Virus record (IMG/VR): IMGVR_UViG_3300032143_000003
Location: 1-44,785 of that record
Direction: 5' to 3' (one strand)
DNA: 44,785 nucleotides
DNA from: a virus
Taxonomy: Duplodnaviria > Caudoviricetes
Shown here: in pieces, positions 1 through 44,785 of the stretch
Numbering within the stretch: position 1 is the stretch's first letter
Layout of the letters: each line of letters starts with the position of its first letter
The notes under the pieces: model-generated
What the model was told of the DNA's origin: nothing
Seen by the model: the letters and a program-made list of their open reading frames with translations, nothing else
Databases searched by the model: none
Program-made: the position numbers and the translations under genes

Positions 1-127
1 CCGCCTCCGCCCGACCCGCCGGGCTTACCGGGCTTTATGTAGCCGCCTCCAGCTCCGCCGCCGATAGCCGTCATCGTGCCGAATACGGAATCTTCCCCGT
101 CATCTCCCCAGCCATACCGGTCCCCTT
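1..127. repeat. Terminal direct repeat (circular assembly overlap), copy 1
   Basis: 1-127 is identical to 44659-44785, and a reading frame runs uninterrupted across the join. Confidence 0.97.
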
Positions 128-1004
128 CTGCGCCGCCTTCGCCACCCTCGCCCACCGTTACGGGGATGCTTCCCGTGGCCGAATAAGCGTCGTCATATAG
201 AAGTCCGCCTCCGCCACCGCCTCCGGCGCAGGTCGCGCCCTCGCCCGGGCCATCGCCTCCGCCACCACCCCCACCAGCAACCACCAGCACCTCGACATCG
301 ACGGAGCCGGACAGAACCTGGAAGGTCCCGCTTTCATAAAACGTATGGATTCGATAACCGCCGACATGCGTTATCACTCCGCCTATCGTGTCCCCCTCGT
401 TGACATAGGCCGCCTGAGCCTCAGCATCCGTCGCATACTCCATGCGTTCGAACCAGAGGTCCCCCGCATCGACCGTGAACTTCGCAGCATACGCTCCGCT
501 ATGGACTTCCGTCTCCTCCCGGCTTATGGATGAGCCGGACGATTCGCTCTTCGTCCAATGCGCAAGCGCCGTCGCGTCCGTCCAGTCTTCCAGGCCGCCG
601 TCGAGTAGCTTCTCAATCTCCGGCTCGAACACCGGGTCCTTGCCGCTCGAGTCCATGCGGTCGCTGAACCCGATGATGAAATAGGCCAGAATGCAAAAGT
701 CATAAACCCCCCCGGTTTGATGCGAAGGGATAACTCCGGTCGAAGTGTGCAAATAAAGCCGTTTATTCTCCAGGTCCATGAAGAAGGTCGAGGCCGTCGC
801 GTCACAATCCGCCGCCGAAAAAACCTCCGCATACTCGGCCCCGGCCTCCAAAACCTCGATGATTTCCCCGTCCGTCATCTCGGCGTAATGGGAGCCGCCC
901 TCGGTCGCCGTCCACTCCAAGCCCTCGACCTCCATCGCCGGATAGTGCTCGCAGACGACCAATCGGCGGGAATCGGGGAGCTCGATCAGATCGGCGAAAT
1001 TCAT
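1..1004 (-). CDS. 5' part of the large tail-tip/host-recognition protein (about 1421 aa, continues at 44658 to 41397)
   Basis: Read by hand: ATG at 1004, just after the upstream stop at 1006, gives MNFADLIELPDSRRLVVCEHYP...VLVVAGGGGGGG...SVFGTMTAIGGG with no stop. In frame with track ORF 41397..44732. Confidence 0.9.
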   Translation of the reverse strand, partial: MNFADLIELPDSRRLVVCEHYPAMEVEGLEWTATEGGSHYAEMTDGEIIEVLEAGAEYAEVFSAADCDATASTFFMDLENKRLYLHTSTGVIPSHQTGGVYDFCILAYFIIGFSDRMDSSGKDPVFEPEIEKLLDGGLEDWTDATALAHWTKSESSGSSISREETEVHSGAYAAKFTVDAGDLWFERMEYATDAEAQAAYVNEGDTIGGVITHVGGYRIHTFYESGTFQVLSGSVDVEVLVVAGGGGGGGDGPGEGATCAGGGGGGGLLYDDAYSATGSIPVTVGEGGEGGAEGDRYGWGDDGEDSVFGTMTAIGGGAGGGYIKPGKPGGSGGG

Positions 1005-1005
1005 G

Positions 1006-1770
1006 CTACATCTCTTCGGCCAAAGTCAGGGCCAAGGTCCAGACATTCAAGTGAATGTGGTCCCACTTCCAGGCCGTGGCAACCACATATTGCGTCGCCT
1101 CGTTCGGGTCGTCCGCTTCCGGATCCTCGCAGAACCAGAATGGGAGCGACCTGCCGACGGCCTGGCGAATTAACTCGAACGCCGCTTTCTCCGATGTCCT
1201 GAACGAATACTGCCACGCCCCCGGCTGGTCCTGGACGACGACCGTTCGCTGTCCGCCCGCGCTTATCGTGATGACGCTCAAATCCTCCGGGGTGAATGCG
1301 CCGCCGTTTCTATAATTCACTTCCGGGGTGAATGCCGGACCGAGAAAAATCGGCCCGACCTCAATGAAGCCGTCCGCGTTCGTGGGGTCCGAAATCAGGA
1401 GCCTCCAATACTGATAAGTCACCGGGGGGTCGAAATATGCGGCCATCAGCCGTTCATTGTTAGGGCTCAGGATTGCCTCGAACCCCGGCTCGTCCCAGGT
1501 ATCCTCATTGTTCCCCTGTATCGTGATCACAGCATCGGCAGAGAAATTATTACCACGAATGCAGAATGCCTCGACGGTGATCTCTGAATAGAAATTACGG
1601 ACAATGGACTGGTCCTCTACGCAGCCGGTTGTCCTCCACCTCCGGCCGGGGATCCGGCGCTGTGTATTTGTCACCGGAAAATTCGTTCCTTCCGAGGATA
1701 CGGTTGTTTCGAAGTCCACTCCCTCGATGCCCTTCCACAAGTTTTCGTATAGGAATTTACAAATTGCCAT
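1006..1770 (-). CDS. Minor tail protein (distal-tail-like, with a discoidin/galactose-binding-like domain)
   Basis: Directly after the tape measure gene; YQYWRLLISDPTNADGFIEVG resembles beta-sandwich tail domains. Confidence 0.6.
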   Translation of the reverse strand: MAICKFLYENLWKGIEGVDFETTVSSEGTNFPVTNTQRRIPGRRWRTTGCVEDQSIVRNFYSEITVEAFCIRGNNFSADAVITIQGNNEDTWDEPGFEAILSPNNERLMAAYFDPPVTYQYWRLLISDPTNADGFIEVGPIFLGPAFTPEVNYRNGGAFTPEDLSVITISAGGQRTVVVQDQPGAWQYSFRTSEKAAFELIRQAVGRSLPFWFCEDPEADDPNEATQYVVATAWKWDHIHLNVWTLALTLAEEM

Positions 1771-1771
1771 G

Positions 1772-3895
1772 TCAGTATGCCCTCACCGCCCGTGGATGAA
1801 TCAGCATGAGTTCCGACCTGCCCCGCTGGCGGATGGTCTTGACGATAAAGTCCTTCATCTCTTTCCCGTCGATATAGAGGTGGATCTCAAGAAAGCCGGG
1901 TCCACTGGCCGTGCCGCCCGGCCCCATGATGGCTTCCCGGAGCTGGCGCGGAGAACTGACAATCTCAGCCTCCCCGCCCTCGGCCACCTCGTATTCCTGA
2001 CCGCTTGCCTGCGACATCAGGAGCGCTCTCTGTTTGAAGATGGCCCCCTTCGCCGCTCCGATCGGTTGGCTCTTGATGAGGGCGATCTGGAAAGCCCCGG
2101 CCGCCGCAACTATGGCCGCAAGGATCGGCCCGAAGATAGCGCCGCCCTGCGCCCAAGCCTTCGTGACGCCCTCAGCCGTGTTGATAATGGCCGTCAAGAT
2201 GGCGATGGCCTTCCGCGCCCGTGCCGCCTTCACCTCTTCCGCCCGGCGCTTCATCTGATACTCGGCTTCCAGGGCCGTGATAGCCTTCTCCTTTTCCTTC
2301 TCGTTCATCTTGCTGTTATTAATCAGTTCGAGCCGATGTTGATATTCCTGGTCCAGCAAAAGCATTCGGTTTGTCGTGCTCTGCGTCATGATAGCGTCAA
2401 TCGCGGCAGTGACGGTCGAGGCAATACCTAGAATTTTTTCGAAGGCTTGCTGATTTGCCGCAACCCATTTGGCGACATTCGTAGTCCACGACTTCGTTAA
2501 TTTCGGCGGCCCAGCCGCCATGTTGGCAATCGCCTTCTTGGCAACCGCCTCCATTTTGTTATAGGCCGGAATGGCCGTGTCGATGATCGTCTCGCCGAAC
2601 GCCCTGAGTGATTTCGTGCTGGCATCCATGCCGATCCTGTATGTTGCCTCACTGATAGCCCCGGCCTTAAACGCTGCCGTCAGCACCTTCTGCTCGTTGA
2701 ACACGGCCGTCATCGCCGCCTTCAGAGGATTGTATTTATTGATGATCTCCTGGACCGCAGCCGCAAGTTTCTTCTTCGCGTCAACCGCTTCCTTCGCCGC
2801 CTTGATCTCCGCCGCCGTCAAGTTATGGACGGCTGTCCCGGTCTGATTGATCTTGGCCGGGGCGCTCACGAACATATCGACGAGGCTCTTGAAGTCCACG
2901 CCGAAGATTTTGAGCATGGGAGCTGCGCCCTTGAAAGCCTTCCCTAATGCATCAGCCGTAATCACCAATCCGGCATTGACTCTTGAGGCATGCTCGAATT
3001 CTGCGGTCTGAATGCGCATCAAGAGTGCCATCAATTTCAAGGCGTCCGAAAATTTACCAATAAATGGCATGGACCGAATGAGGTCATTAAGAAAACGCGC
3101 GAACCCGCCGGAAGCGACGAAATCCGATATCGCCCTATTGAAGGCTACGACAGCTTCTCCAAGTCCCTTGGTCTTAATGATCGCCGTCCCGGCCGCCTCC
3201 TTGACCTCATCCCAGTTATTAGCTAATTGCTTCAGCGCCCCTCCGAAGGTCTCCGTCTCAGCCGTGGAGCGCGAATAGAGTTTATTCAACTGATCGAGGA
3301 GCGACGCCTGCTTCTGTTCCGTCGTCAAGTTCTCGGCGACCCGGATTCCGACACGCCCCAGCGCTCCGTAGTTTCCCTCCATCGCCTTCGTGACCATCAT
3401 GGTCGCGCTGTGAAGGTCTATCCCCATCGTTGAGGCCAGGCCCATCGCGCCCCTCGTCGCCCGGTCAAGTCCCTGCTGATCAAGGCTCGTGAGCTGGAGG
3501 AGCAACGCCTGGCTGGCCATGACCTGCTCATCCGTGTAGGTCGTCGCCCGCATCTGTTCAGCGGCGAACTTCTTATAGTGCTGGATGTTCCCTTCAACAG
3601 TCCGGCCTGTGATCTCTAGGGCGGCCTTCAGATTATTCTCGGCTTGCTCAGCTTCGATGGCGGCCGTAATTGAACTTTCGACAACGCCCTTAAGTGCACC
3701 GATCCCCTTTTGAAGCGCAGAGGCTACGAGCGTCCCGGCAGTAAACTGAGCGAAGAGGCTGCCGAATGGCCCGGACGATCCGCCAGCCTTAGCCGTCGTT
3801 CCGGCGGCCTGATTGATCGCCCCATCCAGGTCTTTGATAGACTTCAAGGCGCCCGTGGCATCCATTTCCACGATATAGCGGACATCTGCGCCCAT
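1772..3895 (-). CDS. Tail tape measure protein
   Basis: 707 aa, Ala/Gly-rich and helical, located after the tail chaperones. Confidence 0.9.
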   Translation of the reverse strand: MGADVRYIVEMDATGALKSIKDLDGAINQAAGTTAKAGGSSGPFGSLFAQFTAGTLVASALQKGIGALKGVVESSITAAIEAEQAENNLKAALEITGRTVEGNIQHYKKFAAEQMRATTYTDEQVMASQALLLQLTSLDQQGLDRATRGAMGLASTMGIDLHSATMMVTKAMEGNYGALGRVGIRVAENLTTEQKQASLLDQLNKLYSRSTAETETFGGALKQLANNWDEVKEAAGTAIIKTKGLGEAVVAFNRAISDFVASGGFARFLNDLIRSMPFIGKFSDALKLMALLMRIQTAEFEHASRVNAGLVITADALGKAFKGAAPMLKIFGVDFKSLVDMFVSAPAKINQTGTAVHNLTAAEIKAAKEAVDAKKKLAAAVQEIINKYNPLKAAMTAVFNEQKVLTAAFKAGAISEATYRIGMDASTKSLRAFGETIIDTAIPAYNKMEAVAKKAIANMAAGPPKLTKSWTTNVAKWVAANQQAFEKILGIASTVTAAIDAIMTQSTTNRMLLLDQEYQHRLELINNSKMNEKEKEKAITALEAEYQMKRRAEEVKAARARKAIAILTAIINTAEGVTKAWAQGGAIFGPILAAIVAAAGAFQIALIKSQPIGAAKGAIFKQRALLMSQASGQEYEVAEGGEAEIVSSPRQLREAIMGPGGTASGPGFLEIHLYIDGKEMKDFIVKTIRQRGRSELMLIHPRAVRAY

Positions 3896-4407
3896 TAGAT
3901 TATTCCTCGCATCGCCTGAACTTCCTCATAGAATAATTGCCAATGTTCTTCATTCCCGTATTTCGGCTTCGTAATTCCATGATGGTGCTTACACAGCAGA
4001 ATCAAATTGACTTGATGATTGCTTGCTCGATTTCGATCAATGTGATGACAGTCATGTTTTCTTCCGTTCTCTGGAAGATAACACCCGGGATGTTGACAAA
4101 GATAATCATCTCTCTTCCTGATGGCCTCTCTTATTTCTATCCAATCCTGGCTATACCGTTGTGTTCTTATCCCATCACGCCATGTCCAGGGACGATGCGT
4201 TCCCCGCCTCCTGGCACCGGCACAAACGACACAACGCTTATCTCCCCTCGACTTGGCCGAATTGCTTAATGGTTTTCCACAATCCAAGCAGGCCGGTCGG
4301 TTCAATGGCCTTGCGGCATAACACGCGCGACAACGTTTATTTCCCCTCCATTTGGCTTCGTGGCCCAATGGCTTACTGCAATCCATACAAAGAATCCTGT
4401 CAGCCAT
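3895..4407 (-). CDS. HNH homing endonuclease with N-terminal CxxC zinc-finger repeats
   Basis: IRKRDDYLCQ..C...HDCHHID.NRASN...NLILLCKHHH, plus two C(M/L)DCxKPL...CxxC repeats. Confidence 0.85.
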   Translation of the reverse strand: MADRILCMDCSKPLGHEAKWRGNKRCRACYAARPLNRPACLDCGKPLSNSAKSRGDKRCVVCAGARRRGTHRPWTWRDGIRTQRYSQDWIEIREAIRKRDDYLCQHPGCYLPENGRKHDCHHIDRNRASNHQVNLILLCKHHHGITKPKYGNEEHWQLFYEEVQAMRGII

Positions 4408-4747
4408 TCGATTCTCCCTGAACCTTATTTCTTCGCTCCGCCGCGACAGCCTGGAATGCGAGATGGATAGCGTTCAACGCCGACAGCGCCAGCCTCCGCG
4501 CCGGGCCGCGAAGCCCCGCACGCCGGAACTCGTCGGCCACTATCCCCACCTCAAGCGTAAAGTGATTCACGTTCTCGCAATACCAATTCCATACCCCGAT
4601 CTCGAATGCGCTCAGCTTCGCCGCCATCGCATCAAGCTGGCAGTTCACGCACTCCCCCGTCGATTCGCCTATCCCGTGCTGGTGATCTTCCGGCTTTAGT
4701 ATCGATTCCCAGCGATCGACATAGTAGCCGAGATAGGCATTTAATTT
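4400..4747 (-). CDS. Tail assembly chaperone, C-terminal -1 frameshift extension (lambda gpT-like)
   Basis: The -1 frame is open from the slippery site through track ORF 4400..4648. Confidence 0.75.
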   Translation of the reverse strand, partial: KLNAYLGYYVDRWESILKPEDHQHGIGESTGECVNCQLDAMAAKLSAFEIGVWNWYCENVNHFTLEVGIVADEFRRAGLRGPARRLALSALNAIHLAFQAVAAERRNKVQGESNG

Positions 4748-5139
4748 TTTAGGAAGTTCTCCGGGTTCCCCGCGAACTCCGCCAACTCCCGCACGAGGAC
4801 GGATGCCGCCGGATCGACCAGCACATCATCCACCACGGCCTCGGGCTTCTGCACCTTGAGCCCAAAGAGGAGCGGGAGATACTTGTCCTTGCTCTCGCGC
4901 GTGCAGGGGAGCGGCGCGTCGCCCTCGGTCAAGTCCCATCCGTGAATGGCGTCGCTCACGGCCCGCCGGATAACGTCCGAGATGCGGGGAGGGCGAGTGC
5001 CGTCCCTGGATTCGTTGACATAATCCTGCACCGCGTCAAGCGCGATAAAGCCGACACGGAAGGTGATGGTGATCGGCTCGCCGGTCGTCTCAAGGGCGTA
5101 GGTGACTTCAGCCTCTGGCTGTAGCTTTTTTATATCCAT
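4741..5139 (-). CDS. Tail assembly chaperone (lambda gpG-like)
   Basis: Lies between tail tube and tape measure; ends ...NPENFLKN at a slippery sequence. Confidence 0.8.
   Translation of the reverse strand: MDIKKLQPEAEVTYALETTGEPITITFRVGFIALDAVQDYVNESRDGTRPPRISDVIRRAVSDAIHGWDLTEGDAPLPCTRESKDKYLPLLFGLKVQKPEAVVDDVLVDPAASVLVRELAEFAGNPENFLKN
4744..4750 (-). other. Programmed -1 frameshift heptamer A AAA AAT
   Basis: The minus strand reads TTC CTA AAA AAT TAA, a canonical X XXY YYZ immediately before the stop. Confidence 0.8.
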
Positions 5140-5148
5140 GTTCTCCTC

Positions 5149-6510
5149 TTATGCGAGATAGTCCGCGCTCCGACCATTCATTAGGCTGATGGAAATAGGA
5201 AGAACGCCCGTCATCCCCGACGGCGCTGAGTCTGCAGTCACCCCGCGTAGAACGATCTTCGCCGGGATGATCTTACTGTCCGCATACTCTACGTCCTCGA
5301 TGATGAGCCGTGGGAATTGGAATTTCAGATAGTAGTTATATGCCCCTTCGACAGCCGGACCGGTGATCGTAAGGTCCGCCTTCTTCTCCGTCGCAGCAAT
5401 CCAGTCCGCGAAATATGCCGCATTGACGGTATCCATCCTTGGAAATTCCATTGTCAGCTTGACGGATGGTTTGTCATTTTCAACGGGCTCGACGATTGTC
5501 TGCACGCCCGCGACGTGTTCCGAGTCCATCTTCCGCTCGATCTCCAATGCGAATGATTTGGGCCGGACAATGTCGCCGTCCACGAAATCATCCCCGGTCC
5601 GTGCGTTCAACCTGAACACGGCTTGGGTAAACTTCGCCCGTGCGTGCGTGTTGCCATCAACCGTCGTGCTGGTGAAGGCCGCAGGAAGCGCCGAGTTGTC
5701 CACGACGCTGATGCCCCGCAGGTTGAATGACGACTTGATGAGCCCTGCGTTCACGGAGAATGAACCCTTCAAGACCTTGAACGTCGGGACGGTATGGATG
5801 GTAGCGCCCTTTTCCGTAGCATACGTCCCGAAGAGTCCGACAGCCGCGTTCTTCAGCGTAAGGGCGTGCAGGTAATTGAGCGCGATGCCGACGCCTGCAA
5901 CGTCCGATGTATAGGTCGCCGCCCCGGTATCGTCGGCCGCATCTGAGAATCCGCAGAGCGTCGAACAGTCCGTCGCCTTGTGCGTGCCCGTGTTCCACTT
6001 GAGTTCGAATGTCCCGCCCGCCGAGATGGTGAACTTCCGGGTCGTCGCATCATGGGTGCAGGTATAAGTCAGCGCCGACCCGGCGGCCGCGTCCAACTGC
6101 GTCTTGATTTCCGTAGCCAGCGCCGCCCCCGTGTAGGTCGCATTCGTCAGCGTCGCCGTGATCTCTGCCCCACCCTCCCCGAAGTCGAGCTTGTTGTTTG
6201 CGGCGCTCACGATGAAATACATCCCCGGAAGTCCCGCCGTCCCCATGAGCATGGCCAAGAGTAGGTTCTCGCGCCCGTCCCAGCGGTAATCGAAATCGAG
6301 TCCGAAGTCCGAGGGATTGATAGTCCCGACATCAAGGTTCGTCTCAAACGCGCCGTAGCTTTCATCCTCCATCATCTGCACCGTAGCCTTCGGAGCACCA
6401 GGATTTAAGGGAAGGAGCCCCATCCCTGCCGCATCGGTATCCACGGCCGTCCCCCAATCCACGGCCTTTTTGATCGCCGCCTTGTTTAGCCTTTTCTCAA
6501 TGTCAGCCAT
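5149..6510 (-). CDS. Tail tube protein paralog 2, with an inserted domain of about 110 aa
   Basis: Shares blocks with 6523..7563 (DIEKRLNKAAIKKA, LDFDYRWDG, EPVENDKPSVKLTMEFPRMD, LIIEDVEYADSKIIPAK); tail-tube position. Confidence 0.75.
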   Translation of the reverse strand: MADIEKRLNKAAIKKAVDWGTAVDTDAAGMGLLPLNPGAPKATVQMMEDESYGAFETNLDVGTINPSDFGLDFDYRWDGRENLLLAMLMGTAGLPGMYFIVSAANNKLDFGEGGAEITATLTNATYTGAALATEIKTQLDAAAGSALTYTCTHDATTRKFTISAGGTFELKWNTGTHKATDCSTLCGFSDAADDTGAATYTSDVAGVGIALNYLHALTLKNAAVGLFGTYATEKGATIHTVPTFKVLKGSFSVNAGLIKSSFNLRGISVVDNSALPAAFTSTTVDGNTHARAKFTQAVFRLNARTGDDFVDGDIVRPKSFALEIERKMDSEHVAGVQTIVEPVENDKPSVKLTMEFPRMDTVNAAYFADWIAATEKKADLTITGPAVEGAYNYYLKFQFPRLIIEDVEYADSKIIPAKIVLRGVTADSAPSGMTGVLPISISLMNGRSADYLA

Positions 6511-6522
6511 GTTGTCCTCCCC

Positions 6523-7563
6523 TTACGCGATGAAGCTCGTGCTGCGAAGGTTGGTCACAAAAATTCCGATAGGCAGGAGCCCCGTCAATCCGGTCTGGGC
6601 CACATCCGCCATCGCGCCCCTGAGCACAACTTTTGCCGGGATGATCTTCGAGTCGGCGTATTCGACGTCCTCAATGATGAGATGCGGAAGCTGGATATTC
6701 AGGACGTAAGGATAAGCCCCGGCGCACGTTGGCCCGGTAACGATGATGTCAGCCTTCTTATCGGTTGCCGCCGTCCATGCCGCGAAGTATGCGGCGTTCG
6801 TCGCGTCCATGCGCGGGAACTCCATCGTGAGTTTTACGCTCGGCTTGTCATTCTCGACGGGTTCAAGAACCACCTGTTGGCCGGAGACGTGCTCCGCATC
6901 CATCTTGCGCTCAATCTCAAGGCTGAACGCCTTCGGCTTGATGACATGGCCGGAACCCAATGTCGTGCCCCCGCCCGCGAGCGTGTAATCGTTCATCCTG
7001 AACACGGCCTGCTGGAACTTGGCCCGGATGTGCGAATTGGCCGGAACGGTTGTCGATCCGAGGGTTGCCGTCGCGTCGGTAATCTCGCTCCCCCTCACGC
7101 CGAATACCGCTTTGAGCAATCCGCCGCTGGTTGAGAAGGCCGCCTTCAAGACCTTCATGGTGGGGATCGTATGAACCTGCGCCCCCTTCTCCGTCGCGTA
7201 GGATGCGAACAACCCAACCGCCGAGTTCGCCAGTGTTACCGTATGCAGGTATGCCGCCGTTCCGCCCTGGGCTTGCGGGGCCGTATCCACGCCCATAAGG
7301 AGGCCGAGCAGGATGTTCTCCAATCCGTCCCAGCGGTAATCGAAGTCCAGACTGAAATCCGAGACCGCATAATTGCCGACGTCCAAGTTGACCTCGAACG
7401 CGGAGGCCGCTTCGTCCTCGATCATCTGGACATTCCGCTTCGGGGAGCCGGGGTTAAGCGGCAGGATGCCGTTGCCCGCGCCGTCCAGCCCCGCAACGAC
7501 CGTGCCCCAGACCGTCGCCTTTTTAATAGCCGCCTTATTGAGTCTTTTTTCGATGTCACCCAT
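6523..7563 (-). CDS. Major tail tube protein paralog 1
   Basis: 346 aa, between tail terminator and chaperones; paralog of the adjacent gene. Confidence 0.75.
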   Translation of the reverse strand: MGDIEKRLNKAAIKKATVWGTVVAGLDGAGNGILPLNPGSPKRNVQMIEDEAASAFEVNLDVGNYAVSDFSLDFDYRWDGLENILLGLLMGVDTAPQAQGGTAAYLHTVTLANSAVGLFASYATEKGAQVHTIPTMKVLKAAFSTSGGLLKAVFGVRGSEITDATATLGSTTVPANSHIRAKFQQAVFRMNDYTLAGGGTTLGSGHVIKPKAFSLEIERKMDAEHVSGQQVVLEPVENDKPSVKLTMEFPRMDATNAAYFAAWTAATDKKADIIVTGPTCAGAYPYVLNIQLPHLIIEDVEYADSKIIPAKVVLRGAMADVAQTGLTGLLPIGIFVTNLRSTSFIA

Positions 7564-7564
7564 G

Positions 7565-7765
7565 TCAAGCCTCCTTTATCGTCTTGATGAGTCTTTTCAA
7601 TTTCTCGGATTTCCCCGTCGGCTTCACCTCGATGGCGAAACCGTCCCGCGTCCAGGACGATACGACCTCAAGCGGGATACCCCGCTCCGTAGTATCGATC
7701 ACGTCCCCGACACGAAACAGTCCCCATTCGGTGTGCTGATCGCTATTGCTCCATGTAATCTTCAT
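7565..7765 (-). CDS. Small hypothetical protein preceding the tail tube
   Basis: Tightly packed 66-aa ORF in the operon. Confidence 0.6.
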   Translation of the reverse strand: MKITWSNSDQHTEWGLFRVGDVIDTTERGIPLEVVSSWTRDGFAIEVKPTGKSEKLKRLIKTIKEA

Positions 7766-7767
7766 GC

Positions 7768-8253
7768 TTAGACCCCCATGACTCCCGCGATTGATATTCG
7801 GACCTTTTGGTCAAAGAATCCGAAGCCCTCCAGGCTCAGGTATCCGTCATCCGTTTCCGGCGAATCCTCAATCCTCACTTGCACCGCCAGGACGCCCAAC
7901 GTCCCCGCCGCCCCGCTCCGCGAGTCTGCGTCAATGGCCTTGCGCACGTCCGCGATACACCGCTCCAACTTCGTGACGGTATCCGTACTATCCTTGACGA
8001 TGCCCTTGACCGAGACGAGGAAGTCCTCGGTGTACTCGCTATCGTCCCCGGCCGCCCCGCTCAGCTCGACAGTCCCGCCGGATGCCGTGAATACCATGTA
8101 GGTCGGGAATGACTTGCACTCGCTCCAATGGATGAAGCGCTTGGCAACATCTCCCGGCGTATAGAAGTAGGTGTCGCCCGTTGTAATACCTTGTAATACA
8201 TCAACGATGCGATCAATAATCTGAAGGCGCAAAGGCACTGCTGGAGCGGTCAT
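7768..8253 (-). CDS. Tail terminator / tail completion protein
   Basis: LRLQIIDRIVDVLQGIT N-terminus, acidic, 161 aa, upstream of the tail tube. Confidence 0.7.
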   Translation of the reverse strand: MTAPAVPLRLQIIDRIVDVLQGITTGDTYFYTPGDVAKRFIHWSECKSFPTYMVFTASGGTVELSGAAGDDSEYTEDFLVSVKGIVKDSTDTVTKLERCIADVRKAIDADSRSGAAGTLGVLAVQVRIEDSPETDDGYLSLEGFGFFDQKVRISIAGVMGV

Positions 8254-8540
8254 AATATCCTCACGGCAATCGCGTCATGGTCGGGCGATGCGTAGATGCT
8301 CCCGTCCGTGGTCGTGACGGTGAACTGGAGCGTATAAAGGACGCCGGACGTTCCCCCTGAAATCATCTGGAGGACTTGCGATCCTGATTTTTCGACATCT
8401 CCATCGAGAAGCAACCCGGCCGGTGAAACGGCCGCCGTCGCTGAAACGATGGTGTTCACAGCATCCACGTCGGGCGGCCAGTAAATGAGGCCGATCTTGA
8501 ATTTCTCGGCAAACGCTTTCTCTATAAAAAACTGTGTCAT
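8250..8540 (-). CDS. Probable fibre adaptor protein (about 96 aa, start MTQFFIEK)
   Basis: ATGA overlap with the fibre gene; ISGGTSGVLYTLQFTVTTTDG is typical of small fibre-adaptor proteins. Confidence 0.55.
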   Translation of the reverse strand: MTQFFIEKAFAEKFKIGLIYWPPDVDAVNTIVSATAAVSPAGLLLDGDVEKSGSQVLQMISGGTSGVLYTLQFTVTTTDGSIYASPDHDAIAVRIL

Positions 8541-11209
8541 TGTCGACCCCCCATGACTCGCACGTCGAATATCCTTTGCCTCGGCTCCACGCTTCGAACC
8601 CCGGCCCTTCGATTCAGGACAACATCCCATGTAACGACCACTCCGGTCTCGTCATACATGAAGAAGGTCGGGATGTCGGCAACCGAAACGGATTCCAAGA
8701 TGTCTATGGCTACCGGCTTGATCGCATCCTTGACCTCGATGGTCTGGCTCTCGGTGGTCTGGACGTTCTCGGTAATCGCACCCGCGAGCGCCCCCACCTG
8801 ACCGGTCGGGACTTCCTCGACCTGAATCGCGCTTGTCGCTTCGGCAAGGACTGCCCCGACTTGTCCAGTTCGAACTTCACTTAGCGCAACGGATTCAGTG
8901 ACGGCCCCGGCAACGGCCCCGACAAGAAGTGTTTGAACCTCAGCTACCGCAACCGGCTCAGAGATCGAGACGAGCCGCGTCTCTCCCCCTAAACCGGAGA
9001 CTATGGGCGCGACCTCGACGACGCTTACCGGTTCGCTGATCGTTGCCTTCGCCGTCCCGATGATCCCCGTCCTGACTTCGGAAATTGAGACCGGCTCGGT
9101 GATCGATGCCTTTGGGCCTTCCGTAACGAGCGTCCGTGCTTCCGCTGTGGTAACGGGCTCGGTAATTGCCTTAATCAGTGCCCCGGAGATCAGCGTTTGC
9201 ACTTCGCCTACCGTTATAGGCTCGGTGATCGCCTTGGCGAGTGCTCCGGTTACCAGCGCTTGCGATTCACCCGTAGTGATGGATTCGCTGATTGACTTGA
9301 CAAGGGTCCCGACGACAAGCGACTGGACCTCTCCCACGGTTACCGGCTCGGCGATTGACTTGAGGAGCGCTCCGGCAATCAGCGTCTGGACTTCGCCGAC
9401 GGTTATTGGTTCGCTGATTGACTTGGCAAGTCCGCCAACGATCTCTGCCGGAACCTCGGCGACGCCGACAGATTCCGAGATCGAGATTATCCGCGTCGGC
9501 TCAGCCTCGCGTTCGACCGTCGGTATCTCCGTCAGCGTGACCGGCTCCGTGATAGCCGCGATGAGCGTAGAGGCTTTTCCCGTTGCGGCTTCTCCGGTGG
9601 TGACGGGTTCGGTGATGCCGATAATCGGCGGGCCGACACCGAGTGTCCGTGCCTCCCCAACCGCGATGGCCTCGATGATTGCGGTATTTGGAATTATTCC
9701 GCCGATGGTCTGTGATTCCCCTACCGTAACACCGTGGACGGCAGATAGAGTTATGGTGTCAAGGACGAGGGTCCGCGCCTCCCCTACCGTGCAAGGTTCC
9801 GTGATGGAAATAGCGAGGGGGGCCAGCGAGACGGTCGGCGGGGACTCCGTGGCGGTGATGGTCTCGACGATAGCCGCCTGTCGATAGATTTGCGGCGTTA
9901 CAACTTCGCCTACCCCGACGGCGAGTACCATAGACAGGGCTAGCGTGCCGAGCAAGCCGCCGATGCTGGCCTCGCCCACCGCAACGGGTTCGGTGATGTT
10001 GATATTCCGGTCGGTGGAGGTGACGTATTTCTTAATGGAGATGTCATCTATATATACCGACTGCGATATGGCGGTCCCACGACGAAACTCAAAGTCATAG
10101 GTCTCGGGACCATCATCGTGACTCGTAAAAGTAATTGAATAGAAACGCCAAACACCGTTGCTTGTTGGTATAGACTGAATCGCGCTGTTAGAAGTCCATG
10201 TTCCATCAAGTTGTAGGTACGCCCCATGGGCACCCGTAACACAAAACGTAAAACCACAGGTTCCTGCTCCGGAGACCTTGTACCAAAAACTCATTACGCA
10301 TGGCGTTGAAATAGGAATGGGTATAGAGTATTGCAATATTGCAACGTGACTATCTGAGCCATCAACATCAAAACGACATGAATAAGACCCGCTTTTTATG
10401 TCAGAAGACTCTCTATTAACGGTCGATGACCCCTCTGGAATTTCCGTCCAGTTGGTGAGGTCGGTGGCACTTGTCCAGGTCTCCATCCCGCCGTCGGTTA
10501 AAACCTCGGTCGGTGTTCCCGCTGGGATGGGCTGAATAACCTGCCGTTCCGTAACGGTAACAGGCTCGGTGATGCTGATGGTGCGGGTTGCAGCGACTTC
10601 CTTGAACGACGCGACGATGGTATTCCAGTCATCCGCCGTCGCCTCCGTCCAGGTCAGGCTCCTGTCCGCCGTATCGGGCGTGATGTAGTATTGAGACCCC
10701 ATTCCGTAAGCAGCAGGGTCGTAGGTGTAGATAACCGTCCCGGTCTGTCCCGACGGAGCGAATGTGTTGTCGCCCGTTCCGATGACCGATACGATGACAT
10801 CTCCCGCCGCAAGCGAGGTCATCGTTGGGCCGCCGGGGTCGGCCGTCGTCCCCGTCGTCTTGGAGCAAGCCCTCAACTGAGAGGTATAACCGGATGCCGC
10901 CTTGAATGAAGCCACGCATCCGAAGATGGTGCGGGTATTGTCGTTCTGAATCTGAACCGTGTAAGAGGAACCCGTTGGCGGGTCGAGCATGTACCAAAGT
11001 TCGTTGAACGTTTCGACGTTGTAGTTCGTATCGCCAGGGGTAAAGGCGACGCCGTTATAAGTCGGCGCACCCCCCGTCCTGAGCGTTGTCCCGGCCCCTA
11101 CGATAAGCAGAACAAGAACGGTTGACCCGCTCCCGCACGTATAGGAGAATTGCGTCGGGTCAGCCGCACCCGTGGTGAACTGCTGTTTGTTATCGTAGGT
11201 GTGGGCCAT
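8537..11209 (-). CDS. Repeat-rich virion fibre/whisker protein with a carbohydrate-binding-like domain
   Basis: 890 aa, about 22 repeats of I(T/S)EP(V/I)xVxE at about 20-aa spacing; CBM-like segment DGGMETW...SGSYS...VYIDDISI. Confidence 0.7.
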   Translation of the reverse strand: MAHTYDNKQQFTTGAADPTQFSYTCGSGSTVLVLLIVGAGTTLRTGGAPTYNGVAFTPGDTNYNVETFNELWYMLDPPTGSSYTVQIQNDNTRTIFGCVASFKAASGYTSQLRACSKTTGTTADPGGPTMTSLAAGDVIVSVIGTGDNTFAPSGQTGTVIYTYDPAAYGMGSQYYITPDTADRSLTWTEATADDWNTIVASFKEVAATRTISITEPVTVTERQVIQPIPAGTPTEVLTDGGMETWTSATDLTNWTEIPEGSSTVNRESSDIKSGSYSCRFDVDGSDSHVAILQYSIPIPISTPCVMSFWYKVSGAGTCGFTFCVTGAHGAYLQLDGTWTSNSAIQSIPTSNGVWRFYSITFTSHDDGPETYDFEFRRGTAISQSVYIDDISIKKYVTSTDRNINITEPVAVGEASIGGLLGTLALSMVLAVGVGEVVTPQIYRQAAIVETITATESPPTVSLAPLAISITEPCTVGEARTLVLDTITLSAVHGVTVGESQTIGGIIPNTAIIEAIAVGEARTLGVGPPIIGITEPVTTGEAATGKASTLIAAITEPVTLTEIPTVEREAEPTRIISISESVGVAEVPAEIVGGLAKSISEPITVGEVQTLIAGALLKSIAEPVTVGEVQSLVVGTLVKSISESITTGESQALVTGALAKAITEPITVGEVQTLISGALIKAITEPVTTAEARTLVTEGPKASITEPVSISEVRTGIIGTAKATISEPVSVVEVAPIVSGLGGETRLVSISEPVAVAEVQTLLVGAVAGAVTESVALSEVRTGQVGAVLAEATSAIQVEEVPTGQVGALAGAITENVQTTESQTIEVKDAIKPVAIDILESVSVADIPTFFMYDETGVVVTWDVVLNRRAGVRSVEPRQRIFDVRVMGGRQ

Positions 11210-12037
11210 TTACTTTTTCTTTTTCATAAACCTGAACTGTTCGCCGCGTGCCGGATACTTAATCCCCGAGCCGTCGATATGCCAGCAGAAGATGTTCGTA
11301 TCGACGAGATACGGATACCGCTGCTCGGCAATCTTGGGCCATCCCGCCTTCTTGATAAGACCGTGCTTCCGCACCCGGTCCAGGAAATCAATGTCCTCCG
11401 TCCCCGTCTGGATATTTATCGTGTGCGTCTCCGGGTCAACGCCGATTCGCGTCGGCGTTTCATAGACCCTGCGAATGTCCTGCCCCGCACACTTATACGG
11501 CTCGCTCTCCTCCCAAATGGCCTCGATGATGGACTTGTGAATCAGCGTGCATCCCATCCCGTGCCCATCCACCCAGACCTTATCGCCCATCTTCCATTTA
11601 GCATAATAGCCGAAGCCCGTCCCCCGGTACATCAACGGCTCGGACGGGACGGACTTTGTGAAATAGAGTCCGGCGACAACCGGGTACTTCTCCTCGACCA
11701 TGTATTCATTGAGCTGGCAAAAGGCCGTAGGTGGAAGCACAACATCATGGTCGATGAAAAGCAGCCAGTCCGTCTTAGCCTTTATGAAGGCATCGACAAC
11801 AAGGTTCCTTGCGTCTGCAACCTGGAATCGTATCGGGGAGTATTGGTCTATCCATTGGATTGTTTCGTGGTGCGACCAGTTGCAGGGAATGACCTGTCCA
11901 TACCGCGCCAGGACCCACTCCGAGCGCAACGTCCCGGTCATGGGGACGCCGATGGTAAGCCTCTGCTGAATCTCACCCATGTTCTCGATGAGGTCGTATC
12001 GACGGTATCCTTTGGTGGTCTTAAATCCTTTGGTCAT
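11210..12037 (-). CDS. Glycosyltransferase (GT-A fold, GT2-like)
   Basis: ARNLVV, WLLFIDHDVVLP (DxD), GMGCTLI and TEDIDF motifs. Confidence 0.8.
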   Translation of the reverse strand: MTKGFKTTKGYRRYDLIENMGEIQQRLTIGVPMTGTLRSEWVLARYGQVIPCNWSHHETIQWIDQYSPIRFQVADARNLVVDAFIKAKTDWLLFIDHDVVLPPTAFCQLNEYMVEEKYPVVAGLYFTKSVPSEPLMYRGTGFGYYAKWKMGDKVWVDGHGMGCTLIHKSIIEAIWEESEPYKCAGQDIRRVYETPTRIGVDPETHTINIQTGTEDIDFLDRVRKHGLIKKAGWPKIAEQRYPYLVDTNIFCWHIDGSGIKYPARGEQFRFMKKKK

Positions 12038-12521
12038 AGACCTGTCCTTCCATGAGCTTTCTGAACACGACCTCCATGACCCCCGTGTCCTGCCAAACGG
12101 GGAACCCCTTCTCTATCAGCCAGGGTTTCGGGTTGTAAATTTGGTAAAGCACGTATCGGGGGTCGAAATACTGCCACGTCTTTTCGTTACATGGATTGCA
12201 GTGCGTCGGGTCTTGGATGTAGAACTGATTCACCCCATACGGATGGACGAATGCCAGCTTCCCCTCCGGCTTTGTGATTCGCCACAGCTCGTCCATGAAC
12301 TGAAGCATCAGCCACGGCTTGATGTGCTCTACGATGTGCGACCCGATAATAGAGAGGCAGATGTTGTCCGGGAAGGGATAGGGAAACTTCTCCAGATCGT
12401 GAACCATATCCACGCCCGGCAGTTTCCGCTTATCCAGGCCGATGAATCCCTGGTTCTTCTTACTCCCGCAGGCAAGGTCAAGTAGAATCCCGCCTTTACG
12501 CTTGAATAGGTCGTTCCGCAT
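12021..12521 (-). CDS. Class I SAM-dependent methyltransferase (Methyltransf_11-like)
   Basis: LLDLACG, HDLEKFPYPF, SHIVEH, ELWRITKPEG, QDPTH. Confidence 0.85.
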   Translation of the reverse strand: MRNDLFKRKGGILLDLACGSKKNQGFIGLDKRKLPGVDMVHDLEKFPYPFPDNICLSIIGSHIVEHIKPWLMLQFMDELWRITKPEGKLAFVHPYGVNQFYIQDPTHCNPCNEKTWQYFDPRYVLYQIYNPKPWLIEKGFPVWQDTGVMEVVFRKLMEGQVYDQRI

Positions 12522-12696
12522 TTTCCTCCGTTTCCTCTTTCAAGAGAACATCGATGTCGGCTTCCCATTCTCTGATCTTCCGTTGTGCCCGATGTATATG
12601 GTGCTTGGAGCGGGATTGAGCGATTACAACTCGATTGACTAGGGCGATATTTTCCCGCAGTGCAGAAACCGCAGCCGCTCGCTCATCCCTGTTCAA
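12496..12696 (-). CDS. Hypothetical coiled-coil protein
   Basis: 66-aa ORF packed in the operon. Confidence 0.5.
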   Translation of the reverse strand: MNRDERAAAVSALRENIALVNRVVIAQSRSKHHIHRAQRKIREWEADIDVLLKEETEENAERPIQA

Positions 12697-12697
12697 C

Positions 12698-13204
12698 TTA
12701 GCTGAACTGAATGCGATAGGTTACGTTGACGTTCTGGTTCGTGTCGCAGGTAGAGACGGCGTAGGTTGAGCCCGCAAAGAGCGACCCCGCGGCTGTCGTG
12801 CAGTCGAACAACCCGATGTTCCGAAGTGAAGATGAGCTGGCGAGAAAGGTCCGGCTGGAATAGAACGTGGCCAGGAACGACACCGCTGAACTCGTGTCAA
12901 TGGAAACCGTCATGTCCGCCCCGCCCATCCGCTTCGCCGTGCTGATCTCACCATCGAGCGTTGTCGCAGCCGCGCCGGGAACAGTGCCCGATCCGATATT
13001 GATCCCCAGGACGCGCTTCGAGCCGGTCGTCCCCGCAAGGTTCGCGCAAAGGAAGTCCTGCTTGCCGATGTTCGTGATCTGGTTTTCGCACCAGCCGGAA
13101 TCCCCAACGATTTTCCCGTTGCCTTTTCCGAAGGGTTCCTCGATTTGGACGCGGTAGAATCCGCGCACGCCGACGTTGTCGGCTTTGATTTTTCCTTTTG
13201 CCAT
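12698..13204 (-). CDS. Virion structural protein (collar/fibre-base-like)
   Basis: NQITNIG...IGSG...TTLDGEI...FLATF...NIGLF..AAGSLFA pattern of fibre/collar attachment domains; strong RBS. Confidence 0.55.
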   Translation of the reverse strand: MAKGKIKADNVGVRGFYRVQIEEPFGKGNGKIVGDSGWCENQITNIGKQDFLCANLAGTTGSKRVLGINIGSGTVPGAAATTLDGEISTAKRMGGADMTVSIDTSSAVSFLATFYSSRTFLASSSSLRNIGLFDCTTAAGSLFAGSTYAVSTCDTNQNVNVTYRIQFS

Positions 13205-13219
13205 GTTATCCTCCTAAAT

Positions 13220-13780
13220 TCACTTTGCCAATTTCCCTGCGGAACTTCCTGCCATCATCTCCGCAAGCCTCAAGACCACGGGCTTCTGCATCATCGCCGA
13301 AAGCCGTGGCTCCTGTTCCGCTATCACGCCGGAGAACCATTTAGACTCCGGGATATTGACCGTGAGCGTCCCCTGCTTCGTGAGCGCAAGCCACTTGAAC
13401 CGCTCCTCCTTGAACTTGTAATAAGCCCACCATGCCCACTTCCGCATCCTGTCCGTGACAACGGGGTGCGTCGTGCCGCCCTTGTCCTGGATGAGCGCAT
13501 AGGGAACGCTCTGCTTTCCGCCGATCCCCGTCCCGATGGCGATAGTCCAGCGTTCATCTCCGGCCGCGATGAGTTGCCCTATGTTCCGCCCCATCAGGCT
13601 GGACTTCTTTTTATACTTGGACGATTTCTGCATCTGAGCAGCCGAACGCATGAGTTCTTTGATCGTCTCAGCAGTCCAGCTCGTCGCCTGGTATTTGTGC
13701 GCACGTGGGAGCGCCTTGAGCGTCTCCGTCTTGCGGATCGCCCCGCTGAAGTCGGCCCTCAGCCCTATCCCGTCCGTCAT
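13220..13780 (-). CDS. Neck/virion morphogenesis protein (HK97 gp10-like), start MTDGIG
   Basis: Basic protein; VPYALIQDKGG and VNIPESKWF motifs; ATGA overlap with the connector gene. Confidence 0.65.
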   Translation of the reverse strand: MTDGIGLRADFSGAIRKTETLKALPRAHKYQATSWTAETIKELMRSAAQMQKSSKYKKKSSLMGRNIGQLIAAGDERWTIAIGTGIGGKQSVPYALIQDKGGTTHPVVTDRMRKWAWWAYYKFKEERFKWLALTKQGTLTVNIPESKWFSGVIAEQEPRLSAMMQKPVVLRLAEMMAGSSAGKLAK

Positions 13781-14337
13781 ATCGTGACCCGCTTGAATTT
13801 CGCCAAGATCGCCAGTTGTGATTTTGTCAGTGCGCCGTCCGCATTGACCGTGCTCGTTGATCCGTCCGGCATTGTCCGCCCGCTCTCGCCCCAGCCTTGC
13901 TCTTTCATTGTTTTCCACTTCCGGGCGATCAATTCGTATGCCACGAGGGCTATGTCCGCCGGAACAGCCGCATAGCCCGCCGTGTAGGTGAGCGTGAAGT
14001 TTCCCCTTCCCTCAGCCCAGACGCCGTTAACCTTCCGCAGGCAGAGCGCATCAATGACGAAATCCGCGTCGTTACCTTCCACGTATTCGGCCCCATAGTT
14101 GTCCTCTATGGACGTAACCGCCGTGATGGGCCAGTTCAGGGGCTTCAATGCAGACGTCCCGTCCCCGCTGACAAGCTCTGCCGTGTAGGTTGCGCTCAAA
14201 AGGATGCACCCAACCTCGCGGTTGACCTGCTCGGAGACCGCCGAAATGATTGACGGCAGGATGGCGTCCCATGTCGTGATGGACTCCCCCGGCCAGAGAT
14301 AGCTCTTGACGTTTGCCAACGTGACCAGGTCTGCCAT
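13777..14337 (-). CDS. Head-tail connector/adaptor (gp6/gp15-like)
   Basis: LVTLANVKSYL N-terminus and LTYTAGYAAVPADI. Confidence 0.85.
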   Translation of the reverse strand: MADLVTLANVKSYLWPGESITTWDAILPSIISAVSEQVNREVGCILLSATYTAELVSGDGTSALKPLNWPITAVTSIEDNYGAEYVEGNDADFVIDALCLRKVNGVWAEGRGNFTLTYTAGYAAVPADIALVAYELIARKWKTMKEQGWGESGRTMPDGSTSTVNADGALTKSQLAILAKFKRVTI

Positions 14338-14339
14338 GT

Positions 14340-14612
14340 TTAGCTCCTCTTGCCCTTGCCTTTCTTTGCGGGTGATTCAATGAGCGTCACGGAATCGACG
14401 ACTGCGATTTTTATCTCCGGCGCCCCGTCGATAGACTTGTCCTCATAGGCCCGGCCATTCCTGATATACATGAACGCCAAGTCCAGAGGCAGGTCATAGG
14501 ACTTCCCGGCCTCATAAACGTTCCGCGTCTCTTTCATCCTGACCCGCATAGTCTTACCCGATGCCCGAAGCGCATTGACGCCGCCGGGCGTCTTATCAAA
14601 CTCAATCGGCAT
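14340..14612 (-). CDS. Hypothetical head-associated protein
   Basis: 90-aa ORF with an RBS, between the decoration and connector genes. Confidence 0.6.
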   Translation of the reverse strand: MPIEFDKTPGGVNALRASGKTMRVRMKETRNVYEAGKSYDLPLDLAFMYIRNGRAYEDKSIDGAPEIKIAVVDSVTLIESPAKKGKGKRS

Positions 14613-14628
14613 GATGCCCTCCCGCTGT

Positions 14629-14662
14629 AAAAATGGGCGGGGAGAGTCGCGTCCCCCCGCCC
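14629..14662 (-). terminator. Rho-independent terminator after the capsid/decoration genes
   Basis: GGGCGGGG...CCCCGCCC hairpin followed by ATTTTT on the minus strand. Confidence 0.7.
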
Positions 14663-14668
14663 GATAAA

Positions 14669-15115
14669 CTACGCTTGAACTTCCGTGTCCTGTGTCACGG
14701 GCATCTGATTCGGTTGCCCCATGACTGCCACCGCGCTCAATGGCGTCCCGTTCGTGTGTGTGCCTGTCTGCGTGAAGAGAATGCGGACATATCGCAGGCT
14801 CCCCCGATACATCCGGGTGATGGTCATGTCGTCCTCGGTAGGCTCGTTGATGACCCAGGTCGGCGTCCCGCCTTCAAGGTCCGCCTGAGCGATGGTCGTG
14901 AAACTTCCCGGCGTGGTCACGGCGCATTCCTGGAACGAGATCGTCCAGTAGGTCGTGCCGCTGAGCGTATCGCCCGAGATCCCGACATGAGCGACCATCA
15001 GAACATCGCCGTACCCCCACCGATCCTTTGCCAAGCCCGTCCCCTCCGCCGTGTTGTTGGCTACGATGGGCGTCAGGAGGCTGACTACCTTGTGGTTCGT
15101 AATTGTGTTGATCAC
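14669..15115 (-). CDS. Probable capsid decoration/cement protein
   Basis: 148 aa, Thr-rich, directly after the major capsid gene and inside the same terminated unit. Confidence 0.6.
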   Translation of the reverse strand: MINTITNHKVVSLLTPIVANNTAEGTGLAKDRWGYGDVLMVAHVGISGDTLSGTTYWTISFQECAVTTPGSFTTIAQADLEGGTPTWVINEPTEDDMTITRMYRGSLRYVRILFTQTGTHTNGTPLSAVAVMGQPNQMPVTQDTEVQA

Positions 15116-15131
15116 TTTAGCCTCCCGTCCC

Positions 15132-16319
15132 TTAGGTCAGGATATTCTTGAGAAGTTGAATGGACTCCGGCAAAAGAACCCCGCCGCCGACCCGCCGACG
15201 CGCCAGGAACCCGATCATGCCGAACTCGGCATACTTCTCGACGAGCCGCTGGATGTTGATGTCAACCCGGTCCACAATGGTATAGCCCGCTCTGAAGTCG
15301 CCCAGTGCACAGACGATGCCGTTGTCGCCGGGCGTGGTGCTGAGTGTGGTGGACGTGATGGCCGGGAAGTCCGGGCATTCCAGAACGGGGTTGCCCAGAA
15401 TCGTAGCCGGTTGGCCCTGCTGGAGATTCGGCTGGAGAAGGTACATATTGGTCGTCGCGCTCTTCAGCGTCACAGCGACGCCGAGCAACGTCCGGTTCAT
15501 CAGCCATGTCGCGTTTGCAACGTAAGGGGAGGCGAGTTGGTACTGCGTGCCGATGAAGTCGTCGAAGACCAGGACATCGGTTGTCAGGACATCCCGATGA
15601 TCGGCCAGGACCGTCGCGTTGGTGGTGATGCCTTCAGGAGCCGTGGTGCCGTTACCGGAATAGAATGCCGTCCCTTCCAGGACCCCAAACTTCCGACCCA
15701 CGACGCTGGCGATCTCAGATTCCAGGTTGAAGGCGCTGTCCTCCAGCATCTTCTGCGTAGCCTTGAAGAGCTGCGCCATTTCGAAGGTCTTGAGTTCGGT
15801 CAGGCCGTAGGTGAGCCCGGTCGTCTCGGTCTTTTCTGCGCTCTCTGCGATCCAGGTCGCAGCCGGGACCGTGAGTTCCGTCGGGAACTCGACGGCATAG
15901 GCCGACGTCTGCCTCACGTTCGCAACCGTGCGAATGGGCGAGTAGAGCGTCAGGGCCTTGATGATCTGTTGCACGTACTCGTAAGGAGCCAGCACTCCGG
16001 CGTGGTCCGAGTCCGCGATGGTCAGAACCTTCTGCTCTTCGGGGCTAAGCCCACCCTTGCCCTTGCGAAGCCAGCCCTGGAAAGCCTTTGTCTTGACGAT
16101 CTTCGCCACATCGGCCTCACTGGCCTGGATGATGGGCGTCTTGAGCTTGATGACCTCGTCGCAGAGTTCGTTATACCGCTTGTCGGTATTGACCTTGAAC
16201 TCGTCGAAAGCTACCTTCGAGGCCCGTCCGTTCTCTACCTCCGTGTGCTTGGTCTGCACATCGGCGATGAGCTTGTTGATTGCGCCATTAAGTGTGGCGA
16301 CTTCTTTCTCGATGTCCAT
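15132..16319 (-). CDS. Major capsid protein, HK97 fold
   Basis: N-terminal coiled-coil delta domain; GNGTTAPEGI, ILGNPV, GDFRAGYTIVDR, RRVGGGV. Confidence 0.95.
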   Translation of the reverse strand: MDIEKEVATLNGAINKLIADVQTKHTEVENGRASKVAFDEFKVNTDKRYNELCDEVIKLKTPIIQASEADVAKIVKTKAFQGWLRKGKGGLSPEEQKVLTIADSDHAGVLAPYEYVQQIIKALTLYSPIRTVANVRQTSAYAVEFPTELTVPAATWIAESAEKTETTGLTYGLTELKTFEMAQLFKATQKMLEDSAFNLESEIASVVGRKFGVLEGTAFYSGNGTTAPEGITTNATVLADHRDVLTTDVLVFDDFIGTQYQLASPYVANATWLMNRTLLGVAVTLKSATTNMYLLQPNLQQGQPATILGNPVLECPDFPAITSTTLSTTPGDNGIVCALGDFRAGYTIVDRVDINIQRLVEKYAEFGMIGFLARRRVGGGVLLPESIQLLKNILT

Positions 16320-16333
16320 GATTTCTCCTCCTG

Positions 16334-16909
16334 TTATGAATTCAGGTATTCAGTAATCCGGGCCGTCATTTCCTTGATCGAGTGGAGGAACTCCGGCTCG
16401 ACCTCGGGAGTGGGTTGCCCCGGCTCCGCGCCCGGTTCTTTGCTTTTCACATCATCGACCACCGCATCGGGGCACGACTGAAAGACGCATGGCGAGATCT
16501 CCCAAAGGTTGACCTCCAGCAGTTGCCTGATGCCCGTCTCCGAGTCGATGAGTTCTTTGACTGCGTTGTAGCCGATGGAGAGTCCCGTCACGGCTCCCTG
16601 CGCCATGAGCGAGCGAATCTCGCGGGCGAGCTGGACATCCAGGTTCAGTTGCCCCGTAATCTCCAGGCCCTTTTTATCCTCTTTCCCCGAGATGATGCCG
16701 ATCGGCTTGCTGATGTCATGAGACCACAGAAGCGGGAATTGAAGTTTCTCCCTGAGCGTTTTCTTGAACGCGCCCCGCTGAACCGCGTCACCATAGGTGT
16801 CCACCATATCGAACACGCTCGCATAGCCGGTGAATGTCCCGGCGTCGGCGTCCTCGCCCCCGACGGTGAACTTGAACTCTAAATCCTTAATTTCGATCTT
16901 CTTTGACAT
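16334..16909 (-). CDS. Prohead protease (HK97 family), start MSKKIEIK
   Basis: FTGYASVF, LLWSHD, GLSIGY, LWEISPC. Confidence 0.92.
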   Translation of the reverse strand: MSKKIEIKDLEFKFTVGGEDADAGTFTGYASVFDMVDTYGDAVQRGAFKKTLREKLQFPLLWSHDISKPIGIISGKEDKKGLEITGQLNLDVQLAREIRSLMAQGAVTGLSIGYNAVKELIDSETGIRQLLEVNLWEISPCVFQSCPDAVVDDVKSKEPGAEPGQPTPEVEPEFLHSIKEMTARITEYLNS

Positions 16910-16910
16910 A

Positions 16911-19148
16911 TCAATCGCCTCCTTCCCCGATAGACACGACGATGGGGTACGTGCCACACAGGCAGTTACAGACCTCGCCCGCGCTCCCGCGCGGATCGCC
17001 GGGAAATTCAAGCCGCTCCCCCGCGACGTTGAAGTCCTCTTCCAGCAAGACCTCTTGCCCATCTGCCGCGATGTGCGATTCACGCGAGTCCGGTACAAAA
17101 CTACACATCCAGCCCTTGAGCTCGACGAACTCGGTTTCCTTGAATCCCTCGACAGCTCCGTAGTTATCGACCTTCGCGCTCTCCGTCCGCGCCCACAACC
17201 GCGCCCTCCACGGTCCCAGGTCTGTCGCCTTGTCGCTCAAGTTCTGGGCGAGCTGAGCGACCGTCCAGTTTGAATCATTGGCCTCGTGGATCATGCGTTC
17301 GACAATCTCAAGCGTCGTTTCGCTCACCTTCGTGCCCGAGTTAAAGATCATGTTCTTGAGCTTCGCGTCCTGAGCAGGCGTCATCGTGAATACCCATGAC
17401 GCCGGCTTCTTCGGATCGCCCTTCCATGCCTGAGCCTTGAACTCGCCGTCATCGAACAGCTCACACTTCGATGCCCTCATGCCAGCGTTGCCCGCCCGAA
17501 TGAAGTGATCGACATACCAGGGCGTAAACGTCCGGGCATATCGCTTCGCCTCTTCTTTGACGCTGAAGATGTCGGCTGCATGGACTCCGCTCACAGAGCC
17601 GAGCCGGGCGGCCCGCTGCCGAAGTGCATCGGCTTGGGCGCGAAGGTAGCCTTTGGCCATCTGCTCGAACGATTTCTCGCGTGCCTTGACCCGCGCTTCG
17701 AACGTCAGCCAGAGCCGTTCCTTGCGTTCGGGCTTGCCCCAGAATCCCGTCGCCTTATGCTCGGGAATGACCCTGGGGGTGGCTGAGCGGCCCGTAGCGC
17801 CCTTTTCGTCGGCACCCGCGCCCGATCCCTCGGGTTCCGGCTCTTCTTCGTCTACGGGCTTCTCATCAGCCTCTGCGCCATTTCCGCCCGCAAACGACTG
17901 AAGCACGTCCGGGACAGGCTCAGGCTCGGCGACGGATTGCTCAAGCGGGATCTTCCCGATTCCCACCAGGATCACGTCGCCATCCGGCCCAACCTCGTCG
18001 TACCCCGTCGCCTCCCGCTTCTCGTTAACCGTCAGCCAGTCCGATGCGGCAAGGTATGCATACTTGGCCGCCCGGTCCTCTTGGAGTGCCTCGATAGCAT
18101 CCCGGTCATAATCGAGGACTATCCCCTCCCCATAGAGCGGCACGATCCATGCGTTCAGTGCGTCCCGCAGGTTGTCCATGATCGGAAGCACCGTTTCCAT
18201 GTAGAGCGCCTTCCGCGCTTCCTGAACGTTCGAGTAAGTCTTATTCTCGCTGTCGCCCAGAAGTTCCGAGGGCACGTTGAACACGGAGCAGATGCGCCGC
18301 AGGTTGGACTTATCTGCATTCACCCAGTCCATGTCCTTCGGCGAAATGGCGAACTGCTTCCAGTCGAATCCGCCCTCCAGGATCATCGGCGTCCCAGCAT
18401 TCCCCGAGCCCATGTACTTCTCGCGGAGTTGGCGCTCCAGGAACGCACGCTGATCTTCGGTCAGATTGCCCGTGAGCACGAGTGCTCCGGGTGGACGCAT
18501 ATCGTTCTGGAGAATCTTCGCGTTCCACTCAGCTGAGCTATTCGATATGTCGATTGATCTGGCCGCAACCTCTAACCGCGACAGGCCATAGAAGTCATCA
18601 AGCGGATGGAAGTCGCGCAGATGCAGGACGTCTTCCAGCTTGAGTTGCGTCGGGATACCATTCACCTCATAGGTGTATCCGCCGACGAGTTCCTTCCCGC
18701 CCTTCGCACCGGGCTTGACTTTCGTCCTGTCCGGGCGCAGCGCATAGAGAAAGCGGGGCGGCTGTGTCCCGATCCCGACACGCAGGATGTAGCTGTTCCC
18801 GGCCAGGAGTTTGTAGCTCACGACCTTTTCGATAAACTGGAACCCGTGATCATATTCGTTCGGGTGAGCCAAGAGTTCCGAGAGCGGGCTGTTATCAAGC
18901 TCCGTCAGCTCACCGTCCGAAGCCTTGCGCCCAACGGTCCATGAGATGCCCGCAGCTGAGCGGGCGATCAGACTCACGCACGCAAAGGCCGGGGCGCAGA
19001 GCTTATAGCCCGCCTGAGCCAGCTTGCCGTAGTCGGCGGGCGTCCATACAGCCTCCTGCCCATACATCATCGCCAGGATGGACTTCCAGACGGGATTTTC
19101 TTTTTGTTCTTTTGCTCTCGAAATATTAAGTCCTAAAATTCTCATCAT
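16911..19148 (-). CDS. Portal protein (HK97 family) fused to a MuF/SPP1 gp7-like minor head domain
   Basis: Portal motifs LLAHPNEY, VLHLRDF, YGLSRL, FNVPSELLG, LTVNEKR. C-terminal MuF motifs RARLWARTE, RESHIAADGQ, FPGDP...CNCLC. Confidence 0.9.
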   Translation of the reverse strand: MMRILGLNISRAKEQKENPVWKSILAMMYGQEAVWTPADYGKLAQAGYKLCAPAFACVSLIARSAAGISWTVGRKASDGELTELDNSPLSELLAHPNEYDHGFQFIEKVVSYKLLAGNSYILRVGIGTQPPRFLYALRPDRTKVKPGAKGGKELVGGYTYEVNGIPTQLKLEDVLHLRDFHPLDDFYGLSRLEVAARSIDISNSSAEWNAKILQNDMRPPGALVLTGNLTEDQRAFLERQLREKYMGSGNAGTPMILEGGFDWKQFAISPKDMDWVNADKSNLRRICSVFNVPSELLGDSENKTYSNVQEARKALYMETVLPIMDNLRDALNAWIVPLYGEGIVLDYDRDAIEALQEDRAAKYAYLAASDWLTVNEKREATGYDEVGPDGDVILVGIGKIPLEQSVAEPEPVPDVLQSFAGGNGAEADEKPVDEEEPEPEGSGAGADEKGATGRSATPRVIPEHKATGFWGKPERKERLWLTFEARVKAREKSFEQMAKGYLRAQADALRQRAARLGSVSGVHAADIFSVKEEAKRYARTFTPWYVDHFIRAGNAGMRASKCELFDDGEFKAQAWKGDPKKPASWVFTMTPAQDAKLKNMIFNSGTKVSETTLEIVERMIHEANDSNWTVAQLAQNLSDKATDLGPWRARLWARTESAKVDNYGAVEGFKETEFVELKGWMCSFVPDSRESHIAADGQEVLLEEDFNVAGERLEFPGDPRGSAGEVCNCLCGTYPIVVSIGEGGD

Positions 19149-19149
19149 G

Positions 19150-20355
19150 CTATATGCTCCAAATCCTCGGCTCTACCCTCGGCCCTCCAATGAGCCAGTA
19201 ACTGAGGGCCAGAGCGATGACCGCATCATCGTGATAACCGGCGGGAGCCGCGTAGTGCACCATCCCGCTTGACCCGATCTGGTATTCGAAAATCTCCAGT
19301 TCATTCTTCTGCACCCCTTCGTCCAGGATCGAAATCTTCTGCTGATCGAACCCGATCATGAGCGTCTCGATCAGCTTCTTCTTGCTCTCGGCCGTAAACT
19401 TATAGCCCTCGACGTTCAGCCCGGCGCGACGCAGGTCCTCATAGATCGGATCACCGACACCGCTTGAGTCCACGTTGAGCTTCGCCTTGTATTTGCGGAT
19501 GACCGGGATGATGCGATCTTTCTGAACCGTCCAGTCCAGTAGGTTGAAGCGGTCCCAATAGACTTGTCGTGCGTTCTGGTCGAGGATCGTTAAGACCGTG
19601 AAGTCCGTGAGCCGCGCCAAATCCAGTCCGCCGTAGTATTCCTTGCCGGCAAGCGGCTCCTCACGCCTGGAACCGATGCAGGCGCCGATATTCCTGAACA
19701 CGCCCGCGCTGTTCTCTAAGAACTCGGCCAGGTATTCTTGGCTGAATACATCGACGGGAAGCGATTGCCGCGCCTGCTCGATGTCCTCGGCGCTCACCTT
19801 TGGGTTATCAGCAGTCGGGAACTTCCAGGATTTATAATCAGGCTGAAGGGGGTCTTGGCCGCGCGTGTGCATCTCGTAGAACCAGTTCTTGCCCTTGGGT
19901 GTTGAGATGAACAGCACGCGCCCATGCGTATCGGATACGGCAGGACGCAGGACGGCCTCCCATGCTTCGCGTTGAACCCTAGCCGCCTCGTCCACGACCA
20001 CGCGGTGAAGTCCTTCGCCGCGCAGGTTGTCGGGATTGTCGGCAGACTTGAACGTCATCGCCGCCCCGTTCACGAATTCGATCCGCATCTCCGTGAGCGA
20101 TACGCTCTTAAAAATGGCCTCGGCCTTGCCCTTCCTTGCCGCCGCCAAGAACGTGCGGAAGGCCATCTTGCTTTGAGAGTAGATCGGGGAGACATACCAG
20201 TATTCGCCGGGCACTTGACAGGCACCTTCGAGGAGCCAGTTCAGACCCGTCAGTGATTTGCCCCAACGTCTGCCCGCGTCCAGAATCAGGAACCTGGCGG
20301 GGGATGCAAATATCAAACGCTGACTTTCTCGCGGTGCGTAACCAAAGACCTTCAT
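19150..20355 (-). CDS. terL: Terminase large subunit
   Basis: Walker A AGRRWGKS, Walker B VVVDEAA, ISTPKG, RNase H-like GLDLA and HDDAVIALAL. Confidence 0.95.
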   Translation of the reverse strand: MKVFGYAPRESQRLIFASPARFLILDAGRRWGKSLTGLNWLLEGACQVPGEYWYVSPIYSQSKMAFRTFLAAARKGKAEAIFKSVSLTEMRIEFVNGAAMTFKSADNPDNLRGEGLHRVVVDEAARVQREAWEAVLRPAVSDTHGRVLFISTPKGKNWFYEMHTRGQDPLQPDYKSWKFPTADNPKVSAEDIEQARQSLPVDVFSQEYLAEFLENSAGVFRNIGACIGSRREEPLAGKEYYGGLDLARLTDFTVLTILDQNARQVYWDRFNLLDWTVQKDRIIPVIRKYKAKLNVDSSGVGDPIYEDLRRAGLNVEGYKFTAESKKKLIETLMIGFDQQKISILDEGVQKNELEIFEYQIGSSGMVHYAAPAGYHDDAVIALALSYWLIGGPRVEPRIWSI

Positions 20356-20624
20356 ATGGTCTCATGCCCATTTCCGTTCTCGCCGAAATCGAAGGAAAGG
20401 ACGTGCGAGATTTCGCCGGATTGCTTGACCTCTTGCGGGAACAGTTTGGTCTCCATCTGATAGAAGAGCGTCAGGTTCCGGTCATTCTTTTCAGCCCATG
20501 CCTTTAGCCGCTTCCGTCCGCCGATGGCGTTGTGAACCCATAGCCAGTCGGCCTTGAGCGAAGTAAATTTAGAGACTGCCCCCTTCGGTTTTCCTGGATT
20601 TCCCGGTTGAAACTTTTTTCCCAT
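20352..20624 (-). CDS. Probable terminase small subunit
   Basis: Immediately upstream of terL; FQPGNPGKPKG N-terminal motif. Confidence 0.65.
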   Translation of the reverse strand: MGKKFQPGNPGKPKGAVSKFTSLKADWLWVHNAIGGRKRLKAWAEKNDRNLTLFYQMETKLFPQEVKQSGEISHVLSFDFGENGNGHETI

Positions 20625-20811
20625 TATCTCGATACTCTTCGTTATTTACGATTGCCACCATGACCTCTTCATCGGCCCTGTGAAGCCGTTGTAGTGCATC
20701 CATCACTTCGTCCGTTGGCAGGAATCGGAGCCTAATCTCCCCCTCCTTGTCGCCGGAAACGAGCGATTTGACGCTGATGGATTTTATGAGTGCGGGGAAC
20801 GCTGTTCTCAT
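20569..20811 (-). CDS. Hypothetical protein
   Basis: 80-aa ORF on the operon strand. Confidence 0.55.
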   Translation of the reverse strand: MRTAFPALIKSISVKSLVSGDKEGEIRLRFLPTDEVMDALQRLHRADEEVMVAIVNNEEYRDNGKKVSTGKSRKTEGGSL

Positions 20812-20883
20812 GGTTTATTTGTGGGCGGTATTATCTCGGGAATTGCCCTTCGCATGGCCGCCCGTCGTGATTACCAACCTCGA

Positions 20884-20986
20884 TTTAAGGTTAACGGCGG
20901 TTAACCTTAAAATGGACAAAAATACCTACACTTAGCGATAAGTGTCGGGGCAATGCCTGACAATTCCTAGGTAATGATGATTACCT
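20884..20986. repeat. Cluster of three perfect inverted repeats with 4-nt loops
   Basis: TTTAAGGTTAAC-ggcg-GTTAACCTTAAA (20884-20911), ACACTTA-gcga-TAAGTGT (20928-20945), AGGTAAT-gatg-ATTACCT (20969-20986). Confidence 0.85.
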
Positions 20987-21004
20987 TAATAAGCACGTTC
21001 GCTA

Positions 21005-21271
21005 TTAACGGATATCGGGTTTCACGTTAATAGCCGCAATCTTCTTCCTCAGCCGCTCCAGCCCCTTCGCCGTCACGTCCTCGAAGTCGTATCGATCACG
21101 TAGCTTGTGATATGCGCTCAGCTTATTCGTGAAGAAGCGTATCTCCTCGATGGCATAGTCGTTATCGGCACCGATCTCGTACACTTCCACGCGGCCGCAG
21201 ACGTAGCCCTCGAAATCGCGGTTCAGGATGCCCTCTTCGATGAACGACAGGAAGAACGTCTTGCCCCTCAT
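21005..21271 (-). CDS. Hypothetical protein
   Basis: 88-aa ORF with an ATGA overlap. Confidence 0.6.
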   Translation of the reverse strand: MRGKTFFLSFIEEGILNRDFEGYVCGRVEVYEIGADNDYAIEEIRFFTNKLSAYHKLRDRYDFEDVTAKGLERLRKKIAAINVKPDIR

Positions 21272-21507
21272 CGGTTATGCCTCACGGCCCAGTACGTCCC
21301 GATCCCATTCCCCACGACGAAACCCACGATGCACGTCATGTCGTGTGTCGCCAGCGCCCGTTCGATCACCCCGAAGGTGAACAGGGGAATGATCACGGCA
21401 TAGACCGACGCCCGGAAGGCCCGACGCTCCGATAAGGCCAGGTAATACCATGCGATGAATATATCCGCGACGACCCCGAGGCCGACGTAGGTAAGCAGGG
21501 TCAGCAA
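21268..21507 (-). CDS. Small multi-pass membrane protein
   Basis: Three hydrophobic segments. Confidence 0.6.
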   Translation of the reverse strand: MLTLLTYVGLGVVADIFIAWYYLALSERRAFRASVYAVIIPLFTFGVIERALATHDMTCIVGFVVGNGIGTYWAVRHNR

Positions 21508-21522
21508 GCGGAGGCTCCCCGG

Positions 21523-21663
21523 TCATGCCCGCCCCTTGAACCACCGCCATACCACGATCATGCAAAACCCGAGCGCGAGTAGTGCCCCGATGTTCAACGG
21601 CGAGAACTGGAGCTTTACCTGAAGGGCAAAGGCTATGTTCAAATACTCGGGTATGAGGTTCAT
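21523..21663 (-). CDS. Small membrane protein (46 aa, not in the ORF track)
   Basis: Read by hand: MNLIPEYLNIAFALQVKLQFSPLNIGALLALGFCMIVVWRWFKGRA; ATGA overlap with the upstream gene. Confidence 0.5.
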   Translation of the reverse strand: MNLIPEYLNIAFALQVKLQFSPLNIGALLALGFCMIVVWRWFKGRA

Positions 21664-21998
21664 GTTTTGCTTCTCTTCCTACTCGCGGTTGCAGCTATAG
21701 CTGCGTTTGCGGCAGCACTGGCCGCCCCGGCAACGGCTATCGATAAGCCCTTAATGTCCTCAAAGAGTTTTTTGTGGTCATCGCGGTTCTCTGTATGAAG
21801 GCTGGCTAATTCCTTCGCCAAATCCGCACCTTGTTTCTCGCCTGAATCTATCTGTGATGCAAGCCCTGAATGGAGCGGGCATGGCCTCCCATTCCCGTTC
21901 TTGCCATTCTTCCGTGCATCGTATATGAGTTTAGTCCAGGCTGCTATATTGCCTAATCCAAGTCCGATTGCCGTAGCTTCGCCCACTGATAGCGACAT
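21660..21998 (-). CDS. Membrane-anchored coiled-coil protein (possible holin/lysis accessory)
   Basis: N-terminal hydrophobic helix followed by a coiled coil. Confidence 0.45.
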   Translation of the reverse strand: MSLSVGEATAIGLGLGNIAAWTKLIYDARKNGKNGNGRPCPLHSGLASQIDSGEKQGADLAKELASLHTENRDDHKKLFEDIKGLSIAVAGAASAAANAAIAATASRKRSKT

Positions 21999-21999
21999 C

Positions 22000-22623
22000 T
22001 CATTTCCCCTTCAGCGCCGAATATCCGATGTATCCGAGCGCCCCAGCTATTAAGCCGGACTTAATGTTTGACATGACCCGCGTCCATCGGAGCTTATTCT
22101 CCGACGCCTTCCAGCCCTTTTCGGCAAGCGTACGAAGGTGAATCTCGCTTTCGTATTTCTGCTTCCAGGATTCGGAAATCGTAACCTGGGCGTCATACTT
22201 CGCGGCCCATGCGGAGATTACCTTGTCCTTCTCCGCAATAATGAGCGTTGCGGTGTTATACTGTGCACGCCAATTCTCTACCATAGCGGTTAGGATCGGC
22301 ACTCGATCTGTATCGGTCTTGGCCTGGGCCAACCGGCCCCCGAGCGTGACAAGATCGGCGCCCCTGTGGCCAATGGTATCGGTCAGGCGACCGATGGCCC
22401 TGTTCTTCTCGGCGATCTCTTTGTCCCGTTGCCCCACAGCCTTCTGCATTTCGCCTATTTGTAGGGTAAGCGCCTTGCCGTTTACTCGTTCTTGAGTAAG
22501 CGCTTCTTCATACTTCCCGGCGGCAACGGATGCCTTATCGCGCAGGCGCAGGCCGTCGCAGACCGCGACGGTCAAGGCCAATGCGAGGCCCAGCGCGATC
22601 CAGTATATCGGCTTGATCTTCAT
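22000..22623 (-). CDS. Membrane-anchored coiled-coil protein (possible spanin-like)
   Basis: N-terminal TM segment, long heptad region, hydrophobic C-terminal tail. Confidence 0.45.
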   Translation of the reverse strand: MKIKPIYWIALGLALALTVAVCDGLRLRDKASVAAGKYEEALTQERVNGKALTLQIGEMQKAVGQRDKEIAEKNRAIGRLTDTIGHRGADLVTLGGRLAQAKTDTDRVPILTAMVENWRAQYNTATLIIAEKDKVISAWAAKYDAQVTISESWKQKYESEIHLRTLAEKGWKASENKLRWTRVMSNIKSGLIAGALGYIGYSALKGK

Positions 22624-22823
22624 TCGCTTCTCTGGTGCTCCTCAATTTTTCGGATGGCGAATTCCTTGCGCCACGCATACTCCTCAACCTTGCCGGGATT
22701 CCATGTCTTGATCGGTCGCAGGTAACCTACGATGCGACTGTAGACCTCAACTTCCTTCCCGCAAATGGGACAGCACGGCATCATATCCTTGCCGCACTTG
22801 GGACATACGGACGTCGCGCCCAT
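22620..22823 (-). CDS. Stand-alone NrdD C-terminal zinc-ribbon/glycyl-radical domain protein
   Basis: CPKCG...CPICG..EVYSRIVGYLRPIKTWNPGK.EE...R matches the C-terminus of class III ribonucleotide reductase. Confidence 0.85.
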   Translation of the reverse strand: MGATSVCPKCGKDMMPCCPICGKEVEVYSRIVGYLRPIKTWNPGKVEEYAWRKEFAIRKIEEHQRSE

Positions 22824-22826
22824 GCG

Positions 22827-23078
22827 TCAGCTCCCGTTCCCCCCCGCGACCTGCACGAGCGAATAAGCGCTCAGGGCACCGATGATGACCGTCACCGCGA
22901 AGGTGATGGCGGCGAAAGTGAGCGGCAAACCCTCATTCAGGAACTTGTAGAGCGTGACGCCGACAGACGCCAGGATAACCAGCGCCCTGGCGGCTGTCCC
23001 CTGAACGACGCTGGGGAGCAGTTTCTTGAAAAACTGAACTGCGGCCATGACAACGGCAATTGCTTCAACTGTTGACAT
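22827..23078 (-). CDS. Probable holin
   Basis: 83 aa, three hydrophobic segments, AGGAG RBS. Confidence 0.55.
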   Translation of the reverse strand: MSTVEAIAVVMAAVQFFKKLLPSVVQGTAARALVILASVGVTLYKFLNEGLPLTFAAITFAVTVIIGALSAYSLVQVAGGNGS

Positions 23079-23096
23079 GAATTTCTCCTTAAAGAT

Positions 23097-23333
23097 TTAT
23101 TGCTTTCCCGGTATCTCGGGCGTAGGTTCCGTATTCTGCACGTCAACCCCTGCGAAATTCGGCTGGAGTGTGAACCGATGCTTACCGTCCTTGGCTTTCT
23201 CGGCTAGGCCCAATTCCTCATAGATCACTTCCAACGTGCTGTTAAGTTGTTGAAACCAAGCTTGTTCGTATTGGCGTTTCAACTCGTTCAAGAGCCGCGC
23301 CTGAGTCTTGGTGAACGGGACGGATTCTTTCAT
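23097..23333 (-). CDS. Hypothetical protein
   Basis: 78-aa ORF with an ATGA overlap. Confidence 0.6.
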   Translation of the reverse strand: MKESVPFTKTQARLLNELKRQYEQAWFQQLNSTLEVIYEELGLAEKAKDGKHRFTLQPNFAGVDVQNTEPTPEIPGKQ

Positions 23334-23557
23334 TCCTTCTCCCTTCCCTCATATTCAATAAGCCAATCCAAGTATGTCTTGGCTTTAAGCAAGTCCTCAA
23401 TCGGCGTGCCCTTATAACGATATCGGCTTATATACTTGATGACCTGGCCTTTGAGATAACCTCGATATTCGTCCGGCGTGAAATTCGATTCTATAAAATC
23501 AATCGGCTGGATAACACCCCGATTGTAATGGCCGACGGGCGGTTTAAACCTTGGCAT
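23330..23557 (-). CDS. DUF3310-family protein (start MPRFKPP)
   Basis: HYN.G.IQPIDFI...YLKGQVIKYISRY.YKG..IEDLLKA..YL. Confidence 0.85.
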   Translation of the reverse strand: MPRFKPPVGHYNRGVIQPIDFIESNFTPDEYRGYLKGQVIKYISRYRYKGTPIEDLLKAKTYLDWLIEYEGREKE

Positions 23558-23918
23558 CCGGCACGCTCCTGACCCCGTAGAATGACGGCATCCCCAGCTC
23601 CGCAGCCCGTGAAAACTCTGCTTGGCATCCTTCGCTCGCTTCCCATCCCGGCAACAAGACGATGATGTCGGAAACCTCAAGGAACGCCATGCTGATGGAC
23701 TTGATAGCGTCCTCGGTTATGGTGTCGCCGCCATACGTTAGCGATAAGAAATATTGATAATCGAGGGCAGGGCAATATGGCGCATAGCCCTTGGCGATGA
23801 GGCCAATGGCGACTTGCACCATGTCCCTGATATTGAGGAGATATTCTATAGCCGCATTCTGCGTATCGGGCCTGTTCCCGTAGGGCGTCATGGGCCCCGC
23901 AATATAGGCGATCTTCAA
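23544..23918 (-). CDS. DUF4406/DUF1937-like (nucleoside deoxyribosyltransferase-fold) protein
   Basis: YIAGPMT and LLPGWEASEGCQAE. Confidence 0.75.
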   Translation of the reverse strand: MKIAYIAGPMTPYGNRPDTQNAAIEYLLNIRDMVQVAIGLIAKGYAPYCPALDYQYFLSLTYGGDTITEDAIKSISMAFLEVSDIIVLLPGWEASEGCQAEFSRAAELGMPSFYGVRSVPDAKV

Positions 23919-24181
23919 CCCTTGTCCTCCATGTCCGAAGAGGGATGCTTGTCTCCCGGTTCACGCTTTATCCTCAAGCGCTGGGCGTCATGACGCGATC
24001 CTCCAATGCCAAAATAGTCGATGATCCACCAAAGGAGTCCTTCCCCGGACTTGAGTTCATCGATCTCGTCGTCGGTAATGACCTCGGCCGCCCAGCCGGG
24101 ATCGCCCTCGTCCCGCGGGAAGCGGCAGATGTAGCCGTTCCCAACCCTCGTTATCTCAACCGCGAAATCGTTCAGCTTCAT
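23915..24181 (-). CDS. Hypothetical protein (start MKLNDF)
   Basis: ATGA overlap with the upstream gene. Confidence 0.55.
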   Translation of the reverse strand: MKLNDFAVEITRVGNGYICRFPRDEGDPGWAAEVITDDEIDELKSGEGLLWWIIDYFGIGGSRHDAQRLRIKREPGDKHPSSDMEDKG

Positions 24182-24462
24182 TCCGTCCCCGGCACGGGAA
24201 CAAACACGTCCCCGTTCTCTTGCTTTTTCATGTCTTCCATGTTGGCTACCTGCCGGCGGTAGGTCTCGATCTTGGCACATTCAAAGGCGCCGATGATCTC
24301 GTTGAATACCCGATACGATATCCCGTGCTGTGTCAGATAAATTTGACCAAGCATCGTGATGAGATAGTTCAACTCGCCAGCCGTATCGATGCGCAATCCT
24401 TTTACCCCGGTCTCGAAATCAAGGAACGATTCGCGCCGAGCCTTTGTGATATAGGGAGACAC
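24178..24462 (-). CDS. Conserved phage protein (DUF6899-like)
   Basis: PYI..R...GELNYLIT...FNEIIGAFECAKIETYRR....ED.K..ENGDV; family name recalled from memory. Confidence 0.65.
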   Translation of the reverse strand: MSPYITKARRESFLDFETGVKGLRIDTAGELNYLITMLGQIYLTQHGISYRVFNEIIGAFECAKIETYRRQVANMEDMKKQENGDVFVPVPGTE

Positions 24463-25007
24463 TATATCCTCTCTCTATGAACAAAATTTCCCAGTGTGTG
24501 CTGTAAACTGGCATACGTATCAATCAAATTTTTCATACCAATAACAACTATTTCTTTTTTGGCTACCAAAAATGGAATAACCAACAAAAGTAAATAAATT
24601 AGTGCCGCGCCCTGATTCATGTGCCAAACATAAAACGGTTTCCCTTTTTTCGTTTTCTGTTCGGATATGGAACCACCAAAGTTTTCCTTTATCCATTGGA
24701 TGGTGGGTTTATCCGTCATGCCAATGCGTAACCGTATTTGTCCATCCTTTCTAATCTGTAAATATCCCTCTCCGTCAATTAAGCCTGCTAAATATGCAAC
24801 GCGATTAGACCAATTTCGCTTTTTGTTATAAGAATCAATAAAATCAATGATCTCTACTTGGGGTTTATTTCCGGCATGTTTTATGATTTTATTTAATAAA
24901 GAACCCTGATGAGATAGTTTCAGTAATGTATCGACATTGCGAGGAGTGCCTTTTGGCCACCCAATAAAGGATTCCTGTTTCTTACCCTTGGGCCATGCCA
25001 TTTTCAT
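24462..25007 (-). CDS. Free-standing LAGLIDADG homing endonuclease
   Basis: AYLAGLIDGEG and IGMTD...IKENFGG; markedly AT-rich compared with its flanks. Confidence 0.9.
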   Translation of the reverse strand: MKMAWPKGKKQESFIGWPKGTPRNVDTLLKLSHQGSLLNKIIKHAGNKPQVEIIDFIDSYNKKRNWSNRVAYLAGLIDGEGYLQIRKDGQIRLRIGMTDKPTIQWIKENFGGSISEQKTKKGKPFYVWHMNQGAALIYLLLLVIPFLVAKKEIVVIGMKNLIDTYASLQHTLGNFVHRERI

Positions 25008-25920
25008 GTCCTAGCCAGAAATCCCAATCAGTTCGGCTGTCGAAAAGGTGGAAGTATCCGTTCTTGAGCATCCCGAAGCCGGGGTTCCAGAATGGATGCG
25101 TCGTGGACTTGAGGTTCATGTACTCGATCTTCTGCATATCGAACATCCCGCCCAGATCGATGGCCAGATATTGCCCGCTTATGTCATACGCATAGCCCAA
25201 GAAGTGCCCGTGCGTGTTGATGATGTTCTTGTGATACTTAGCCGCCAGGAGCCGGGCAACGCCCATACTGACGCGGCTATAGCTCCGGGGATGGACGCAG
25301 AGCCAGGCGTCGCCTATCGTGAGTTTGTCATAGAGCGAATATTTGAACCGCTTGCCGTATTCCGGGCCGCTCCAGAGCTCGAAGAGATATCGGGCCTGGA
25401 TGAGACCGTTCGTTTGCCGTCCAAGCCTGTCCTCGTGGTTCCCCTTGACGACGACGATCTCCTCAAACTGGGCCAAGAGCGACTGAATGAGCCGCTTGTT
25501 TTCATCGGCCTCGTCCGCGATTCCGGGTTTGTGATCGCTGTAATAGCGGGACGCAAACCCGAAGTCCACGAGGTCTCCGATGACCACAAGCTTTTTGATG
25601 CCGAACCGCTCGGCGATCTGGAGGCTCCGGTTATGCCAAGCGACGGAATAGTACGGCGAATGGTAATCGCACGTAATGATGTAATCATCCATAGGGAGCT
25701 TGAGGTCGCCGTTGAAAATGGGGATGTCTAGATTCTCTTTGAGCGTCCCGCGTGGTGTCACGCTATACCGGCGAAGCGCGTTTTCGACGCATTGCAGGGA
25801 CACGCCAAGTTCGACGGCGATCTGCTTGGCTTGAGCACCGGCCGCCCTCAATTCCTTGAGCCGCCCTAAGCTCTCCGGCGTCCACCGGACCCGGAGATGA
25901 TCCGTCGGTTGCGTTTCTAT
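24982..25920 (-). CDS. Calcineurin-like metallophosphoesterase with an N-terminal HTH
   Basis: CDYH, GDLVDF, GNHEDR and HGH motifs; the frame extends to an ATA at 25920 behind GGAGG (the track starts it at 25851). Confidence 0.8.
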   Translation of the reverse strand: METQPTDHLRVRWTPESLGRLKELRAAGAQAKQIAVELGVSLQCVENALRRYSVTPRGTLKENLDIPIFNGDLKLPMDDYIITCDYHSPYYSVAWHNRSLQIAERFGIKKLVVIGDLVDFGFASRYYSDHKPGIADEADENKRLIQSLLAQFEEIVVVKGNHEDRLGRQTNGLIQARYLFELWSGPEYGKRFKYSLYDKLTIGDAWLCVHPRSYSRVSMGVARLLAAKYHKNIINTHGHFLGYAYDISGQYLAIDLGGMFDMQKIEYMNLKSTTHPFWNPGFGMLKNGYFHLFDSRTDWDFWLGHENGMAQG

Positions 25921-25933
25921 GTCGGCCTCCTAT

Positions 25934-26356
25934 TCATCCGTTCCACCTTGCCCCTGGATGCCATGCTTTTAATACCTGGGGAATAATGCAATATCCTCTG
26001 TCGATGTGAATGAACGTCCCCCTCTTGGTATAAACGCCCATGCGAAGATTGGGGGCTACGAGATTGACCGCGGCGACTAAGGTTTCTACCTCGCCGACAT
26101 CTTTTGCATCGATGTCTAATGCCAGGCCAAACAGGTGAATGCTCAGCGGCTCGCCGCCGACGTCCGCGTTGTGTTTCGGGCACCTAAAGCCGGACGTGAT
26201 GCGCAGTGGTCGATTAAGCGTTGCGCGGATGTCCTCATAGGCATGAAAAAGCTGTTGATGTCCAAGGCTCTCCGCATCGTATGGGACGGCCCCACAGCAG
26301 GGACAGCGATACTCCGATAGCATGATGTGGCCGGAAATGTATTTGCCGTTGGTCAC
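25934..26356 (-). CDS. Peptidase M15A endolysin (start GTG, MTNGKY)
   Basis: EYRCPCCG, ITSGFRC..HN..VGG...S.H..G.A.DI, FIHID. Confidence 0.9.
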   Translation of the reverse strand: MTNGKYISGHIMLSEYRCPCCGAVPYDAESLGHQQLFHAYEDIRATLNRPLRITSGFRCPKHNADVGGEPLSIHLFGLALDIDAKDVGEVETLVAAVNLVAPNLRMGVYTKRGTFIHIDRGYCIIPQVLKAWHPGARWNG

Positions 26357-26559
26357 ATCATCCTCTGGAATCCCGGCGGCAACTTTTCGCCGCGACGTAA
26401 GTGGGGGAGCCAGCGGGGGTCTGATGCGCCAAATTCGGCAGCGTGGCAATAGCCACAGTACCAGACACGCCCGCGCTTGGCCCCGTTTTTAGCTGCGAAC
26501 TTGTCTCCGCAATGGGAGCATGTTTTCTCAGCATTTGGGTCCTGGCTCTTTCCCTTCAC
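26353..26559 (-). CDS. Small zinc-finger protein, first gene of the putative late transcript
   Basis: CSHC...CGYC. Confidence 0.55.
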   Translation of the reverse strand: MKGKSQDPNAEKTCSHCGDKFAAKNGAKRGRVWYCGYCHAAEFGASDPRWLPHLRRGEKLPPGFQRMM

Positions 26560-26565
26560 GCCTAT

Positions 26566-26660
26566 AGTATAAGCATCGAAATTTCAGCGATTTGAAAGGC
26601 GACGGATTATCCGAAGGAAAGTGTCGGATTATCCGAAGGGTTGTGTCGGATTAGCGGAGG
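26566..26660 (-). promoter_or_regulatory. Putative activator-dependent late promoter
   Basis: -10 TATACT (26571-26566) with no good -35; three CGGATTA(T/G)C(C/G)G repeats at 26603, 26625 and 26647 (22-bp period). Confidence 0.6.
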
Positions 26661-26676
26661 GAATACCGCTTGACAG

Positions 26677-26970
26677 TTATTTTATTTCGAGGAGATCGAA
26701 GTCTTTTGTACTGCCGTTGGCTCGATAGGCGATGGCCTTCCTGAAATAGGCAGGGTTCAGGTGTCGCCGTTTGACCTCATCCCGATCAGCCTGTGTGACC
26801 ATGCCGGGGACGCATCGGATTTTCCATGTCTGAAAGGGATCGCAGAACTCCAGGTCAAATGGATTCCCGTCGAGATAAAAGATATCCTCAACGGGGATTG
26901 TCTTGCCGAAGTGCGCCACGACTGCATTGGCCAGTCGGCGCTTCTGTTGCTTGATCGCTTCCTCAGACAT
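26677..26970 (-). CDS. Hypothetical protein (start MSEEAIK), last gene of the early block
   Basis: GGAGG RBS before the ATG at 26970. Confidence 0.6.
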   Translation of the reverse strand: MSEEAIKQQKRRLANAVVAHFGKTIPVEDIFYLDGNPFDLEFCDPFQTWKIRCVPGMVTQADRDEVKRRHLNPAYFRKAIAYRANGSTKDFDLLEIK

Positions 26971-27193
26971 ATTGCCTCCTATTCCCCAATGAATGGCCGA
27001 GCCAATCTTCGGAGCCCTCGTCCGGTATCGCGTGCCATCGGCACCGTATGCAGAACCGCGCATACCGCGGCTCAACGTCGCTCGGGATGTAGTCGATCCG
27101 CTTATGGCAATAGCTACACAGCCGCCCGGTGGTGCACCTGGTCAGCGTCGCAAAGTGGATCCTGTCGGGGACATAGGGCTTGCGCGTTCTCAT
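26963..27193 (-). CDS. Hypothetical zinc-finger protein (start MRTRKPY)
   Basis: CSYC...CIRC; ATGA overlap. Confidence 0.5.
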   Translation of the reverse strand: MRTRKPYVPDRIHFATLTRCTTGRLCSYCHKRIDYIPSDVEPRYARFCIRCRWHAIPDEGSEDWLGHSLGNRRQYV

Positions 27194-27363
27194 GCGTTCC
27201 CTATCCAACGCCTATAAGTCCGGCAATCGGGACTACAATCCTTTGCCTGGACTATCCGGCGATCTACCGGACATATAAACTCGTTTTCCGCAGATGCCAC
27301 CAATACCAAAAACAAACAGGGAGGGGGCCATGTATTCGGCTTGGGCTTTTCAGGCGGATTCAT
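27190..27363 (-). CDS. Hypothetical Cys-containing protein (57 aa, not in the track)
   Basis: Read by hand: MNPPEKPKPNTWPPPC...; fills the gap and overlaps both neighbours. Confidence 0.45.
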   Translation of the reverse strand: MNPPEKPKPNTWPPPCLFLVLVASAENEFICPVDRRIVQAKDCSPDCRTYRRWIGNA

Positions 27364-27757
27364 GGTTTGTCTCTTTGGGTTTGAAAATTACAATCATGCT
27401 CGGGAATGGTGCGTTATATTTCGCGCCCCCGAATTTCAACCGCCCCTTGACGAAGCGGATCTCCGAAGCAAACGGAAGAATGCTCTCGTGGAACCATCGG
27501 GTATCCGTTCGGGACGGAATTAAAAAGACCACCGTCTTTCCCTGCCTATGTTCTGCAAGGCCCTTTTCAATCCACGCCTTGATCTGCGAATAGGGCGGGT
27601 TGACGAAGACCGAGCTTCCCCACGGTCGATCAAGGCCAAAGATGCCCCCGGCCGGACAAGGATCATCGGTGAAAAAGAATTCTTTATTGAGTTCATTATA
27701 GACGGCCTTGGGTGTATCCCAACCGGGGGACAGAGAGGAAAATAGGATACGATTCAT
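27350..27757 (-). CDS. Phage DNA N6-adenine methyltransferase (Dam-like), start MNRILF
   Basis: WDTP, VFVNPPYS, LIPSRTDTRWFH, GRLKFGG, APFPS. Confidence 0.9.
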   Translation of the reverse strand: MNRILFSSLSPGWDTPKAVYNELNKEFFFTDDPCPAGGIFGLDRPWGSSVFVNPPYSQIKAWIEKGLAEHRQGKTVVFLIPSRTDTRWFHESILPFASEIRFVKGRLKFGGAKYNAPFPSMIVIFKPKETNHESA

Positions 27758-27839
27758 GCCGTCCTCCTTTCCTCGATTAGTCCATACCCCACCCCCGCCG
27801 CGAATGCCAGCGCGTAGAGGATGAGCGCAACGGCGATGG

Positions 27840-28301
27840 TCATGATTCGCGCTCCGCATAAGCCAACAGACACAGGGCGTCGGCTTCATTATCATCAAGC
27901 TTCGCGGCTTCCTTCCCATACCGCTCCGCGGCCCACTCGATCATCTTTGCCTTATCAGCCTTCCCGCTCCCGCACGTCGCCTTCTTCAGCGTCATACTAT
28001 GAACCCCCCGGTAATCTTTTATCCCCTGCTCTACGCAAGCCTCCTGGATGCGCGTCATGAACCCAACAAGAAGATCCGTTGCATATCCGCCTCTCATGTG
28101 TGGCATCTCATAGACCACGAGGCTCGGTTTAACATCGGCCAGCATCTCGCGGAGCCAGCGATTGAACCGGATGAACCGCATCCCCGCACTCTCGCCACGC
28201 TGAAGGGCGAACTCCTGAACGCCACTCGTGACACGGCCACCGGGTTCCTGCGTCGCCCACCCTGTTTTGGAGCCAAGATCAAGGGCAAGTATCGCTTTCA
28301 T
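27840..28301 (-). CDS. RuvC-like Holliday junction resolvase (start MKAILALD)
   Basis: LALDLGSKTGWA, VVYE, KADK..M, DDNEADAL. Confidence 0.88.
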   Translation of the reverse strand: MKAILALDLGSKTGWATQEPGGRVTSGVQEFALQRGESAGMRFIRFNRWLREMLADVKPSLVVYEMPHMRGGYATDLLVGFMTRIQEACVEQGIKDYRGVHSMTLKKATCGSGKADKAKMIEWAAERYGKEAAKLDDNEADALCLLAYAERES

Positions 28302-28630
28302 ATCCCTAATCCCAACTGTTCCGCAGGCGGGGCGAGCTGCGGATTGAACGCAAGGATCGTTCCCACGCGCCTGTGCGCCTGAATCGGCCCCCACGCCTTC
28401 GTGATGTAAGCCTTGAACTCCTGCACCTCAGCTACCGTCTGGGGAAGGAATAGACCGTCCTCGCATGAGCAAATGGGAAGCCCGGAGTACAGCTCCCGGC
28501 AGTCCCTGTCCGTGAGCGTTGGGCGATATAGCCTTAGCTCGGCTAGCAGCACCTTGCGCGGCATGGCATTGGCTCGTCCGCGATGACCTTGCATCACCAC
28601 CATGATCTGGTTGCGTAAGAAGGTATTCAT
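28298..28630 (-). CDS. Hypothetical protein, possible winged-HTH
   Basis: HRGRANAMPRKVL...DRDCRE....L.ICS..DGLF pattern. Confidence 0.55.
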   Translation of the reverse strand: MNTFLRNQIMVVMQGHRGRANAMPRKVLLAELRLYRPTLTDRDCRELYSGLPICSCEDGLFLPQTVAEVQEFKAYITKAWGPIQAHRRVGTILAFNPQLAPPAEQLGLGI

Positions 28631-28911
28631 GCTTTACCTCCCGCGCCCCCGTAGTCGGCGATGTCTTTTTTGAAACCATCATGAAGTTGAGCTTCTAAAT
28701 AACTTAATCTTGCCCCCTCAAATCCCTTAAGCCAATCGGCAATCTTTTTAGACGTTTCATATAATTTATCCGCCGCACGTAGCTTGGCGATGATGGCGTC
28801 CAAGCAGTCATAATCATAAACACCCCTGATTTTATCCTGGTCCCAGCCGCCAACCGCTTGCCAAAGGCGATTGATTTCTCTTATTAGATAATTCGTGCTG
28901 TATTCGCTCAT
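28627..28911 (-). CDS. Hypothetical protein, YST/AKLRAAD paralog 1
   Basis: Shares motifs with 28912..29136 and 37497..37751. Confidence 0.7.
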   Translation of the reverse strand: MSEYSTNYLIREINRLWQAVGGWDQDKIRGVYDYDCLDAIIAKLRAADKLYETSKKIADWLKGFEGARLSYLEAQLHDGFKKDIADYGGAGGKA

Positions 28912-29136
28912 CTACTCCTCCTTGCTCCCCTCATAGTCGGCGATGGCCTTGTCTAGGTCGTGTGCTATCCCCCAATGTCCACCAAGGATTGACTGGCTTG
29001 CCTTTCGTGCCGCCTCGCACAGGTTGTCCGCCGCACGTAGCTTGGCGATGATGGCGTCCCTCTTTGCAGGTATTAGTAGGGTTTTCCAATATTGAACCGA
29101 CTTCACCAATTCTTCAGTACTGTACTCCTCGCTCAT
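28912..29136 (-). CDS. Hypothetical protein, YST/AKLRAAD paralog 2 (start MSEEYST)
   Basis: 33-bp exact repeat with paralog 1; AGGAGG RBS. Confidence 0.7.
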   Translation of the reverse strand: MSEEYSTEELVKSVQYWKTLLIPAKRDAIIAKLRAADNLCEAARKASQSILGGHWGIAHDLDKAIADYEGSKEE

Positions 29137-29309
29137 TTGGCCCTCCTGTTCCATCTATCTATAGCCGTCTTTTCCGATTTTATGCCGCTCGGCCCCCTGG
29201 CCCCACACCCGCACATAACTTGCGGTGCTGAATCAGGCCAATCCCGACTTACAAACACGCCCTCTATTCCGCAGAACGGACACGGAAGTAATCTTTCTTG
29301 TTTCTTCAT
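29133..29309 (-). CDS. Lar-family (restriction alleviation-like) zinc-ribbon protein, 58 aa, not in the track
   Basis: Read by hand: MKKQERLLPCPFCG...VMCGCGARGP...AIDRWNRRAK. Confidence 0.8.
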   Translation of the reverse strand: MKKQERLLPCPFCGIEGVFVSRDWPDSAPQVMCGCGARGPSGIKSEKTAIDRWNRRAK

Positions 29310-29590
29310 CCTTTTTTCTCCTTTTCCGGCAGGGATTCGAGGAGGGCGCGGGATTCCACCAGTCCACGAATATAATTCTCTGTCCCGCCCTCGCCATTTT
29401 CTATGGCGTCCTTAAGTGATTCAAGTGCGTTGGCCCTGTCCACCCTTCCCGCCGCTTCGAGGACGCGGATGGCGGCGCGGCATTCATCAACAATGCCCTG
29501 GTTATACATTAAAGAACCTAGAAGATGTCTGTTCCAGCAAGCACTAATGGCATCCATCGCCGCATCAAACAGCCCCTTCTTCTCGCTCAT
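29306..29590 (-). CDS. Hypothetical protein
   Basis: 94 aa with ATGA overlaps at both ends. Confidence 0.65.
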   Translation of the reverse strand: MSEKKGLFDAAMDAISACWNRHLLGSLMYNQGIVDECRAAIRVLEAAGRVDRANALESLKDAIENGEGGTENYIRGLVESRALLESLPEKEKKG

Positions 29591-29775
29591 CTTGCCCTCC
29601 TATTCCACGCGGCGATAGCCCCATTCTGGGATTTCCTAAATTGCCCCTGACAACCACAGAAACAATAAACCCGATGTGGCCATGCTATTTTAGACATTCG
29701 TTCTCCCGCTTGTTGATAAATTTGCATATTTGTTCTTCCGCAGAATGGACACGGTTTCAGCTTAGGCTCGCTCAT
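29587..29775 (-). CDS. Lar-family (restriction alleviation-like) zinc-ribbon protein
   Basis: LKPCPFCG...VYCFCGCQG...AIAAWNRRAR. Confidence 0.8.
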   Translation of the reverse strand: MSEPKLKPCPFCGRTNMQIYQQAGERMSKIAWPHRVYCFCGCQGQFRKSQNGAIAAWNRRAR

Positions 29776-29909
29776 CTTGCCCTCCTGTTCAATTTCCTTT
29801 CCGTCCAGGCCATATATAAATCAAGCTCTCGGTATTTCTTGGTTCGAATCCACTTATAGAAGTGCCTGTCTGCAATCTTCTGACAAAACCAATTCCAAAA
29901 TATTTTCAT
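29772..29909 (-). CDS. Hypothetical 45-aa protein, not in the track
   Basis: MKIFWNWFCQKIADRHFYKWIRTKKYRELDLYMAWTERKLNRRAR; AGGAGGAG-TAG-ATG junction. Confidence 0.6.
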   Translation of the reverse strand: MKIFWNWFCQKIADRHFYKWIRTKKYRELDLYMAWTERKLNRRAR

Positions 29910-30146
29910 CTACTCCTCCTTGCCGTCATGCCTGGCTTCTAAAATGGTTTCGCCCGCTATTTCCTCGTATAGACTAAGATATCCCACCGTAACGAATCTT
30001 CCGTTAAAGTCATTTGGCGATTTTCCAATCAACCTCCCGTCATCCGTTCCACAAACCGCTAGGTCAACGCGATGTATTTTTCCCAGCTCATCTTTACACA
30101 CCCAATGATTTTGATGTTCGCTATAAGATATTATTTCAAGTCTCAT
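29910..30146 (-). CDS. Hypothetical protein
   Basis: 78 aa; its ATG directly abuts the upstream stop codon. Confidence 0.65.
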   Translation of the reverse strand: MRLEIISYSEHQNHWVCKDELGKIHRVDLAVCGTDDGRLIGKSPNDFNGRFVTVGYLSLYEEIAGETILEARHDGKEE

Positions 30147-30401
30147 CTATTTCTCCTTCTCTTTCCTTGCGGCGGCGACATATTCCTTGATTGCGCTTTC
30201 CAGAACTATGGTAGCCGGAGTCTTGTAGTGGATGGCTAAAAGTAGTCGTCGCCCCATCGCCTTCAGTCCTGCCCGTTCTGCCGGTGTCCAGAAGGTTAGC
30301 CAACCATTTTCGCATCGCCTCGTAGAGAAATTAGGGCATCTACCATGAACCAAGGGAGACATACAACCATAGGCATCCGGGTCATACTCAGGGCACCTCA
30401 T
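30147..30401 (-). CDS. Hypothetical Cys-rich protein
   Basis: 84 aa; its ATG directly abuts the upstream stop codon. Confidence 0.65.
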   Translation of the reverse strand: MRCPEYDPDAYGCMSPLVHGRCPNFSTRRCENGWLTFWTPAERAGLKAMGRRLLLAIHYKTPATIVLESAIKEYVAAARKEKEK

Positions 30402-30617
30402 CTACTCCTCCTCATGCTTATCTATAGCCTCTCTCAGTTCGTCAAACTCGTGATCGTCCCATAGGTTAAGATAATCGCCGACCTTAGTGACGAGGCCCAC
30501 AATATTGTCTGCAGATTGGAGTCGATACTCCATCCGGTTTATCTTATTCGCCGCAAAGAAGGCGCATCCGCAGAACCCGATGACGCACCCGATAATCAAG
30601 CCGATGATGAAAATCAT
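30402..30617 (-). CDS. Small membrane-anchored protein (start MIFIIG)
   Basis: AGGAGG RBS; N-terminal TM segment. Confidence 0.6.
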   Translation of the reverse strand: MIFIIGLIIGCVIGFCGCAFFAANKINRMEYRLQSADNIVGLVTKVGDYLNLWDDHEFDELREAIDKHEEE

Positions 30618-30618
30618 G

Positions 30619-30846
30619 TCAATCCTCCTTCCCCGGACGCGATTCTTCGCGCTCTCTACATTTCGGGCATAAATAAACATAGCCGCCTTCCATCCTGGGG
30701 ATATTTGACTCAATTCGAATCCGCCATCCCTTAACTCGTGCGGCACGCCGAGCATAAATAATGTCATCATCATCAAGGTGTTCTGAGAACTCGCACTTGT
30801 CGCAAACGACATCAAACCCTGCAGATTTGCCAAGATAAAACAACAT
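30619..30846 (-). CDS. Small zinc-ribbon protein
   Basis: CDKC...GW......LCPKC. Confidence 0.65.
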   Translation of the reverse strand: MLFYLGKSAGFDVVCDKCEFSEHLDDDDIIYARRAARVKGWRIRIESNIPRMEGGYVYLCPKCREREESRPGKED

Positions 30847-30847
30847 C

Positions 30848-31084
30848 TCAATCCTCCTTGCTTACCCTGCCGGTCATGGCCTTCGTTACCTGATCGCCCT
30901 CCACGACTCGCCGGAGCGTCGCCTGCCAAAAGGCGAGGTCCTCATTGGCCTGCTCCATTTTCGCCCTCATCGCCGCGAGCTCGGCATCCTTATAGGCGGC
31001 GGTGACCTTATGCCCGGCGTAGATGCCGAGGCCCAGCGCGATGATGACGGCGATACTCCAAAGGAACGGCGTTATGCGTTTCAT
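30848..31084 (-). CDS. Membrane-anchored hypothetical protein
   Basis: N-terminal TM segment followed by a coiled coil. Confidence 0.65.
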   Translation of the reverse strand: MKRITPFLWSIAVIIALGLGIYAGHKVTAAYKDAELAAMRAKMEQANEDLAFWQATLRRVVEGDQVTKAMTGRVSKED

Positions 31085-31431
31085 GGAGTCCTCCGTTGCC
31101 GTTCATTTTTCGGTAGCAAGCTTTTCAGAAAATCAAGTTCTTTTTGAGCTAATCTTTTGCAGATAGAACAGCGATTGCTACGCTGAAAATAACCCTCATG
31201 CCGAGTAAGATGATGATTAAACCAATCCCAATATGGACTGCCATGACATTGGGAATATCCCGTTTTCTTTTTTACCGGGCATCCGTCGCATGAATCTTCA
31301 ATGTCACGACACAAGGAGCAATCATCTCCTCCTCGGTCTTCCCCTTTTCCATCGATAATCTTTTGCCATTTGTCAATGCTCCCTTTAAGTGCCGTTAAAA
31401 TTTTAGGCTCCATTCCCACCTGCTTACTCAT
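31081..31431 (-). CDS. Cys-rich hypothetical protein (start MSKQVG)
   Basis: SIDKW...CSLC...CDGCPV...C..SPY..W; GGAGG RBS. Confidence 0.65.
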   Translation of the reverse strand: MSKQVGMEPKILTALKGSIDKWQKIIDGKGEDRGGDDCSLCRDIEDSCDGCPVKKKTGYSQCHGSPYWDWFNHHLTRHEGYFQRSNRCSICKRLAQKELDFLKSLLPKNERQRRTP

Positions 31432-31499
31432 GTCTTCCTCCCTTTCGTCTCCGCGATCGCCCAAAGGAACGGCGTTACTCTTCGCATGGCTTTCCCTCC

Positions 31500-32204
31500 T
31501 CACATCGGCGGTTCATATTTAAACTCGATATAATCCCGCCAGCGGTTCTTCATCAAAAACGTTGCCGGATTCATCGGCTCCTGGTCAAAATTCTTATGCA
31601 CCTTCTGAGACTTTAGATAATCCATATATCCATTCGTAGCCTTGATGAGTTCGGGAATCTTCTCGGCCCTGGCCAGGATCATGAACTTCTCGCGGGCCAC
31701 TTCTTTTCCGACCTTTTTCGGATAGCCAGTCCAGAATTCATCAAAGAGCGGGTCGAACTTTTCGACCTTTATAGAATCATTCTTATGATTCTTATTTGAA
31801 GTAGAAGATGAAGATAAAGATGAAGAGCTATTTTTTGCTATAGCAGACGGAATGGGTGTGCTATGGGTATGCCATCGTTTCCGAGCACCATCTAAACCAG
31901 CTATTTGCTTTAACTTACGGAAGTTCTCTTGCTTCCTCCGTTCAGACTCGACTCTTCTGTTAATCAACCTTCCGCATTTTCGGGAAGGGACAAAACAAGT
32001 CAGGGCTTCGTCAATTCCCGGTCCATTGTAACCCTTGCATAGCACAGCTATGGCAGACCTATCAGCGGGGATTGAACCTTCACGCCAGCAATAGCAAAGG
32101 AGATGAACATAGACACCCTCGCCGGCCATGCTCATGGATATAACCCTCTCGTCGGATAACCAATCAGCGGGGTAGAATTGGAAAGCTGGTGAGCCATTTT
32201 TCAT
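31500..32204 (-). CDS. Phage replication initiator (DUF1376/YdaU-like N-terminus)
   Basis: PAFQFYPADWL...GVYVHLLCYCW, Ser-rich linker, C-terminal FDEFWTGYPKKVGK. Confidence 0.8.
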   Translation of the reverse strand: MKNGSPAFQFYPADWLSDERVISMSMAGEGVYVHLLCYCWREGSIPADRSAIAVLCKGYNGPGIDEALTCFVPSRKCGRLINRRVESERRKQENFRKLKQIAGLDGARKRWHTHSTPIPSAIAKNSSSSLSSSSTSNKNHKNDSIKVEKFDPLFDEFWTGYPKKVGKEVAREKFMILARAEKIPELIKATNGYMDYLKSQKVHKNFDQEPMNPATFLMKNRWRDYIEFKYEPPM

Positions 32205-32226
32205 GATCGTCCTTTCGTTGGATTAA

Positions 32227-32303
32227 GGCCCGGCCGGGAGAGCCGCCCACGTTGCTTAGAGCAACCACCGCTCTCCGCGATACAGCGCATGGACAGCCGG
32301 GCC
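32227..32303 (-). other. Structured intergenic element (nested hairpin)
   Basis: Three nested stems: GGCCCGGC/GCCGGGCC, GGAGAGC/GCTCTCC, GTTGCT/AGCAAC. Confidence 0.6.
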
Positions 32304-32316
32304 TTTGGGTTCATGG

Positions 32317-32724
32317 TCAAAAAGGAATATCGTCGTCGCCCGGTCCCGTCGATGGCGGGATGTCGGCAACGGCCGTGATGTTGGTGAGTCTGGGATAAGA
32401 TTTCGTCGGGTCCGTTTTGTCGATCTCGTGGATGACGTCAGCCTCAAAGCGGCTGCCAGCCATCACGAGGTCGCGTCCATGCTCTACGCCCAACGCCTTG
32501 CACAGATCAGCATAACGCTCTTCCCATGCGACGATGGCGTCAACAATGGGGAACTCGCCGATCGAATTGAGCCCGATGGCATAAACGACGATCTTGCGCC
32601 CCGACTTCGGATTACCGTCCTTGTCCTTGTAGGGAAAGGACTTGAGTTCCGGCTCCCTGTTCATCCGAAAATGATAATGTCCTTCCGGGATTTTGACCCT
32701 GCCTTCAAACTCGGGCCATTGCAT
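32317..32724 (-). CDS. Probable single-stranded DNA-binding protein
   Basis: Follows the Sak4-like ATPase; acidic C-terminus DDDIPF. Confidence 0.7.
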   Translation of the reverse strand: MQWPEFEGRVKIPEGHYHFRMNREPELKSFPYKDKDGNPKSGRKIVVYAIGLNSIGEFPIVDAIVAWEERYADLCKALGVEHGRDLVMAGSRFEADVIHEIDKTDPTKSYPRLTNITAVADIPPSTGPGDDDIPF

Positions 32725-32726
32725 GA

Positions 32727-33782
32727 TTACTTCCCTCCTTTCTTGGATTTCTTTTCATCGACCGCAGGCGCCGCATTGTCCTTGCCCTTGAGCGCGATGA
32801 TCGCATCGAGCCCGGCTTGGAGCTCTTCGTTCGTCCGGCGCGTGCAAATCTCATTCCAAGAATTAGTCTGAAAGATTTTTGACCTGAGATTCAGCCGTCC
32901 TGTCTTATCGTTTTCGGTTTGTCCGGGATAAATGAGCATCATCTCATTGCCGATCTTCTCAATGAGGATTTCGCGGGTCTCCATCTTCCGGGCACCGACA
33001 TCGTTCCTCTCGAACATGGCGGTCGAATCGCGTCCAGATTCAATGGCCTTGTGTTCACCGCCCAAGTTCAAGAGCGAGATGTGCGGCAAGAAGGTTTCGA
33101 AGGTGGGTTGATCGAAGACCTGGCCATTGATGACATCGAAGCGGTCCTTCTTGACATGGGCGCGATGGATGAGTTGACCGCCGACTCGAGGCGAAAGTTG
33201 AATTGCCTCCAGCTCTACCAAGAGTGATGGTTCATAGCCCATTTCGGTCTCGGTCCTCATCTTGGTCCCAGTTTTCCTAAGCTCCTTCGAACCATCCTCG
33301 GGGTCTTCGACCTCTTCCCACTTGTCGGCGGAGCGGCCACAGACGATGATGTGAAGTTTGCTGTTCACGTAGCGCGTCGTGAACTCGCGCCAAGTCGTCT
33401 TGAGTGGGATCCAGTGCTTCAGGGAAAGGCGCTTGAGCTCCAACTTCTTCATGTAACTCTCGATGAGTTCGTTCCAGACGTGCGTGATGCTGTCGATGAT
33501 CATCACGGACGCGGTTTTCTCGGCTTCATCGACAGCTACCAGGAGGTCTGAGAAGGCCCGCGTCTTGGCTGTGTGGAGTTCGATCCCAGCCTCCTTGAAT
33601 TGGCGAATCAGGAAATCCGATCCGGTCTCCGTGTCAAAATACATGACGGGCTTTTTAGCCTTGATGTATTTCACCAACCCGATGGCGATCCGCGAGGAAG
33701 TGAAGGACTTCCCCGATCCGGCCTCTCCGTAGAATCCGGCCTTGAGATACGCCATCTCGTTCTGTGCTTCCTTGAAAATCAT
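32727..33782 (-). CDS. AAA_24 / Sak4-like ATPase (recombination)
   Basis: Walker A GEAGSGKS, FDTETGS, IIDSITHVW, KDRF. Confidence 0.85.
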   Translation of the reverse strand: MIFKEAQNEMAYLKAGFYGEAGSGKSFTSSRIAIGLVKYIKAKKPVMYFDTETGSDFLIRQFKEAGIELHTAKTRAFSDLLVAVDEAEKTASVMIIDSITHVWNELIESYMKKLELKRLSLKHWIPLKTTWREFTTRYVNSKLHIIVCGRSADKWEEVEDPEDGSKELRKTGTKMRTETEMGYEPSLLVELEAIQLSPRVGGQLIHRAHVKKDRFDVINGQVFDQPTFETFLPHISLLNLGGEHKAIESGRDSTAMFERNDVGARKMETREILIEKIGNEMMLIYPGQTENDKTGRLNLRSKIFQTNSWNEICTRRTNEELQAGLDAIIALKGKDNAAPAVDEKKSKKGGK

Positions 33783-33973
33783 ATTGTCCTCCTTTCGTTT
33801 TCCTCATCCCTCAGTCGATCCTCATCGAGTTCCAGGACGGGTTCTTCTCTGACCATCAGCTCGATGGCCTCCTCATCGATTTCCTCTTCGGCGAGGTATT
33901 TTTCGACCTCGGCCTGCTTCTCCGGCGACAGGTAATCGAATAGGTCTTGCTCAATCTGTGTTGGGCATTTCAT
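33779..33973 (-). CDS. Small acidic hypothetical protein
   Basis: 64 aa with an AGGAG RBS. Confidence 0.6.
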   Translation of the reverse strand: MKCPTQIEQDLFDYLSPEKQAEVEKYLAEEEIDEEAIELMVREEPVLELDEDRLRDEENERRTI

Positions 33974-33983
33974 GCGTTTCTCC

Positions 33984-34283
33984 TTATATTTTCCTCTGAC
34001 TTTTGCTTTCCGTCTTAGAGGCTGCCAATGTGAACCTGCGCCCTATTCCGTCTGCTAACGGTTTCAATCTAGGTAATGCATCGGCTATTTCCCGGAGGAT
34101 ATTTTCATTAATCCCATTGGGATGGCGTTCGCTTCGCTCTGCTTTTTCAAGCTTGAAACAATAGTAAGCTCCCCCGTGTTCATAGGTAAGGACGGCAGTC
34201 CAGCCGATGTTGTTTTTTTCTTTCCAAGAATCTGTCTCAGCCGAATGGATAACCGAGGCCATAAACGTACTTACATCCTTCAT
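33984..34283 (-). CDS. Hypothetical protein
   Basis: 99 aa with an ATGA overlap. Confidence 0.6.
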   Translation of the reverse strand: MKDVSTFMASVIHSAETDSWKEKNNIGWTAVLTYEHGGAYYCFKLEKAERSERHPNGINENILREIADALPRLKPLADGIGRRFTLAASKTESKSQRKI

Positions 34284-34588
34284 TTTTTCTTTCCTTTCTT
34301 TGTGGGCGCTATTGGGCGACCAACCTGGCCGCCCTCAAGCGCGTCTCCTTGTTTTGCCTTCAGACATTCGGGACTATCGACCACCTCCTTTCCGTATATG
34401 ATCTCAATGCTTTCAAGGGCATCCCAGATACTAGAGGCAACGAAACCCACCCTTCCTTTAGGAGCAACGAACCAATCATTATGACCGCCATGTCCACATG
34501 GAGATGCCTTCCACTCATGCCCCTTGTGATAGAAAATAATATTCTTGCCATCTTCGGAGATGGTAGCTTTGCGATTGTGTTCACTCAT
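34280..34588 (-). CDS. Hypothetical protein (start MSEHNRK)
   Basis: ATGA overlap with the upstream ORF. Confidence 0.55.
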   Translation of the reverse strand: MSEHNRKATISEDGKNIIFYHKGHEWKASPCGHGGHNDWFVAPKGRVGFVASSIWDALESIEIIYGKEVVDSPECLKAKQGDALEGGQVGRPIAPTKKGKKK

Positions 34589-34755
34589 GCGATTCTCTTT
34601 CTCTTTGCCGCGCCGACGCCTTCGCAAAGTCCGAATCCAAAGCCTACATGGAAGATGCCGTGAATGGCTTCGTGGGTAATATCCGGGTATGTCTTGCTCA
34701 AGCGGGCAATCTCCCGCCTCTCGATTTCACAGGTTAGAAGTTCGCGCTTTTTCAT
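34585..34755 (-). CDS. Hypothetical protein (start MKKRELL)
   Basis: AGGAGG RBS, directly after the excisionase-like gene. Confidence 0.55.
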   Translation of the reverse strand: MKKRELLTCEIERREIARLSKTYPDITHEAIHGIFHVGFGFGLCEGVGAAKRKRIA

Positions 34756-34756
34756 T

Positions 34757-34984
34757 TCAACCCTCCTTAATAGAATTCGTATAAAATCTCTTGGCGCGGC
34801 GAGTATTTCTCTTTTCATATTCTTCAATGTCTGTCCGGTTAATAAGGGTTTTCTTTCCAAATTGCACACTGGTAATTTCTTGGTTTTTGATTAGTGTATA
34901 AACCGAAACCCGACTCAGACTCAGATAATCTGCCGCCTCTTTGACCGTCAACCGGGCAGGATAGATCGCATTCGTTTCATTCAT
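34757..34984 (-). CDS. Excisionase/Cox-like HTH DNA-binding protein (HTH_17)
   Basis: LTVKEAADYLSLSRVSVYTLIK...G.KTLI; first gene of the early operon. Confidence 0.85.
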   Translation of the reverse strand: MNETNAIYPARLTVKEAADYLSLSRVSVYTLIKNQEITSVQFGKKTLINRTDIEEYEKRNTRRAKRFYTNSIKEG

Positions 34985-34993
34985 TCTGTATAT

Positions 34994-35022
34994 ATAATAA
35001 GCATTACGCATGTAAAAGTCAA
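34994..35022 (-). promoter_or_regulatory. Sigma70-type early lytic promoter
   Basis: TTGACT-17 bp-TATTAT; the spacer contains the palindrome TTAC-N4-GTAA. Confidence 0.8.
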
Positions 35023-35090
35023 GTATTATTTATAAAAATTATTCATTTCGTATATTATTGAAAATAATACAAAATGAAGGTGAAGGCCTG

Positions 35091-35118
35091 TTGACGATTC
35101 TAAAAAATGGTGTATAAT
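35091..35118 (+). promoter_or_regulatory. Sigma70-type promoter for the lysogeny operon
   Basis: TTGACG-16 bp-TATAAT. Confidence 0.75.
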
Positions 35119-35161
35119 GATTCTCGCCCTGGATGCAATTATGGATAAAAGGATGGTTCCT

Positions 35162-35530
35162 ATGCTGAGTGAGTATGTGCGAGTCAGGTTAATTGAGGAA
35201 ATGCACTCGCGGAAGTTTGATCAATTTACGAAATTTGCCCGGAGCCTAAACCTTGATGAGCAATGGGTCAGGACCAAATTAATTGAACCTGGACGCGAAG
35301 GCAAACGGGATATTTCCCTCGATGATCTTTCCTTATTCGCGGAACGACTCAAGATTCCAGTTTGCTCATTATTTCCGTTCGAAATTGGCGACGTTATAAG
35401 AAAAATGCCGATTGGGGAATTTCTGTTGTCAATCTGCAAGGTTGAAATTGAGGACCGGGTTTGGATAGAAGTCGAGAAATACCTGAAAGAACATCCCATT
35501 ATTAAGGAAATTATCAAAAAAAATAAGTAA
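35162..35530 (+). CDS. Probable XRE-type repressor (start uncertain)
   Basis: Divergent from the early operon; FARSLNL...ISLDDL..FAERLKIPVCSLF. The track ATG at 35117 overlaps the -10 box, and AAGGA precedes 35162. Confidence 0.65.
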   Translation: MLSEYVRVRLIEEMHSRKFDQFTKFARSLNLDEQWVRTKLIEPGREGKRDISLDDLSLFAERLKIPVCSLFPFEIGDVIRKMPIGEFLLSICKVEIEDRVWIEVEKYLKEHPIIKEIIKKNK

Positions 35531-35539
35531 GGATGAATC

Positions 35540-36046
35540 ATGCGAAGGTGGGGAATCTTAACAACGGTATTGTTTCTGACATTGGTCGGATGTGCCGGAA
35601 GGGCACCAGTCGCTCGGCAAATTCAAAGTTCATGGACCATTTCGGGGTCGTTCGATATTATATGGAGTTCTGCCTTGGAGGTTTTGGCTGAGTTGAATGT
35701 ACCTATCATTATGCCTATTGATAAAGCGAGCGGTATTATCACTACCGAATCGGTTAATCTTCCCGACAATGAAAAATCATGTTTGGACTGTGGAAAACTT
35801 CCATTCACGGCAATCCTATATCTTCACCGGAGAAAACTCACCATATTTGTCCGCCCTTCAGGTGACCGTGTTGAACTCAAAATCGTGGCTGTTTTTGTTG
35901 CTCAATATACGGACGATATGGCTGATGCCTTAACTACAATCCGCCGGGAACCATTCCAGGGTAAAACCATTTGGGAACGTCCATGCATTTCTACCGGACA
36001 AATTGAACGGGAGATTTACGATTTGGTATCGGCGAAGATAAAATGA
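35540..36046 (+). CDS. Lipoprotein (lysogeny-expressed, possible superinfection exclusion)
   Basis: Signal peptide with lipobox LVGC; located between repressor and integrase. Confidence 0.75.
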   Translation: MRRWGILTTVLFLTLVGCAGRAPVARQIQSSWTISGSFDIIWSSALEVLAELNVPIIMPIDKASGIITTESVNLPDNEKSCLDCGKLPFTAILYLHRRKLTIFVRPSGDRVELKIVAVFVAQYTDDMADALTTIRREPFQGKTIWERPCISTGQIEREIYDLVSAKIK

Positions 36047-36198
36047 AGGTCATCTTCCGCATCGACAGAAAAGGCAGATTCGATAGCTTCTTCTATCCGG
36101 GCAATAAGGTTCCACCGTTCATCCCGCCGCCGAAACGCGATGAGCCGAAGGATACCGCGCCGCCCGATCCGCCGAAGGAAAAACCGAAACCGAATTGA
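36043..36198 (+). CDS. Small Pro-rich protein (51 aa, not in the track)
   Basis: MKVIFRIDRKGRFDSFFYPGNKVPPFIPPPK...; ATGA overlap, ends 3 nt before the integrase ATG. Confidence 0.45.
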   Translation: MKVIFRIDRKGRFDSFFYPGNKVPPFIPPPKRDEPKDTAPPDPPKEKPKPN

Positions 36199-36201
36199 GA
36201 C

Positions 36202-37305
36202 ATGGGTACATATCTTCGGGGCCGTTGGTGGTGGTATCGGCGCATGATTGATGGCCATCGCGTCTATCGCTCACTCAAAATCAAGCGCGGCCAGGAGGCG
36301 ATGCTCTCGGGCCGGATGCGCCAGGTCGATGACGAGATAACGGCCGGCCACTTCGGGCTACCCGCGCCCGCGCGAGGATCGATGTGGTTCTCTCGGTATA
36401 TTTCAAAGTATATCGAGCAGAAACGCCATAACAAGTCGGCCTACCAGCTCCGGCATCGGCTCAGCATCATCGGCAAGCTGTGGCCGGATCTCCCGCTCGG
36501 GCAATATGCACCTACGCAAGTCCGCGAGCTTGAAGCGGCGCTATTCGAGCGCAAGCTAAAGCCTGCAACCGTGAACAGGTACATGGAGCTTTTGAGAAAC
36601 CTCTGGAACTGCGCCATCGAGGACGGGGCGGCGACGGCGAATCCTATCCGCTCATATCAGCCGTTCGCCGAGGAGGGTGAGCGACGCGCCCTCTCGGACG
36701 ATGAGCTTGGCCGGATCATCGAGGTCGCCCGCCATATGGCAGAGAAGCCCCTGAATAGCGTCCAGGCCGTGTTTTTAGACATGGCTCTCCTATCGCTGGC
36801 AACAGGCATGAGGTTGGGATTGATTGTTAATCTTAGGCGGGAATACGTCCGCGAGGACTTATTGGTCGTCCCGATATCGCAGACGAAAAGCAAACGGCGC
36901 GGGGCCGGGATGGGCCACGGCGAGAAAGTCAAGGTAATCGTCCTTTCACCGCTCGCGCAAGAAATCATAGGCAGGCAGGCATCAAAGGACGATTACGTTT
37001 TCCCATTGCGTTGGCGCAATAGTAACGCAATCGGGCTCACTGTCTTAAAGATTAGGAAAGGGGCTAGCGTCCCGGACTTCACGTTCCATCAGTTCCGGCA
37101 TACTGCGTCAACCTTCGTCGGCGAGCACTCGTCCCTGGCCGTGGCAAAGGCGATCCTGGGCCACGCAGACCTCAAGACGACGCTCCGGTACACGCACCCG
37201 GGACTCGCTGAACAGAGGGAATCGGTGGCAAAATTGGGGACACATCTTGAGGGCATCGTACGGAACAGACTGAAAACAAAAGTAGATACGGGAAAGCTCG
37301 GATAG
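36202..37305 (+). CDS. int: Tyrosine integrase
   Basis: ATGMRLG (R), HQFRH (HxxR), LGHAD...TLRY (H, Y). Confidence 0.95.
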   Translation: MGTYLRGRWWWYRRMIDGHRVYRSLKIKRGQEAMLSGRMRQVDDEITAGHFGLPAPARGSMWFSRYISKYIEQKRHNKSAYQLRHRLSIIGKLWPDLPLGQYAPTQVRELEAALFERKLKPATVNRYMELLRNLWNCAIEDGAATANPIRSYQPFAEEGERRALSDDELGRIIEVARHMAEKPLNSVQAVFLDMALLSLATGMRLGLIVNLRREYVREDLLVVPISQTKSKRRGAGMGHGEKVKVIVLSPLAQEIIGRQASKDDYVFPLRWRNSNAIGLTVLKIRKGASVPDFTFHQFRHTASTFVGEHSSLAVAKAILGHADLKTTLRYTHPGLAEQRESVAKLGTHLEGIVRNRLKTKVDTGKLG

Positions 37306-37442
37306 CTTCGAGTCCCCTCTTCGGCACTTCCCCATCCTGCCTGAAAGGGCGCTCCATATCAGGGGAGGCCGTGTTCATTGCGTATCATTTTATATCAAAG
37401 TATTCAATCTTCCACAATAAAATGATGGCAAATTTGGGGACA
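37226..37442 (+). repeat. Pair of 17-bp direct repeats flanking the att core (putative integrase arm sites)
   Basis: TGGCAAAATTGGGGACA (37226-37242) and TGGCAAATTTGGGGACA (37426-37442), 16/17 identical. Confidence 0.7.
37307..37327 (+). other. attP core: 3' end of a tRNA, probably tRNA-Leu
   Basis: TTCGAGT-CCCCT-CTTCGGC-A reads as T-loop, T-stem, acceptor strand (pairs with a 5' GCCGAAG) and discriminator A; immediately after the int stop. Confidence 0.8.
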
Positions 37443-37449
37443 AAAAAAC

Positions 37450-37478
37450 TTGACAAGTATGATAAGTTTTATTATATT
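37450..37478 (+). promoter_or_regulatory. Sigma70-type promoter
   Basis: TTGACA-17 bp-TATATT with an upstream A-tract. Confidence 0.8.
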
Positions 37479-37496
37479 ATAAGCATGGAGGATGAA

Positions 37497-37751
37497 GTGA
37501 GCAAATACAGCACGGAGGAACTGATATGTTTTTTAGAGGGTTCTTATGCAGAGACGCCACCGGGAATGATGGACATTGTTTCTGCCAAGTTACATGCGGC
37601 AGATAAGTTGTGCGAGGCGGCGAAGAAATCAGCCGACGAGTGGTGGAGAATAACCCATGAGGCCGCAAAATTCGGGAAGCCAATCGTTCCACAGAATTAT
37701 GATTTATTTATCAGCGACCAGGTCAAGGCCATCAGCGATTTCGAATCATAA
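37497..37751 (+). CDS. Hypothetical protein, YST/AKLRAAD paralog 3 (GTG start, MSKYSTEEL)
   Basis: GGAGG RBS, own promoter, motifs shared with the genes at 28627..29136. Confidence 0.7.
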   Translation: MSKYSTEELICFLEGSYAETPPGMMDIVSAKLHAADKLCEAAKKSADEWWRITHEAAKFGKPIVPQNYDLFISDQVKAISDFES

Positions 37752-37753
37752 AT

Positions 37754-37781
37754 AAAAAAAGCCCCCGGTTTCCCGGAGGCT
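37754..37781 (-). terminator. Rho-independent terminator ending the late operon
   Basis: Minus strand AGCCTCCGGGAAACCGGGGGC followed by TTTTTTT. Confidence 0.8.
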
Positions 37782-37820
37782 AGTGATTCAAATAATTAGA
37801 CGCGGTGCAATTCACGTGCA

Positions 37821-38867
37821 TTATGGTTTATAGTTCTTCGGCCATGCCCCAAATTTTATACGATATGCTCCAGAAATTGCTCTAATCGTCGCGGCCTGGC
37901 AAACATCGTTGGGCGGATAGAAGCCGGGGAGATGCTCGAAACTAATGAGGCGTGGACGGCCCGATGCACTTGACGGGTAATGGTCAAGGATGTATTTTGC
38001 CCTTGCTCCCCACTCCACCGCCGATGGTCTGGCCCTCTTGTCCCGCTTATCACACAGGGACTTCCCGCCGTAGAAACCATCGTCAGAATACATCTTGCGA
38101 TTCGGCTTGTTTCCCCAGACCGGAAGCGACACCGCAAATGGATATCCGTGATCCTCCATAATCATGTCACGAGAAGCCTTCATCCCGAACTGGTCCTCGA
38201 CAAGATGGCGAACCTGATCTTGAACTGAGTCCGTAGGCCCTATCTTCGTCGTCGCGCCGTAGGTCGTTCGGTTTGGATCAATTAAACCCCTCTTCATATA
38301 TGGGATAATGATCCGCTTAAAGAAATCAGGATATGCCAGGTTTTCAGCTTCATTCAGCCCCCAGATGATGTCAAGGTTTTTCCGCTTGGCACGAACGATC
38401 CAGGTGGAAATCCATGCCTTCGTATATTTATCGGCATCTTTTTCATAGAATGATGTTATTCTCTGCACGTTGGAATACCAGGGCGACCACTTCCTGTATC
38501 CACCGTGAAATTGGCAGTTATCGAAAAGGTCAAAGAGGACCGTCATCCCCTCTTCGTTGATGATGGAAAACGCCTTCTCGACTATGGGGAAATAGTGCGT
38601 ATTGAATTTGCCAAGGTCCCACTTGTCACCGGACAGGACGTAGGGCTGGAACTGATATGTCTTCTTCTGCCCTGGATGCGATCCCCAAACGCCATAGGCA
38701 AGGGCTCGAATGAAGTTTCCTCCCGCTTCTTTTATTTTCTTGACGTGCGCTCCAAGGGCATCGGCATCAAAGGACCACTTCGTACCATTGAATGTAACGA
38801 ACCTCGCGTCGTCCTGGAGGAGCCCCATCAGGCCGTAACCGATACCGCACTTGTCATCTTGGAACAT
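37821..38867 (-). CDS. Putative glycoside hydrolase-like TIM-barrel protein (start MFQDD)
   Basis: AGGNFIR, WDL.KFN..YF, GMTVLFDLFD and WGLNE resemble clan GH-A; GGAGG RBS. Confidence 0.5.
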   Translation of the reverse strand: MFQDDKCGIGYGLMGLLQDDARFVTFNGTKWSFDADALGAHVKKIKEAGGNFIRALAYGVWGSHPGQKKTYQFQPYVLSGDKWDLGKFNTHYFPIVEKAFSIINEEGMTVLFDLFDNCQFHGGYRKWSPWYSNVQRITSFYEKDADKYTKAWISTWIVRAKRKNLDIIWGLNEAENLAYPDFFKRIIIPYMKRGLIDPNRTTYGATTKIGPTDSVQDQVRHLVEDQFGMKASRDMIMEDHGYPFAVSLPVWGNKPNRKMYSDDGFYGGKSLCDKRDKRARPSAVEWGARAKYILDHYPSSASGRPRLISFEHLPGFYPPNDVCQAATIRAISGAYRIKFGAWPKNYKP

Positions 38868-38875
38868 CTTTCCTC

Positions 38876-39286
38876 CTAAACGCTGCAATAGGCGACCTTG
38901 CAGATGGAAGTGTTTTTATCTGACTTGTGTTCAATTTTCAGGCTGATGTTGAAATTCCAAATGCCCCCGTATGCAATATCGCCAGAATATGACGCTAGCT
39001 TATTTCTCACATCCGCCAAGACAACGGTTCCGTCCACGGTGACTTGCAAATCATGATAACCAGTGGCGCTACCGTTTATCAGAAAAATCTGTGCCTGCCC
39101 GGAATGTGTCGCCGCGATATTGAGGACGGTTTCATAAGCCCCCCCGCCGCTGTGCGTGTGCGATGCAGCAGTTGTATAAACCATATTCCCTCCGCCCTCC
39201 GCCGCTGCCGCCTTAGCAGCCAGAGCTTCCAGACGTAGATTAATCTGCCGCAGGGCGGCCTCGTATTCTTTTTTATCCGCCCACAT
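38876..39286 (-). CDS. Small virion/tail-associated protein
   Basis: N-terminal coiled coil, Ala/Gly linker, beta-rich C-terminal domain. Confidence 0.5.
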   Translation of the reverse strand: MWADKKEYEAALRQINLRLEALAAKAAAAEGGGNMVYTTAASHTHSGGGAYETVLNIAATHSGQAQIFLINGSATGYHDLQVTVDGTVVLADVRNKLASYSGDIAYGGIWNFNISLKIEHKSDKNTSICKVAYCSV

Positions 39287-40157
39287 CTTGGCCCTCCTCG
39301 AATGGGAACTCGATCCCCCTCACGCCCTCCCGCGGCCGGAATTCAGGCTCGCTCACGACCTCGACGACATACCGCTCAACCGCCGGAACCGAGGGTACAA
39401 TCAAATAAAATATCGGTGTCCTCACAACCGCGACGCCATGATAGACATCCCAGCTCATCGGCATGGAAAGCAGACCGCCTAAAAGTTTCGTTAGATTTGG
39501 ATCGGTCGCCTTAGCGAGTTTCATTCTCTCTGTTGCAACGGCAATCGTCTCTTGGCAGTCGAGAGCATGGGGAATATGGAATCCGACCCGAAGACCTGCA
39601 TAGCGCAAGACCGGATTCGCAAATGGATGGCTCTCGACCCTTATGTGCCTTTCCCCGATAATCGTATGCTTTGAGTTCAAGGCCGCCTGCCAGACCGGAT
39701 CAAAATATCCTTTGGCCCAGGTCTCGCAGAAGAACGTCCGGCAGCATTTCGGGAATCCCAGGAGTTCACCCTGCACGTCATTATCTCCCTTCTCGAAGGA
39801 CGACTTGAATCGCAGGGTATCCTTGAGCGTCCGGGATACGATGACGCAAAGGCTCGCCCTTTCCCCGGGCCGCGGCTCCTCATGCCTATGAGCGAACCCC
39901 GTAAAGTTTCGGACCCGCTTGATCGGCAGGCTGACCAGGCCCATCTCCGCCCATGCTGCCGCAAGCCTCGGGAATTGATCTTCGCCGATTGTCTGCCAAG
40001 CGCAGGGCCGCTGCCAACGTGCTACGCTCAAGACCTCAAGGTCCGATACCATCGCGCCGAGCTTAGGAAAGATGGGAGCCCAGACCCGTCGAGCCTCTTC
40101 ACTCAACCAGACCGTCCGACACGACGGCGCTAAGTCAAGTCCCTCCATCAATTTCAT
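39273..40157 (-). CDS. Radical-SAM-associated Cys/His-motif protein (DUF483-like), start MKLMEG
   Basis: GELLGFPKCCRTFF and FHIPHALDC; ATG 1 nt after the rSAM stop. Family name recalled from memory. Confidence 0.65.
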   Translation of the reverse strand: MKLMEGLDLAPSCRTVWLSEEARRVWAPIFPKLGAMVSDLEVLSVARWQRPCAWQTIGEDQFPRLAAAWAEMGLVSLPIKRVRNFTGFAHRHEEPRPGERASLCVIVSRTLKDTLRFKSSFEKGDNDVQGELLGFPKCCRTFFCETWAKGYFDPVWQAALNSKHTIIGERHIRVESHPFANPVLRYAGLRVGFHIPHALDCQETIAVATERMKLAKATDPNLTKLLGGLLSMPMSWDVYHGVAVVRTPIFYLIVPSVPAVERYVVEVVSEPEFRPREGVRGIEFPFEEGQDVGG

Positions 40158-40158
40158 A

Positions 40159-41397
40159 TCAAACATCGGTATGATCTCCGTGTGGCTTGTCCCCGTGCTC
40201 GTCGCCGTGCGCATCGCCGTGGCCGGAGCCTCCGGCCCATCTCCGCGTCCGATCACACGATTCCTTAAGCGCAATGTCCGGCATGATCCCCTTGAGCCGA
40301 GTGCGCACGTGCTGGAAAAGTGTCTTATACGCTTCGCAGAATCGGGTCCGGTTCCGCCAGTCATTATCGATTCCCGAGCCGGGACACCCGCCGCCGCATA
40401 AGCCCCAGAACTCGCATCCCTTACAGCCGCCGAGTTCCCGGGGGATCATCGCCAAGGCGTGAACCCTTTCCGCACCGGGCTCCTCTGCGGCAAGCGCCTG
40501 AATCCCGTCCAGGGCCGCCCCGCCTTTGAGACAGACGCCGATGGCTCCGTCCTCCATGATGGCCGTTTCGGCTTGGGTCCGCCAGATGTCGCATCCGTTG
40601 AACGTGCAGGTCGAATCCCCGCCATCGACCAGCATCTTTACGACGTCCCGGTAAGGATACCAGGCCCGGCCGGGATCCGCGAAGCAAAGGTCCGCGAGAT
40701 AGACGAAAGCCCGGCCGAGTTCGGTAGGCGTCAGTTCTTCGTCCCCGAATTCGTCCTCGAAAACGATAACCTCGTTTGTCCGAATCGACGTGACGCCCAT
40801 CGCTTCGAGCCGCAGCAGGAACCTCTTAAGTTCCGGGAGTCGGTCCGGGGTCGCGTTGTATCGCCTGAGAACCACGATGGCCGAGACGCACAGCCCGGCC
40901 GCCCGGGCCCGCTTCATATTTGTCAACGTTACTCGAGTCCCCGTTTTCTCCATTTCCTTCAACGCTTCACGGATCAGCGGAGCATCCTTGAGGCGTGGAA
41001 TTTGATCAATGTCATTCCAGCGGCCTTGATTCAATTCCACCGTGTCACCGTCGATTGAAACCCCGACCCCGACGTTAAACTCCTTGAACATCGCCAGATG
41101 ATCATCTGATATCAAGAGGCCATTCGTCTGTATGGAGGACCGGCCATAAAGCTCATGCATCGTCTTAAGAATCGTCCGCAAGTCCGCCAACGGGAACATC
41201 AGCGGCTCCCCGCCGTGGACGCAGGGGACCGAATACTTCCGCCTATTCTCCGGCGTCTCTTTCGCGGCCTCCCGCCGAAGCGTCGCCAGCATGGCTACGA
41301 GGTTATAGCCGGTCCGGCCTTGCGTCTTCCGGATTCGCCGCTCATAGCATGACCGACATAGGCCGTTACAATCCATTAGCTTGAAATGTAGTCCCAT
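40159..41397 (-). CDS. Radical SAM/SPASM-domain protein (anSME/peptide-maturase-like) with a C-terminal HxD tail
   Basis: CNGLCRSC (Cx3Cx2C), HGGEP, IQTNG, VSIDG; SPASM CTFNGC...GAIGVC...CKGCEFWGLCGGGC...C. Confidence 0.95.
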   Translation of the reverse strand: MGLHFKLMDCNGLCRSCYERRIRKTQGRTGYNLVAMLATLRREAAKETPENRRKYSVPCVHGGEPLMFPLADLRTILKTMHELYGRSSIQTNGLLISDDHLAMFKEFNVGVGVSIDGDTVELNQGRWNDIDQIPRLKDAPLIREALKEMEKTGTRVTLTNMKRARAAGLCVSAIVVLRRYNATPDRLPELKRFLLRLEAMGVTSIRTNEVIVFEDEFGDEELTPTELGRAFVYLADLCFADPGRAWYPYRDVVKMLVDGGDSTCTFNGCDIWRTQAETAIMEDGAIGVCLKGGAALDGIQALAAEEPGAERVHALAMIPRELGGCKGCEFWGLCGGGCPGSGIDNDWRNRTRFCEAYKTLFQHVRTRLKGIMPDIALKESCDRTRRWAGGSGHGDAHGDEHGDKPHGDHTDV

Positions 41398-44300
41398 TAA
41401 TACTCCGAGTCTCCGTGAGCGATATTTCCGTGATCATTTACATGCGCGACGTCCTCGTGAATCACGTCCTCGTGGGCCGTATCGTCGTGGCCTCCGTCTG
41501 CGTGATAATCCCGATATGCCCGATCATAGTGCCTATCTTCGGGGGGGACATCCGTATGAGTATCCCCGTGGTTATTTGTATGGACATCCGTGTGGGAAGT
41601 GTTCGCATGGACGTCGGTATGGCGGGAATCCACGTAGGCGGTATTCGTGTGGCTGAGGTCCTCGTGGGGGCTGTTTTCATGGGGGACGTCCACGTAGGCG
41701 GAATCCCCGTGAGGCGTATCCGAATGGGAGTCCCTATGGGAATCATTATAAGAATCCCCGTGGGAATCGCGATAAGGAAGTCCTGTGTCGTCATCCACGT
41801 GGATGTCCTTATAGAAATCCTGGTGGGCCATATCCGAATGGGAATCGACATGAGGCGAATCCGAGTGGCCCGCCCCGTCCGTATGGGGGATATCCTCGTG
41901 GGGGTTATCCGAATGGCCGGCGTTCCCGTGGGCCGTATCCGTGTATGCGGCATCCCCGTGGGTGTCCGTGTGTTCAATATCTGTGTGGGCATCGTTGTGG
42001 ACATCGACATGAGCGTGATCATCATAGGGGTTATCGCTATAACTGTTGGAATGGACGACATCGGCATGCTTGTCGCCGTGATCCCCGTCACCATGCTCAT
42101 CCACGTGAAGGACATCCGTATGGCTGTCGCTGTGGGTGTCCACATGGGAGATGTTATTGTGCATCGCGCCCGTGCTCTGAATGTCCAGGACGGCCTCGAC
42201 TTCGACGGTCGCCGGCCCGGCGTTCTTGACCAGCGTCAGCGCCCGATAGACTTCTTCGGCAAGGATGGTCTGGGTGACGCCTTCGCCGTCTCGGATAGAT
42301 TTGGACACGAAGATTTTCTCGGCCGGCCGATGGCCCAGTAGCAAAGCCGGGACGGTCCCCAATACTCGCTTCTCCGGCGAACGGATGATGTTCAGATAAA
42401 ACTGTCCCAGCGTCGCCGAATCGGAAGCGACCGTCAGTAAGGTCTCTTTCTCTAAAATTTCCGCTTGGTCATAGCGATACCCGATATTCGCATCCGTCAC
42501 CTTTTCCGCCAGCCAGTTCTTAGTCGTGGGATCCTGGCCGTATTTTATGATCACGGTCTTTCGGACCGGGGCCGTGTCATACCTCAGGGCGAATGATGCG
42601 AAGTCATGTTGGTCGATGCGGACTTCGCTCCCCGTCGTCCCGACCGCATAACGGAACGCGCCGAAGGTCCTGTTGGCGAGCGGAATGAGATGAAACACGT
42701 TCGAGTCCTGGATTTTCCGAACGAAATCCAGCACCGGGGCTTGGTCCGTCAGGTAGGCGGCCAACGGCTGAATCCGGTTGGCCTGAAGGTCCAGAAACGA
42801 TACCAAGTCAATCTGGCTTTTCGGGATGGCAGGCGAGTTGAACGTCGTCAGGGCCGCGAATAAAATGTCCGCGCCGACGGCGCTGTAGGTCCCGTCCTGG
42901 ATTTTGCACTTGGCGCCCTTCGCCTTGCAGGTGATGACGCCGTTCTCCGGGTCCGCGACGAGCGTGAATTCCCCGTTGGCCAGGTCAACCGTATAGTCCG
43001 TGGTCAGGGTGAGCGTGACGCCATCCTTGTAGACCGCGCTGATCTCCTCAAGTTCATGGCCCGCAATCTTATATTTCCAGATCGTCGTGTCGATACAGAT
43101 AGGCGTGATGTTGTCGAGCTCGCCAAAAAGGATTGGGATAGCCCTCGCCTTCTTTACCTCTTCCGGGTCCATGTTCGGATAGGTCGTCAGATCAAAGAGG
43201 ACTGACGGGATGGACCCGAATAGCCCCTCCCGCGCGTCCACGACCTCGAAGGTCGCCTCCCGGTCCGTTACGACCGGACGACTCGTCCGGCCCCAGAAGA
43301 GCGTCCCGAGTTCCGAATAATCCGAGTCGATGGCCCCGGCCTTCAGCCAGAACTTCTTCAGGTGCCAGATATAATCGACGAGTGCTTCATACCACCAGCC
43401 GTCATTCCCGTATCGGATTTCTCCCGCAGAGAACACGACATCCCCGATGTAATAATCCCCGACGCTCTGTGTGATTTGCGGCGCTCCACCCTGCGGGATA
43501 ATGGCCCGGTAGGGCATAGGCTTCAGAATTCTGATGAGTGAACAGTCATCCAAGTAAAAACTATAAACCTCGCCCCGGTCCACTGTCCCCGTCTTGACGA
43601 TGAACTTATAATTCGAATAACCATCATCTGCCGGGAAGTCGACTGCAACTTCGGTCCAGCCCGCGCTCGTGATGCCCGAGGCCTCATTGTAAGTTTCCGC
43701 GCCCCACGTTTCGGCTGTGGCGTTATACCAGACATTCCCGGCGCTATCCTGGATGCCCCACTTTACCATCACGCCCGGCGAGGCGACCGTGCTTTTCAGC
43801 CGGAACCTCGATCGGCATTTGCACTCCGGCCGTAGGATGATCCCGGTTTGAGAAAGGGAAAGCGCTCCGGTATGGGCCGACGGAAGATACATCTTGTCGA
43901 TATAAAACGTATTGGCCGCACCCGCATTGACGACCGTAATGATGATTGTATCTATCGCGTCCTTGTTCGCGTTCGAGACGCCGGAGATGTCCCAGGTGAT
44001 GGTCTGCCAGGTATCGGCCGCGACGATGTTCGGCGTCGTCTCCGTCGTCGTCCCGCCGCTGTCGTGGATTCCGACCTTGATATTCGAGCCGGTCCGCGAG
44101 GCCCGGATATCGAATTTGATGGTGTTGATGTCCGTCAGATTAATGGGCGTTGAAATCGTCCGGATCAGGGTCTTGTTCAGGCTCGTCGCGATGAGCGCGA
44201 CGCCTTTTAAGGAATAATCGCCCTCTTGCTTGATGGCGGCTTCCGAATAGGACTCCAAAGACGGGATATCCGCGATCCGGATGATGACGATGCCCTTGCC

Positions 44301-44785
44301 GCCCTTGCCGCCTGCGCCATCCCTCCTCGCTCCGCCGCCTCCGCCGCCCGTGTTGGGTGTCCCGGAGTTAGCCGCTCCCGTCGATGCACTACCGTTGCCT
44401 CCACCGCCGAGGCCGCCAAGTCCGGCCGTGACCTTCGCTCCTCCGCCTCCGCCTCCGCTATAATAAGAGCCGAAATACTCCAGGCCGTCGCCGCCCTTGC
44501 CGCCTATCGAGGGCTCTACCCCATCAGCCCCGGCTTCGTCAGCTCCGCCTCCGCCGCCACCGGCGTAATAGGCGTGGGTATTTGCCGGCTCGGAATCCCC
44601 GCCATCGTGGCCCTGACCCACCGTGCCGACACCGCCGGCCGCGCTTTCTTTCAGACCGCCGCCTCCGCCCGACCCGCCGGGCTTACCGGGCTTTATGTAG
44701 CCGCCTCCAGCTCCGCCGCCGATAGCCGTCATCGTGCCGAATACGGAATCTTCCCCGTCATCTCCCCAGCCATACCGGTCCCCTT
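41397..44785 (-). CDS. 3' part of the large tail-tip protein: Gly-rich domain, CBM-like domains, tail-hub-like region, C-terminal [H/Y]x[D/N] repeats
   Basis: Track ORF of 1111 aa continues the frame from 1004; AIPILFGE hub-like motif; located after the distal-tail-like gene. Confidence 0.9.
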   Translation of the reverse strand, partial: GDRYGWGDDGEDSVFGTMTAIGGGAGGGYIKPGKPGGSGGGGGLKESAAGGVGTVGQGHDGGDSEPANTHAYYAGGGGGGADEAGADGVEPSIGGKGGDGLEYFGSYYSGGGGGGAKVTAGLGGLGGGGNGSASTGAANSGTPNTGGGGGGARRDGAGGKGGKGIVIIRIADIPSLESYSEAAIKQEGDYSLKGVALIATSLNKTLIRTISTPINLTDINTIKFDIRASRTGSNIKVGIHDSGGTTTETTPNIVAADTWQTITWDISGVSNANKDAIDTIIITVVNAGAANTFYIDKMYLPSAHTGALSLSQTGIILRPECKCRSRFRLKSTVASPGVMVKWGIQDSAGNVWYNATAETWGAETYNEASGITSAGWTEVAVDFPADDGYSNYKFIVKTGTVDRGEVYSFYLDDCSLIRILKPMPYRAIIPQGGAPQITQSVGDYYIGDVVFSAGEIRYGNDGWWYEALVDYIWHLKKFWLKAGAIDSDYSELGTLFWGRTSRPVVTDREATFEVVDAREGLFGSIPSVLFDLTTYPNMDPEEVKKARAIPILFGELDNITPICIDTTIWKYKIAGHELEEISAVYKDGVTLTLTTDYTVDLANGEFTLVADPENGVITCKAKGAKCKIQDGTYSAVGADILFAALTTFNSPAIPKSQIDLVSFLDLQANRIQPLAAYLTDQAPVLDFVRKIQDSNVFHLIPLANRTFGAFRYAVGTTGSEVRIDQHDFASFALRYDTAPVRKTVIIKYGQDPTTKNWLAEKVTDANIGYRYDQAEILEKETLLTVASDSATLGQFYLNIIRSPEKRVLGTVPALLLGHRPAEKIFVSKSIRDGEGVTQTILAEEVYRALTLVKNAGPATVEVEAVLDIQSTGAMHNNISHVDTHSDSHTDVLHVDEHGDGDHGDKHADVVHSNSYSDNPYDDHAHVDVHNDAHTDIEHTDTHGDAAYTDTAHGNAGHSDNPHEDIPHTDGAGHSDSPHVDSHSDMAHQDFYKDIHVDDDTGLPYRDSHGDSYNDSHRDSHSDTPHGDSAYVDVPHENSPHEDLSHTNTAYVDSRHTDVHANTSHTDVHTNNHGDTHTDVPPEDRHYDRAYRDYHADGGHDDTAHEDVIHEDVAHVNDHGNIAHGDSEY
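41400..42161 (-). repeat. Coding repeat region with about 53 [H/Y]-x-[D/N] motifs
   Basis: HVDTHSDSHTDVLHVDEHGDGDHGDKHAD...HEDVIHEDVAHVNDHGNIAHGDSEY; hand count 44 His-type and 9 Tyr-type. Confidence 0.95.
44659..44785. repeat. Terminal direct repeat (circular assembly overlap), copy 2
   Basis: Identical to 1-127. Confidence 0.97.

Follow-up and report, generated by a model that had tools for sequence, protein, structure and literature searches.

A radical SAM/SPASM enzyme and DUF483-like partner predicted to cross-link a motif array on a viral tail-tip protein

Genes and features at the locus

The window analysed here, a whole stretch of 44,785 nucleotides of viral DNA, has a 127-bp terminal repeat and represents a circular genome; all features described lie on its minus strand. 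The gene of a tail-tip (hub/Tal-like) protein crosses this repeat: its C-terminal 1,128 residues are encoded at 41397..44785 and its N-terminal part, a Gly-rich domain with PHROG tail-fibre matches, at 3..1004. Because the genome is circular with this repeat, the protein is read as 1,421 aa with its start at position 1004, and the gene is unbroken in two relatives (L001 and L002). It follows a tape measure gene (1772-3895) and, directly upstream, a 254-aa gene in the Dit position (1006-1770). Relatives of its hub domain (42165..43574) carry an HxD array, a Cys array or none, and ESM neighbours of the hub region are viral, one set being 26% PF13550 (Phage-tail_3). The array carrier is predicted to be part of the virion tail.

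The final 255 residues of the tail protein (41397..42164), the predicted substrate, are packed with 53 [H/Y]-x-[D/N] motifs (35 HxD, 9 HxN, 9 YxD and no YxN). An earlier note on this DNA had estimated about 53 motifs in about 255 residues, and the exact count bears it out, far above the maximum of 25 in 2,000 shuffles (mean 14.7, SD 2.9). Within the array 44 of 45 His residues belong to a motif, 49 of the 52 intervals between motifs measure 4 or 5, and HxH occurs once; the 873 residues of the protein that lie outside the array in the window hold 7 motifs. The sole tandem in the array DNA is one 12-bp, two-copy repeat, indicating that the pattern is maintained at the protein level. Together, the shuffles and the near absence of tandem DNA rule out an origin by chance or DNA slippage. 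The array had no matches in Pfam, NCBIfam or PHROGs.

The tail-protein stop codon (TAA, 41399-41397) shares bases with the ATG (41397-41395) of a 412-aa radical SAM/SPASM enzyme without an N-terminal RRE (40159..41397). Its radical SAM core scores over the PF04055 cut-off, its Cx3Cx2C motif (41347..41370) places Cys at residues 10, 14 and 17, HGGEP lies at residue 61, and the SPASM domain (40336..40608) holds eight Cys (264, 269, 289, 325, 328, 334, 338 and 354), each invariant in 116/116 aligned family members, and 3+8 Cys are invariant overall. The enzyme's TGA ends at 40159 and the partner's ATG stands at 40157, an alternative in-frame ATG lying at 40166. The sequence thus contains what the earlier note had described: the TAATG overlap, Cx3Cx2C at residue 10, HGGEP, a full SPASM Cys set (all eight align with anSME) and a partner gene 1 nt after the enzyme. 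HGGEP was dropped as a family diagnostic since its His varies across the family, being kept in less than 85% of members, with FGGE in Cumys and phiLo. The enzyme ends in a tail of its own with five Hx[D] motifs, mostly HGD (40165..40221); such tails, with two or more motifs, are present in 105 of 116 family enzymes.

Among characterised enzymes, the closest are anSME and two cyclophane synthases, ChlB and YhhB. The family profile matched anSME (PDB 4K36) better than ChlB, with E 5e-23 over the full length, and ChlB was the best single-sequence PDB match of the enzyme (E 7e-7). The best NCBIfam model was YhhB, and every NCBIfam cut-off was missed by a wide margin (YhhB 71/445, FxsB 50/370, AmcB 48/425, GrrM 41/310 and XyeB 27/450 bits).

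The partner (39273..40157) is a DUF483-like protein of 294 aa. Residues C138, C139, C201, E41 and D153 are invariant, H194 and C/H197 nearly so, and a metal site is predicted. PF04467 was matched at E up to 0.1 by 44 of 61 homologues and not by the window's partner, which had no matches in Pfam, NCBIfam or PHROGs. The family comprises 774 clusters at 50% identity (E up to 1e-30). Elsewhere the partner is fused with PqqD/RRE (P0314, P0337), with the radical SAM enzyme (P0331, P0292) or with a methyltransferase, and inteins interrupt some partner genes. For its structure model (pLDDT 95) Foldseek gave nothing with an E value of 0.001 or below. VIA gave 2guk as the best match (Z 8.3, rmsd 3.0 over 104 aligned residues) and also 4r29 (Z 5.6, rmsd 2.5 over 97), each on residues about 31-151; these matches were kept out of the functional argument.

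Linkage of array, enzyme and partner across viruses

Enzyme and partner accompany such arrays in about a hundred loci of bacterial and archaeal viruses. All 70 of the 90%-identity enzyme clusters with at least 3 kb upstream and at least 2 kb downstream had both array and partner, as did 34/34 clusters from the enzyme-first searches alone. In 70 of 101 clusters no more than 25 nt separated the array gene from that of the enzyme, and the partner was found in 112 of 113. When arrays were sought first, the enzyme was present at 20 of 23 full-flank loci among the matches listed; counted loci had full flanks and an ORF with 8 or more motifs, 45 flankless loci (L122-L167) being left out and 56 of 79 full-flank loci, among the matches listed, being discarded as chance matches (no ORF reaching 8 motifs). 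Two candidate arrays were rejected, L082 because it lies antisense to a pentapeptide-repeat gene and L091 because it is a simple repeat.

When hubs were sought first, the enzyme stood beside 7/7 HxD hubs versus 0/56 complete array-less hubs, of which 13 had less than 2 kb downstream and many (L337-L384) are closely related, so that the 56 are not 56 independent cases; 10 of 79 loci had no hub match and 3 hubs were cut. Starting from the GSxW domain, the enzyme was found in 18/18 cases with arrays and 0/2 without. Searches of 50,697 phage records with the enzyme, the partner and the array led each time to the same three Thermus phages. Exceptions were few: in L078 a 13-motif array stands without the enzyme (78-kb record, 41% complete), the Halorussus plasmid L430 has enzyme and partner with no triple-motif match on the replicon, the available sequence of L027 and L251 contains no array, and L184 has a partner fragment only. 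Independent occurrence of enzymes and arrays, which the earlier note had named as the observation that would count against a link, was otherwise not seen in five search directions.

The arrays are carried by several unrelated proteins, including hubs, fibre anchors and other tail proteins, and no leader shared among these carriers was seen. A model of the carrier L094 matched no clear solved fold (best Z 3.5; one BFVD match, 342 aa), and profiles A3 and A4 matched no useful solved structure. Taken together, the sequence comparisons demonstrate that array, enzyme and partner are linked almost without exception, on different carriers and in different hosts.

This linkage bears on the published proposal for an 'rSAM module' of the Thermus phages Cumys and phiMa, which would modify DNA and whose third gene was called unknown (PMC11437467); the accessible part of that paper mentions no repeat, array or tail link. 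In favour of DNA modification by enzyme and partner, that paper (PMC11437467, in part) reports DUF483 fused to methyltransferases as well as cyanobacterial homologues close to deazapurine genes, and L430 has both genes with no array match on the replicon. Yet the genes lie in a late tail operon with a stop/start overlap, are linked to protein arrays in 70/70 clusters and are missing beside array-less hubs, the enzyme has an HGD tail of its own, and the partner can be fused to PqqD/RRE; DNA modification is scarcely credible on this evidence. It is also very improbable that the array is cleaved off to act as a free RiPP away from the particle, in metal sequestration or anti-defence. Characterised triceptides are released by proteolysis (PMC12912966, in part) and some array proteins are nearly all array (L024, 173 aa), but arrays are continuous with tail proteins such as hubs and fibre anchors, the recurrent neighbours at 70 loci are the partner, carriers and apparently structural genes, and no recurrent protease or transporter was evident in the 32 largest neighbour clusters, which are clusters without annotation.

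Motif form and predicted chemistry

Across 73 arrays, the fraction of residues with Asp or Asn at +2 was 0.95 for His (partly by construction), 0.52 for Tyr, 0.40 for Phe, 0.38 for Trp and 0.04-0.13 for non-aromatics, and Pro occupied X2 in 2 of 3,132. Like triceptide motifs, the arrays thus tolerate any of His, Tyr, Trp and Phe at position 1. Arg (4/89) and Gln (19/333) do not substitute for His, and the residue at +2 of His was rarely His (25/2,880) or Ser (6/2,880). In the 33 loci with a methyltransferase-extended partner the arrays are almost pure HxD (Tyr 2%, Asn 1.6%), compared with 16% Tyr and 21% Asn in 55 other loci, a contrast confounded by kinship.

In three loci (L326, L328, L329) a related hub, 39% identical over 465 aa in L328, ends in a Cys array instead of an HxD array. 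Here 62 of 80 Asp lie within Cx3D, and the enzyme that follows is best matched by the model of PapB, which forms thioethers in CXXXD (PMC12373016, in part), at 203-230 bits where the cut-off is 340. In a hub tree of 29 rows the Cys hubs form one clade (100/99), and no order of events is claimed, since their fork with the HxD hubs lacks resolution. By its motifs and best-matching model, a Cys/Cx3D array with a PapB-like enzyme on a related hub is a natural swap.

These patterns argue against a fibre that simply binds metal, unmodified, in the manner of the iron-loaded HxH needle of T4 gp37; enzyme and partner would then load metal or do something else. Both His and Asp can ligate metals, iron is bound by the HxH motifs of tail fibres (PMC11705849, in part) and a few arrays contain HxH variants (8 in L011). 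However, His follows at +2 in only the 25 cases above, Trp, Phe and Tyr stand in for His where Arg and Gln do not, a radical SAM enzyme would be superfluous yet almost always accompanies the arrays, and the Cys array is paired with a different, motif-matched enzyme. An AlphaFold2 model of the L094 array also lacked secondary structure (pLDDT about 49), a weak argument from a monomer and 21 sequences. We regard the metal fibre as improbable.

The array is, judging by the linkage, very probably the substrate of the enzyme. We propose that enzyme and partner would cross-link the terminal His/Tyr-x-Asp/Asn triplets of the predicted tail-tip protein, with a bond from each aromatic ring to the beta-carbon two residues further on. 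The 5'-deoxyadenosyl radical would abstract the Asp/Asn C-beta hydrogen, and the substrate radical would add to His C2 or Tyr C3, with a change of -2 Da per motif as in triceptides. Links from His C2 and Tyr C3 to C-beta are documented (PMC11499958; PMC12912966, in part), and by analogy this radical step is fairly probable if the array is the substrate. The partner may be a metal-binding helper that presents the substrate, or the catalyst of a second step. Still attached to the virion, the array would lengthen the tail tip by a stiff, acidic poly-cyclophane that serves in host contact or stability; a rigid, protease-resistant or metal-binding role is suggested.

The chief alternative keeps the array as substrate but replaces the simple C-C cyclophane over three residues with other chemistry, for instance epimerisation, desaturation, a ring linked through N or O, or an Asp/His change in two steps by way of the partner (with a fused methyltransferase or glycosyltransferase). 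HxsA, the only rSAM-matured His-x-X protein found in print, gains 8 Da on an SHRSS motif rather than losing 2 Da (PMC13128918, in part). Presence in 112 of 113 clusters, invariant Cys/His residues and inteins are what would be expected of a partner that is itself an enzyme, and its methyltransferase-extended form goes with nearly pure HxD arrays, subject to the kinship noted above. Triceptide synthases are described, in the parts of the literature examined, without a DUF483 partner, which suggests further or different chemistry; a His-x-Asp cyclophane was likewise not found there. Against this, interchange of His, Tyr, Trp and Phe in aromatic-x-D/N fits the triceptide definition, and the Cys swap likewise targets Asp C-beta. 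Two fully ligated auxiliary clusters, which suit an oxidative reaction, also fit the cyclophane. Other chemistry is thus possible but rather unlikely, and aromatic-to-Asp/Asn cyclophanes are, by analogy, the likeliest product, somewhat favoured overall. The earlier idea of a RiPP-like substrate with His/Tyr-Asp/Asn crosslinks accordingly divides: linkage strongly supports a substrate, whereas the chemistry draws on motif form and a weak family similarity.

On balance we lean slightly towards the full reading, in which enzyme and partner would cross-link a tail-tip array that stays on the virion. Its broadest form seems evenly poised: that in tailed viruses of bacteria and archaea, RiPP-type radical SAM enzymes bearing their own target motif help to build the virion, stapling portable C-terminal arrays, attached to hubs, fibre anchors or adaptor domains, into tail-tip poly-cyclophanes at dozens to more than 100 sites, with at least two chemistries on the same hub, namely cyclophanes at His/Tyr-x-Asp and thioethers at Cys-x3-Asp. 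The suggestion that the system was wholly undescribed holds in part, as radical SAM crosslinking of a virus-particle protein was not found in the open-access literature searched, and the accessible part of PMC11118758 has nothing on an array/rSAM/DUF483 system, but the three-gene module is in print (PMC11437467). If true, the proposal would bring to virus particles a chemistry so far known from peptide natural products, with far more crosslinks per chain than the few of known triceptides, would give DUF483 a function and would correct the published DNA-modification guess. The hypothesis is testable in phiMa, Cumys and phiLo, which can be cultured on Thermus thermophilus HB8. Protein engineering, too, could profit from an enzyme that needs no leader to staple His/Tyr-x-Asp tags on unrelated carriers and that comes in thermostable versions.

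Comparison with known systems

In the T4 gp37-type needle, too, His-rich motifs are arrayed on a protein of the tail tip or fibre, but its motifs are HxH, seen once in the window's array, and we know of no maturase for such needles. anSME is the best full-length profile match, although the window's enzyme scores 64 bits against a cut-off of 349. The YPCD of anSME, whose Asp after the third SPASM Cys we take to be catalytic, is VCLK in the window's enzyme. PapB of the PapB/PapA ranthipeptide system is the best model for the Cys-array enzymes and not for the window's (35 bits); it targets the carbon adjoining the Asp carboxylate, as proposed for the Cys-array enzyme.

The HXS anti-phage system (HxsABCD; PMC13128918, in part) resembles the window in that a radical SAM enzyme matures a repeated His-x-X protein with a dedicated partner. 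HXS is a bacterial defence with two radical SAM enzymes, five basic HxS repeats and the +8 Da change, whereas the window has one such enzyme and an acidic HxD/N array on the virus side. HxS repeats were not found beyond the 6 His with Ser at +2, nor was an HxsB/HxsC pair with HxsD: Hxs models were absent from the best 25 of 40, none of those near its cut-off.

The Thermus phage module (Cumys_13/12/11, phiMa_29/28/27; also phiLo_135-137/141/142) consists of the same three genes as the window, with identities of 35% for the radical SAM enzyme and 34-36% for the partner, and 54/54 His of Cumys_13 lie in Hx[D/N]. The carriers differ: the window has a siphovirus-type hub, the Thermus phages a small protein with a GSxW domain, encoded behind the genes for baseplate and fibre anchor.

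With the triceptide synthases (ChlB, YhhB, HaaB, HtkB, MicB, XyeB/XncB, GrrM/OscB, FxsB), the window shares an RRE-less radical SAM/SPASM enzyme and a neighbouring substrate with aromatic-X-X motifs that include His and Tyr. Triceptides have few motifs on a short precursor; no short leader-core precursor was found at the window's locus, where the array terminates the large tail protein, and the family has tens to more than 100 motifs on a large structural protein. The window's system further differs in being viral, in its obligate DUF483 partner and in an enzyme that itself bears the target motif.

Array and carrier in the phage genome

The window spans one entire circular phage genome, with a 127-bp terminal repeat and genes for terminase, portal, protease, HK97-type capsid, tape measure and integrase. 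Among cellular sequences, those nearest to its radical SAM (rSAM)/SPASM enzyme (40159..41397, minus strand) belong to a Candidatus Aminicenantes MAG (L040, 71% identity), and this group is a possible host. The array (41397..42164, minus strand) ends a carrier of 1,421 aa, whose gene spans the window ends and lies after those for the tape measure and a 254-aa protein. The N-terminal part of the carrier matches PHROG tail-fibre families and its hub region is similar to viral proteins (PF13550 in 26% of members of one set). From gene position, PHROG matches and viral hub resemblance we infer that the carrier is a virion tail-tip protein.

The array, gene junctions and enzyme motifs described in the earlier note were confirmed. 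In 255 aa the array holds 53 [H/Y]x[D/N] motifs (35 HxD, 9 HxN, 9 YxD), compared with a mean of 14.7 and a maximum of 25 after shuffling, and 44 of its 45 His belong to a motif. At the DNA level no tandem structure was found in the array except one 12-bp pair. Elsewhere in the window, a 348-aa protein with weak GH5/apiosidase matches occupies the lysis-gene position after the module (37821-38867, minus strand); close relatives carry distant versions instead. GT2-like glycosyltransferase and methyltransferase-like genes lie within the structural region (11210-12521, minus strand), followed by an 890-aa MAM-domain protein (8537-11209).

Linkage of the trio and portability of the array

Linkage of array, enzyme and DUF483-like partner (39273..40157, minus strand) was examined from five directions, with enzymes clustered at 90% identity. 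Enzyme-, partner- and array-first scans gave at least 193 enzyme matches in at least 121 clusters. Among the matches listed, both an array gene and the partner were present in 70/70 clusters whose flanks reach 3 kb or more upstream and 2 kb or more downstream, the array in 97/100 with at least 300 nt upstream, and the partner in 112/113; enzyme-first loci alone gave 34/34 with both. Starting from arrays, the enzyme accompanied 20 of the 23 full-flank loci listed with an ORF of at least 8 motifs; the other three comprise two artefacts and one real exception, L078. Starting from hubs, it was found with 7/7 HxD-bearing hubs and 0/56 complete array-less ones, many of the 56 being close kin. Starting from the GSxW domain of small carriers, it was found in 18/18 with arrays and 0/2 without (1 cut). 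When 50,697 phage records were searched with the enzyme, the partner and the array, each matched only the Thermus phages phiLo, phiMa and Cumys. A haloarchaeal provirus-like region (L429) carries the full trio downstream of a baseplate gene. L078 (7815-8912) combines a 13-motif HxD array with a short collagen-like stretch, with no family enzyme in its 78-kb record. A Halorussus aquaticus plasmid (L430:4272-6477) encodes enzyme, lacking the HGD tail, and partner in a non-phage setting, and an array search of that replicon gave no match. No array was seen in the locus DNA of L027 and L251, and L184 has a partner fragment alone. The coupling of rSAM and repeat protein claimed earlier withstood the searches from all five directions, with these few exceptions. 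The viral system is real, widespread and tightly linked.

Arrays occur on window-like hubs, a second type of hub (in some cases with a Laminin G domain), fibre anchors and small proteins with three GSxW(I/V)EG repeats, and array-less homologues of the window's hub end where the array would start. By these comparisons the array is a portable module. In Cumys the carrier gene follows baseplate, tail-collar and anchor genes; in phiLo the baseplate wedge genes are followed by three carriers, which hold 58, 104 and 75 Hx[D/N] motifs. AlphaFold2 predicted a folded GSxW domain and an array lacking secondary structure, which is weak evidence. The motif LPVG(T/V)D(K/R)(W/Y/F) ends genes upstream of GSxW carriers (L193:4412-4885, L199:4281-4763, L307:7625-7918, L429:1956-3572); because fused forms (L203, L210) also carry it ahead of the GSxW domain, gene end and domain may form a docking pair. 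In phiLo, part of the array shares 45-57% identity with phiMa/Cumys, a hint of transfer between unrelated phages. Also in phiLo, rSAM and partner (L308:7782-8911) lie beside IS605 transposase pieces, oriented toward the carriers. A locus whose array has 127 motifs is preceded by a gene pair (L034:206-1988) that we take to be a four-helix (Avd-like) gene and a reverse transcriptase, resembling a diversity-generating retroelement.

The enzyme and its predicted chemistry

The enzyme passes the Pfam Radical_SAM cut-off and reaches no NCBIfam cut-off, the best models being YhhB (71/445) and anSME (64/349). Against the PDB, the family profile found anSME first as a full-length match and ChlB next, and the single sequence found ChlB best. 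Eight SPASM Cys, R126, N181, R311 and R348 are invariant in 116 aligned members (at least 29% identity), and the three Arg could bind Asp carboxylates. The enzyme itself ends in five HxD motifs, a feature absent from the earlier note; at least three lie within the last 70 residues of 101/120 listed homologues, and at least two beyond the last Cys in 105/116 aligned members. At L192:5156-10700, two family rSAMs, neither with an HxD tail, flank one partner, and the array is Asn-rich (HxN).

At three loci (L326:1723-7066, L328:6816-12239, L329:4389-12303), hubs related to the window's (L328, 39% over 465 aa) carry a Cys-rich array starting at the same junction. Next come a free-standing Cys-array gene and an rSAM/SPASM of a different kind, with no DUF483 partner found; the whole forms a parallel system. 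For this enzyme, whose N-terminus has its own Cys repeats, PapB is the best model (203-230 bits against a cut-off of 340). Cx3D, the motif that PapB closes (PMC12373016, in excerpt), holds 62/80 Asp of the Cys arrays. Since the Cys array on a related hub comes with a PapB-like enzyme, enzyme family tracks the type of motif on a single carrier, and no other indirect evidence for an enzyme-substrate relation is as good. All three hubs belong to one clade, so the swap counts as one event.

Across 73 non-redundant arrays, D/N stands at +2 after 2,741/2,880 His (partly by construction), 281/543 Tyr, 66/166 Phe and 44/117 Trp, and after 4-13% of non-aromatic residues; Arg and Gln, with codons a single step away from those of His, fall within this range. 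Pro is nearly excluded from the middle position (2/3,132). On residue statistics, the motif is of the aromatic-X-X form that defines triceptides. Stacking of aromatic rings in a fibre that folds by itself could also favour the same residues. The motifs HTK, HAA and HNR are known to form His-C2-to-C-beta rings, and YDR is the native ChlB motif (both PMC11499958, in excerpt); Tyr-C3 and His-C2 links are shown in minviopeptin (PMC12912966, in part). We hold with high confidence that the array is the enzyme's substrate, and modification of the array by the enzyme is very likely. The product could instead be a different rSAM change: in the anti-phage system HXS, a His-x-X protein matured by an rSAM gains +8 Da (PMC13128918, in part). 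Cyclophane crosslinks are, overall, slightly favoured, and mass cyclophane stapling of the tail protein would be the likeliest mechanism.

The partner and relation to known systems

A Pfam search of the window's partner gave no match; 44/61 homologues weakly match DUF483, with which the ESM Atlas result agrees. C138, C139, C201, E41 and D153 are invariant in 103/103 homologues, H194 is kept in 97, and either Cys or His occupies position 197, a pattern that suggests a metal site. The structure model (pLDDT 95) gave no clear solved relative. A domain scan of 18 long homologues showed fusions to PqqD/RRE in two, to a radical SAM domain from the window-enzyme family in two and to glycosyltransferase in two; three have inteins, and most others carry methyltransferase. 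The PqqD/RRE fusions connect the partner family with the modification of peptides or proteins. LAGLIDADG/intein insertions occur in rSAMs and partner (L190:3662-6178, L038:5867-7921, L329:9979-12303; P0284, P0293, P0315). Partner-GT2 glycosyltransferase fusions were seen at L177:6101-7864, L178:6152-7870, L011, L012 and L017; the L011 array has 8 HxH variants, and a second array gene lies downstream at L017/L177. At loci with methyltransferase-extended partners (L193-L225 and similar), the arrays consist almost wholly of HxD, with 2% Tyr and 1.6% Asn compared with 16% and 21% at other loci, a difference confounded by kinship.

Searches of listings and abstracts in the open literature turned up no account of a virion protein modified by an rSAM. 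The three-gene module itself has been published in Cumys and phiMa, where it was proposed to modify DNA (PMC11437467, in excerpt). Compared with triceptide systems, the window's system falls short of the family score and lacks a short precursor, but would work alike.
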